Shown one piece after another: positions 1 to 42,869 of a stretch of 42,869 nt of DNA. Each line of letters starts with the position of its first letter. The first letter of the stretch is position 1. This DNA is from a virus. Its lineage: Duplodnaviria > Caudoviricetes. Location: positions 1-42,869 of the IMG/VR virus record IMGVR_UViG_3300028588_000040; one strand, 5' to 3'. A model generated the notes under the pieces. It was not told the origin of the DNA, did no database searches, and worked only from the letters and a program-made list of their open reading frames with translations. A program made the translations under genes and the position numbers.

Positions 1-1
1 A

Positions 2-127
2 AGAATCCCAAACCTCTGTATTTTCCCAATCTTTCGGTATTAACACGGTTTTATTTTTCTCTTTTTCTCCCGGATTATCTTTCATTTTTGAAATTTTAAA
101 TTAAACCTCCGTATCTAACGGCACAGT
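2..127. repeat. Terminal overlap copy 1 (circular assembly overlap)
   Basis: 126 nt identical to 42744-42869; position 1 mismatches 42743. Confidence 0.95.
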
Positions 128-805
128 ACCGGTAAACGTTCTTGATCTTTCTGTATCCTCTGCAATCAAAATCACAGTATCTCCATTTGCATCCGTAATG
201 GCTTTACCGGTTGTTGCCTCCGATGTTTGAAGCTCCAAAGGCTTATCTTTTTTATGCTTAACCGTATAGCCAACAACCCATTTCTGGCTATTGTTATCCT
301 CCACGATTGCAACCAAGCCGCAATTAGAAGCAATCATAATCTCCTCCACCGTGTCCCGGCTTTCTTGTGACATTTTCGGTAGCATAAATTCAATGGTTTT
401 AGTCACTTTTGTACTGCCGTTTTCCCTCGCCGTACTTTCTTTAAATTCAACCGTGTTTTTTTCAAATTCGTATTTTTTAAAAAACGTTCCTGTTTTCATT
501 GCCACGGTTGCCCATTTTTTAGCGTCAACAGTTGCTCCCAAAGTAAATGCCGTAACATCTTTCACCTCTGCCAAATATAAAGCGGTTGCACCTCCAGAAC
601 GTTCCGTACATCCTTTTACAAACCCCAGCAATGCCATTGATAAAACCCCTGTTTGTTGCGCTCCAAAATATAAATGCTGCAACGTTGCAATTGTCGTAAC
701 AACTGCCGCAGTTGGCAAAAATGGCGTTTCTAAAATCATTGAAACAACTAACGAAAAGGCAATAACCCAAACAAAACCCGCAATATAACCTAATAAATTT
801 TTCAT
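101..805 (-). CDS. Putative major tail (tube) protein with N-terminal hydrophobic extension
   Basis: Follows major capsid; CxxxxGG..LYL start and VAIVEDNN..WVVG motif typical of Bacteroidota phage tube proteins; first ~55 aa hydrophobic. Confidence 0.65.
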   Translation of the reverse strand: MKNLLGYIAGFVWVIAFSLVVSMILETPFLPTAAVVTTIATLQHLYFGAQQTGVLSMALLGFVKGCTERSGGATALYLAEVKDVTAFTLGATVDAKKWATVAMKTGTFFKKYEFEKNTVEFKESTARENGSTKVTKTIEFMLPKMSQESRDTVEEIMIASNCGLVAIVEDNNSQKWVVGYTVKHKKDKPLELQTSEATTGKAITDANGDTVILIAEDTERSRTFTGTVPLDTEV

Positions 806-819
806 CTTTTTTAATTTTT

Positions 820-843
820 TAAAAAGGCCCCGTTACCGAGGCC
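820..843 (-). terminator. Intrinsic terminator after major capsid gene
   Basis: Minus strand GGCCTCG-GTAA-CGGGGCC-TTTTT. Confidence 0.75.
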
Positions 844-851
844 GTTAAACT

Positions 852-1916
852 TTATGCCTTGTAAGAAATCACAACCAACTCCGGGAGGATGTAATCAGCC
901 CCGAACTCAAATTGCGTTCTTTGTCTGTTTTCATTTTCATCCGGGTTAAACCAGAATCTAGTTTCCGAAAATTTAGAGTTTGAATTTAAAACCAAACAAA
1001 GGTTTTCCGGAACTGTTAAAATACAAAACTCTTTCGGGAACGCTGCCGGAAAATCCGCAGCCAAATAACCATCAATATCCAACGGCAAAATTGTTATTCC
1101 ATTAAAAGTAAAACGGCTAATTCCGTCTATTTTCGCAGTCCTTGAACTTTCCAAATCACCAGCCCTCAAAGTGTCCTCATAGTTCTCCATAAAGCCAGAG
1201 GTTGCATAAAATCTCAACGCCCCCTTATCTCTCAAACGTGTTAGAACTTTTGGAGCTTTTCTAAACATTGTATTCATTGTTGTTTCCGCAGAATCAGCAA
1301 CCAAAGTAGTTGGCATCACAATTTTTAAAACCTTGTTATCAGTTCCCGGAACCGCCGTAGTACTCGAATCATTCATTAATTTAGCAATTACGCCATCTTG
1401 CTGATTGTAGTACTTATCCGGGTCACCGATTGCAAACGTTGTTCCGTCTGGGTACGTTCCGGCCGTTGTATGCAATTTATCAATATCACCCAGCCAAAAG
1501 TTACGAACAACATCATCACGCACCGCATCGAAAAACACTTTTCGCTCTGCATTAATAACCGGCGTTCCTTCAATATCATTTTGATACGTTCCGCCACGGT
1601 TAGTAATTTCATCGTAAATCATATCCTTATAATCATGCTTATCAAATGAAGCCTCCGCCTTGAACTCTGACAATGTAAGGATTTTTTGCAATTTCGGGGC
1701 TAATACTCCGCCTTGAAAACCTTTAGTGTATGGCATCAAAACCTTTTGCAAAACTCCGAAAAAGTTTAGCTTTACTTTCGATTTAACCGACATTACCACC
1801 CTAATACCCAATTCAGTAGGTAATTTTCCGGTAAATAATGGCCTAAAATTTATTTCTTCATTTTCTCGGCCGTCCCATTGAACGAAACCAACCGAACCAT
1901 ATTTTATTAAACTCAT
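852..1916 (-). CDS. Major capsid protein
   Basis: 354 aa directly downstream of protease-scaffold; HK97-like C-terminus (FNGITILPL, LTVPENL, FEFGADY..PE); followed by terminator. Confidence 0.75.
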   Translation of the reverse strand: MSLIKYGSVGFVQWDGRENEEINFRPLFTGKLPTELGIRVVMSVKSKVKLNFFGVLQKVLMPYTKGFQGGVLAPKLQKILTLSEFKAEASFDKHDYKDMIYDEITNRGGTYQNDIEGTPVINAERKVFFDAVRDDVVRNFWLGDIDKLHTTAGTYPDGTTFAIGDPDKYYNQQDGVIAKLMNDSSTTAVPGTDNKVLKIVMPTTLVADSAETTMNTMFRKAPKVLTRLRDKGALRFYATSGFMENYEDTLRAGDLESSRTAKIDGISRFTFNGITILPLDIDGYLAADFPAAFPKEFCILTVPENLCLVLNSNSKFSETRFWFNPDENENRQRTQFEFGADYILPELVVISYKA

Positions 1917-1948
1917 GGTATTTTTTTTTGTTTTTAAAAGTTAGTTAA

Positions 1949-3079
1949 TTAGTCCTTTTTTTCGTTTTTGGCCTTTGGCGTAAATCCTAGCGCTTTTTGG
2001 TTAGCTTTTTCAGCCGCCATTTTTGAATCAATATTTTTGTCCGCTTTTGGGTCCTCTCCTTTTTTTGCCTTTTTAGTTGCCAGCGGTTTCCCCTCCGCTT
2101 TTGCTAGTTTTTTGGTTAGCTTTTCAATGTTTGCATTTGCCTCCGCCAACTCCAAACCAGATTTTTCAATTTTGTTTTTCAGCTTTTTATTTTTCGCTTG
2201 CCCTTTTTGAAAATTAGCTTTTAACTCCTCAACCTCCGACTTGATTTTCTCAACGTCTTTTGTCCCTTTCGAGCCTGTTAATGATGCAACCATATCATCC
2301 AAACGGGCATTAATGGCTTTTGCCCATTTTCCTCCGTTGCTGGCTTTTCCTTTGTTTTTAGGGTTTTTTTTGCCCCCTTTTTCTTTTTCCATTTTCTCCG
2401 CTTTAATATTAATAATTGATTTTAATTTATTTTTCGGAACTTCTGGCAAATGATATTTTTTCGCCTTTGAAAAATCCGCTGCTACTTTTGTAGGTTCAAA
2501 TATATTTGTAATAAGCCCCATTTCTTTAAACTCCTCCGCATTCTGCCACTCACCCTCACCGCTATCAATTTTCATTTGTTTACGGTAAATTTTCTCATCT
2601 TTTCCGCCGGCTTTTGAGTAAATAGATGCAATCCTATCATTGACCTTTTCCAAAAATTTAATATTTTCAGATTGTTGTTTGGATGTTCCGTAAACTCCAT
2701 TACGTGCCTCATGGATCAATCCTAAAGCATTAGCGCTCATTAACCTTTCATTCCCTGCCATTGCGATAACCGTTGCGGCGCTCGCTGTCATTCCGTAAAT
2801 CTTTGTAGTGACTTTGGCCGGATGCTCCGCTAATAAATCATGTATGCTTAAACCGTGGTTTACATCACCGCCAAAAGAATTAATATTTACAGTTATATGA
2901 TCCGCTTTTATCGCAGCAATATCTTTCAATTGTTGCTTAATCGCTTCCTTTGTGTTTGCATCTGGCTCATCCTCCCACCAATCAAAACCAATAGTACCCT
3001 CAATATCAATTACAGCCTCTTTTTTTGAAGCCATGTTAATAGCAAAATTTCCTTTTAAGTTTGATTTATTCGTTTTCAT
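1949..3079 (-). CDS. ClpP-like prohead protease fused to Lys-rich coiled-coil scaffold
   Basis: INSFGGDV, TASAATVIAMAG (Ser), IHE (His); start could be 3094, 3079 or 3034. Confidence 0.9.
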   Translation of the reverse strand: MKTNKSNLKGNFAINMASKKEAVIDIEGTIGFDWWEDEPDANTKEAIKQQLKDIAAIKADHITVNINSFGGDVNHGLSIHDLLAEHPAKVTTKIYGMTASAATVIAMAGNERLMSANALGLIHEARNGVYGTSKQQSENIKFLEKVNDRIASIYSKAGGKDEKIYRKQMKIDSGEGEWQNAEEFKEMGLITNIFEPTKVAADFSKAKKYHLPEVPKNKLKSIINIKAEKMEKEKGGKKNPKNKGKASNGGKWAKAINARLDDMVASLTGSKGTKDVEKIKSEVEELKANFQKGQAKNKKLKNKIEKSGLELAEANANIEKLTKKLAKAEGKPLATKKAKKGEDPKADKNIDSKMAAEKANQKALGFTPKAKNEKKD

Positions 3080-3130
3080 AGTACAATGATACAATGTTAA
3101 AATATAATATTTAACATAAATTTCTAAAAC

Positions 3131-3165
3131 AAAAAAAAAAACTCCAACCCATTTCTGGGCGGAGT
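3131..3165 (-). terminator. Intrinsic terminator at end of structured leader
   Basis: ACTCCGCCCA-GAAA-TGGGTTGGAGT followed by 10 T. Confidence 0.85.
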
Positions 3166-3260
3166 ATTGTAAGAGCTGGCGTAATTAAGGTAATTCCCCG
3201 CCAGATTTATAGCTGTTGTTATCCTGCCGGAGCGTTTGTTTCTTCAAATGCTATACAACG
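3131..3260 (-). ncRNA. Candidate structured leader/small RNA upstream of head operon
   Basis: ~130 nt between promoter and terminator with no ORF; several stems incl. TCC-GGCA-GGA GNRA hairpin. Confidence 0.6.
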
Positions 3261-3263
3261 GTG

Positions 3264-3271
3264 CAAATATA
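3264..3271 (-). promoter_or_regulatory. Bacteroidota housekeeping-sigma -7 element
   Basis: TATATTTG matches TAnnTTTG, intergenic. Confidence 0.7.
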
Positions 3272-3272
3272 A

Positions 3273-3548
3273 TTAAAATTTAATGCTTTTAAAATAATAT
3301 AGGCAATTTTCCACTTTGCTCTCTGAAATACAAAATTTCTCCGCTGTCAACTCCTTTGCTGTTTTTGCTTTCATTGCCGGATTTTCTCGCATCAAATCGT
3401 AATAATGTTTTTTTACAAATGCAATCTCACACCTCCTAATATCAATAATGCCGGCATCAAAACAAAACCCAACTAAATCCTCCAGAGAAAAATTACCTTC
3501 ATATTTTTCTTGAATTATTTCTATAACCTTATTTTCAATTAACCCCAT
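3273..3548 (-). CDS. Small C-terminal HTH protein (Mor-like putative regulator)
   Basis: AKELTAEKFCISESKVENCLY HTH pattern; between tape measure and protease. Confidence 0.5.
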   Translation of the reverse strand: MGLIENKVIEIIQEKYEGNFSLEDLVGFCFDAGIIDIRRCEIAFVKKHYYDLMRENPAMKAKTAKELTAEKFCISESKVENCLYYFKSIKF

Positions 3549-6500
3549 GTAGAATTTTTATTAATTATGTTAGTTGTTTTTTGAGCATCAGTAACCTCCT
3601 TTTCCGACAAAATTACTTTTTTATCATTAATTCCATCAACTATTTTTTCCGCAAATTCATCCATAACCGCATTATCATCATTTCCAACAATTTTAATGCT
3701 GCTTGATCTTGGTGATGCAGTTGGAATAATTGCGCCGTATTTTGCTACTCTCGTGGCTCCCGGCTCAAAGCTATCACCATAACCGTTATGGGAATTAATT
3801 GCACTCGCTATTTGCTTTGGCGTTCCGGTTAATCTCAAAACATCATTGCTCTGCATCGAACGCTTATTAATAACCGCCTCATCCCCTTCCATTTCAATAA
3901 AATTACCGTCTGGCGTTCTGGCCGGTATTCCTCCCCCGTCATGACTAGGACCTTTTAACATTCCTCCCCTTTCAAATTTTTGCGCATCTATATTAGCTAC
4001 TTGAATACCCGTAGTTACCGCAGCCGCCGCAATTAATATCGCCGTGCTAACTCCAAAATCCCCTTTTGGCACATCCGCCAAAATTCTCATTATCGCCATC
4101 GCCCCAGCCATTAACGCCATTGTTTTATCTAATTTTTTCTTTCTTTCAAAAGCCCTTCTTTCCGCCTCCTCTTTTTTCTTTTCATATTTATCCTCAATAT
4201 CTTGCTTGCTTCTTTCGTATTGTTCATCTGAAATTAAATTAGCTTTTTTCTTTGCGTCTAAACTTTTTAACTCCGCTTTTTGCTCTGCCTCCAGCGCCCT
4301 CACTTGTTTTTTTAAATCTGCATCAATCCGGGCCTGTTTTGCATTGCTCAATGTATCAAACAATTGCCCCATTAATTCATCTGCTTTCTCTAACAATAAT
4401 TCCGCCTCACTGTCACTAATCGAAAATAGATCACCCAAAAACGATGCACCGCTTCCGCTATCATTCATTTGCTCCCTTAAAGCTTTTATTTTTGCATAAA
4501 GCTCTTTTAGTTTCTCAACGCTTTCCGCATCTAAATTATCAGCTTTTTTAACCTCGTTTAAAAGCAAATTATATTGATCTTGATAAGACTGCAATTTAAT
4601 TGCCATAATTGCCTTTTGCTTATCCTTTTCAATTTGAATAGTTTTATTTGCAATATCAACCTCAATTCCCTCCGCTTTTATAATTTCAGCTAATTTAACC
4701 GCATAAGTATCTTTTCTGGCTTCATCAATTTTCTCCTGTATTTCTTTATTTACAGCAACTAAAATATCACCCTCCTCCTCTGTTAAGGCAACTTTTTCCT
4801 CTAATTCTTTTTTATATTTTTCTAATTGTTTAAGCGTGGACTGATCCAAAACATCTTCAATCCTTTTAAAATGCCCTTTTCTTTTCTCCTCAATTAATTT
4901 ATCAGATAAATCATTTAGCTCAATTTCTTGTGCTGTTAGTTTGGCTTTTTCAATTTTACCACGCTCAACCTCCTCAATTTCACGCTTCGCCCCCAATTGC
5001 ACCAATGCAATTTTTTTAGCAATTCCCTCCTCCTCATTATTAATCTCTTGCTCTAAAATTTCATTTTGTAGCTTTTGGATATATTCAGCGTTTTTTCTGA
5101 TTTGTTCCAAACGCTTCTTTTCCGCATCCTCAGCCCTTTTTCTGGCTCTTTCAGCGGCCTCCGCCGCTTTTTCACTTGCCTTATCATCAGAAGGATCAGC
5201 AACAACCTCCCCAGAATTATCAACACTTTTTCCCAAAATAGCATCTAACGCCGCACGGTCCGCTTGTAACTGCAAAGACAATTTTTTAAAATCTGTCCTT
5301 TTTTCGGCTATATCTTTTCCGTATTTTTTTTCTAAATCTAATAAGTTTTTTTCTCCGGCTTTTATTCCGTTTTCTAATTTCCTAATCTCATCCAATCTAA
5401 AATCATTAACATTCCCGGCCAGCTTCTTAACTTCATTTAGATTTTTTTTCGCCTCCTCAACTCGTTTCTTTTGTAAATTAACATCCCCTTCCAGAGTTAA
5501 ATTACCTTGCTTTATTAGGCTATTATCTTTATTGGTTTTCTCCTCCGCTTTTCGCAAAACTTCTTTTAAGTTTGCCAATTTTACCTCCTCATCAAAAAGC
5601 ATTTGCCTAGCCCTAATCTCTTTTTTTATATTTTCATCGTTAAGAGTTTTAAAAGCTTGTGCATAAGCTACTTGATCGAGCATTTTTATATATTGCCCAT
5701 AAACTTCCAAAAGTCCATTTATATTAAATTTCTCATCTACCAAATAGCCGTTAAAAACTTTATTCACTTTTACCAAATCGGCATAAGCTTTTTTACGTGT
5801 TTCAATCGTTAACGTTTCATCTTTAATAACATTGATCAAAGATGTTATATTTGATTTTGTTTCCTCCGTCGATTTTCTTGCCTCATCCTTAATTCTGGCC
5901 AACTCATCATTAAAGTTTTTTTGCTTTTCCGCCGCATCGTTGGCTTTTCCTCCAAAAGCAACAAATGCCGCACCGAGCAATAATAAAGCCGTTACCGTTA
6001 TTCCTATTGGATTTTGAGTCAAAGTTATATTAAACAACCTCACACCGGCCGTTGCTCTCAAAGTGTTTCCCGTTAAAAAAGCTTTGGCGGTTGCCAACGC
6101 TATTGTTGCAATTCTGTAAGTTGCCATTACAGCCGTGCCGGTTATTACTGCCGCTCTCCAAAGTAGAAAAATCCCCAATCCATAACCCAGAACCGTAACG
6201 AAACGCCCATAAGAATCAATGTTATTTTCAACGCTTTTAAATAACGACCTCATCCAATCGATCACCTTTGAATTAACAAAAGCATCAACAAAGAAATTTT
6301 TAATTTTATCCGCAGTAGCTCCTAAAGTTTCATTCTTAATCGCAAACTCATCAGCAATCGACGTTCCCCGCTCCATTTCTTCATTGGCAAAAGCTTGATT
6401 TTGTCGCAGTTTGTCAGTTGCATTTGTTAAAGCTGTTATCGTTTGAATCTCACGGCTCTCCGTTATTCCTAAATTTGCGATCGTTTCATTAAGTGCGTTC

Positions 6501-8029
6501 AATCCTGTTTTAGAACTTTTTGCACCTTCCAAAATTTTTAAAAATAATTCGTTTGGATTGTTTTTGTAAAGATTATCAAATTCTTTTCGGGTTATTCCCG
6601 CAGCCTCCGCAACTTTTCTAAATTGCGTAGGACTTGCCGCCAATTCAGTAAAAAACTTTTGAACCGCCGTAGTACCCACATCAACCTTAATTCCTAATTC
6701 ATCCAAAGTCGCTGCAAGTCCCAAAGCGTTCCCGGCTCCAACGTTTGCCATATCCGCAAAACCCGCCCATTTTTGCGTACTTTCTAAAATATAACCGGCT
6801 TGCGCCTTTGTGTTTGCAGATAGGAAATTTATTGATGATCCTAAACGGTTAATTCCCTCCGCCGTACTTCCGTAAACCTCATCAAGTTTGAAAACTTTAA
6901 CCATTTTCGCAACCTCCGTAGTAATATCTTTTACCGATCCCGGCAAATCATCTTTTAACGAAACGTAGAATTTATCTACTTGCTCCACAAATTCCGCCAA
7001 CTCCTCTTTAGGAACTCTCAAACGCCCACCGCTTTCCGCTATACCTAGCAAATCATTTAGGCTAGTTCTTGTATTTATTTTTTCCAAATCTTGTGCCAGT
7101 CCCCTAACATCACCACGCAATAACCCGGTTGTTTTTTGTGCATCCGCAACGCTCTCATCAAAATCCTCCAAAACTTTCAACCCGTTACTTAATTGGTTCA
7201 TCCCAAAAGAAATGCCCACAATTGCGCCCAAACCTTTAAAGCTATCAATTAAAACATTGTTCTGGTTTTCCGTTTTTTCAATCGCTTTTTGATAACTTAA
7301 ATTTTCAATTTTTAATTGTTCTATGCCGTCCCTAGTCCTCTGTATTTCAGCGGTTAATTTCCTATGGTTTTCGCTCGCCGCCGTCCCTTGTGAAATTTGC
7401 CTTTGCTCTGCTGCAATTAAAATCGCCAACCTCCGCTCCAATTCTTTTAATGCCCCGGAATAATTACCAACATTTCGCTGGTATAATCCCATTGAAGCAT
7501 CCATTTTTTTTAATTTCTGGTCCAATTTTTCGATTGTACTCAATAGCTGTTTTCCGTCGGCACTATTTCTTTGCTCCGTCGTCAATTCCTTGTAAGTACG
7601 TCTTAAAGCACCCAAACGGGCGTTTAATTCGTCATAACTTCCTTTTGCAAGTTTGTTTATTTGATTTTCCCGGTTTATCGTTCTTAAAAGTTCTGATTTT
7701 TGCCTATTTAGCTCAACTGTCGAAGTTCTTAAATTTCCTAATTGTTGCGCTTCTTGGCTTATTGTTTCCCTAGCCTGTTGCGACAATGCCCGTAATTTTC
7801 TCTTTGTTTCCGCATATTCTTTTTCAGAAATCGCCCCGGCATCATAAAGAGCTTTTTCCCTTTTCAAATCCTCATTATAAGAAATCAAAGCGGCTTTTGC
7901 ATCCTTCACGCTTTTGTTAACTTGCGCTCTAGCCTCGCTAATACGCTTTAACGCCGCCTCAATTTCGCCAACCTTACTAACTTGCTCCTCTGTCCCTAAA
8001 ACACGAATATTAAACCCTATTGTTTTCAT
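3539..8029 (-). CDS. Tail tape measure protein
   Basis: 1496 aa, coiled-coil, TP901-type core (FDESVADAQKTTG), TM region, QRNVGNY and GPSHDGGGI motifs. Confidence 0.93.
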   Translation of the reverse strand: MKTIGFNIRVLGTEEQVSKVGEIEAALKRISEARAQVNKSVKDAKAALISYNEDLKREKALYDAGAISEKEYAETKRKLRALSQQARETISQEAQQLGNLRTSTVELNRQKSELLRTINRENQINKLAKGSYDELNARLGALRRTYKELTTEQRNSADGKQLLSTIEKLDQKLKKMDASMGLYQRNVGNYSGALKELERRLAILIAAEQRQISQGTAASENHRKLTAEIQRTRDGIEQLKIENLSYQKAIEKTENQNNVLIDSFKGLGAIVGISFGMNQLSNGLKVLEDFDESVADAQKTTGLLRGDVRGLAQDLEKINTRTSLNDLLGIAESGGRLRVPKEELAEFVEQVDKFYVSLKDDLPGSVKDITTEVAKMVKVFKLDEVYGSTAEGINRLGSSINFLSANTKAQAGYILESTQKWAGFADMANVGAGNALGLAATLDELGIKVDVGTTAVQKFFTELAASPTQFRKVAEAAGITRKEFDNLYKNNPNELFLKILEGAKSSKTGLNALNETIANLGITESREIQTITALTNATDKLRQNQAFANEEMERGTSIADEFAIKNETLGATADKIKNFFVDAFVNSKVIDWMRSLFKSVENNIDSYGRFVTVLGYGLGIFLLWRAAVITGTAVMATYRIATIALATAKAFLTGNTLRATAGVRLFNITLTQNPIGITVTALLLLGAAFVAFGGKANDAAEKQKNFNDELARIKDEARKSTEETKSNITSLINVIKDETLTIETRKKAYADLVKVNKVFNGYLVDEKFNINGLLEVYGQYIKMLDQVAYAQAFKTLNDENIKKEIRARQMLFDEEVKLANLKEVLRKAEEKTNKDNSLIKQGNLTLEGDVNLQKKRVEEAKKNLNEVKKLAGNVNDFRLDEIRKLENGIKAGEKNLLDLEKKYGKDIAEKRTDFKKLSLQLQADRAALDAILGKSVDNSGEVVADPSDDKASEKAAEAAERARKRAEDAEKKRLEQIRKNAEYIQKLQNEILEQEINNEEEGIAKKIALVQLGAKREIEEVERGKIEKAKLTAQEIELNDLSDKLIEEKRKGHFKRIEDVLDQSTLKQLEKYKKELEEKVALTEEEGDILVAVNKEIQEKIDEARKDTYAVKLAEIIKAEGIEVDIANKTIQIEKDKQKAIMAIKLQSYQDQYNLLLNEVKKADNLDAESVEKLKELYAKIKALREQMNDSGSGASFLGDLFSISDSEAELLLEKADELMGQLFDTLSNAKQARIDADLKKQVRALEAEQKAELKSLDAKKKANLISDEQYERSKQDIEDKYEKKKEEAERRAFERKKKLDKTMALMAGAMAIMRILADVPKGDFGVSTAILIAAAAVTTGIQVANIDAQKFERGGMLKGPSHDGGGIPARTPDGNFIEMEGDEAVINKRSMQSNDVLRLTGTPKQIASAINSHNGYGDSFEPGATRVAKYGAIIPTASPRSSSIKIVGNDDNAVMDEFAEKIVDGINDKKVILSEKEVTDAQKTTNIINKNSTWG

Positions 8030-11000
8030 TTAGATATACTTTAAAATCAAATTTACGCTCCCTGCAAAAGAATATCTAACAAATAATTCACATCCCGAAA
8101 CGTTATTATAAAAATCCCTCGTGTTAACCATTGAAAAATTACTCCAGCCCGACAAATTTATTAAACTTATTGGTATTTCATACTCAATCACCCCTCCAAC
8201 TTCTGCCGGAATTGTAAATAAAATAGGGTTCCAATCAAAAAAAGAATAGGATGCAGAGTTTAAAAATTGCGAATTATGCTTTAAAAAAACATAAGCATCA
8301 TTTGGACTTCCTAATAAAGTCCTATTTATACTTAAATAAGCTTTCATTAATGTTTTCCCGGCTGGCAAAATATTATCCGTTTTAAAAAATGCGTGTCCCC
8401 TTTTATTAAGCCATTGCGAATTACTTTGCTTTAGCAATTCCAATATAATTGGCGGTGTGGAATTACTTGAGTAATGTGTGGCTAAAACTTGGTTTCTTAC
8501 CGTTGTAAAATCCTGCCCGCTATTTCCTTGCCGGCTGGTCCAGCCGTTTATTTTGTTTATAGTGGAAACTTGCGCCAATAAATACGCTCCCGTTTTAAAA
8601 TTCCATCCGGCCGGATCAGTTAAGCCCGTAAAAACCACGTTTGCGGCATTTTTAACAAATCCATTATCAACCAAAATAAAATACTCCGTATTTTCATCAA
8701 GTACCGGTGTAAATGCTTTTGATACCGTTGCCCCATTGTAAACCATGTTAGCCGCTGTAAATTGCTGGTGCAAAATTCCGGTTGCCAAATTGAATACTTT
8801 TATAAATCCTGTCCCGGCTGTTACCGGTTCGTTAAAAGTCATTGAAAATAAACTACTAGGAACCACATTAACGGAATCATCAACCGGAATTTTAGATATA
8901 ATTCGAGGCGGTGCCGCCACATTATTTGGTGGTATTCTCAAAAATCCATCATAGCTAAAAATTCCCGTTACATTCAATGCTACTAAATAAGTTAAATTAT
9001 CTGGCCCGAACGGGTTAGCATATCCAACGGGCAAATTAGAAAAATAAGCCATAATATCCCTATCCGATAAACCCGCAATTACAATATTTGGCACTATGTA
9101 CTCTCTTAAAACCTCCTCCGTTATAACGTGCCTTAATTGAACAACTGCATCACCAGAACCAACTAAACATCCATTGTTTTCAATTGTAAACTTTAAATCA
9201 ACCGTTCCACCTTGTACCAACTGATTAAGCCCCGGAACTCCGGTTAATTCTACAAATTGAACATCCGGCAAAGTATCGCATCCATTTACAAAAAACTCAA
9301 AGCCTCCATTTACATCACCATCAATAAAACCGCTATAACCCCCGGTTGCTGTCGTTGCCGGAATAGGTATTAAATTACATACCGTAACTGTACTCTGGCC
9401 ATTTATCACCGGTATATTTACGGCAAACCCATCCTCATCAGTCATTCCGGGAATATGTATGCTAAAATTAACGTTAATTGCGTTTTGTGATCCAATATTA
9501 GAAATGGTTACACAAACGTTTGTATTTCCTCCGGCAACTCCATCAGTTGCGGAAATCTCAATTAAAATTAAATATGGAATAGGATAAACCGGCAACCCCG
9601 CAGAATCTGTAATTTTTATTAAATCTACTTTTGTAGATTTTCCCGCCAAAGGGTCAAAATCATTAATTGCATTAATTCTAAATTTGTGCTGCTCTTTGTT
9701 GTAATTCAATAAAACAGTTGCTCTGTAATCTTTTTTTCTATTGTCAATATTTACAAATCCCTGCAAATCCGTAGCTTTTAAATTAAGATATGCACTAACC
9801 ATTTTCCCTTCTTTAATTTCATTCCACATCCCGCCGTAATGTTTTTCAAATAATCCAATTGACTTGGAAAAGCTATCGAAATATAAAGAATTATAATTAT
9901 AGTTTTTTTTGTCGATGCTGTAAAATCTCGGAAATGTATTTCTAACCTCGTTTTCAAACTTCCAATTTTCTCCCGGTTCCAAATCCGTTGGTTTCCCTTC
10001 ATAAAATAACAATCTGGTTTTATAATCAATTTCCTCATCAAAATTTCTCATAACCGGCACTTGTGTTATGGTGAAATTTACGGCCGGGCTTTGCTGCATA
10101 TCACCCATCAAAGTAGGCCCGAAAAGTTCATTTTCATTTTCCGCCAAACTATCCTCAACAAATATATTGTCAATTGAAGCCTCAAAACTTGCAAGCCTGT
10201 AATCGGTTGATTTTTCTGTATTTTCAACCGTTATATCATTTGAATCCCTGCCATAAGCAAACATTGTTCTTTTTTCCATTTCGGTCCCCAACTCCGTAAT
10301 TTCAATTTCTTTCGACAAATCAACCTTATCACTCCAATCCAAAACCTTATCAGTATAAAACTGGTCCCGTGGCTCAATATAAACGCATTTTCTAGCCACA
10401 TCCGTTAAAAAATAAAGATTGAACAATTGCTTTAAAGCTTTAATAAAATCAAGTTGGCTAGTATCTGGTAAAAATCTTTGAAGGTTTACAACGCTCCCGT
10501 ATGTAAAATCCTTTTCATAAAGCTCATTTGTAAACTCGCAATTTTCCGCTTTTATTATGTAGTCATTTGGTGACGGCGTTGTATTTCTAAAAACAACAAA
10601 AACCCTGTCACCCGGATATAATTGAAAATATGGCGAAGTCATTTCAAAATTAAAATTATATGCTGGTTCCGTTTCATTCAGCAATTGACCAAACCCAATC
10701 TCCGTAACCGGTCCATTTACCAAACCATCTGGAGCGATTGTTTGGCCAGCCGTAACCAATAAAAAAGAAGCTCTAAAATTTCCTATTGGCGTTGCCGTTA
10801 CCGTAGCTTTAAAGTTAAATCGATATTGTCCGGCAACTCTAGGTATAAAGCAATTTTGCAACTCATCAAATAAATCACTTTCATCGTAATCCGTTGTATT
10901 TAATTTTACCTTCCAATACTTAAACAACACATCCGGATAAATAAAATTAAACACGATAAGAGGCATATAAGCCTTTATATCTGGCTCACTATTATGCAAA

Positions 11001-11980
11001 ATGGTTTGATCAGCCGTTAATTTTGCTTTAAACTTTAATTGCTGGTAAAAACTTGTGCTCAATTCATTGTTTTGAATCATTTTATTAAGCAAAAATAATT
11101 TTCTGCCAATGTTATCAATAAAATTAGATTGAACCTTATAACCCAACTCTTTGTAAATCCTTTCAACCAAACCCTTAATTTGAATTGCCAACGGCCTATC
11201 CGTTACTTTTACATGATCGCTCCCGGATTGCAAATAAAAAATGCCCGGCCCGTTTAGTTCCGGGGTTATATTTGTCGGTATGCCTACAATTGTACCAAAT
11301 TCTGAAATATTGTACTGCTGCAAAATTTGAGTAACAAATGGTTCCGAAAGTCCGAAACCTTCCAAAACAATAGTTTTCCCCACCATGTAAGGAACCGGAT
11401 AAACCGGAACTCCGGCAACTAACTCCTGATCAAAAAGCAAAACTTTTATAATCGATAACTCATAAGAATCTTTAACCCTAAAAACTCCCAACCTTCCATC
11501 ATTAACAACCGGGTACGAATAAATACGGCCATCTGTTACGTTTTCTGAAATATTTATATTTTGCTTTGTGTATGTATGCTCCTGGTCCGATAAATTCAAA
11601 TCCCTCAACCTTTTTTTATCCATCTTATTCCGCCAATCACCACTCTCCCCAATAATTGTAAATACATATTCCGTCACGTTGTTAACAACCGGCTTTATAA
11701 ATTTAACCGGTCCCCGCATTATCTCAACCCCTCCAAAGGTCATTACTCCCTCTTTTAAAGTTTTTTGATTTAACGCCCCAGCACTTGCAATATCATCCGG
11801 AAAACCAAAGATTTGTTTATTAATTTTAGTGGCCGGTACTTTTATTTCTTTTGTAGTACTGTTTTTCCTAACGTCAATATCATTAATATCCGCAATGGCA
11901 TAAGTATTGGCAATATTAAGCTTTTCAGCATTTCCCAAATCCAACTCTTTGCCGTCTATTGTTATTTTTAATTTATCCAT
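8030..11980 (-). CDS. Tail tip/hub protein with C1q-like, CARDB-like and Ig-like (Big_5/SbsA) domains
   Basis: N-terminus LDL..ANTYAIADIND..TTKEIKVPAT..NKQIFGF of siphophage tip proteins; MTFNEPV..LDENTEYFILVD..WNFKT Ig-like repeat. Confidence 0.75.
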   Translation of the reverse strand: MDKLKITIDGKELDLGNAEKLNIANTYAIADINDIDVRKNSTTKEIKVPATKINKQIFGFPDDIASAGALNQKTLKEGVMTFGGVEIMRGPVKFIKPVVNNVTEYVFTIIGESGDWRNKMDKKRLRDLNLSDQEHTYTKQNINISENVTDGRIYSYPVVNDGRLGVFRVKDSYELSIIKVLLFDQELVAGVPVYPVPYMVGKTIVLEGFGLSEPFVTQILQQYNISEFGTIVGIPTNITPELNGPGIFYLQSGSDHVKVTDRPLAIQIKGLVERIYKELGYKVQSNFIDNIGRKLFLLNKMIQNNELSTSFYQQLKFKAKLTADQTILHNSEPDIKAYMPLIVFNFIYPDVLFKYWKVKLNTTDYDESDLFDELQNCFIPRVAGQYRFNFKATVTATPIGNFRASFLLVTAGQTIAPDGLVNGPVTEIGFGQLLNETEPAYNFNFEMTSPYFQLYPGDRVFVVFRNTTPSPNDYIIKAENCEFTNELYEKDFTYGSVVNLQRFLPDTSQLDFIKALKQLFNLYFLTDVARKCVYIEPRDQFYTDKVLDWSDKVDLSKEIEITELGTEMEKRTMFAYGRDSNDITVENTEKSTDYRLASFEASIDNIFVEDSLAENENELFGPTLMGDMQQSPAVNFTITQVPVMRNFDEEIDYKTRLLFYEGKPTDLEPGENWKFENEVRNTFPRFYSIDKKNYNYNSLYFDSFSKSIGLFEKHYGGMWNEIKEGKMVSAYLNLKATDLQGFVNIDNRKKDYRATVLLNYNKEQHKFRINAINDFDPLAGKSTKVDLIKITDSAGLPVYPIPYLILIEISATDGVAGGNTNVCVTISNIGSQNAINVNFSIHIPGMTDEDGFAVNIPVINGQSTVTVCNLIPIPATTATGGYSGFIDGDVNGGFEFFVNGCDTLPDVQFVELTGVPGLNQLVQGGTVDLKFTIENNGCLVGSGDAVVQLRHVITEEVLREYIVPNIVIAGLSDRDIMAYFSNLPVGYANPFGPDNLTYLVALNVTGIFSYDGFLRIPPNNVAAPPRIISKIPVDDSVNVVPSSLFSMTFNEPVTAGTGFIKVFNLATGILHQQFTAANMVYNGATVSKAFTPVLDENTEYFILVDNGFVKNAANVVFTGLTDPAGWNFKTGAYLLAQVSTINKINGWTSRQGNSGQDFTTVRNQVLATHYSSNSTPPIILELLKQSNSQWLNKRGHAFFKTDNILPAGKTLMKAYLSINRTLLGSPNDAYVFLKHNSQFLNSASYSFFDWNPILFTIPAEVGGVIEYEIPISLINLSGWSNFSMVNTRDFYNNVSGCELFVRYSFAGSVNLILKYI

Positions 11981-13718
11981 TTTGGATTAATTTATTATTT
12001 GCTTTCGTGTACATTAATTTAACTTGCAACAATTTTTCGCTTTTGTAATCCTGTCCGTTAGTTTCAACAATTACCGGGATTATTTTACCGTTTTCCTCCA
12101 CATAAACCTCCGGGCTTTCATATATGGCCATTAAATACCTCATATTTTCATCCGTTTCATGCACGCTAAAAACTGTAAACTCATCACTACTCTCAATAGA
12201 TAAATTTGCCCTACCTCTAAAAAAACGGTTATTTTCCGGCTCTTTTTTATACTCCTCTCTTTTAACTTTTGTTTTTTTCTGGTGCGATCCGGTAAACGTA
12301 TAATCATCAAATCCCCCCTCCGTATTTAGCCAATAAAACCGGGTTTTATCCTTAACACATTCTCTCTCTGGATAAAACCTAAATTTTTCGCTTATAATTA
12401 CCGGTTCGCCCTCATCATTCAAAGTCTGTATAAAAACATCAGCATACTCATCACCATCCATGAAAATATCCGAAATATTAAAACAAAAACGGTTAAAATT
12501 ATTTTCCGTTTCATAATTCTCATGCTCAATTTTAATTTCAGCAATGCCAATATTAAAATTTTCTTGCCCCTGTAATTGCTTAAAATATTTTCCTCTTTTT
12601 CTTATTTTTTTTTGCTTTTTCAATCTTATTTTCACATACTCATAATTTTTAGGAAAAACAGTTACTTCTTGAAATTCATTATTTCTCCCCATCGCAGTTA
12701 TGATATTATCAAATAAAACATCCCTTTTATTATTCAAAATTCCCTCAACTATCAAACGCCCCGCACCTTCTGGAGCATTATATTGATCATCGATTTGAGT
12801 AGCTAAAATCCCAATAGGGTAATTATTCCTTAAATAAGTAGTTGCATTAAAAGTTATTTTTTTCGCACCCAATAATTTAGGCGTTAAAATAAAACTTTTA
12901 TCTGTCTTTAATTTTACAACCCTCCTATCAATTTCCCCCGGATAATCTGCTTTTTTTACATTCTGCATTTTAAAACCGTTTTGCGTGTTAAGCATTGAAC
13001 CTCGCACAACAAACTCATCATTATCATCAAAAAAGGGGAGGTTTTCACCTAAAAATCTAAAATTTTCCACAATATCAAAAAACGTGCTTATTTGTCGGCT
13101 CACTCCATCCCTTTTAATCTCAATAATGCCGCTTAAATTATTTACGCTTTTTTTACAAATAAAAGATAATTGTGTTTTTTCGTTTTGCCTTTGAAAAATC
13201 ACTCTTGGCCTTTTTGTCAAAAATTTCTTTTTTGTTGGTACGTTATCCAAAGCCATAACGTACTCATTTATTTTGTAGTTCTCATCAATTTGCCTCGCCA
13301 TATTTACAGCGAAATATTTTTCGCTATCAGTTCGGGCCTTGTCTTGGATAAATCCGTCATTGTTCCGGTACTCCTCAACAAATCTAATATAAAACTCCGC
13401 TATGCTGTTAGGTGTAGGCATGAAAATAGCGTTAGTATCGCTATCAAATAAATCATAACTTAAAACTGATTGCAAAAAACCATCAAAATTAAATTTAAAA
13501 TAATTTCGGCCGGAATAACTTATATCTCCAACATACGAATTTTGTCTTTTTGTCCCTACAATAACAAAATCCTCATCCGCTCCACGCCTTGCAAGAACCT
13601 CCGCCCTTATTTTCAAATCAACCCCAATCGCATCCGTTGTTACTTCAAAAATAATTCCTTCATAAGTGTAAGCCGCCAATATCTCATCCGCCGGAAATCT
13701 AATTATTTGTATTGCCAT
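11973..13718 (-). CDS. Putative distal tail/baseplate protein
   Basis: FYWLNTEGGFDDYTF and IYESPEVY motifs of Bacteroidota phage tail proteins; coupled to tip gene. Confidence 0.6.
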   Translation of the reverse strand: MAIQIIRFPADEILAAYTYEGIIFEVTTDAIGVDLKIRAEVLARRGADEDFVIVGTKRQNSYVGDISYSGRNYFKFNFDGFLQSVLSYDLFDSDTNAIFMPTPNSIAEFYIRFVEEYRNNDGFIQDKARTDSEKYFAVNMARQIDENYKINEYVMALDNVPTKKKFLTKRPRVIFQRQNEKTQLSFICKKSVNNLSGIIEIKRDGVSRQISTFFDIVENFRFLGENLPFFDDNDEFVVRGSMLNTQNGFKMQNVKKADYPGEIDRRVVKLKTDKSFILTPKLLGAKKITFNATTYLRNNYPIGILATQIDDQYNAPEGAGRLIVEGILNNKRDVLFDNIITAMGRNNEFQEVTVFPKNYEYVKIRLKKQKKIRKRGKYFKQLQGQENFNIGIAEIKIEHENYETENNFNRFCFNISDIFMDGDEYADVFIQTLNDEGEPVIISEKFRFYPERECVKDKTRFYWLNTEGGFDDYTFTGSHQKKTKVKREEYKKEPENNRFFRGRANLSIESSDEFTVFSVHETDENMRYLMAIYESPEVYVEENGKIIPVIVETNGQDYKSEKLLQVKLMYTKANNKLIQNG

Positions 13719-14175
13719 TATCCAATAATTTAATTGTGTTTTGTATCATATTTTCCACTAGCAAATATAATTGTTTTTCCGCTGCAACTTCAATCTTTTG
13801 CGATATTAAAGGCTCTGCCCTTTGTAGCGTTCTTGTTTGCCACGGGTCCGGCCTTATTCCATTTCTTTTAATTGATTGCTGTATTGAAAAAGCGGTGCCG
13901 CCTCTGAAAGTCCCACGCATTTTTTTATACCTTATCCACTCAACCAAAGAAGATAACGGAACCAATCGCCCCGGCCTTGTGCCTTGCTCTATTTTTGCGC
14001 CATAATCTAAATATTTCCCTTGAATATTAAAACCGTTTACAATTTTTAAAACAAGTACTTCCATACTCTTTTTTAATTTCCCGGAGGCAATATGCTCCCT
14101 ATCCTCCAACTCCTCCAAAAGTTGAAATTTTAAGTATTTCGCTATAATCTGTAATTCTGGCCTTAAATCTTTCAT
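13699..14175 (-). CDS. Tail completion protein (HK97 gp10-like)
   Basis: ASGKLKKSM, YGAKIEQGTRP, GIRPDPW motifs. Confidence 0.65.
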   Translation of the reverse strand: MKDLRPELQIIAKYLKFQLLEELEDREHIASGKLKKSMEVLVLKIVNGFNIQGKYLDYGAKIEQGTRPGRLVPLSSLVEWIRYKKMRGTFRGGTAFSIQQSIKRNGIRPDPWQTRTLQRAEPLISQKIEVAAEKQLYLLVENMIQNTIKLLDNGNTNN

Positions 14176-14186
14176 CTTTCAGCATT

Positions 14187-14669
14187 TTAAACTTCTGGAG
14201 CCGGGGTTATTTCTGGCAATGGGGTTAACTCTCCGCCCTTACAAGCAAAAACCCTAAATTTAACATTATCTATAAATAGCCATAAAGTATCTTGATTGCC
14301 AATTTTATCCTCATCCGGCTTTTTTGTAGGGTTTCCCACAATCTTAATACGTCCCTTTGATGCTGTCCCCAAATAATCAATAAACTCATCAAATTTCTCA
14401 CCCAACTCTCCCCACTTGTACGCCTTTTGCGACATATTCATAGTATCACCGTCGAACCTATCCGCAGCAAAAGCATGAAAAACAATATTATACTCCATGT
14501 AATTTCGCTCATCATCTAACCACCCGAACTCATCAACAAAATAATTTAAGTGATCAAACTCCACATTTCCCTCATTTATGGAACTTACAAAACCCATTTC
14601 GGCACTCAAAAAACCGCTTTGTAACGCACAAAAATTAACAAACTCTCTAAAACGTCCCGGTGTAATCAT
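14187..14669 (-). CDS. Putative tail terminator/completion protein
   Basis: Acidic 160 aa beside gp10-like gene; positional inference. Confidence 0.4.
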   Translation of the reverse strand: MITPGRFREFVNFCALQSGFLSAEMGFVSSINEGNVEFDHLNYFVDEFGWLDDERNYMEYNIVFHAFAADRFDGDTMNMSQKAYKWGELGEKFDEFIDYLGTASKGRIKIVGNPTKKPDEDKIGNQDTLWLFIDNVKFRVFACKGGELTPLPEITPAPEV

Positions 14670-14862
14670 AACCTTTTTCTTTTAACTCGTTAATCAATTC
14701 CTCAATTTTCTTTTTTATTCCACGTCCCATAACTTTTATATGCTCCCGTGTAACGGCCGGAATCTCACACGGGCAAAAATACTCCCGGTAATGGTCGTTT
14801 ATAGCCTTTCTCCCCTCGTTATATTTCAACTCTAATAAAAGCCCTTCAATCTCTTTTTCCAT
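14647..14862 (-). CDS. Hypothetical protein
   Basis: 71 aa ORF coupled in operon. Confidence 0.55.
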   Translation of the reverse strand: MEKEIEGLLLELKYNEGRKAINDHYREYFCPCEIPAVTREHIKVMGRGIKKKIEELINELKEKGYDYTGTF

Positions 14863-14864
14863 CG

Positions 14865-15126
14865 TTATTTATTCATTAATGCGCTGGCCTCATCATCCGC
14901 TTTGTTGTAAGATAGCACGTTTAAAAAATCCCACATATTTGCCCTTTCCGTTTGTTTTAAATTTCCTAAAACTCCGGTTTTTGAAACTTCAATTATTGAA
15001 CCATACCAACCAAAATCGCTCAATCCAGATCGCTCTGCCGCTGCAACTCCTTTAGATGATCCCGCATTAAATAAATTAGTTTTCGTTGCCTCGATAACGT
15101 GGAAACACTTAAAGTATAAAAAAAAA
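14865..15126 (-). CDS. Tail assembly chaperone GT extension (-1 frameshift product)
   Basis: -1 frame entered at G-T9 run (15118-15126); FGWYG..FLNVLSY; no good independent start. Confidence 0.6.
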
Positions 15127-15775
15127 CCTCCCAAACTATATCCATGGGTAAATCTTTGAACTTTTCCGCTCTTATCAATGCCTTTTCCTCATCATAAACC
15201 TCACCTTCTGGCCGGCAAAGTATCGCTACTATATTGGCGGCAACCTCATATTTACCGGCTGTTAATTCCCGTGAATTAATTTCTAAATCAGCAACCTCCG
15301 CAAACTCCAAGGCCGTAACATCTGCAAACGGTTTCTCATTTCCTAAAATCATACGGGAATCCGGCAAATAATAAGTTTCCCCACGAAATTCAAAATCTTT
15401 TATATTTTCCGCTTTGTAATCAAAAGGCGAAACAATCAAACCGTAAACGAATTTAAAAATATAATCATTATAAAAAGCCGTCCTTTCAATTGGTCCCCAC
15501 AAATTCACATCCACATCACTCACATCAGACAACAAAGAAATAATTTTCCCGTAAATTGCCGGAATCTCTTTAAACCTTTGTTTGTCGCTAATGAGCTTAT
15601 CAACCTTGTTATACTCATCCGCTTTTTTCTCATCAGCGGATAAATGATAAAGTTTTTTAAGATTGTCCGGGAAACTTTCAGCAACTTCCATTACTTCAAC
15701 CGCTTTCTCTAAACTTATTTCGCTCCATTCACTAACGCATTTATGCGTTTTGTCTTTATATTGAAATATTATCAT
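15020..15775 (-). CDS. Tail assembly chaperone G
   Basis: SEWSEISLE and AILCRPEGE..RAEKFKDLPMDIVWEVFF motifs; slippery T9. Confidence 0.65.
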   Translation of the reverse strand: MIIFQYKDKTHKCVSEWSEISLEKAVEVMEVAESFPDNLKKLYHLSADEKKADEYNKVDKLISDKQRFKEIPAIYGKIISLLSDVSDVDVNLWGPIERTAFYNDYIFKFVYGLIVSPFDYKAENIKDFEFRGETYYLPDSRMILGNEKPFADVTALEFAEVADLEINSRELTAGKYEVAANIVAILCRPEGEVYDEEKALIRAEKFKDLPMDIVWEVFFYTLSVSTLSRQRKLIYLMRDHLKELQRQSDLD

Positions 15776-15777
15776 AA

Positions 15778-16236
15778 TTATATAATTCTAGTTTTTATAA
15801 TGTGTTTTCGCCATTTGTAAACGCTTTTTCTTGGGTGATCCGGTGCGCTATCCATATCAAGCTCCTGTATTTTCCTTTTAATTTTGCTTAATTTAATCGA
15901 CTTGTTAACTATTCCGTTTAAAAAATAAGTGGCTTGTATCACATCGCTTAAATCATGCTTTAAACCTCCCTCAACTTTGAATATTTGCTTTTTTATCTTA
16001 TCAATAACACAAAAAGCCTGTTTATTTATTTGCTTTCTTTTTTTGTAAATAATAATAAATCTCTCATTTACAACCATTATTCTCTCCGGTGACAATAACC
16101 TTTGTTGCCTAAATGGCTTATCTGTCAACGTTCCGCCCCGCTCTAATTCAGTATCAAAGCTCCTTAACCTTCTGGGCTTGTTTTTTTTATGTAAAAATCT
16201 AATGTAGTCCCCCGCTTGAAAATCCGATAAATTCAT
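15778..16236 (-). CDS. Hypothetical basic protein
   Basis: 152 aa ORF in operon. Confidence 0.6.
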   Translation of the reverse strand: MNLSDFQAGDYIRFLHKKNKPRRLRSFDTELERGGTLTDKPFRQQRLLSPERIMVVNERFIIIYKKRKQINKQAFCVIDKIKKQIFKVEGGLKHDLSDVIQATYFLNGIVNKSIKLSKIKRKIQELDMDSAPDHPRKSVYKWRKHIIKTRII

Positions 16237-16489
16237 TTTGATTTATTTTTTTATTGTCCCTTCTTTTTTTTTGCATCAAATTTCTAATTTTCCGCTTTGC
16301 CTCTCTAGGCTCAATTTTAAAATATTTTTCCGGGTGAACTTCTAAAATAATTTTTCCCTCCGGCCTTTTCACCTCATAATCCGATTTACTTATAATTTTA
16401 TACTCATTTTTAAAATGCAAAATTAGCCACACTTTTTTTAATCGTGTGGCTAAAATTTTAGCATCTTTTTTTATTTGTTGCAAACTCAC
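16199..16489 (-). CDS. Hypothetical basic protein
   Basis: 96 aa, GTG start overlapping upstream stop. Confidence 0.55.
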   Translation of the reverse strand: MSLQQIKKDAKILATRLKKVWLILHFKNEYKIISKSDYEVKRPEGKIILEVHPEKYFKIEPREAKRKIRNLMQKKRRDNKKINQNEFIGFSSGGLH

Positions 16490-17433
16490 TATCTTAAAGA
16501 CTTGTTTAAACCCGTTACGGTTCTTTTTAACCCAACCAGCCTACTAATTGAAGAAATGCCTCCCTTTGATCGCCTGTAATCAATAGCCACATCAATTGAC
16601 TTTAAAAGTGCCTCCGCTTGCACAATTAAAACCTCAATGTTTTCCCGGTCAATCTCATCCTCCTTATCAAATTCCGGCTCCGTTTCCACAAAATCGGAAT
16701 CAGGATTTTGATAATATTTTGAAGTTTCCCGCTCCCCTTTTTTCTTTTTGCTGGTAATATCAATAATACCATGCTCTTTAACGTCCCCTTCTCTTAATTT
16801 TTGGGTTTCTTTTTCAGCTGATTGTTGCGTTTTTTTTAAGGCTTTTTTTTCCTTTTTAGCTGCCTTTTTTTCGCTTTTTGGTGATTGCCCAATTGAAGCC
16901 GCAGCCTCTTTACCTTTTTCGGTTTCACCTTCGATAAAAGTAACGTTATCTTTTTCCTCATCAACCTCAATTTCACGGGTTGAAATTTGAGAAACGTAAC
17001 TTTCATTAATCCACGGGTATTTCTCTGTAATGGTTTGCGCCTCGCTATCTCTTTTCAGATTTAAGGTTTTAAAAATTCTCTCCTCATATTCGCTGGAGCT
17101 TTCGGTTGTACCAATCGGGAAATGGTCAACTAGGTTTTCACCCGTAATAACCACAACCTCACCCTTTTCTCCCGTAATTGACGGCTCCCAATCCCCGGCA
17201 TTGTTTCTTACTTCACCATTAACCGCCGGCGAAGTTTTTGGGTCTTTTTTTTCAGCTTCTTTGCTGTCCCCTTTTTTGTCCCCCAACTTTTTTGCCTCCG
17301 CAATATAATTCTCAATCGTTTTTTGCGATATGCCCCAATCGGTTTCCTCCTCAATGTACTTAATTATCTTTTCAGTAGATAATCCCTTTGCCAACTTTTC
17401 CGCAACAATTGCGATTTTTTCATCTTTACTCAT
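16489..17433 (-). CDS. TerS-like HTH domain fused to long charged region
   Basis: N-terminal ~50 aa align by eye with 23425..23901 (WG..IxNYIAxAK). Confidence 0.7.
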   Translation of the reverse strand: MSKDEKIAIVAEKLAKGLSTEKIIKYIEEETDWGISQKTIENYIAEAKKLGDKKGDSKEAEKKDPKTSPAVNGEVRNNAGDWEPSITGEKGEVVVITGENLVDHFPIGTTESSSEYEERIFKTLNLKRDSEAQTITEKYPWINESYVSQISTREIEVDEEKDNVTFIEGETEKGKEAAASIGQSPKSEKKAAKKEKKALKKTQQSAEKETQKLREGDVKEHGIIDITSKKKKGERETSKYYQNPDSDFVETEPEFDKEDEIDRENIEVLIVQAEALLKSIDVAIDYRRSKGGISSISRLVGLKRTVTGLNKSLR

Positions 17434-17458
17434 AACTCCGAATTTTTAAATTAATTAA

Positions 17459-17701
17459 TTACTCTTGTGCCTCTGGAGCCGTTACAACTTCAAAATCCAC
17501 ATAATACTCTTTTCCCGGTTCAAAGTAATCCGCCGCATCCGTCCCGTTGTCGATGCTCAAATTAATATTACCGTTTGGCGTGTAGTTTGCAAAGCTTTTA
17601 TTTTCCTCTGATCCATCGGTAACAACCGATAAACCAACGTTTTTATTGCTTTCGAAACTCGTAACGCTGTTACACTTAAATTTTGCTCTAACTTTTTCCA
17701 T
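17459..17701 (-). CDS. Conserved phage hypothetical protein
   Basis: VRAKFKC..EENKSF..TP.G.I..FEPGKEYYVDF pattern recognised as a widespread small protein. Confidence 0.75.
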   Translation of the reverse strand: MEKVRAKFKCNSVTSFESNKNVGLSVVTDGSEENKSFANYTPNGNINLSIDNGTDAADYFEPGKEYYVDFEVVTAPEAQE

Positions 17702-17754
17702 AATTTCAATTAAATTGATTGTTATTTTTTGCCAAACACTCCAAAACTTTTTAA

Positions 17755-17830
17755 ATGATTATTATTTTAATTCTGGAGCATTCAATTATTATTTAGACTA
17801 CAATAATACGAAATGTTTATTATTAATTAG
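17755..17830 (-). promoter_or_regulatory. Three AATAATAA(T) boxes in intergenic region
   Basis: ttattatt at ~17759, ~17786 and ~17817. Confidence 0.45.
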
Positions 17831-17835
17831 TTACA

Positions 17836-18150
17836 TTAAAACTCAATCACCGCTCCTTTTACTTTTATTTCCACTTTGTACTCATCAATCACCGACAATT
17901 CCAGCGTTACCGGTTGATGTTTTAATTTTCTTAAAAAATTGGCCAACTTAAACCATTGTAACGCATTCATTGAAAAATTAAAAGTATCATATTCTTTTTT
18001 TGCCACGTCAATTATTTGCTCAATAAATCCCGTGTTACCGAAAAATTTAATTGTCCCCTTTTTTGCAGAAATAAAGAAGTAAGTACAATCTTTTGCAATC
18101 GCCTCATCAATTGCTTTTGGCAATTCTTGTGAATTAATAATTATTTTCAT
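17836..18150 (-). CDS. Putative beta-clamp (DnaN) domain I-like protein
   Basis: MKIIINSQEL..KLANFLRKLKHQPVTLEL resembles DnaN N-terminal domain. Confidence 0.45.
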   Translation of the reverse strand: MKIIINSQELPKAIDEAIAKDCTYFFISAKKGTIKFFGNTGFIEQIIDVAKKEYDTFNFSMNALQWFKLANFLRKLKHQPVTLELSVIDEYKVEIKVKGAVIEF

Positions 18151-18160
18151 TTTTGGGCTT

Positions 18161-18391
18161 TTATTTTTTACCGTAAAACATTTTTTTCAATTCCTTTTCC
18201 ACATCACTCTCCTCCTCCATGATGTTTTTATAAAGCTCCGGTTCATGACACTTAATACAAAACTCACACCAAAAAACTCCCGTTTCTCCCATCGAGTTAA
18301 CCCGTTGCAATGGCCTAATCATTACAGAAATGCCACATTTACCACACGCTCCCGGCTTATCCTCAAAAACAAATTTTACCTCTTTACTCAT
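18161..18391 (-). CDS. Small zinc-finger protein
   Basis: CGKC..CEFC. Confidence 0.65.
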   Translation of the reverse strand: MSKEVKFVFEDKPGACGKCGISVMIRPLQRVNSMGETGVFWCEFCIKCHEPELYKNIMEEESDVEKELKKMFYGKK

Positions 18392-18429
18392 AGCATTAAA
18401 CGATTTAATCCCCCGTTTGGAGGATTTTA

Positions 18430-18690
18430 TTAATTCTTACTTGGAAGCTTTACAGATTTTCTAATTCTTTTTTCGGCTCTGCGCTTTTCTTTTCTTTTGG
18501 CCTTAATTAATTTTCTGATCAATTTGCCTCCAATCTTTATAACCTCCCCAATTACCACAACTCCTAACAATATAACCCAGAAAATAACTAAATCCGTGTT
18601 ATCCGTATAAATCTGTAATCTTAAATTATTTACTACACAAATAGCAATCAAAACTATTATAGTAAATCTTTCACTCCCTAAATATTTCAT
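18430..18690 (-). CDS. Small membrane protein (2 TM, basic tail)
   Basis: Two hydrophobic segments then Lys/Arg-rich C-terminus. Confidence 0.65.
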   Translation of the reverse strand: MKYLGSERFTIIVLIAICVVNNLRLQIYTDNTDLVIFWVILLGVVVIGEVIKIGGKLIRKLIKAKRKEKRRAEKRIRKSVKLPSKN

Positions 18691-18713
18691 GTTTTTTTTG
18701 AAATTAATTTATT

Positions 18714-18744
18714 AAAAAAATGCGGGGCAAATTGTCCCCGCATT
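18714..18744 (-). terminator. Intrinsic terminator
   Basis: ATGCGGGGACAA-T-TTGCCCCGCAT followed by T run. Confidence 0.75.
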
Positions 18745-18773
18745 CACTTATTTTCTTTTGTGCGCCTGTTTTA

Positions 18774-19181
18774 TTACCCAAAATAATAACATTGCCCCAC
18801 GGATTGCAAATAATTTAGCTTTCTATAAATTACGTCCCTCATTGTACCATCGATCGCCGTAAACGAATAATATTTATTTTGGTACTTAATGGAACCACCG
18901 ACCGCTCCGGCTTCCATACCCATACACTCAATGACTGCCGGACCGGTATAACTTCCAACTCCGCCCTCAAAATCTGTAATTATTGAAGTCATAAGCAAAC
19001 GCACCTCATAAGGCAATTCTGCAAATGAAACAATTGGGCCAACTTGCGGCCCGTTGTAATCGGATGCCGTAACCTCTTTTTTAACCTGGTCCCCTCCAGA
19101 CAATTCAACTGAATCATCATTGCTGCATGATCCACAAAGCATAACTAAACTCAACCCCAAAACTCCTAAAAACTTTTTCAT
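18774..19181 (-). CDS. Lipoprotein, probably surface-exposed
   Basis: MKK-hydrophobic-lipobox GSC followed by SNDD (acidic Bacteroidota export-signal-like). Confidence 0.75.
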   Translation of the reverse strand: MKKFLGVLGLSLVMLCGSCSNDDSVELSGGDQVKKEVTASDYNGPQVGPIVSFAELPYEVRLLMTSIITDFEGGVGSYTGPAVIECMGMEAGAVGGSIKYQNKYYSFTAIDGTMRDVIYRKLNYLQSVGQCYYFG

Positions 19182-19199
19182 AATAAAATGATTTTAAAT

Positions 19200-19266
19200 T
19201 TGCCTACTCTGTTAGTTTTTCGGCATCCCCTCGCACCTCAAAACCCCGCTTATTTCTAGGCGGGGT
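19200..19266 (-). ncRNA. Candidate structured 5' element (hairpin plus bulged-G-like stem)
   Basis: ACCCCGC..GCGGGGT hairpin then TGCC-GAAAA..AGTA-GGCA. Confidence 0.4.
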
Positions 19267-19292
19267 AATGATTAATAGCGCCCTCTAAAACA

Positions 19293-19535
19293 CTATAATT
19301 TATTTTTAAACTCCTCAATTTCCTCTGGGGTCTTATAATCCTCATCCAGAATAATAACGGTTTCATACGCAATGGGTTTAGCCCCGGAATCCTCCGAAAA
19401 ACCCACTCTTTTCAAATAAATGCTTTGCGCTCCTCCCACCTCAAAATCAGTAGTACCACCAATAATGCAAATATCTGTATAATCTGATAAATCCGGGTTA
19501 TCAGCAATAAACTTTTTTAAATCTTTTAATACCAT
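19293..19535 (-). CDS. Hypothetical acidic protein
   Basis: 80 aa, first gene after boxed promoter. Confidence 0.65.
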   Translation of the reverse strand: MVLKDLKKFIADNPDLSDYTDICIIGGTTDFEVGGAQSIYLKRVGFSEDSGAKPIAYETVIILDEDYKTPEEIEEFKNKL

Positions 19536-19557
19536 GATTGCTTTTTTAAATTCTTTG

Positions 19558-19621
19558 TAAATGTAGTTATTATTTCAATACAAAACGCAATTATAATTAT
19601 TATTTCTTTACAAAAGCTAAT
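19558..19621 (-). promoter_or_regulatory. Boxed promoter (variant -7 TACATTTA, two AAATAATAA boxes)
   Basis: Same layout as other boxed promoters; 30 nt identical to 37696-37725. Confidence 0.55.
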
Positions 19622-19985
19622 CTTTTGGTTTGTAAGCCTCAATTACTTTATTTAATGCTAAAAGTTTTTTCGAAAGTGTATCATGCTCTTTTAACAATGA
19701 AATATAAAATCCATCCGGCTCCTCAATCTTTTCCTCCAATTCTGGCTCAAAATTCAAATTATCAATCCTCTCCTCCCTAACTTCCTTTTCAATATATCCA
19801 AACGGCATTTTGTGAAATTCCGCAAACTTTTTGGCCAAATCATAAACCTCATCATCATCCGCATACATTTTGTAAACTCCTGCATCTTTCGCTTTTTGGA
19901 TAAATATTTTTTTAGGCTTGTTTCCGTATCTTTCAATAAGACTTTTTAAAATTTCTCTCCTAATCGCTTCCGTTTTTTTTTCCAT
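19617..19985 (-). CDS. Hypothetical protein
   Basis: 122 aa ORF in operon. Confidence 0.65.
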   Translation of the reverse strand: MEKKTEAIRREILKSLIERYGNKPKKIFIQKAKDAGVYKMYADDDEVYDLAKKFAEFHKMPFGYIEKEVREERIDNLNFEPELEEKIEEPDGFYISLLKEHDTLSKKLLALNKVIEAYKPKD

Positions 19986-19988
19986 AAC

Positions 19989-20261
19989 TTACAGATATTC
20001 GTTTAAATCAAATCCCTCAATCTCAATTTTGGCCTTCAATTCTTTTAAATTTCTTTTCCATCCCCGGCGGTCCCCCTTCATATATTCCTCATGGTTTTCC
20101 AAATCGTCCGAAATTGTTTTCGCCTCCTCAATCAAATCATTAATTTGATCCTCTTTACTAAAACACTCATCGCAAACCAACTCTTTTGTTAAAGGTCCTT
20201 TTCTGGTTTCGTGAAGCTCGACAACTTCGCCACATCTTTCACATGGCACTGGCATTTCCAT
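19989..20261 (-). CDS. Zinc-finger/coiled-coil protein
   Basis: CERC..CDEC. Confidence 0.7.
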   Translation of the reverse strand: MEMPVPCERCGEVVELHETRKGPLTKELVCDECFSKEDQINDLIEEAKTISDDLENHEEYMKGDRRGWKRNLKELKAKIEIEGFDLNEYL

Positions 20262-20483
20262 TTATTTCTTTTTTAAAATTAATAATACTCCAGCAACCGG
20301 AAACAAGCCCCACCATTCCGAAATTGGAAGCGTTGGCGTTTCTGGCTCCGGCTCTGGCTCCGGGTCGTTCCCGTGGCATGGATGCCACCACGGGTGACCA
20401 TCACCCGGATAGTGACCGTTACAATTCCCCCCGGCGTTAACCTCAAACGATATTAACAATAACAAAATTATTAATGCTTTCAT
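20262..20483 (-). CDS. Secreted miniprotein with exosortase-type (PID/IPTL-CTERM-like) sorting signal
   Basis: Signal peptide ending VNA, Cys/His-rich core, PEPEPEPE linker, PTLPISEW motif, TM, KKK. Confidence 0.65.
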   Translation of the reverse strand: MKALIILLLLISFEVNAGGNCNGHYPGDGHPWWHPCHGNDPEPEPEPETPTLPISEWWGLFPVAGVLLILKKK

Positions 20484-20485
20484 AA

Positions 20486-20749
20486 CTAAATTTTTTTAAA
20501 TTTAAGTTCCAATTCCTTTAACAAAAGCCTTTCTTTTTCAAGCTCATAAGCCACGAAAGAAATTAATTTATTATCATCAATCGGAATTTCAAAATTTGAT
20601 GCTGCTGAATTTTTAAACATAACCACCAGCCTATCCGCTCTATACACACCCAAATAAGCCTTTTGAGCCTCTAATGCTTTAATCCTTACCTCTGTTTTTA
20701 TGATTTGGTCGTTCAAATCATTAATGTATTTCAAATCTTCTAAATTCAT
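20486..20749 (-). CDS. Hypothetical protein
   Basis: 87 aa coiled-coil ORF. Confidence 0.65.
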   Translation of the reverse strand: MNLEDLKYINDLNDQIIKTEVRIKALEAQKAYLGVYRADRLVVMFKNSAASNFEIPIDDNKLISFVAYELEKERLLLKELELKFKKI

Positions 20750-20755
20750 AATATG

Positions 20756-20986
20756 CTATTTTAATTGTTTTTCTAAATTTTTCCAGCCCCGCCCGTCCTT
20801 TATTCCTTTGCCGGTATGCCAACCGCTATACGGGTAATAAGTGATAACATTGCCATTAAATAAAAAGCAAATCATTTTATTTGTTTCAACTACTATCTCA
20901 AAGCCCAGAGCCGTAACCGCATCAACCGCTTTACTCAATCGCTCCGGCTCTAACCTTTTTTCTCTGTCTTGATCCAACCTAGCCAT
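20756..20986 (-). CDS. Conserved-looking phage hypothetical protein
   Basis: YYPYSGW..GRGWKNL motif. Confidence 0.7.
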   Translation of the reverse strand: MARLDQDREKRLEPERLSKAVDAVTALGFEIVVETNKMICFLFNGNVITYYPYSGWHTGKGIKDGRGWKNLEKQLK

Positions 20987-21171
20987 TACCCAAAAACCTC
21001 ATAATTATTATAAGTTTCAATTCTATTTCCGGAATTTACACACTCATAAACGTAAATATCTCTTACTTGATGCTCACGCAATTCTTTTCCAATAAAAACA
21101 CAAGTGTTATCACTCGTGGCCATTTTAAAGGTTTGTCCCTTTTTTAAATCTGATAATTTTAAATTTGCCAT
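20986..21171 (-). CDS. Hypothetical protein
   Basis: 61 aa, coupled to next gene. Confidence 0.6.
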   Translation of the reverse strand: MANLKLSDLKKGQTFKMATSDNTCVFIGKELREHQVRDIYVYECVNSGNRIETYNNYEVFG

Positions 21172-21214
21172 AACTTTTATAAATTTTGTCCCCTCGTTAA
21201 AGGGGACAATTAAA

Positions 21215-21376
21215 CTATTTTAAAATTTCTTTTATTCTGTCTGCTATAATTTTTGAACCCTCTGGCGTTAACATTTCGGCCTTTGCTTGCTCCGGGCTTG
21301 CACCGTTAGCAATACATTGTTTAAAATATTCAAACCCGATTTCGTTTATTGCTATTTGTTGTAATAAGTTTTGCAT
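21215..21376 (-). CDS. 53-aa protein, paralogue A
   Basis: Core nearly identical to 38978..39145; start set at MQNLL. Confidence 0.8.
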   Translation of the reverse strand: MQNLLQQIAINEIGFEYFKQCIANGASPEQAKAEMLTPEGSKIIADRIKEILK

Positions 21377-21399
21377 GATGTTTATTTTTAAATTCTCTG

Positions 21400-21455
21400 T
21401 AAAGATAATTATTATTTTAATACACACAAACAAAATGATTATTATTTTAATACAA
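21400..21455 (-). promoter_or_regulatory. Boxed promoter (-33 TTTG, 19 nt, -7 TATCTTTA; two TATTAAAATAATAAT boxes)
   Basis: Direct repeat about 30 nt apart. Confidence 0.65.
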
Positions 21456-22994
21456 TTATTCTTTTCTTCTTTTGCCTAACGTCCCGGCGTGTGATATAAT
21501 CCCCTTTTTATTGTCAGTATGATCAACCGCAATAGTTAAACAGTCAACCTCATCATCCGCTTTCATGTACGGGAAACCGCCCACTTGTGCCAAAAATGGC
21601 TCAACAAATAACGCATCCTCCAAAAGATAAACCCGGCCGGCTTCAACGTATGGCGATGCCGCTTTAACCCTAACCTCCTTATCATCCGTTGGGGCCTTAT
21701 CCAGAATAATATTTAATTTGGTGTATCGCTTCAATGTTTGCGCCGCCGGCATCCCGGAGGCTTTTGGTTCAATCCATATACGGGATGATTTTCCGTAACC
21801 ATTAGCAACAACAAACTCCTTTATAAATTTAACCAAATCCGGTAACTCTTTATGTACTGATTGAACTGATCTAACGTACATATTGCCCCGGAAATAACAA
21901 AAGGCCATTATTGAACTCGCATCGTTTGCCTCATTCGCTGTAAATGCCCCATCAACTGAAAAATTCCAAACCAATTTAACGTTATCCTTTCGGGCCTCCT
22001 CCTCCAGCTCGTGCATACGAAAACGCCGGAACCATGATTTTTTAAGTAAATTACCGTCTGACGGTATCGGGTCTTGATCGTATTGCCCAGAAAATCCATA
22101 GCTCCCCAAATCCAAACGGAACGCCGCTAAATCATCATGGCTCAATCGCACCGGGTCAAATAGCCCATCTTTGTAATATTTCCGCAAAACGGGCGGGTAC
22201 ACTTTGCCATTATCCTCCGCCGGCAATCTTATCAACCTCCATTTGTCCCGTTGCTTATCTAAAAAATATCCCGTTGGGTCCTCCTCTGCTAACCGCTGCA
22301 TAACCAAAATACGCAAACCTTTTGAACGTCTTTTAAAACGGTTCGCCATTGTTTGCGTTAGCCAATCAATCACATTTTTAACCCCGGCCTTACTCTTTGC
22401 AGTTTTCGGGTTTATCGGATCGTCATAAATATGAATATCAAAATGCTTTCCGGTTGCCGCACCTCCTCCGACCGCAACCGCCACACGCAACCCCATTTTA
22501 TCGTTGGCATATTCCCTTTGCGTGTTTTTGTCATGCTTTAACCTAAATTTGTCCCCCCAATTTTTCACAAACCACTCACTCTCTAAAATGTCCCTCGTTT
22601 TAACGGTGTGATCCTTTGCCAAATCCAAATCATACGAACCGGAAATTATTCGCCTTGTAGGGTCCTTAACCCAAACCCACGCCGGCAAAATCTTTGTAAC
22701 AATGGAACTCTTTGACGTTGCTGGCGAAATGTTAATAATTAAATCGTGTTCTTTGTCCTCATCCCTTAAAACCCGCTCAATTTCATTTTGTAAAACATCA
22801 CATAAATATTTGATATGCCAATTACACGTTAAAGGCGTGGACGGTTCCAAAACCTCCCAAGCCTGTTTAAAAAATTCAAAGTAGCTACTTTCCGCTAAAT
22901 TCTTTTTATAAATCCGTATCAGTTCCAATGCACGGGCTTTTTGCTCATCATTTAAACTCTCCAGAACTTCAACGGCTATACTTACATCAATCAT
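21456..22994 (-). CDS. terL: Terminase large subunit
   Basis: Walker A variant INISPATSKS, Walker B IYDDP, MQRL motif III, YDQDP, nuclease VDGA..DDEVD. Confidence 0.93.
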   Translation of the reverse strand: MIDVSIAVEVLESLNDEQKARALELIRIYKKNLAESSYFEFFKQAWEVLEPSTPLTCNWHIKYLCDVLQNEIERVLRDEDKEHDLIINISPATSKSSIVTKILPAWVWVKDPTRRIISGSYDLDLAKDHTVKTRDILESEWFVKNWGDKFRLKHDKNTQREYANDKMGLRVAVAVGGGAATGKHFDIHIYDDPINPKTAKSKAGVKNVIDWLTQTMANRFKRRSKGLRILVMQRLAEEDPTGYFLDKQRDKWRLIRLPAEDNGKVYPPVLRKYYKDGLFDPVRLSHDDLAAFRLDLGSYGFSGQYDQDPIPSDGNLLKKSWFRRFRMHELEEEARKDNVKLVWNFSVDGAFTANEANDASSIMAFCYFRGNMYVRSVQSVHKELPDLVKFIKEFVVANGYGKSSRIWIEPKASGMPAAQTLKRYTKLNIILDKAPTDDKEVRVKAASPYVEAGRVYLLEDALFVEPFLAQVGGFPYMKADDEVDCLTIAVDHTDNKKGIISHAGTLGKRRKE

Positions 22995-23004
22995 TGCAAT
23001 TTAT

Positions 23005-23385
23005 TTAGGCCATTAAAAACCCTTTTACCACCAAATACAAATCAATCTTTAAATGATAGGCATTAATAATTAAAAAAATCAGTAAACACAACGTTACAAA
23101 CGAATCAATAACAATCATAAAAACAAATTTTTTAGGTACAAAACTCAACAACAAAATTATTAAAAAAACCACCCATTGCCCAGAAAACAAACCCACAAAA
23201 ATCCAAATCAAATACATCAAATTTAATACTGTAACATTTCTCTGGTTATTGGTCCACTCCTCAAACGGCTTTCCCTTCAATGCCTTAACACTTTCCTTGA
23301 ATTTTTTAGCCCTAACCGGCTTCACTAAACACATAAGCTCCCACAAAATCGGTAAAATAGTGATCAAATAAAAAATATGCTTCAT
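23005..23385 (-). CDS. Membrane protein (3-4 TM)
   Basis: Several hydrophobic segments. Confidence 0.7.
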   Translation of the reverse strand: MKHIFYLITILPILWELMCLVKPVRAKKFKESVKALKGKPFEEWTNNQRNVTVLNLMYLIWIFVGLFSGQWVVFLIILLLSFVPKKFVFMIVIDSFVTLCLLIFLIINAYHLKIDLYLVVKGFLMA

Positions 23386-23424
23386 AATAATTTTTTTTAC
23401 GCTGTCCCCAGCTTTTTGTTAATA

Positions 23425-23901
23425 CTAAATTTCTGTCCCTTTTTCCTTTTGAGCAATCAACCCTAAAGCCTTTAACTCCTTAATAATTTCCTCTTGTGCC
23501 ATGTCCCCCGTTGTGACAATTTTAACCTCAAATTTATCAATACCCGTTAGGCTCGACAAATCCCGGCGTATCATCCGGGCAACATTGTACTCTTTGGCCT
23601 CATAAGCTTTTTTATAAAGATCAGATAATTGATAAATCGCCAATCCAAACTCCTCCTCAATATCTAATTTCTCCTTGCTAACCTCCTTTAATTTGATTTT
23701 GGCCTTTGCTATGTAATTATCAATTTGCCTTTCATTTACGCCCCATTTCGCTTCATCTGTAACATATTGCATAATATCGTAACGCCTTGCGCCTCGCACC
23801 ATTTGCTTAACAATTTCCAAAACCCTAGCATCTGCGGTCAATTCGTCGGCTTTTGGCTTATTTACTTTTGGCTTTTTCGTGGTTTCCTTTGGTTTCATCA
23901 T
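23425..23901 (-). CDS. terS: Terminase small subunit (putative)
   Basis: HTH then helices then SLTGID tail; two genes upstream of terL. Confidence 0.7.
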   Translation of the reverse strand: MMKPKETTKKPKVNKPKADELTADARVLEIVKQMVRGARRYDIMQYVTDEAKWGVNERQIDNYIAKAKIKLKEVSKEKLDIEEEFGLAIYQLSDLYKKAYEAKEYNVARMIRRDLSSLTGIDKFEVKIVTTGDMAQEEIIKELKALGLIAQKEKGTEI

Positions 23902-23918
23902 TTTAACATTTTACTCAA

Positions 23919-23926
23919 CAAATATA
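23919..23926 (-). promoter_or_regulatory. -7 element upstream of terS (no box)
   Basis: TATATTTG. Confidence 0.6.
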
Positions 23927-23949
23927 AGCTTTAATTGTATTGTATTACT

Positions 23950-24306
23950 CTATATGGTTTCTTGTAATGGATTATCTGGCGTAATACTCCCGGTTTCATC
24001 ATTTTTCTCATTCATTTCCGCTAATTGCTTCAAATGAAGTATAAATAAATCCCGTTGCTTTGTTTCAAATCCTCTCCACCAATACCTCCCCCCGATATAA
24101 TCAACATCAAAATAAAAACATGAATTAACGCTTTGAGTAGGCTTGTTTTTTTCAAGGTTCTCACTAATAGCAAATGCCTCCGCTTTTGTTATAAATTTAT
24201 AATAAACCAAATCGCTAATGGCTGAACAAATACCCGACTTATACCAGCGTTTATCACCTATCCAATAAGTATAAAGAATACTATAAAGCTCACTTAATTT
24301 TCTCAT
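23950..24306 (-). CDS. Hypothetical protein
   Basis: 118 aa, GICSAI..YWW..R pattern. Confidence 0.65.
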   Translation of the reverse strand: MRKLSELYSILYTYWIGDKRWYKSGICSAISDLVYYKFITKAEAFAISENLEKNKPTQSVNSCFYFDVDYIGGRYWWRGFETKQRDLFILHLKQLAEMNEKNDETGSITPDNPLQETI

Positions 24307-24533
24307 AAAAATTTTCCTTTAATTCTTATATACTCCATAAAATCAATTTCATAATATCCAATGTAACAAGTTTTTTTATTGCCGTTTTTGGATTTTCTTT
24401 TTTCTTTGTAACTTTTTGTTTTCATAACGCTACAATTAACCCCTGTAATCCCTCCCGAAGTTCTCAAAGCAATAAAATCAATATTTATCATTGCTCTCTC
24501 AACTTGCGATATTGTCAAATACACGCCTTTCAT
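24303..24533 (-). CDS. Hypothetical protein
   Basis: 76 aa coupled ORF. Confidence 0.55.
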   Translation of the reverse strand: MKGVYLTISQVERAMINIDFIALRTSGGITGVNCSVMKTKSYKEKRKSKNGNKKTCYIGYYEIDFMEYIRIKGKFL

Positions 24534-24534
24534 A

Positions 24535-24996
24535 CTATTTTAGCATTATCATACAATCAATAAGAACTCCCCGGCTACATAATTCAATATCAAACCGGCT
24601 TTTGAAGTTTTCCGCCGTTTCCTGTTTTCTGGCCAAACCCCTAAACGCCCAATCAAAAACCAATTGTTTTTCGTTACCATCTTTTGCCTCTTTGAAACGT
24701 TCAGCAACAACCTCCCAGCTTTTTGCCTTTTCTATATTTTGATCACCAGCCGGAACAGCTCTTTTAAATATTGGCGTGTTTTTCGCTTCTTTAACCAAAT
24801 CATAATAATCCTCCAAATTAAATGGCTCCGGGATCAATTCAAAAGCCTTGTTTCTCTCCTCCAGAGCAATCCCCGCATAAAGAAACGCTTTTTTAACCTC
24901 CTCCCTAATTTCGTAATGCTCAAAATATTTTCTCTTTATTATTTCAACCGCTACGGCATCAATAAACTCTAAATCTGATTTATTTACTTTTATCAT
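24535..24996 (-). CDS. Hypothetical protein
   Basis: 153 aa ORF. Confidence 0.7.
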   Translation of the reverse strand: MIKVNKSDLEFIDAVAVEIIKRKYFEHYEIREEVKKAFLYAGIALEERNKAFELIPEPFNLEDYYDLVKEAKNTPIFKRAVPAGDQNIEKAKSWEVVAERFKEAKDGNEKQLVFDWAFRGLARKQETAENFKSRFDIELCSRGVLIDCMIMLK

Positions 24997-25150
24997 AATC
25001 TTTTGCTTTTTTGTCCGCCGCCTCTTTTGCCCGGCTGGCTATTTTTTTAATAAATTCTTTTTGTTTCTCAACCGGAATATTATTTAGTGGATCATCACTA
25101 ATAACAAAATTTTTCTCCAGCGGGTCCGAACTTCTTTTATCTTTTTTCAT
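24980..25150 (-). CDS. 56-aa hypothetical protein (not in ORF track)
   Basis: MKKDKRSSDPLEK..DYDKSK; fills gap and overlaps both neighbours. Confidence 0.6.
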   Translation of the reverse strand: MKKDKRSSDPLEKNFVISDDPLNNIPVEKQKEFIKKIASRAKEAADKKAKDYDKSK

Positions 25151-25394
25151 TTTCGGGGTTTTTAAATATCAAAACTCCTTTTTGCTGATCTCCAACCAAA
25201 CCGCCAATACTATCCATTTGAACCATCACCAAATCTTTTAAATCAAATCGAACTATTAAAGCGGAATCTTTCAAATTTTCCAATACCTTTTTAAACTTCT
25301 CAAAATCATTTTTTCTATTAGTTAAATCAATTTTCTTTGCTTTTTTCAAATGAATCCTAAAATGATTTAATCGCTTTTTGCCCTTCTTTGCCAT
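25137..25394 (-). CDS. Hypothetical protein
   Basis: 85 aa ORF. Confidence 0.6.
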   Translation of the reverse strand: MAKKGKKRLNHFRIHLKKAKKIDLTNRKNDFEKFKKVLENLKDSALIVRFDLKDLVMVQMDSIGGLVGDQQKGVLIFKNPENEKR

Positions 25395-25398
25395 AATA

Positions 25399-25782
25399 TT
25401 AATTTAATTGCGTTAATGAATTTCTCCTAAACCATTGTTTAAATGGTTCCTTTTGATTTATTGTTGGCGGAAATTCTACCAAATAACATCCCCTTTTTTT
25501 ATAATGCCCAAACCTTACAACTGTCCCAATTGCATTAAAATTTTTTCTGGTAATCCTGTTTTGTTTCCAAATACAAATTTTTTTACCTACCAAATCCAAT
25601 GCAGTATCATATAATTTTACGGGAGGCGTTACCAACTCAATAGGATTAACCCAAACCCCATTTTTTCCACCAATAGTAACAACAAAACCCTCCTCTTTGT
25701 TTATTTCTGAAACTATAAAATTTTCGCAACTATAATCTTCATGCGAAACAATTGCCCCTATTTTTACAAAATCTTTTTTCAT
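25399..25782 (-). CDS. Hypothetical protein (possible SH3/KOW-like repeats)
   Basis: 127 aa beta-rich. Confidence 0.6.
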   Translation of the reverse strand: MKKDFVKIGAIVSHEDYSCENFIVSEINKEEGFVVTIGGKNGVWVNPIELVTPPVKLYDTALDLVGKKICIWKQNRITRKNFNAIGTVVRFGHYKKRGCYLVEFPPTINQKEPFKQWFRRNSLTQLN

Positions 25783-25788
25783 TTTTTC

Positions 25789-26085
25789 TTATTTATTTCC
25801 CCGCATTTTCCCAATTGGTTTTTTTGCCGGCTTTTCCCGTTTTATTTTCCGGTTGTAGAAATTAGTTTCCTCCTCAATAAATTTTTCATGCTTTTCCGCT
25901 TGCAACTGCTGCTCCGTCACGTTCTTTTTTATGCTGGTCAAATGGTAAAAATCACATGACGGGCATTTGTACGCTTTCGATCGTCTGGCTTGCTTTTGCT
26001 TGATTAATTTTGCATTAACATAATCCGCCCTATCTTTTGCTAAATCGAACGTTTTAAATACGGTTTTTTCAGATATACAATACAT
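25789..26085 (-). CDS. Zinc-finger protein
   Basis: KAYKCPSCDFYHLTS; start moved to MYC downstream of promoter. Confidence 0.65.
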   Translation of the reverse strand: MYCISEKTVFKTFDLAKDRADYVNAKLIKQKQARRSKAYKCPSCDFYHLTSIKKNVTEQQLQAEKHEKFIEEETNFYNRKIKREKPAKKPIGKMRGNK

Positions 26086-26114
26086 TATAATAAGGCTTAT
26101 TTTTAAATTCATTA

Positions 26115-26145
26115 CAAATATAATTATTATTTTCACATAAACAAC
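26115..26145 (-). promoter_or_regulatory. Boxed promoter
   Basis: TTG-19 nt containing AAAATAATAAT-TATATTTG. Confidence 0.75.
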
Positions 26146-26169
26146 TATTGTTTAAAATTTATTTTAAAC

Positions 26170-26198
26170 AAAAAAAAGAGGCTAAAAAAGCCTCTTTT
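26170..26198 (-). terminator. Intrinsic terminator
   Basis: AAAAGAGGCT..AGCCTCTTTTTTTT. Confidence 0.8.
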
Positions 26199-26214
26199 AA
26201 TTTATTAATAAATC

Positions 26215-26514
26215 TTATTCGCTGAAAAAATAAACCTCTCCTTTTCTGGCAACAATTGCCTCCCCAGAAATATCCGCCTCAACCCCATCACTATCCAAAT
26301 AAAACTCACCTCCCGGCAAATAGTCCGTTATCGGTTCCGCAACTTCCGTAGAAGGGTTAATATAATCGCATTCTAAAATAACGGCCGCATTTATTACCGC
26401 TTTCGGATTTTCCCCAACTAAAACAAAAATTTTTTTCTTTAACTGATCCTCATTCAAACCCCTCAAAAATTCCAGCATATCGCCCAAATTTTCAATTTTA
26501 ACATTTCCAATCAT
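26215..26514 (-). CDS. Hypothetical acidic protein
   Basis: 99 aa ORF. Confidence 0.65.
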   Translation of the reverse strand: MIGNVKIENLGDMLEFLRGLNEDQLKKKIFVLVGENPKAVINAAVILECDYINPSTEVAEPITDYLPGGEFYLDSDGVEADISGEAIVARKGEVYFFSE

Positions 26515-26516
26515 TT

Positions 26517-27098
26517 CTATATAGTTTTAATTAATTTAACTGTAAATTTTTTGTTTTTAAAATCTGTAATTGCTTCAACTTTTCTATTTTCTGAAAAAGG
26601 TTTTATAAAATTTTCATAAGTAAAAAACACGCCATCATAAGCCAATCCCTCATCCCTAATCGGAAACGTTATTTCTTCCAAATTTTCCGGCTCAAAGTTC
26701 CAAAAACTTAATTTTCCCTTTACGTTTAAAATCGGGTAATCGTATTTTTTAGCGTTAGCCAATACCCAATGAAAAGCATCTTTTTCCGCCCAAATGCTTT
26801 GCGAATTTTTCACGCAATCAATAATATCAACTTGGCCAATAATTGCAGAAACTTCCAACCTATTTGTTGTATATTTTTCTGTAATCCATCTATCAATATT
26901 TCCCTTTTCATGTTTTTTAATTTCCTCCAATTGCTCCCTTGAAAACATAGAAACGGCCTTTGCCCTATCATGCCATTTTGCGGAGGCATGAATTAAAACA
27001 GTCCCCCGGAATTTCGTGTTATAACTTCTGTTTTCAACGTCTTTAACTCCCTCCGCAATTAATGAAGCGTATGGCTGTTTTATACTTAATGCTTTCAT
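26517..27098 (-). CDS. ASCH domain protein
   Basis: MKALSIKQPYA..GVKDVENR..RGTVLIHAS..KGKLSFW. Confidence 0.9.
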   Translation of the reverse strand: MKALSIKQPYASLIAEGVKDVENRSYNTKFRGTVLIHASAKWHDRAKAVSMFSREQLEEIKKHEKGNIDRWITEKYTTNRLEVSAIIGQVDIIDCVKNSQSIWAEKDAFHWVLANAKKYDYPILNVKGKLSFWNFEPENLEEITFPIRDEGLAYDGVFFTYENFIKPFSENRKVEAITDFKNKKFTVKLIKTI

Positions 27099-28144
27099 TT
27101 TTTTAAAATTTGATTATAAACTCTGTCAATTACTTTTGCTGTCATTAACGGCGGTACGCTCATACCTAAAACGTATTGCGGTTTTAAATCTAAAAAATCA
27201 TAATCCAGAGGAAAAGTTTGGCAAAGTGATAATTCTTTTGTGGTCAAAAGCTCCTTTTTTTCCTCTATTGCAAAAACATTTCCTCCCATTATTGTAGCTA
27301 ATGGCCTGTTTTTTAACGCTTTTCTAAAAAACCCAAACTTTTTACCGCCTCTCGATCGCTCATCATAAACGCCTCGCCAATCAGCCTTATCCCAATATTT
27401 ACCATACCCTAGGCTCAACGCCTCTCTTTTAACTTTCTTTTGCTGAATCTGTCCGAAATTTATAGCCGGTTCATTAAAGTCCATGTCTATCTTTACATTT
27501 TCTGTAAACATATCTTTTACCTCCAAAAGATTAACCCCTATATCCTTCCTAACTGCTACAAAAAAAACCCTTTTTCGTTCTTGTGGCACTCCCATTTTTG
27601 AACCGTCCAATAAAAAGTGTTGGCAATAATACCCGGCCTTTTCAAATTCCTCATAAATTTTAATAACATATTTTTTGGCTTTTCCTAGCATTAATCCCTC
27701 AACATTTTCCGCAATCACAATTTTAGGTTGTAACCTTTTGGCCAAATCAATAAAATCAAAAAACAAAATATCTAAAACCTGCTTTGCCTGTCCTTCTTTA
27801 AACTTTTTCTCTTTTCCCCAATCTTTCTCCCTATTTCCCCCGGTTGAAAAGCTCGAACACGGCGGCGAACCGTCCAGAATTTCTAAATCAAATAAATCCT
27901 CTGGCAAATCTGGCAAATTTTTAAATTCCTGTATAGGCATTAAAAATGAATACTTTGGCTTGTGATTTTTAATGTACACCTCCATCATTTTAGGATCTAT
28001 TTCGTTACATCCTATAACATCATAACCGGCTAATTTATAACCCATTGTAGACCCCCCCCCACATGAAAAACAACTAAAAACTTTTCCTTTGTCTTTTGTG
28101 AAATTTGCTTTTTTTAGCATCCAATTATAATGTAAATTCCCCAT
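27095..28144 (-). CDS. DNA cytosine-C5 methyltransferase
   Basis: Motif I FSCGGG, IV GSPPC, VI ENV, VIII QxRxR, X GMSVPP. Confidence 0.95.
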   Translation of the reverse strand: MGNLHYNWMLKKANFTKDKGKVFSCFSCGGGSTMGYKLAGYDVIGCNEIDPKMMEVYIKNHKPKYSFLMPIQEFKNLPDLPEDLFDLEILDGSPPCSSFSTGGNREKDWGKEKKFKEGQAKQVLDILFFDFIDLAKRLQPKIVIAENVEGLMLGKAKKYVIKIYEEFEKAGYYCQHFLLDGSKMGVPQERKRVFFVAVRKDIGVNLLEVKDMFTENVKIDMDFNEPAINFGQIQQKKVKREALSLGYGKYWDKADWRGVYDERSRGGKKFGFFRKALKNRPLATIMGGNVFAIEEKKELLTTKELSLCQTFPLDYDFLDLKPQYVLGMSVPPLMTAKVIDRVYNQILKK

Positions 28145-28146
28145 TA

Positions 28147-28377
28147 TTACCTTAATTTTGTTTCAACTTTTTTAGTGATCCAAAAAGCCGCAACATTTAT
28201 CCAGAAAACAAAAAAGCTAATGGCCAAATAATATCCGGCATTTTCCCAAAGCTCCCAAATTTCCATAATTGAAAAGGCCAACATTGCCACTAAAATCAAA
28301 ATCCCGATAACCAACAAAATCGCCTTTAAGTTTTCCAATAACGCCAATTGCTTTTTAATTTTTTTTCTCTTTTCCAT
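28147..28377 (-). CDS. Small membrane protein (2 TM)
   Basis: Two hydrophobic segments. Confidence 0.65.
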   Translation of the reverse strand: MEKRKKIKKQLALLENLKAILLVIGILILVAMLAFSIMEIWELWENAGYYLAISFFVFWINVAAFWITKKVETKLR

Positions 28378-28380
28378 AAC

Positions 28381-28620
28381 TCAAATTAATTTCCAATTTT
28401 CTAAAATATTTTTCTCAATGTTTGCCGGGGCAACTTGTTTGCTGGTTTTTCCTTTTTGCATCCATTTCCATCCGGCCAATTTTCTTGCATCCGTAGAAAT
28501 ATCTGAAAAACTCAAAGCCTGTTTTCGGTTGTGCGTATTCTCGGAAAATCCGCCCTTAAAATCCTTCATTTCGTGCGCTGCCCTCCCCTTAATTTCGGTT
28601 TTGCTTCTTTTTTTTCTCAT
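28381..28620 (-). CDS. Hypothetical basic protein
   Basis: 79 aa ORF. Confidence 0.6.
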   Translation of the reverse strand: MRKKRSKTEIKGRAAHEMKDFKGGFSENTHNRKQALSFSDISTDARKLAGWKWMQKGKTSKQVAPANIEKNILENWKLI

Positions 28621-28623
28621 GCC

Positions 28624-28764
28624 TTATTTATGCTTTTCAATTATATTTTTTCTCTCCTCTCTGGTTATTTTTGGGCCTCCGACTTTACGCCGGAACCACT
28701 CCACGAAATCCAAATAATTATCCGTGGCAACCGGTTGCTTTTCTGGTTTTTTTTCTTTTTCCAT
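28624..28764 (-). CDS. 46-aa hypothetical protein
   Basis: Start reassigned to MEKEKK immediately after upstream stop. Confidence 0.5.
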   Translation of the reverse strand: MEKEKKPEKQPVATDNYLDFVEWFRRKVGGPKITREERKNIIEKHK

Positions 28765-28765
28765 G

Positions 28766-28915
28766 TTAACTAATTTTAGCCAGCCAATCCCACCAATTTC
28801 CAATAAAAAACTGGTTTTTTCTTTTGTTGGCAAATTTATAAACGCTCACACTTTTACCGTTTTCAATCAATTTTTTTTTGATTTTATTCGCTTCTTTTCT
28901 GGTTTTCGCTGTCAT
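28766..28915 (-). CDS. 49-aa basic hypothetical protein (not in ORF track)
   Basis: MTAKTRKEANK..GNWWDWLAKIS; first gene after promoter. Confidence 0.6.
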   Translation of the reverse strand: MTAKTRKEANKIKKKLIENGKSVSVYKFANKRKNQFFIGNWWDWLAKIS

Positions 28916-28938
28916 TGTTATTTGTTTTAGATTCTCTA

Positions 28939-28990
28939 CAAATATAATACTTATTTTAATACATACAAATAAAATGATAATTATTTTTAA
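28939..28990 (-). promoter_or_regulatory. Boxed promoter with upstream second box
   Basis: TTTG-TATGTATTAAAATAAGTAT-TATATTTG. Confidence 0.75.
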
Positions 28991-28992
28991 AT

Positions 28993-29024
28993 AAAATAGC
29001 CACGCTATTAACGTGGCTATTTTT
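28993..29024 (-). terminator. Terminator hairpin (symmetric)
   Basis: AAAATAGCCACG-7 nt-CGTGGCTATTTT. Confidence 0.75.
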
Positions 29025-29435
29025 CTACTCTGAAACTTTATTAAACAATTCTAGCGGGCTAATTCCTAAATGCAAACAAATTGAACCTATTACACAAGCT
29101 ACATTTTTTCCCGTTGTGGCTCCGGTTTTAATTTCAATTGTATTTTTAATCCCGTCCCGCTTCATTCTCTGCAACGTTATTCTTTTAATCTTGTTATCTG
29201 TAACATTGCTCAAAACTATCTCTCTGGCCCAAAAATCTTGCGGGCCTCTGGCCTTTGTAAATTCCTCCTCCAAACTTGAAATGCCGGCAATTATAATAAA
29301 TAAATCTCCGCATTTATCCGGCTTACTAACCTTTTCCTCCGGGAGCTTCATTATTTCAATAACCTTTTTAGAAACCAAAAAATAATTTTGTCCCTGTGGC
29401 AATTTGTCTTTTTGCCAATCTCTTTTATTTTCCAT
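29025..29435 (-). CDS. Hypothetical protein
   Basis: 136 aa ORF. Confidence 0.7.
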   Translation of the reverse strand: MENKRDWQKDKLPQGQNYFLVSKKVIEIMKLPEEKVSKPDKCGDLFIIIAGISSLEEEFTKARGPQDFWAREIVLSNVTDNKIKRITLQRMKRDGIKNTIEIKTGATTGKNVACVIGSICLHLGISPLELFNKVSE

Positions 29436-29439
29436 AAAA

Positions 29440-30216
29440 TTAAAATTTATCGCCCGAATCTATTATTATGGGCATTAATAAAATAGTTTCCTCAAACCAA
29501 TCATAACCAATAGATTTAATGAAAACCGCTTTGTTTTCTCCGGTAAACCTAAACTCCGCACTTCCATTTTTTTCCAAAAGCAAAGGTGATATTTTTTTTA
29601 GGTTTGCAAAATTTAAACCAACACTATACACTTCAAATGACAGCTCCTGGTCCCTCATTATGGCCTCGTAATCCGGGTAATTTTTCTCCAAATCGTGATA
29701 CTCAAATTCTGCCCTTGTTTTCATTGATCCAGAAAAACAAATTATTTTGTCTGGCCTTACATCCATATAATCAAAACCCCGTATTTTCTCAAAGGCAATG
29801 GTGGTTAAAAATTTACCTTCAATTGCTTTTATCTGGTGAGGTAAAAAGCTGTAATTCAATAAATTTTGCTTTATCAAAATAGAGCCGTTTGTGGCTAACA
29901 AATAACCTTTGTGGAAATAAACCCCGTCGAAACTTTCCCGGCTCGATCCTTTTTCTAAAATCTGGTCAATTGGCCGGCCAAACGTTTCAATTAAAACCTC
30001 CTCCCACTCATCCGGCTCAAAATTTCCTTTTGCTACATAATCAAAATTATGGCCTTCAAATTTTTTATTTTCAAACGGATGCTTATAAATTTCCGTATTT
30101 TTCCCCAAGTCAATTGTTGAATTTAAAACGCCGTAAAAATCCTTTGCGTTTTCTATTGTTTCAACAATAAACTCATTTTCTTTTTCTCCTTTTTTGAATT
30201 TCAAATTACTCATCAT
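29440..30216 (-). CDS. Beta-clamp (DnaN) domain II/III-like protein
   Basis: SRESFDGVYF, LLATNG, YPDYEAIM, VGLN, ILLMPI echo DnaN motifs. Confidence 0.65.
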   Translation of the reverse strand: MMSNLKFKKGEKENEFIVETIENAKDFYGVLNSTIDLGKNTEIYKHPFENKKFEGHNFDYVAKGNFEPDEWEEVLIETFGRPIDQILEKGSSRESFDGVYFHKGYLLATNGSILIKQNLLNYSFLPHQIKAIEGKFLTTIAFEKIRGFDYMDVRPDKIICFSGSMKTRAEFEYHDLEKNYPDYEAIMRDQELSFEVYSVGLNFANLKKISPLLLEKNGSAEFRFTGENKAVFIKSIGYDWFEETILLMPIIIDSGDKF

Positions 30217-30406
30217 CCATATTTTTACATTCAACAATTGACCCCGGTAACATCCCCCTCACTAATTTAGCGACTTTTTCCGCCCTTTCGGTTCCGTCTA
30301 AAATAAATGCGTTTTCCTCTTTTTCCACCGTCCCAATGGAATTATTAATGATGTTTTTGTAAAATGAAATTTTACCGTTTTTTGAAATCTTAATTACTGT
30401 GCTCAT
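30206..30406 (-). CDS. Hypothetical protein
   Basis: 66 aa ORF. Confidence 0.6.
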   Translation of the reverse strand: MSTVIKISKNGKISFYKNIINNSIGTVEKEENAFILDGTERAEKVAKLVRGMLPGSIVECKNMDDE

Positions 30407-30413
30407 GTTTGAT

Positions 30414-30695
30414 TTATTTTATTTTTACTATTTTAATATTTTCCCTCCATCTGATCAAATTAAAAAACATTTGAGAAACAAAAGAAACCATGTATTTTTT
30501 ACCGTTTATCCTGTAAATTTCCGGCTCCGGAATTTCTGCATTTTTCCCTTTTTTAATAGTGAAAATTTCCTTTGCTGTTTTGTTCATTTCTTGCTCCAAT
30601 AACAACTCCGTTTTTTTCAATTCCACATATTGCTCCGCACAATTGTAAAAATGCTCAATTCTCCCCTTTAATTTCTCCGTTTCTTCTTTTGCCAT
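30414..30695 (-). CDS. Hypothetical protein
   Basis: Start reassigned to MAKEETEK. Confidence 0.55.
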   Translation of the reverse strand: MAKEETEKLKGRIEHFYNCAEQYVELKKTELLLEQEMNKTAKEIFTIKKGKNAEIPEPEIYRINGKKYMVSFVSQMFFNLIRWRENIKIVKIK

Positions 30696-30895
30696 GTTTT
30701 GCGCTATAAATAAAAATACCGTTAATTGTTTCCCTGTAAAATATTTCAACTTTCAATTGTTTTAAAATCTCTTTTAATTCAATTTTTGTTACTTCCAAAT
30801 CAATCATTAACCGGGCAATACTATAACCGTTATTGCCTCCGGCAAATTTTACTTTTTTCCTCGATTAGTTGCAAAGCTTTTTCTTTTTTTTCCAT
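30655..30895 (-). pseudogene. Frameshifted winged-HTH-like ORF
   Basis: ATG at 30895 gives 21 aa; removing one A from A6 (30853-30858) gives a continuous ~79-aa ORF. Confidence 0.45.
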
Positions 30896-30909
30896 AAAAA
30901 AAATTAATT

Positions 30910-30942
30910 AAAAAAGAAAACCCCCGATTTTTCGGGGGTTTC
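30910..30942 (-). terminator. Intrinsic terminator
   Basis: AAACCCCCGA-AAAA-TCGGGGGTTTTCTTTTTT. Confidence 0.85.
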
Positions 30943-31008
30943 TAAAGGCTCACGGCTTCCTTTATTTGAATTTAAAACAGCCCAAAAGTGAAGTTTTCCG
31001 CTGTTAAG
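30910..31008 (-). ncRNA. Candidate structured leader/small RNA 2
   Basis: Promoter, stem AACAGC/GCTGTT, stem TAAAGG/CCTTTA, then terminator. Confidence 0.55.
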
Positions 31009-31013
31009 GTTTA

Positions 31014-31021
31014 CAAATGTA
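31014..31021 (-). promoter_or_regulatory. -7 element (no box)
   Basis: TACATTTG matches TAnnTTTG. Confidence 0.6.
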
Positions 31022-31030
31022 AACTTTTTT

Positions 31031-31390
31031 TTATAATTCAACCCCATTTATTAAAACGCCCTCATATTTTTTCCTATATAATTCCGGGTGAACTTCTTTT
31101 ATATAGGCAACATTCTCAAAGAAATCTAACATTTGGCTTTGCTCCTCCGGCGTTCCATCCTCCCAAAGCTTGTGGCAACCATTCCCTTGCTCTAGGCAAT
31201 GGTAATGTATATTTCTGGGGTCAGTTTCTAAATCTTTGCGATCAGACCGCCTAATAATATGGCTATGGCTCAAAAATCTACCAATCCCGCAACCTTCGCA
31301 AATATGCTCTTTTCGTTCCGCCATATCAGCGTAAACTTGTGTAAGCGTTCTATTAATTCCCGCTTGTTTTTTAGAAACTTGTTTTATCAT
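31031..31390 (-). CDS. HNH endonuclease
   Basis: CEGC..SHSHII..N..HC..CH. Confidence 0.8.
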   Translation of the reverse strand: MIKQVSKKQAGINRTLTQVYADMAERKEHICEGCGIGRFLSHSHIIRRSDRKDLETDPRNIHYHCLEQGNGCHKLWEDGTPEEQSQMLDFFENVAYIKEVHPELYRKKYEGVLINGVEL

Positions 31391-31713
31391 CTTATAATTT
31401 TCTTGTTTTTAATCACAAACTCCATTTTGCTTATTTTTTCAGATAAATCTAAATACTCAATTTTTCTAAATCTGTTAACATTAATTTCCCCTATCATTGT
31501 ACGCCTTAAATATACAATTGTAGTGTAATGTTTTTTGAAAAAATCCCCCATTTGTACAACCGTCGAACCGGGTAAAAAATCACTTATCAAAACAATCGCC
31601 ATACTTTTTGCAATTGTTTCCTTTTGGTTTCCCCTCCCCTTTTTTCTGAATTTATCAAAATCCACTCCGTAAAATTCTGATACTAATTTTGTCAATCGCT
31701 CCATTTTTCCCAA
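31387..31713 (-). CDS. DnaA C-terminal (domain IV)-like HTH protein
   Basis: VSEFYGV..R..AKSMAIVL..MGDFFKKHYTTIVY. Confidence 0.75.
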   Translation of the reverse strand: MGKMERLTKLVSEFYGVDFDKFRKKGRGNQKETIAKSMAIVLISDFLPGSTVVQMGDFFKKHYTTIVYLRRTMIGEINVNRFRKIEYLDLSEKISKMEFVIKNKKIIR

Positions 31714-32219
31714 TCCTCTTTTTTAATCCCGTTTCTCAATCTATAAACATCCGGTTCCTCAATAACTAGCCCAACCGATGCAGCAAATCTAATCAACCTA
31801 TCAATAAATTGCATAACCTCAAATTTTGAAGCATCCGCCACGCTTTTTGCAATTCTTTGGCTATTTCCGTCAAAAGGATCGTAAAGCTCATCAACAAAAT
31901 TTATTTCCGGGTGATACTTCAATTGCATCCTAATTTGCTCCTCTGAATAATCTAAACCGGCCTCTTTGTAATATTTATAAAAAGGCTTAAATATTGCAGC
32001 GTGCAAATAACCTAATTGCGGTTTAGTTTTTGCAGTAAAAGGGTTTTTAACCTCAATATCTAGCATTATTTCAGTCGCTCCCTTTGTCTTAATAAAAACC
32101 GCCAACAAATCATGTTTTAATTGCAAAGAGTTTGGCAAAAATATTTCCCAATCCCTAAAATTTGATGATTTGCCATCCGGTTTTTTTTTCAATAACAATT
32201 CGCTACTTACTTTTTTCAT
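31692..32219 (-). CDS. NinB/Orf-like recombination protein
   Basis: TKPQLGYLH..KSVADASKFEVMQFID..FAA. Confidence 0.65.
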   Translation of the reverse strand: MKKVSSELLLKKKPDGKSSNFRDWEIFLPNSLQLKHDLLAVFIKTKGATEIMLDIEVKNPFTAKTKPQLGYLHAAIFKPFYKYYKEAGLDYSEEQIRMQLKYHPEINFVDELYDPFDGNSQRIAKSVADASKFEVMQFIDRLIRFAASVGLVIEEPDVYRLRNGIKKEDWEKWSD

Positions 32220-32514
32220 TGCTCTCCATTAATTTGTAATAATACTCCGGCCGTCCAAAAATCCCTCTTTTTTTAAACTCTGTTTTTTTTAAAATATTAT
32301 CAGAGCTTAAATTTGTCAATGCCCTCCTCATGCTGGTTAAAGGTGCGTAAATCTGGCCAAAAATATCCCAAACCTCCGAAGCTGTCAAAGCCTGTTTTTT
32401 CTGTTTAAAAATGGCCAATATTTGCTCCTCTTGGTTTTTTGCTTTTGGCTTAACAACTTCCAAAAATAAATTATCCTCTTTGGTAGTGTTATAAAATATT
32501 TTCCTTTTTTTCAT
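32203..32514 (-). CDS. Winged-HTH protein
   Basis: ILAIF..LTASEV..TSMRRALTNL..GRPEYYY. Confidence 0.75.
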   Translation of the reverse strand: MKKRKIFYNTTKEDNLFLEVVKPKAKNQEEQILAIFKQKKQALTASEVWDIFGQIYAPLTSMRRALTNLSSDNILKKTEFKKRGIFGRPEYYYKLMESNEKSK

Positions 32515-33292
32515 TTTTCCATCGTTTAAAAGTTTCCAAAATCAAATCTTTTTTAGATTGCAAAATTGCCTTTTCTATTTGGGTTTCATAACGCTTATAA
32601 TCTTTGATTTTATCATAAACATTTGCGTATTTTTTTTTATTGTTAAATCCAGACTTAACCGCATTAACATTCAAAATCCAAATTTCTTTTTTCTTTTTCT
32701 CATCTATAAAACCACGATCAAAAAGAGAATCATAAACCGCCTCAATTTCCGGCCCAACGTTTAAACTAAATTTTTCCTCCTTAAAAAAAACCGTGTACAA
32801 ATCCAGAACAATAGCACAAAAATACTCCCCAGAAATTTTCCTTTTTTTTTCCTCCAAATCCTCCGCCGTTTCAATTGGCGATAATAAAATTTTAGCCTTT
32901 TGAATCACTTGTGATTTATAAGACTTGTAAGCCCTCATAATTCCGACAAAGTACTTTATACTGAATTTATCGTAATGCTCAATATTTGCTCCCGTAACTC
33001 CTTCAATCGCCAACTCAAAGGCTATCCTTATATCGCTGGCCGTAAAATTCCCGTAATAAGTTCTAATGTGATACATCAAAGGCACTTTTTCCAATTCCTC
33101 CGGGATTGTTTTAAGACCAATTAAAAGAAAAACATATCTTAACGCCCCTTTTATGTATTCATCATCCTCACCCTCAATTTTCGGCTCGATTAAAGAAGTT
33201 GTAACAATTTCCAAGCCTTTAGAAATTCCCAATTTTTTCCGAAGTAGATTTATTTGACGATCCTCCAGCGGGTTTATTTTTACTATATCCAT
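32489..33292 (-). CDS. Putative helicase loader/replication protein
   Basis: DIRIAFELAIEG..HYDKFS..Y motif; follows initiator. Confidence 0.5.
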   Translation of the reverse strand: MDIVKINPLEDRQINLLRKKLGISKGLEIVTTSLIEPKIEGEDDEYIKGALRYVFLLIGLKTIPEELEKVPLMYHIRTYYGNFTASDIRIAFELAIEGVTGANIEHYDKFSIKYFVGIMRAYKSYKSQVIQKAKILLSPIETAEDLEEKKRKISGEYFCAIVLDLYTVFFKEEKFSLNVGPEIEAVYDSLFDRGFIDEKKKKEIWILNVNAVKSGFNNKKKYANVYDKIKDYKRYETQIEKAILQSKKDLILETFKRWKNEKKENIL

Positions 33293-33878
33293 TTTTGACT
33301 TGATTTAAAATATTTGCCAAATTACTAAAAATTTGTTGAGGCTTTAATTGCTCTCCTAAAAATGGATCTATCAAATTCCAATTATCAAAAATCGCCTTAA
33401 ACGATAAAATAATTTTGCTTTCACCCACATTTTTATCAAAGTACTCAATTATTTTTTTAATCGACTGAACGCCGGCTCCATCAATCAAAGGCTTAACACC
33501 TACCTTTTTTAAATAAAATTCGTGATACAATGCGATTGCATCCGCCAAAACTGTTTTATCAACCGGCTTAACTTCTGGATTAATTTTATACTCTGGAGCT
33601 GCAACCGGTTCCGGCTCAAAATTAAAAACATAAGTATCTATTTTTTTTGGGACCTTAACCAGCGTTAACCAGCCACGCACTTCCAATTCTTTTAAATACT
33701 TATTCAAAGTTTCAACGCTGAAACCGGAGGATTTTGCTAACTTATCCTTATTCAAAGTTTTTCCAACCGCCAACAAACGAAACGCCACCATTTTAGCCTT
33801 ATCGCTAATCACCTCATCATTTACCAACGCAACGGGAATTAATAAAATCCCCGTTTGCAAATCGTTTTTAAAATTCAT
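33219..33878 (-). CDS. Replication initiator (N-terminal wHTH)
   Basis: IP..DEVISDKAK..LAKSSGFS..YLKELEVRGWL. Confidence 0.65.
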   Translation of the reverse strand: MNFKNDLQTGILLIPVALVNDEVISDKAKMVAFRLLAVGKTLNKDKLAKSSGFSVETLNKYLKELEVRGWLTLVKVPKKIDTYVFNFEPEPVAAPEYKINPEVKPVDKTVLADAIALYHEFYLKKVGVKPLIDGAGVQSIKKIIEYFDKNVGESKIILSFKAIFDNWNLIDPFLGEQLKPQQIFSNLANILNQVKNGYSKNKPAGGSSNKSTSEKIGNF

Positions 33879-34072
33879 ATTTCTTTATCTTCAATTGAGT
33901 TTCTAATAATTCCCCTTTGTATAACTCTAGGGGCTTCGCTTTTCAACCATTCCTCAAATTTTAAATTTGCCTCATGCTTGCCTTTTGCTTCTATTTTGGT
34001 TTGCATAACATCCTTTTCATCCCCATTTCTAAAAAAAAATGAAAACTCAAACTTTAATAATATAATATTCAT
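33875..34072 (-). CDS. Hypothetical protein
   Basis: 65 aa, first gene after promoter. Confidence 0.6.
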   Translation of the reverse strand: MNIILLKFEFSFFFRNGDEKDVMQTKIEAKGKHEANLKFEEWLKSEAPRVIQRGIIRNSIEDKEI

Positions 34073-34096
34073 TTTATTTCTGTTTTAAATTCTTTA

Positions 34097-34122
34097 CAAA
34101 TATAATTATTATTTTAATATAA
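34097..34122 (-). promoter_or_regulatory. Boxed promoter
   Basis: TATTAAAATAATAAT-TATATTTG. Confidence 0.75.
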
Positions 34123-34151
34123 CGTTCTTTTTTTTTAAAATATTTTTAAGC

Positions 34152-34178
34152 AAAAAAAATAGGCTAAAAGCCTATTTT
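34152..34178 (-). terminator. Intrinsic terminator
   Basis: AAAATAGGCT-TT-TAGCCTATTTTTTTT. Confidence 0.75.
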
Positions 34179-34328
34179 GTTTTTTTTTTATTTTTTGTCT
34201 TTTTTTCCCGGTTTCTCTTTTCCTCATTTTTGCAATAAATACTAAAAGCATTATTCACATCCAACGCATTCCCGGTTATAACCGTTTTTCCTTTTTTTGT
34301 TGTTATCTCAATTATCATTTTTATTTTT

Positions 34329-35834
34329 TTAAGGTACATAATTTATAACAGCCGCTTTATTTGTTGTTGCCCAAACTAAATCAGCATCCGGCGCACCAGC
34401 GTTAACAGTTGCTAAACTTGATTTAACCGTTATTTGAAAACCATTTTTAACTCTCCTAAAAACTTGCTCATCTGTATTTACTGTATTTCCTAAAACCGCA
34501 CACTTTGGAGCATAAAATGAATTTAATGGCATTGTGTAGGCTCCAAAAGATGAAAACAAATTAATCCCAACACTTGTAACTTCTTGCGTATTAAGAGTAG
34601 TTAATTGAGGGCAATTGAAAAAAGAATAATCGCCCAATCTATTAGCTAACGGCAAATTCACGTTTTTAACATTTATGCAATTGAATAGCATATAATTTGG
34701 AACATTCTGTAAAATTGGAAAATCAACAATATTAAAATTAACTGATGAACACGAATCAAAAGCATTTATACCAACTGTTACCAGATAATTTAAAGTTCCT
34801 AAATTTGGTAATTTAGCACAACCCCTAAACGCATAATCCCCAATAGTAGAAACGCCGCTTAATGATATATTTTCCAAATTTGGGCAATTATCAAAAGAAT
34901 ATTGCCCAATATTTTTAACTAATGGCAAATCAACCGTTACCAATGTTTGTATATTTCTAAAATTGAACGTGTTTAAATTTACTATTTTAGGCAAACTTAC
35001 ATTTACTAACCTCGTATTGTTGAAATTTGAAGTATCTATTGTTGTTACTTCTGGGAAATATATGCTATTCAACAAAGTGCAATCTGTAAATGTGTTGTAA
35101 GATATTGAGGTTACATTAGGAAATGAAACGTTTAAAAGCTTACTACAACTTCTAAACATCTGCGCTACAATAGACGTAATTAAAGGCAAACTTACAGATA
35201 CTAATGAGGTGCAACTTAAAAAAGTACTATTTCCCGTTATTGTAACTAAATTTGGATAACTCACCGAAACCAAAGAACTGCAACCAGAAAAATGACTCCC
35301 ACCCAATTTATTGATTAACGGTGTATTTACAGTTACTAATTTGGTACAGTTAGTAAAAAAATTTCCACTCCCGTAAAAATTATCTAAAACCGGAGCATTA
35401 AAACTTAACATTTCCGGATTGCCCCAAAAAGGCTGGTTTCCTACGTTTTTCAAATTAGGAAAATTGAAATTTTTAACCCTACAATTATTAAAATTTCCCT
35501 CTGCCATGCTGACAACCCCTTCCAATTTACACTCCGTAAATGAGGTGCAATTTTGAAAAGAATAATTCGTCAATGCGATACATAAATTATCCTCATCTTT
35601 AAAATATGTAATTTCCGTATTATTCCTAAAAGCTTGTTGAGCCATTGTGTAAGTGCCTGTTATTGTTGCCCTAACTTCCAAACCAGAAACCTCAAAAAAA
35701 GTAATTCTACTTGCTGCAATACCTAATTTTGTGGCCAGCAATGCCGCCGTTGTTATCGTTGCACCAACTCCGCCAATTATTGTATTTGCGCCTTTGTAAT
35801 CTCTCCCAAAAATCATTAATTTTCCCGACCTCAT
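34329..35834 (-). CDS. BspA-like leucine-rich repeat (LRR_5) protein, putative receptor-binding protein
   Basis: Many F..C..L..V.LP.V..IG repeats of about 22 aa. Confidence 0.85.
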   Translation of the reverse strand: MRSGKLMIFGRDYKGANTIIGGVGATITTAALLATKLGIAASRITFFEVSGLEVRATITGTYTMAQQAFRNNTEITYFKDEDNLCIALTNYSFQNCTSFTECKLEGVVSMAEGNFNNCRVKNFNFPNLKNVGNQPFWGNPEMLSFNAPVLDNFYGSGNFFTNCTKLVTVNTPLINKLGGSHFSGCSSLVSVSYPNLVTITGNSTFLSCTSLVSVSLPLITSIVAQMFRSCSKLLNVSFPNVTSISYNTFTDCTLLNSIYFPEVTTIDTSNFNNTRLVNVSLPKIVNLNTFNFRNIQTLVTVDLPLVKNIGQYSFDNCPNLENISLSGVSTIGDYAFRGCAKLPNLGTLNYLVTVGINAFDSCSSVNFNIVDFPILQNVPNYMLFNCINVKNVNLPLANRLGDYSFFNCPQLTTLNTQEVTSVGINLFSSFGAYTMPLNSFYAPKCAVLGNTVNTDEQVFRRVKNGFQITVKSSLATVNAGAPDADLVWATTNKAAVINYVP

Positions 35835-35836
35835 AA

Positions 35837-36739
35837 CTAAACTTTTGTTTCACCTTCAATTACTACAACTGTGCTCGCACCATCTTTGTAAATGGTAGTC
35901 ATTTTATACGGGTCCTGTTTTTTGCCTTTTTGAGCATCTTGACCAACTCCAGAAGCGTAAACGTATTCCGCTGTAAAATTTGAGGTTCTTGTTACACATT
36001 CAAATTCCGCCATTAAAACGGCCGGAATAGTTATTATAACATTTGCTTTTATTTTTAATAATTTCTTGTGATGAGTATTATTTAAAGTTGTGTTTTCGGT
36101 AATATTTACCTGCTCTAACTCTTTGTAATCTGGAACCTCTTTTATAAACTTGAAAAATAAATAGCCTTGACCCGCCCCGGCAATGTACTCATTTAGCTCA
36201 TTTGAAATCACATCGTAACCCGTTGCGGTTTTTGTAACACTATAATTATAGCCATTATATAAAACTCCCTCCGCCTCCTCTGGAAATTGCGGCATAACTA
36301 AACTAGAACTTTCCGAAAATTTAAGCCTTAATATTCCCGGCAAAATTTCAAAAAATATAAAATTGGTATTCACATTGTTAATAAAATTACCGTTTCCGAT
36401 TTTTATTTTATTTCCCAATACGTCTATAATGGCCGGAACCGGAGCCAATTTTATTAACTCCCCGTTAGTAACCCGGTTTTGCAAATTAAACATATCCTCA
36501 CCCGTAACATTGTTTTCATGGATGTAAGCCAAAAGCTCTATTTCATTTGGAATTAAAAAATAAATCCCCGCATCATCATTAACATAAGCTTCCAATCCTT
36601 CCGGCGTTTCTCCCAATCTGAAAATTTGGCCGGTATCGGAACGGATTATTTTTGGGGCGCTGCCGGCATCCCGGACAAACGCATCTATATAATCCGGACC
36701 GTTCCAATACCAAATATTTTTATTTCCTTCAACTAGCAT
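35837..36739 (-). CDS. Putative tail fibre/adaptor-like protein
   Basis: C-terminal NITENTTL..H..LLKI..VIITIP..VIEGE domain resembles phage fibre C-termini; precedes LRR gene. Confidence 0.5.
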   Translation of the reverse strand: MLVEGNKNIWYWNGPDYIDAFVRDAGSAPKIIRSDTGQIFRLGETPEGLEAYVNDDAGIYFLIPNEIELLAYIHENNVTGEDMFNLQNRVTNGELIKLAPVPAIIDVLGNKIKIGNGNFINNVNTNFIFFEILPGILRLKFSESSSLVMPQFPEEAEGVLYNGYNYSVTKTATGYDVISNELNEYIAGAGQGYLFFKFIKEVPDYKELEQVNITENTTLNNTHHKKLLKIKANVIITIPAVLMAEFECVTRTSNFTAEYVYASGVGQDAQKGKKQDPYKMTTIYKDGASTVVVIEGETKV

Positions 36740-37400
36740 CCTTTTTACTATTTTTGGCTCTTTGGGCCTGTTTTTTTAAAGTTTCCTTTTTTCTCTTAAA
36801 CTCCGCCTCAATATCCACTCTATCCTCCGCCGTGTAAGTTGTGTTTTTCTTAAACGCCTCCTCCAGATTTTTCACCCTCTCCGTTGTAGTGGCTTTTTTT
36901 ACATTTTCAATAACAAAATCTTTTGCATTAAAAGACGGCTTTACAATCATTCCCTCCGGGATCGTTCCCACCTCCTCAATTTCTTTTTCAACCGTTTTGA
37001 CGGTTTTCTTTTGGTTTATTGTTGCGCCTTGTGCCAAAGCCGCTTTAATTTCCTCCGCACTTGCTATTCCGTGAGTTATTCCAATCCCGGCCAGAGCGCA
37101 AGCCCTCCCAACCGCTGACGTTTCCGCATTCTCCAAAGCTGACGTATTATTTACATCCCCCGCAATTTTATTCTCATATTCTTTGGCGCTTGCCTTATAA
37201 ATATTTTCCTCCCCATCCTCTTTAATCGTAAGCGTTGCGGTAACTATCCATAGCTTTAAACCTTCAATAAATTGAAATTCCGTGCTAATGCTATATGCAA
37301 AATTCTCCGCTAAAAACTTAATTCTCTCTTTAACTTCGGTGTATTTTCCGCCGTTTGGAATATCGATGCTCGATAATTCGCTAGTCCTTTTTATTGCCAT
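36729..37400 (-). CDS. Single-strand annealing protein (Rad52/Sak-like)
   Basis: YTEVKERI..NNTSALENAETSAVGRA..GIG..IASAEE. Confidence 0.75.
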   Translation of the reverse strand: MAIKRTSELSSIDIPNGGKYTEVKERIKFLAENFAYSISTEFQFIEGLKLWIVTATLTIKEDGEENIYKASAKEYENKIAGDVNNTSALENAETSAVGRACALAGIGITHGIASAEEIKAALAQGATINQKKTVKTVEKEIEEVGTIPEGMIVKPSFNAKDFVIENVKKATTTERVKNLEEAFKKNTTYTAEDRVDIEAEFKRKKETLKKQAQRAKNSKKDAS

Positions 37401-37662
37401 TTCCTTTAATTATTTCAGTTTTATAAATCTCAATTTGGTAATCCTCCGTAGCCTTGAAAAATCGGGCCTTTGTCTTAATTTCCGTGTTTACGGTAAAATA
37501 GCTCAAATCAATCCCTTTTTCCTCTTTAAAGTGTTTTATCAAAATTGCCAAACTCCCGAAGCTTTTAACTTCTTTTCGCAACGTTTCACCTTTTTTCCAA
37601 ATTACAACGTGAGTATTTTGGGTTTGCTTTTTAGCAATTTTTTTCTTTTTTACCGTTTCCAT
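37381..37662 (-). CDS. Hypothetical basic protein
   Basis: 93 aa, first gene after promoter. Confidence 0.65.
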   Translation of the reverse strand: METVKKKKIAKKQTQNTHVVIWKKGETLRKEVKSFGSLAILIKHFKEEKGIDLSYFTVNTEIKTKARFFKATEDYQIEIYKTEIIKGNGNKKD

Positions 37663-37691
37663 TTTTTTAGTTTTTATATTAGTTATAATTG

Positions 37692-37725
37692 CAAATATAA
37701 TTATTATTTCTTTACAAAAGCTAAT
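37692..37725 (-). promoter_or_regulatory. Boxed promoter
   Basis: GAAATAATAAT-TATATTTG. Confidence 0.7.
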
Positions 37726-37755
37726 ATAATTTTATTCAATCGAGGGATTAATATT

Positions 37756-37788
37756 ACGATCAACGAGGAATTTCCCCCCGCTGATCGT
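37756..37788 (-). other. Long RNA hairpin without U-tract
   Basis: ACGATCAGCGGGG/CCTCGTTGATCGT; G-U pairs fit the minus strand only. Confidence 0.55.
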
Positions 37789-37812
37789 TTTTTTGCATTA
37801 TCACAAACATTT

Positions 37813-38721
37813 TTACTTTTTTTTGTTTGCTTGCCAAGTTAATGACGTGGTTTGTATTTTTTTCGCCACCCCGTTTTTTTGCTCGTTTACTTTGGCAACA
37901 TCCACGGCATCAATTTTTTTCTGCAAAACGTTTGAATAAATCCATTTTGGCGGGTTTCCTTTTTCGTAAAATTTACCGCTTTCGCTCTCCGCTTCTTGAC
38001 AAGCCGCCGCCTCAATCATTTGCTTAACCTGGTCCTTAATTTTTTCTTTTTCTTCCTTAAACTTTTTCTCCAGCCTATCTAATTTTGAATATCTGGCCAA
38101 CAAATTATCATCCTCCATCTCCAGCGTTTCCACATAATCATACTCCGCCATTTCCTTCAACGCTTTTTTAATTCGTTTTTCCATATTGGTCAAATCTGAC
38201 TTTTTAAGCTTTCTTTCAAAACTCTCAAATTTTCCCGTAAACTCAACCTCTTTGCTGTCTTTTTTCTTGATAACCTCAAACCAATCTAAAAAGCATTTCG
38301 CCGGCTTTTCTGCCCCGTTGTAGCTGTCAATAAGTCCGTAAAAAGCTAACTGCCCATGCAAATCCACTTTTTTCTGATCCCACGGCAAAGAACCCGTTTT
38401 ATACTCCCGGAAAATCTCGAAACCGGTTGCAGTATCTTTAAATCCCAATAGCTTCAAATCCGGGAAAAAATCATTAGGAAATAACGCCTCAATCCGAGCC
38501 TCCATAACATCGCATTTTTGAAGATACGGGAGCATTGAATCAATAATTAAATCCTCACTCTCATCATTTTCCACGGCCTCCGCAAATTCTTTTCCTTTTT
38601 TCAAATGCTTTGTTTCAAACATTTTTTCTCCTAAAACATAGCGTTTCCACCATGATTTTTTACTACTTTCCCACAAAGTCAATGAACTCCAGCTTAAATG
38701 CTCCTTTGGTAAACTTTTCAT
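37813..38721 (-). CDS. PD-(D/E)XK (Cas4/RecB-like) exonuclease
   Basis: LSWSSL, GFKD, EYKTG, QLAFY motifs. Confidence 0.85.
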   Translation of the reverse strand: MKSLPKEHLSWSSLTLWESSKKSWWKRYVLGEKMFETKHLKKGKEFAEAVENDESEDLIIDSMLPYLQKCDVMEARIEALFPNDFFPDLKLLGFKDTATGFEIFREYKTGSLPWDQKKVDLHGQLAFYGLIDSYNGAEKPAKCFLDWFEVIKKKDSKEVEFTGKFESFERKLKKSDLTNMEKRIKKALKEMAEYDYVETLEMEDDNLLARYSKLDRLEKKFKEEKEKIKDQVKQMIEAAACQEAESESGKFYEKGNPPKWIYSNVLQKKIDAVDVAKVNEQKNGVAKKIQTTSLTWQANKKK

Positions 38722-38732
38722 AATACTGCTTT

Positions 38733-38975
38733 TTACTTATTAATAATTTCTAATTGTCCCAAATCCTCTGCATCAATTTCCATCAATGTTTTTTTCCCTT
38801 TTGCATAAACGGTCAAAATAATTTTACCGTCCTTTTTTCTCTCGTTAACCTCATACTCAATCCCAGCCAAAACCGGATTAATTTTAATATCCGCATCCGT
38901 GTTTTTATACCTATAAAAATCCGCTGGTAAATCTTTAAACTCTTTTTGATCAGTTCCAATCGCCATAATATACAT
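38733..38975 (-). CDS. Hypothetical protein
   Basis: 80 aa ORF. Confidence 0.6.
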   Translation of the reverse strand: MYIMAIGTDQKEFKDLPADFYRYKNTDADIKINPVLAGIEYEVNERKKDGKIILTVYAKGKKTLMEIDAEDLGQLEIINK

Positions 38976-38977
38976 TT

Positions 38978-39145
38978 TTAAGATTTTGCAATTAATTTTA
39001 CACGTTCAGCTATAATTTTCGACCCCTCCGGCGTTAACATTTCGGCTTTTGCTTGCTCTGGGCTTGCGCCGTTGGCAACACACTGTTTAAAATATTCAAA
39101 TCCTATTTGATTTACCGCTAATTGAATTTTAATTTCGTTTGACAT
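38978..39145 (-). CDS. 55-aa protein, paralogue B (not in ORF track)
   Basis: MSNEIKIQLAVNQIGFEYFKQCVANGASPEQAKAEMLTPEGSKIIAERVKLIAKS. Confidence 0.8.
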   Translation of the reverse strand: MSNEIKIQLAVNQIGFEYFKQCVANGASPEQAKAEMLTPEGSKIIAERVKLIAKS

Positions 39146-39175
39146 GATTTTTATTTTTTAATTTGTTATCTGGTA

Positions 39176-39235
39176 CAAATATAATACTTATTTTAATATA
39201 AACAATAAAATACTTATTATTTTTATAATTATTTC
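39176..39235 (-). promoter_or_regulatory. Boxed promoter with upstream boxes
   Basis: TTG-TTTATATTAAAATAAGTAT-TATATTTG. Confidence 0.75.
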
Positions 39236-39243
39236 ATGCCAAT

Positions 39244-39272
39244 AAAAAAAGCCCCTTAAAAATAGGGGCTTT
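39244..39272 (-). terminator. Terminator at end of lysis cassette
   Basis: AAAGCCCCT..AGGGGCTTTTTTT. Confidence 0.8.
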
Positions 39273-39293
39273 GCATATCAATAAATTTTTAAC

Positions 39294-39797
39294 TTATCCT
39301 TGAAATTTTCTTTTGAATATCCCCCGGAGCCACAAATAAAGCAACAAAGCATTTACGGCCAACGAAATAACCAAATATATCCAATACCTAAAAGGCACAA
39401 CCTCAATTATTTTAACTTCCTTATCCTTTTCGGTTCGTTCTTTTTTATTATTAACCTCTTTGTTTCTATTACTAACCTTGTCAGTTGATACAATGGCCGG
39501 TAAATCAATTTCTACCTGTATATCTCCAACGCTATCCGTATAAACCCTAACTTTCCCCCGACCCGTAACAAATAGCTTATCAAACGGCTTTATTTTGCCT
39601 TTTTCATCACATGGCTCTTTGATCACTATTTTTTCAATGATTGGAGGCGATACGGTTTCTTTTTCTTTTTCGGTGTTATTTTCAACCGTCGAATTGCTTT
39701 CAATCACATTAACCTCTTTTTCATTTGTCTGGCTTTTTTTTGCCCTACAACCGATTACCAAAACTACTAATACTAAACACACTAAAATTTTTTTCAT
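39294..39797 (-). CDS. Unimolecular spanin (putative)
   Basis: Lipobox VIGC after MKK-hydrophobic; C-terminal TM; follows endolysin. Confidence 0.75.
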   Translation of the reverse strand: MKKILVCLVLVVLVIGCRAKKSQTNEKEVNVIESNSTVENNTEKEKETVSPPIIEKIVIKEPCDEKGKIKPFDKLFVTGRGKVRVYTDSVGDIQVEIDLPAIVSTDKVSNRNKEVNNKKERTEKDKEVKIIEVVPFRYWIYLVISLAVNALLLYLWLRGIFKRKFQG

Positions 39798-39798
39798 A

Positions 39799-40329
39799 TT
39801 ATTTTCTTTTTGGAAGTTTTGCAACTTTCCCGTTAATAGCTTCTTGAATTTTAACATAAGCCGGTATTACGTCAAAACTCGGACATTCTTTTATACGTTC
39901 CCAGCTTTCAATTTTTCCGCTCCCGTTTTGGTCCGGGCTAAAATCTCGATGCCCCAAAATTGTTACATTGCTGCAATCATTTCCATTTTCCCGGAGCCAT
40001 TCTATAACCTTTACAATTTCATTATCCATCGTAATTTTTTGCGCCTCCGTTCTGGTATCTTTTCCTTTCCAAATCGGTTTTTGCTTTGTTCCAACATTCT
40101 CAACTCCTCCTATGTAACAAATATTAATTGTTTCAGAATTAAAACCCTTTACTCCGTTTGAGTTCTGATCTAATGGAACTAAATAATGAGGCTCTCCCTC
40201 CAAATCAATTAAAACATGGTAGCCATCAACTTCCCATCCCATACTTTTCCAAAATTTCCTAATTGCTTCAACGCCAGAAAATCCAGCGGAACAATGTAAT
40301 GCGATAAACTTAATTTTCTTCGCTCTCAT
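39799..40329 (-). CDS. Endolysin, N-acetylmuramoyl-L-alanine amidase (Amidase_2, T7-like)
   Basis: LHCSA, GYH, ICYIGG, GHRD, KECPSF. Confidence 0.93.
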   Translation of the reverse strand: MRAKKIKFIALHCSAGFSGVEAIRKFWKSMGWEVDGYHVLIDLEGEPHYLVPLDQNSNGVKGFNSETINICYIGGVENVGTKQKPIWKGKDTRTEAQKITMDNEIVKVIEWLRENGNDCSNVTILGHRDFSPDQNGSGKIESWERIKECPSFDVIPAYVKIQEAINGKVAKLPKRK

Positions 40330-40825
40330 TTTTTTCTTTTTTTCCTGTTAAATCCTCAACTTTTAAATTATTCTCAAAATTTGTAATCCTATCGATCCAC
40401 GATTTAGGCGGAAATTTCCCCCCGGATAATATTGACGAGTTTCTAAATGCGGACCCGGCCGGATAAAGAAAAACTATTAATCTTAAAACCGTTAAAATAT
40501 ATGCGGTAATAAAGCTCTCCTTTACAATGATTGCACCAACTCCCTCAAACAACAAACCCACCAGCACAACTAAACCGGTTTTTGTCAAAAGTCCTTTTGC
40601 ATTTGCTTTTATGGTAAAATCCTTTTTGAAAAATTTATGTACAATCGATCCTAAAGCGTGATCTATTGATATTGCAAAAAAAACAAATGTAACATACTCT
40701 TGATTTGTTGCCCACCATCTATAAAAAAACTCAATCAATGAAAAAGGCATACCAAGCGTAAAACCTAGTATTATATGACTTTTAAATTTAATGAATAAAC
40801 CTTTCATTACCGCTAATTTTATCAT
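40310..40825 (-). CDS. Holin (putative)
   Basis: Several TM segments, IDHALG motif; precedes endolysin. Confidence 0.7.
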   Translation of the reverse strand: MIKLAVMKGLFIKFKSHIILGFTLGMPFSLIEFFYRWWATNQEYVTFVFFAISIDHALGSIVHKFFKKDFTIKANAKGLLTKTGLVVLVGLLFEGVGAIIVKESFITAYILTVLRLIVFLYPAGSAFRNSSILSGGKFPPKSWIDRITNFENNLKVEDLTGKKEKNESEEN

Positions 40826-41351
40826 TCTCTTTTGTTTCTTTTAGAAGTAAAAATAATCCCCCCACGGTTTGCAAATCTGTTTTTTATATTGCAAAATTTT
40901 TCATATTCCGGATAATTTTCTTTTTTTATTTCCGGCTCCAAATTCATATACTCTGTGAACTGTCCCATAAAAGTATTACCAGAGTTTAAAAAATTATCTC
41001 TCAAAACATTCCTCTCATCTTTTGAAACGGTTCCGGAAAATTCGGTTGACGGCTTTTGACCTCCTTTGTTGGTAATTTGCAAAAACGTTTCTGGTATAAT
41101 CTCATAAACTACAAAATAAGCTAATGCCGGCTAATGAAATTATCCAACAAATATTTAATATTTTCGCTCAACTCGCTTTCCTCTCCGCTAAATTCCTCAC
41201 ATACCCTCTCATAAAGCTTTTCCGTTAAAACCGGCTTAATGTAGTTTATTTGCGAAATTAATATTTTATTTGGCTTTATTTTTTTGGGCAAAAAATCCTT
41301 ATCCAATGCAATCTCAATAATTTCCTCCGGCGTAATTAAATTTTTACTCAT
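40822..41351 (-). pseudogene. Head-tail adaptor-like gene split by a 1-nt frameshift
   Basis: Adding one A near 41132 (ATT AAG CCG) joins both ORFs as ..FIKPALAYFVVYE..QITNKG, ~176 aa; follows portal. Confidence 0.65.
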
Positions 41352-42594
41352 CTTTTTTAGTTTTTTCAGAGTTTGAAATTGTCCCCAAATATTGTTGCTG
41401 CTCCGGATCGTTTTCGTCGAAATCTAACCCGTCAAGTTTTCTAGCTTCCCAAATTTTCATATATTTAGGCTTTACTTTTATAGGCGGTTTATTTATAAAA
41501 TCCAAATCCTCCGCATCCAATCCAATAACATCCCTCAAAATTTGCTTATACAATTCCAAATATACATTTTGTTTGTCCAAAATTACGGTATTTAAAAGCA
41601 TTTGGTACTCATTTAATAATTTATCCGTATCAAAACCAGATGTATCGTTAAATCCGGAAAATGCCCGGCTCCAATTGTGCGCAATAATTAAATCCTGCCC
41701 CGCTTGTGCGTGTAATTTTGTCCAATCCCCCTCCTCATTCGTACTCAAAGAAACAAATTTCGTCCCTTCGCTTGCTCCTCCGGATTTGGCTATAAACAAA
41801 ACTTTTCCGGTATTTCCCTCGCCGGTAAATTCCTCATCAAACTCATCTTTTAAATCCGCTGCCTCCTCCTCATTGTTAAATTCTCCATCAACAATTAAAA
41901 CACCCGATCCTTTAAACGAATTATCCAGCCTTGAAATATTCCAAGTATCTGTTTTATATGCAATCCCGCTCACTTGCATCCCGGCTATCCAATCGGGTAC
42001 TCCGTAATTTTTAAACGTTGGCTCATATTCTTTTACATGAATCATTGACCTATATAAACCATCCTCACAAAGCGTAAATTCTGGGTAAATGCTCAAAACT
42101 AACGCATCCTCTTTCTCTCCCTCGTAATTTTCCCAATTTGGGTGCATCACTATTTTATTTCCCTCTCTATGCTTACGGCATTCCGTCGCATCTACATGAT
42201 AAATATTTACATAGCTTTTTTTACCATCCGTTACCAATTGAAAAAAACAATTTCCAAAATCCAAATCATCCGAAATTAATTTAGATGTAACTTTTCTCAA
42301 AGTTTCATTGTTTGCATTGCAGCAATCGACAAAGCTTTTTAAATCTAAATTCTTATCATCATAATTAAATCCATCACCTAGCAAAAAACGCTTTTTTCTT
42401 CTTAATATACCACGGTTTACGGTTGCTTTTCTGTTTAACCTAGCAATTGCCTCCATAAACAAATTATCACTCCCAAAGGGTATATAATCCCTCGCCTCCA
42501 AAATGTATTTTTGTGGCCGGTCCTTATCAACAAAAGGCAAAGATGTACTTATAACTTTTGCCTTTACAAATCCTTTTTTTTCACTTTTTTTCAC
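41344..42594 (-). CDS. Portal protein
   Basis: YIPFGSDNLF, FGNCF, YGVPDW, GEGNTGK, IIAH motifs; GTG start. Confidence 0.85.
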   Translation of the reverse strand: MKKSEKKGFVKAKVISTSLPFVDKDRPQKYILEARDYIPFGSDNLFMEAIARLNRKATVNRGILRRKKRFLLGDGFNYDDKNLDLKSFVDCCNANNETLRKVTSKLISDDLDFGNCFFQLVTDGKKSYVNIYHVDATECRKHREGNKIVMHPNWENYEGEKEDALVLSIYPEFTLCEDGLYRSMIHVKEYEPTFKNYGVPDWIAGMQVSGIAYKTDTWNISRLDNSFKGSGVLIVDGEFNNEEEAADLKDEFDEEFTGEGNTGKVLFIAKSGGASEGTKFVSLSTNEEGDWTKLHAQAGQDLIIAHNWSRAFSGFNDTSGFDTDKLLNEYQMLLNTVILDKQNVYLELYKQILRDVIGLDAEDLDFINKPPIKVKPKYMKIWEARKLDGLDFDENDPEQQQYLGTISNSEKTKKDE

Positions 42595-42619
42595 GGATCA
42601 AAAATTTAATTTTGTTATT

Positions 42620-42649
42620 AAAAAAAGAGGCTTTTTAAAGCCTCTTTTT
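42620..42649 (-). terminator. Intrinsic terminator
   Basis: AAAAAGAGGCTTT..AAAGCCTCTTTTTTT. Confidence 0.75.
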
Positions 42650-42650
42650 C

Positions 42651-42827
42651 TTATTTTTCAATTATTTCCAGAGGAACGTTTTTTTTAATTAAGCGTTCGG
42701 CATCCTTCACGCTTAAATTTTTATTCAAAATAACTTTTCCTCCAGAATCCCAAACCTCTGTATTTTCCCAATCTTTCGGTATTAACACGGTTTTATTTTT
42801 CTCTTTTTCTCCCGGATTATCTTTCAT
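42651..42827 (-). CDS. 58-aa hypothetical protein after tail tube gene (start lies in the terminal overlap)
   Basis: MKDNPGEKEK..VPLEIIEK; ATG also at position 85. Confidence 0.65.
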   Translation of the reverse strand: MKDNPGEKEKNKTVLIPKDWENTEVWDSGGKVILNKNLSVKDAERLIKKNVPLEIIEK

Positions 42828-42869
42828 TTTTGAAATTTTAAATTAAACCTCCGTATCTAACGGCACAGT
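42744..42869. repeat. Terminal overlap copy 2
   Basis: Identical to 2-127. Confidence 0.95.

What the first reader, a model, noticed from the sequence alone, without database searches (positions are those of the whole stretch)
3131..3271. Riboswitch/attenuator-like RNA leader gating the capsid operon
Seen (minus strand): TATATTTG promoter, ~130 nt with no ORF, then a U10 terminator, directly before protease-capsid-tube. Stems: P1 GUUGUA/UACAAU, P2 UAUAGC/GCUAUA, P3 UUUG/CAAA, P4 UCC-GGCA-GGA (GNRA), P5 CUGGCG..AAUUA/UAAUU..CGCCAG. The P5 5' arm UCUGGCGGGGAAUU (3205-3192) can instead pair with the terminator 5' arm AAUACUCCGCCCAGA (3168-3154; ~13 bp with one bulge and one mismatch), which also overlaps the P1 3' strand. 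Terminator and antiterminator are thus mutually exclusive, the known layout of riboswitch/attenuator expression platforms. I do not recognise the family. Inference: an RNA switch (ligand, protein or antisense) controlling virion gene expression, or a stand-alone phage sRNA.
Basis: partly seen in the sequence, partly recalled or inferred. Interest (0 to 1): 0.8.

Follow-up and report, generated by a model that had tools for sequence, protein, structure and literature searches.

The report
Phage small RNA beside capsid operon
A promoter, about 130 non-coding bases and a terminator sit in a variable slot ahead of this phage's head genes, which keep a likely promoter of their own below the terminator, so this is probably a stand-alone small RNA of no known family rather than a switch for the head genes.

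Summary
The layout is real: TATATTTG box (3271-3264), 129 nt, strong terminator (3165-3131). The proposed antiterminator pairing exists and dominates in nascent RNA of 106-110 nt, but the terminator wins from 114 nt; its strength is only mildly unusual (3rd of 70 terminator-like hairpins). The P1+P2 cloverleaf is not favoured, and P1 abuts rather than overlaps the terminator stem. Comparative evidence argues against gating. In 17 related phage lineages the slot between the 91-aa helix-turn-helix gene and the protease is empty or holds unrelated cargo; none has this RNA. A promoter profile built from 19 relatives ranks a site below the terminator (3091) 5th of 85,628 positions, whereas 3271 belongs to this phage's own class of six TTATATTTG promoters, five of them ahead of non-structural gene clusters. 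One relative (L092) has an unrelated terminated ~135-nt cassette above an intact protease promoter, without an antiterminator. No Rfam family or homologue was found, so covariation is untested. Best reading: a likely early, moron-like small RNA acting on the host, whose terminator insulates the late head operon (0.55). Conditional read-through (lambda pR'/tR'-like or attenuator) 0.2; metabolite riboswitch 0.05.

The parts
3273..3548 (-). 91-aa all-helical protein with a C-terminal helix-turn-helix-like part, overlapping the end of the tape-measure gene; conserved just upstream of the protease in relatives; predicted late regulator (inference)
   Evidence: 38 homologues; pLDDT 83; generic HTH/sigma4 matches, Z<=7; Mu Mor Z 5.0; no Pfam/PHROG family above cut-off
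3264..3271 (-). Bacteroidetes-type -7 box TATATTTG, of the same class as five other intergenic promoters of this phage; predicted start 3259 or 3258
   Evidence: consensus and 4-5 nt spacing from PMC6847099 passages
3131..3259 (-). predicted ~125-129-nt non-coding RNA (44.5% GC without the U tract, genome 35.3%)
   Evidence: no Rfam match
3222..3248 (-). two small hairpins P3 (3248-3235) and P4 (3231-3222, GNRA loop)
   Evidence: pair probabilities 0.90 and 0.71
3176..3204 (-). P5 hairpin; its 5' arm (3205-3196) has three possible partners: 3232-3223, 3181-3176 and 3164-3154
3154..3205 (-). possible antiterminator helix 3205-3196 / 3164-3154
   Evidence: p 0.97-0.98 at 106-110 nt, 0.04 at 114 nt; ensemble about 6 kcal/mol above the terminator form at full length; controls
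3131..3165 (-). intrinsic terminator: 10-bp stem, GAAA loop, U10
3080..3130 (-). predicted family-type protease-operon promoter below the terminator: upstream A-rich element about 36 nt above the box TATCATTG (3091-3084); an 8-bp inverted repeat 3117-3110/3101-3094 lies within it
   Evidence: profile from 19 relatives ranks 3091 5th of 85,628, 2nd-32nd over five training sets; inverted repeat read
1949..3079 (-). Clp-type head maturation protease
   Evidence: PHROG 94, PF00574
852..1916 (-). likely major capsid protein
   Evidence: weak PHROG 1623 'virion structural protein', position after the protease, 114 homologues

Best explanation
The element is likely a stand-alone, early-expressed phage small RNA inserted into a variable cargo slot, and its terminator would keep the early promoter and upstream tail transcription out of the head operon, which is predicted to start from its own promoter below the terminator. 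Shown: the promoter box, terminator, slot variability and downstream promoter-like site. Inferred: host RNA polymerase starts at 3259 early in infection and releases a ~125-nt RNA; later the head genes are transcribed from 3091, probably activated by the conserved 91-aa helix-turn-helix protein; the RNA acts in trans on the host, more likely as a protein-binding decoy (multi-hairpin body, paired 5' end, open A/C-rich linker) than by pairing with phage mRNA. The antiterminator pairing would be a folding intermediate that permits at most some leak.
For: (1) [AT]TTATATTTG[CT]A occurs 6 times in the genome, all on the coding strand: 3271 and five intergenic sites ahead of non-structural gene clusters; a profile of those five ranks 3271 12th of about 85,600 positions, training sites included. 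(2) A 55-column profile of protease promoters from 19 related loci, window excluded, ranks 3091 5th and 3271 5,360th of 85,628; over five training sets, including one without the three closest relatives and one of six empty-slot relatives only, 3091 ranks 2-32 (11-167 on fewer columns) and 3271 always below 3,200. (3) Of 17 lineages (18 loci) with both the HTH gene and the protease visible, 7 have a gap of 103 nt or less, 2 a promoter plus an unterminated leader, 4 extra ORFs, 1 a terminated non-coding cassette, 3 unclassified non-coding DNA; 0 of 17 carry this RNA. (4) L092 has HTH stop, a -7-like box, ~135 nt, a GAAA-loop terminator, then a promoter plainly homologous to that of L083, L089 and L091, which lack the cassette; its terminator has no notable antiterminator (p 0.51). 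L002, the closest relative by capsid among the loci, has a third unrelated U-tract-ended non-coding stretch at the same distance from the protease start. (5) The terminator is the equilibrium state from 114 nt on. (6) No antisense seed in the phage's own mRNAs beyond chance: longest 15 nt, reached or exceeded by 371 of 494 shuffles.
Against: The antiterminator is stronger than 98.5% of shuffles and 3rd of 70 terminator-like hairpins, and the unpaired GGG in P5 offers a toehold for it, as in real expression platforms. The body of the RNA folds no better than shuffles (z -1.06), which does not favour a functional structured RNA. The box at 3091 departs from the consensus at one nearly invariant position; the training boxes were picked by eye and both profiles were built after seeing the sites. 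Regulator gene - strong promoter - short RNA - terminator - late genes is also the lambda Q/pR'/tR' layout (recalled). No homologue was found, so neither conservation nor covariation supports function; the trans-acting role and the decoy mechanism rest on inference alone.
Confidence: 0.55

Rival explanations
1. Conditional read-through gate: the strong promoter makes a short terminated RNA until a phage factor (the 91-aa protein acting like lambda Q, an RNA-binding protein, or an antisense RNA) or the trapped antiterminator lets polymerase into the head operon.
For: Antiterminator dominant at 106-110 nt, p 0.015, 3rd of 70; gene order regulator-promoter-short RNA-terminator-late genes; terminated 5'-UTR RNAs with partial read-through are documented in Pseudomonas phages (PMC10914365, passages).
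Against: Family promoter retained below the terminator here and in L092; 9 of 17 lineages keep the 91-aa gene with no terminator-bearing cassette in the slot; no Q/antiterminator Pfam family among 39 sequences scanned; L092's cassette lacks an antiterminator.
Confidence: 0.2
2. Only the promoter and terminator matter: the RNA between is the remnant of a lost cargo gene or neutral spacer, and the terminator simply ends tail/HTH transcription.
For: Body folds no better than shuffles; no homologue in any search; neighbours carry small ORFs in this slot.
Against: A consensus promoter of the phage's main class is kept intact pointing into it; GC is 9 points above the genome; two other relatives also hold ORF-less terminated stretches here.
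Confidence: 0.15
3. Metabolite-binding OFF riboswitch: ligand stabilises P1/P5, blocks the antiterminator and lets the terminator form, shutting off head genes.
For: P1, P5 and terminator are mutually compatible and all exclude the antiterminator, the logic of an OFF switch; riboswitch-like motifs do occur, rarely, in phages (PMC9004378, passages).
Against: No Rfam family even at E<10 beyond chance-level hits; no conserved aptamer found; termination is already the ligand-free equilibrium; separate downstream promoter.
Confidence: 0.05
4. Tiny coding gene or leader peptide: the 20-codon TTG frame 3247-3185 is translated, and the ribosome's position decides between antiterminator and terminator.
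For: The frame ends inside P5 and covers the antiterminator's 5' arm.
Against: TTG start 12 nt from the 5' end with C at -3; such short frames are common by chance (own judgement); no homologue; no run of regulatory codons beyond Asn-Asn.
Confidence: 0.05

Closest known systems
Phage morons (HK97 gp15 type; PMC3594210, passages read)
   Same: An addition between conserved morphogenesis genes with its own promoter and terminator and a GC content unlike its surroundings; absent from relatives.
   Different: No protein is encoded; no integrase was found in this apparently complete circular genome, so expression from a repressed prophage is not shown.
5'-UTR-derived phage ncRNAs ended by premature termination (phiKZ T102, T131 and 29 candidates; PMC10914365, passages read)
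   Same: Promoter, 70-140-nt RNA and terminator just upstream of a gene.
   Different: Those are shown by transcript sequencing; here the downstream operon is predicted to have its own promoter; no sequence comparison with them was made beyond the BLAST of GenBank phages (no real match).
Lambda pR'-6S RNA-tR' with Q antiterminator (recalled; also named in earlier finding e1-9975712)
   Same: Regulator gene directly upstream of a strong host-type promoter, short terminated RNA, late genes behind.
   Different: The 91-aa protein matches no Q family, and most relatives keep it without a terminator in the slot.
Transcriptional riboswitches and attenuators (Rfam cis-regulatory families)
   Same: Mutually exclusive antiterminator/terminator with a toehold.
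   Different: No family match, no conserved aptamer, not tied to the downstream gene across relatives.
RNA anti-CRISPRs / solitary repeat units (PMC10651486, passages and 9 supplement files searched)
   Same: Small phage ncRNA directly behind its own promoter, not next to cas genes.
   Different: No similarity to a CRISPR repeat was shown; a resemblance of the first 45 nt (GUUG...CAAC ends) to Bacteroidetes repeats is recalled only.

Membership tests
Known Rfam RNA family | Score at or above a family's gathering threshold | tested here: not met
   0 matches in the window; 6 matches at E 2.1-9.4, all far below threshold
Riboswitch | Alternative terminator/antiterminator expression platform | tested here: met
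   Predicted folding; strength only mildly above chance
Riboswitch | Conserved, covarying aptamer | tested here: inconclusive
   No homologue found
Riboswitch | Lies in the 5' leader of the regulated operon, consistently in relatives | tested here: not met
   0 of 17 lineages carry it; separate promoter predicted below the terminator
Riboswitch | Binds a small ligand | not testable with these tools
   needs in-line probing
Moron | Insertion between otherwise adjacent conserved genes | tested here: met
Moron | Own promoter and terminator | tested here: met
   by sequence only
Moron | GC content differs from surrounding genes | tested here: met
   44.5% against 30.8% (HTH gene), 37.6% (protease), 35.3% (genome); stems alone raise GC
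Moron | Expressed from a repressed prophage | not testable with these tools
   no PF00589 or PF07508 match in the genome; one relative is classed as provirus
Lambda Q/pR'/tR' late switch | Regulator gene directly upstream of promoter, short RNA and terminator | tested here: met
Lambda Q/pR'/tR' late switch | Regulator is a Q-family antiterminator | tested here: inconclusive
   no Q family by Pfam in 39 sequences; fold searches give generic HTH matches only
Lambda Q/pR'/tR' late switch | Late genes depend on that one promoter | tested here: inconclusive
   a second promoter is predicted at 3091 but not shown active
RNA anti-CRISPR (SRU) | Similarity to a host CRISPR repeat | tested here: inconclusive
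   no Rfam match; 5 motifs absent from 9 supplement files; host genome not available
C4/CI-type antisense RNA | Complementary targets in the phage's own transcripts | tested here: not met
   longest seed 15 nt, at the shuffle median

The most novel reading that the evidence does not exclude
A phage-encoded RNA switch of a new class couples capsid production to a host signal: an early promoter fires constantly and a ligand or protein decides, through toehold exchange on P5, whether polymerase enters the head operon, on top of the ancestral late promoter; the slot would be a place where Bacteroidetes phages repeatedly plug in different regulatory RNAs (L002, L083/L092 leader, L091, L092 cassette).
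Probability: 0.1. Interest if true: 0.8.

Novelty: new member of a known kind. Interest (0 to 1): 0.35.

Why it matters
If the best reading holds, it is an RNA-only accessory gene of a Bacteroidetes-type phage, and the same slot holds at least two other unrelated non-coding cassettes in relatives: a short list of candidate phage RNAs for host takeover or counter-defence in a phylum whose phage RNAs are little described. It also yields two promoter classes for this phage family and a candidate late regulator. If the switch reading holds instead, it would be a rare case of RNA-level gating of virion genes. As it stands it is a single sequence without homologue, expression data or target.

Tried and rejected
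Homologue hunt, all negative. BLAST of GenBank phages (6 chance hits) and plasmids (6). Pattern scans: viral P5 pattern 0 hits; 5' block plus linker 6 hits, none alignable; genome collection 33 hits, none titled as Bacteroidota and none alignable; linker plus terminator loop, 120 of about 130 stretches read, only generic terminators and L092 itself (the RNA model was run on 80 of the 120); P4 15-mer 50 hits, 34 distinct flanks. A covariance model built from the single sequence (two identical rows) found only terminators, best 21 bits against 180.6 for itself, in 36, 40, 80 and 8 sources and 5 whole records; such a model has little reach. Six of the 50 P4 hits (one lineage of 105-155 kb phages, L243 group) share a 19-nt block and two 8-nt blocks, but flank similarity is p 0.017 and 0.096 for the best of 34 distinct flanks, the context is a GC-rich repeat array without this promoter or terminator, and the model scores it under 9 bits: treated as chance. 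A by-eye likeness to the L091 leader did not hold (p 0.09-0.39); of 15 slot regions two reached p 0.01-0.05 (L027 reverse strand, L101) with scattered alignments: not accepted. No search of Bacteroidota genomes could be centred, because no such genome handle was obtained. Sequencing runs: one DNA holder, possibly the source; no RNA holder listed; its contig shows no variants. Fremin and Kyrpides candidate RNAs (PMC10690425; passages): motifs absent from supplement files 3-6, but files 1 and 2 and three larger files could not be read, so membership in that catalogue is open. Two-block sense match to the 234-aa gene (300-274) exceeds 255 of 255 shuffles but was found post hoc, codes for a motif conserved in relatives, and its second block is a common terminator loop: left unexplained, probably chance. 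HDV-like, twister, c-di-GMP-I, ZTP, fluoride, ykkC and tracrRNA resemblances were considered from memory only and dropped because Rfam gave no support. Foldseek gave no match at E<=0.001 for the 91-aa model; Atlas's nearest named cluster (Mor, 0.76) is a lead only. Literature searches (listings, plus passages of seven papers) turned up no description of this element or of an RNA switch before a Bacteroidetes phage head operon; the library lacks most subscription papers.

Full report
Setting. The window is a virus record with a 127-nt terminal repeat (one mismatch); a 42,773-base contig of run X1 covers the tested stretch without differences, consistent with a complete circle of about 42.7 kb. 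The long ORFs all lie on the minus strand. Tape measure, Clp-type head protease, terminase, portal, holin, amidase and a DNA methylase are recognised; no tyrosine integrase or serine recombinase. A Bacteroidota host is inferred from the TAnnTTTG promoters (consensus and 4-5 nt spacing: PMC6847099, passages) and is not shown.

Observation. The box TATATTTG (3271-3264) follows the stop of a 91-aa gene; a transcript from 3259 would run 129 nt to the end of the U tract. The terminator (stem 3165-3141, U10) forms with probability 1.0; P3, P4 and outer P5 are likely (0.90, 0.71, 0.91), while P2 is not (0.07) and P1 (0.40) competes with another 5' helix (0.37). P1 and P2 as written overlap by two bases, and P1 abuts the terminator without excluding it. 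The antiterminator is real on paper: it dominates at 106-110 nt (0.97-0.98), falls to 0.40 at 112 and 0.04 at 114, and the forced form lies about 6 kcal/mol above the free ensemble at full length. It is matched by 1.5% of 3000 shuffles and ranks 3rd among 70 terminator-like hairpins, of which 3 reach p<=0.02 and 6 p<=0.05. The part upstream of the terminator folds no better than shuffles (z -1.06). Rfam gives nothing.

Relatives. Capsid and protease searches gave related loci. The 91-aa gene directly precedes the protease region across the family (38 homologues); its model is helical with a C-terminal helix-turn-helix-like part and matches only generic HTH and sigma-4 domains. Among 17 lineages (18 loci) where both genes are visible, the gap is 103 nt or less in 7, a promoter plus unterminated leader in 2, extra ORFs in 4, a terminated non-coding cassette in 1, and unclassified non-coding DNA in 3; none holds this RNA. 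Loci in which the HTH gene was not visible were left out of this count. The slot is therefore a cargo site.

Two promoter classes. From 19 related loci I picked by eye the -7-like box ahead of the protease and built a 55-column profile without the window. It ranks window position 3091, below the terminator, 5th of 85,628 positions and 3271 5,360th; the order holds for all five training sets, including six empty-slot relatives alone (3091 rank 2-32 on all columns, 11-167 on fewer). Conversely [AT]TTATATTTG[CT]A occurs six times in the genome, all on the coding strand: at 3271 and in five intergenic gaps ahead of non-structural gene clusters, most just after terminators. So the RNA is driven by what looks like the phage's early, host-recognised promoter class, and the head operon keeps the family's own promoter. 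Both profiles are post hoc and neither promoter is shown to be active.

A parallel case. L092 has HTH stop, a -7-like box, about 135 non-coding bases and a GAAA-loop terminator, followed by a promoter clearly homologous to those of L083, L089 and L091, which lack the cassette. Its RNA does not align with ours beyond the terminator and has no notable antiterminator (p 0.51). L002 holds a third, unrelated U-tract-ended stretch a similar distance above the protease start (no Rfam match). Independent terminated non-coding cassettes thus recur in this slot.

Homologues and targets. Every search for a homologue failed (details under Tried and rejected), so covariation could not be tested. The best lead, a 19-nt block shared with one lineage of large phages, did not survive controls. 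The RNA has no antisense seed in the phage's own mRNAs beyond chance (15 nt; 371 of 494 shuffles reach that). Host mRNAs could not be tested.

How it most likely works. Host polymerase would start at 3259 early in infection and stop at the U tract, releasing a ~125-nt RNA; the terminator would at the same time shield the head operon from this strong promoter and from tail-operon read-through; head genes would be switched on later from 3091, probably by the 91-aa protein (position and fold only). The RNA's action in trans, most plausibly as a protein-binding decoy against a host function, is inference from its anatomy and timing and has no direct support. I give this 0.55. A conditional read-through gate (lambda Q/pR'/tR'-like, recalled, or RNA-based) gets 0.2, a functionless remnant with a useful terminator 0.15, a metabolite riboswitch 0.05 and a leader peptide 0.05.

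Against what is known. It works like a moron (own promoter and terminator, inserted between conserved morphogenesis genes; PMC3594210, passages) but carries no protein, and expression from a prophage is untested. It resembles in layout the terminated 5'-UTR RNAs of Pseudomonas phages (PMC10914365, passages). Riboswitches are reported as rare in phages (PMC9004378, passages); it fails the family-match and consistent-leader tests. RNA anti-CRISPRs share the promoter-plus-small-RNA layout (PMC10651486, passages and supplements), but repeat similarity was not shown. The catalogue of viral candidate RNAs (PMC10690425) could be searched only in part. Two earlier findings of this scan describe similar layouts in other genomes; they are unchecked notes and served only to add the lambda-type rival and the antisense test.

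Verdict. A real promoter-RNA-terminator unit of no known family, probably a stand-alone phage small RNA rather than the gate of the capsid operon; new member of a known kind; interest 0.35, with a 0.1 chance of a new virion-gating RNA switch worth 0.8.

Noticed in passing
window 39183, 37699, 34104, 28946, 26122 (minus strand); weaker 21407, 19595, 19565, 30879: A repeated promoter class ending in TTATATTTG with an A-rich upstream tract, mostly right after terminators; the one at 26122 is directly followed by ATG (possible leaderless mRNA).
   Followed up: partly
L083 2290-2434, L092 2292-2434, L091 2310-2452: About 140-nt non-coding 5' leaders below the protease promoter, without terminator; L083 and L092 are homologous (score above 1000 of 1000 shuffles), two-sequence consensus fold is weak (-4.5 kcal/mol, 2 double changes); no Rfam match. 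A possible true cis-leader family of this phage group.
   Followed up: partly
L092 2087-2245: Unrelated promoter-RNA-terminator cassette in the same slot.
   Followed up: partly
L002 45-235: Non-coding stretch closed by a long-range helix and U8, with a twice-repeated 11-nt motif and several GAAA-containing motifs, just above the protease promoter; no Rfam match.
   Followed up: partly
window 300-274 (minus strand): 27 nt of the 234-aa gene match RNA positions 35-48 and 102-115 in the same sense; above 255 of 255 shuffles but post hoc, and coding a conserved motif.
   Followed up: partly
window 28157-28146: The P5 loop region (RNA 66-77) is a perfect 12-nt complement of the mRNA just ahead of the DNA methylase start; chance-level by BLAST (E 0.62).
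   Followed up: partly
L292 1200-1840 (records G006-G010): A 600-nt GC-rich array of nested repeats and inverted repeats beside an AT-rich tract and a divergent 314-aa ORF in 117-155 kb phages; origin-like or a large structured RNA; no Rfam family.
   Followed up: partly
L027 1690-2060 (reverse strand): A -7 box followed by about 330 nt of non-coding, hairpin-rich leader ahead of an antisense gene cluster.
   Followed up: no
window 16425 (minus strand): Scores high on the protease-promoter profile, ahead of the genes leading to the tape measure; a possible second late promoter, but it lies inside a GTG-start ORF (16489-16199).
   Followed up: no
window 34329-35834: 501-aa BspA-type leucine-rich-repeat protein (PF13306) in the non-structural region.
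   Followed up: no
window gene order: Terminase (22994-21456) lies far from the portal (42594-41344), and the tail module precedes the head module; tape measure-HTH-protease-capsid-234-aa gene-portal order is shared with L004.
   Followed up: partly
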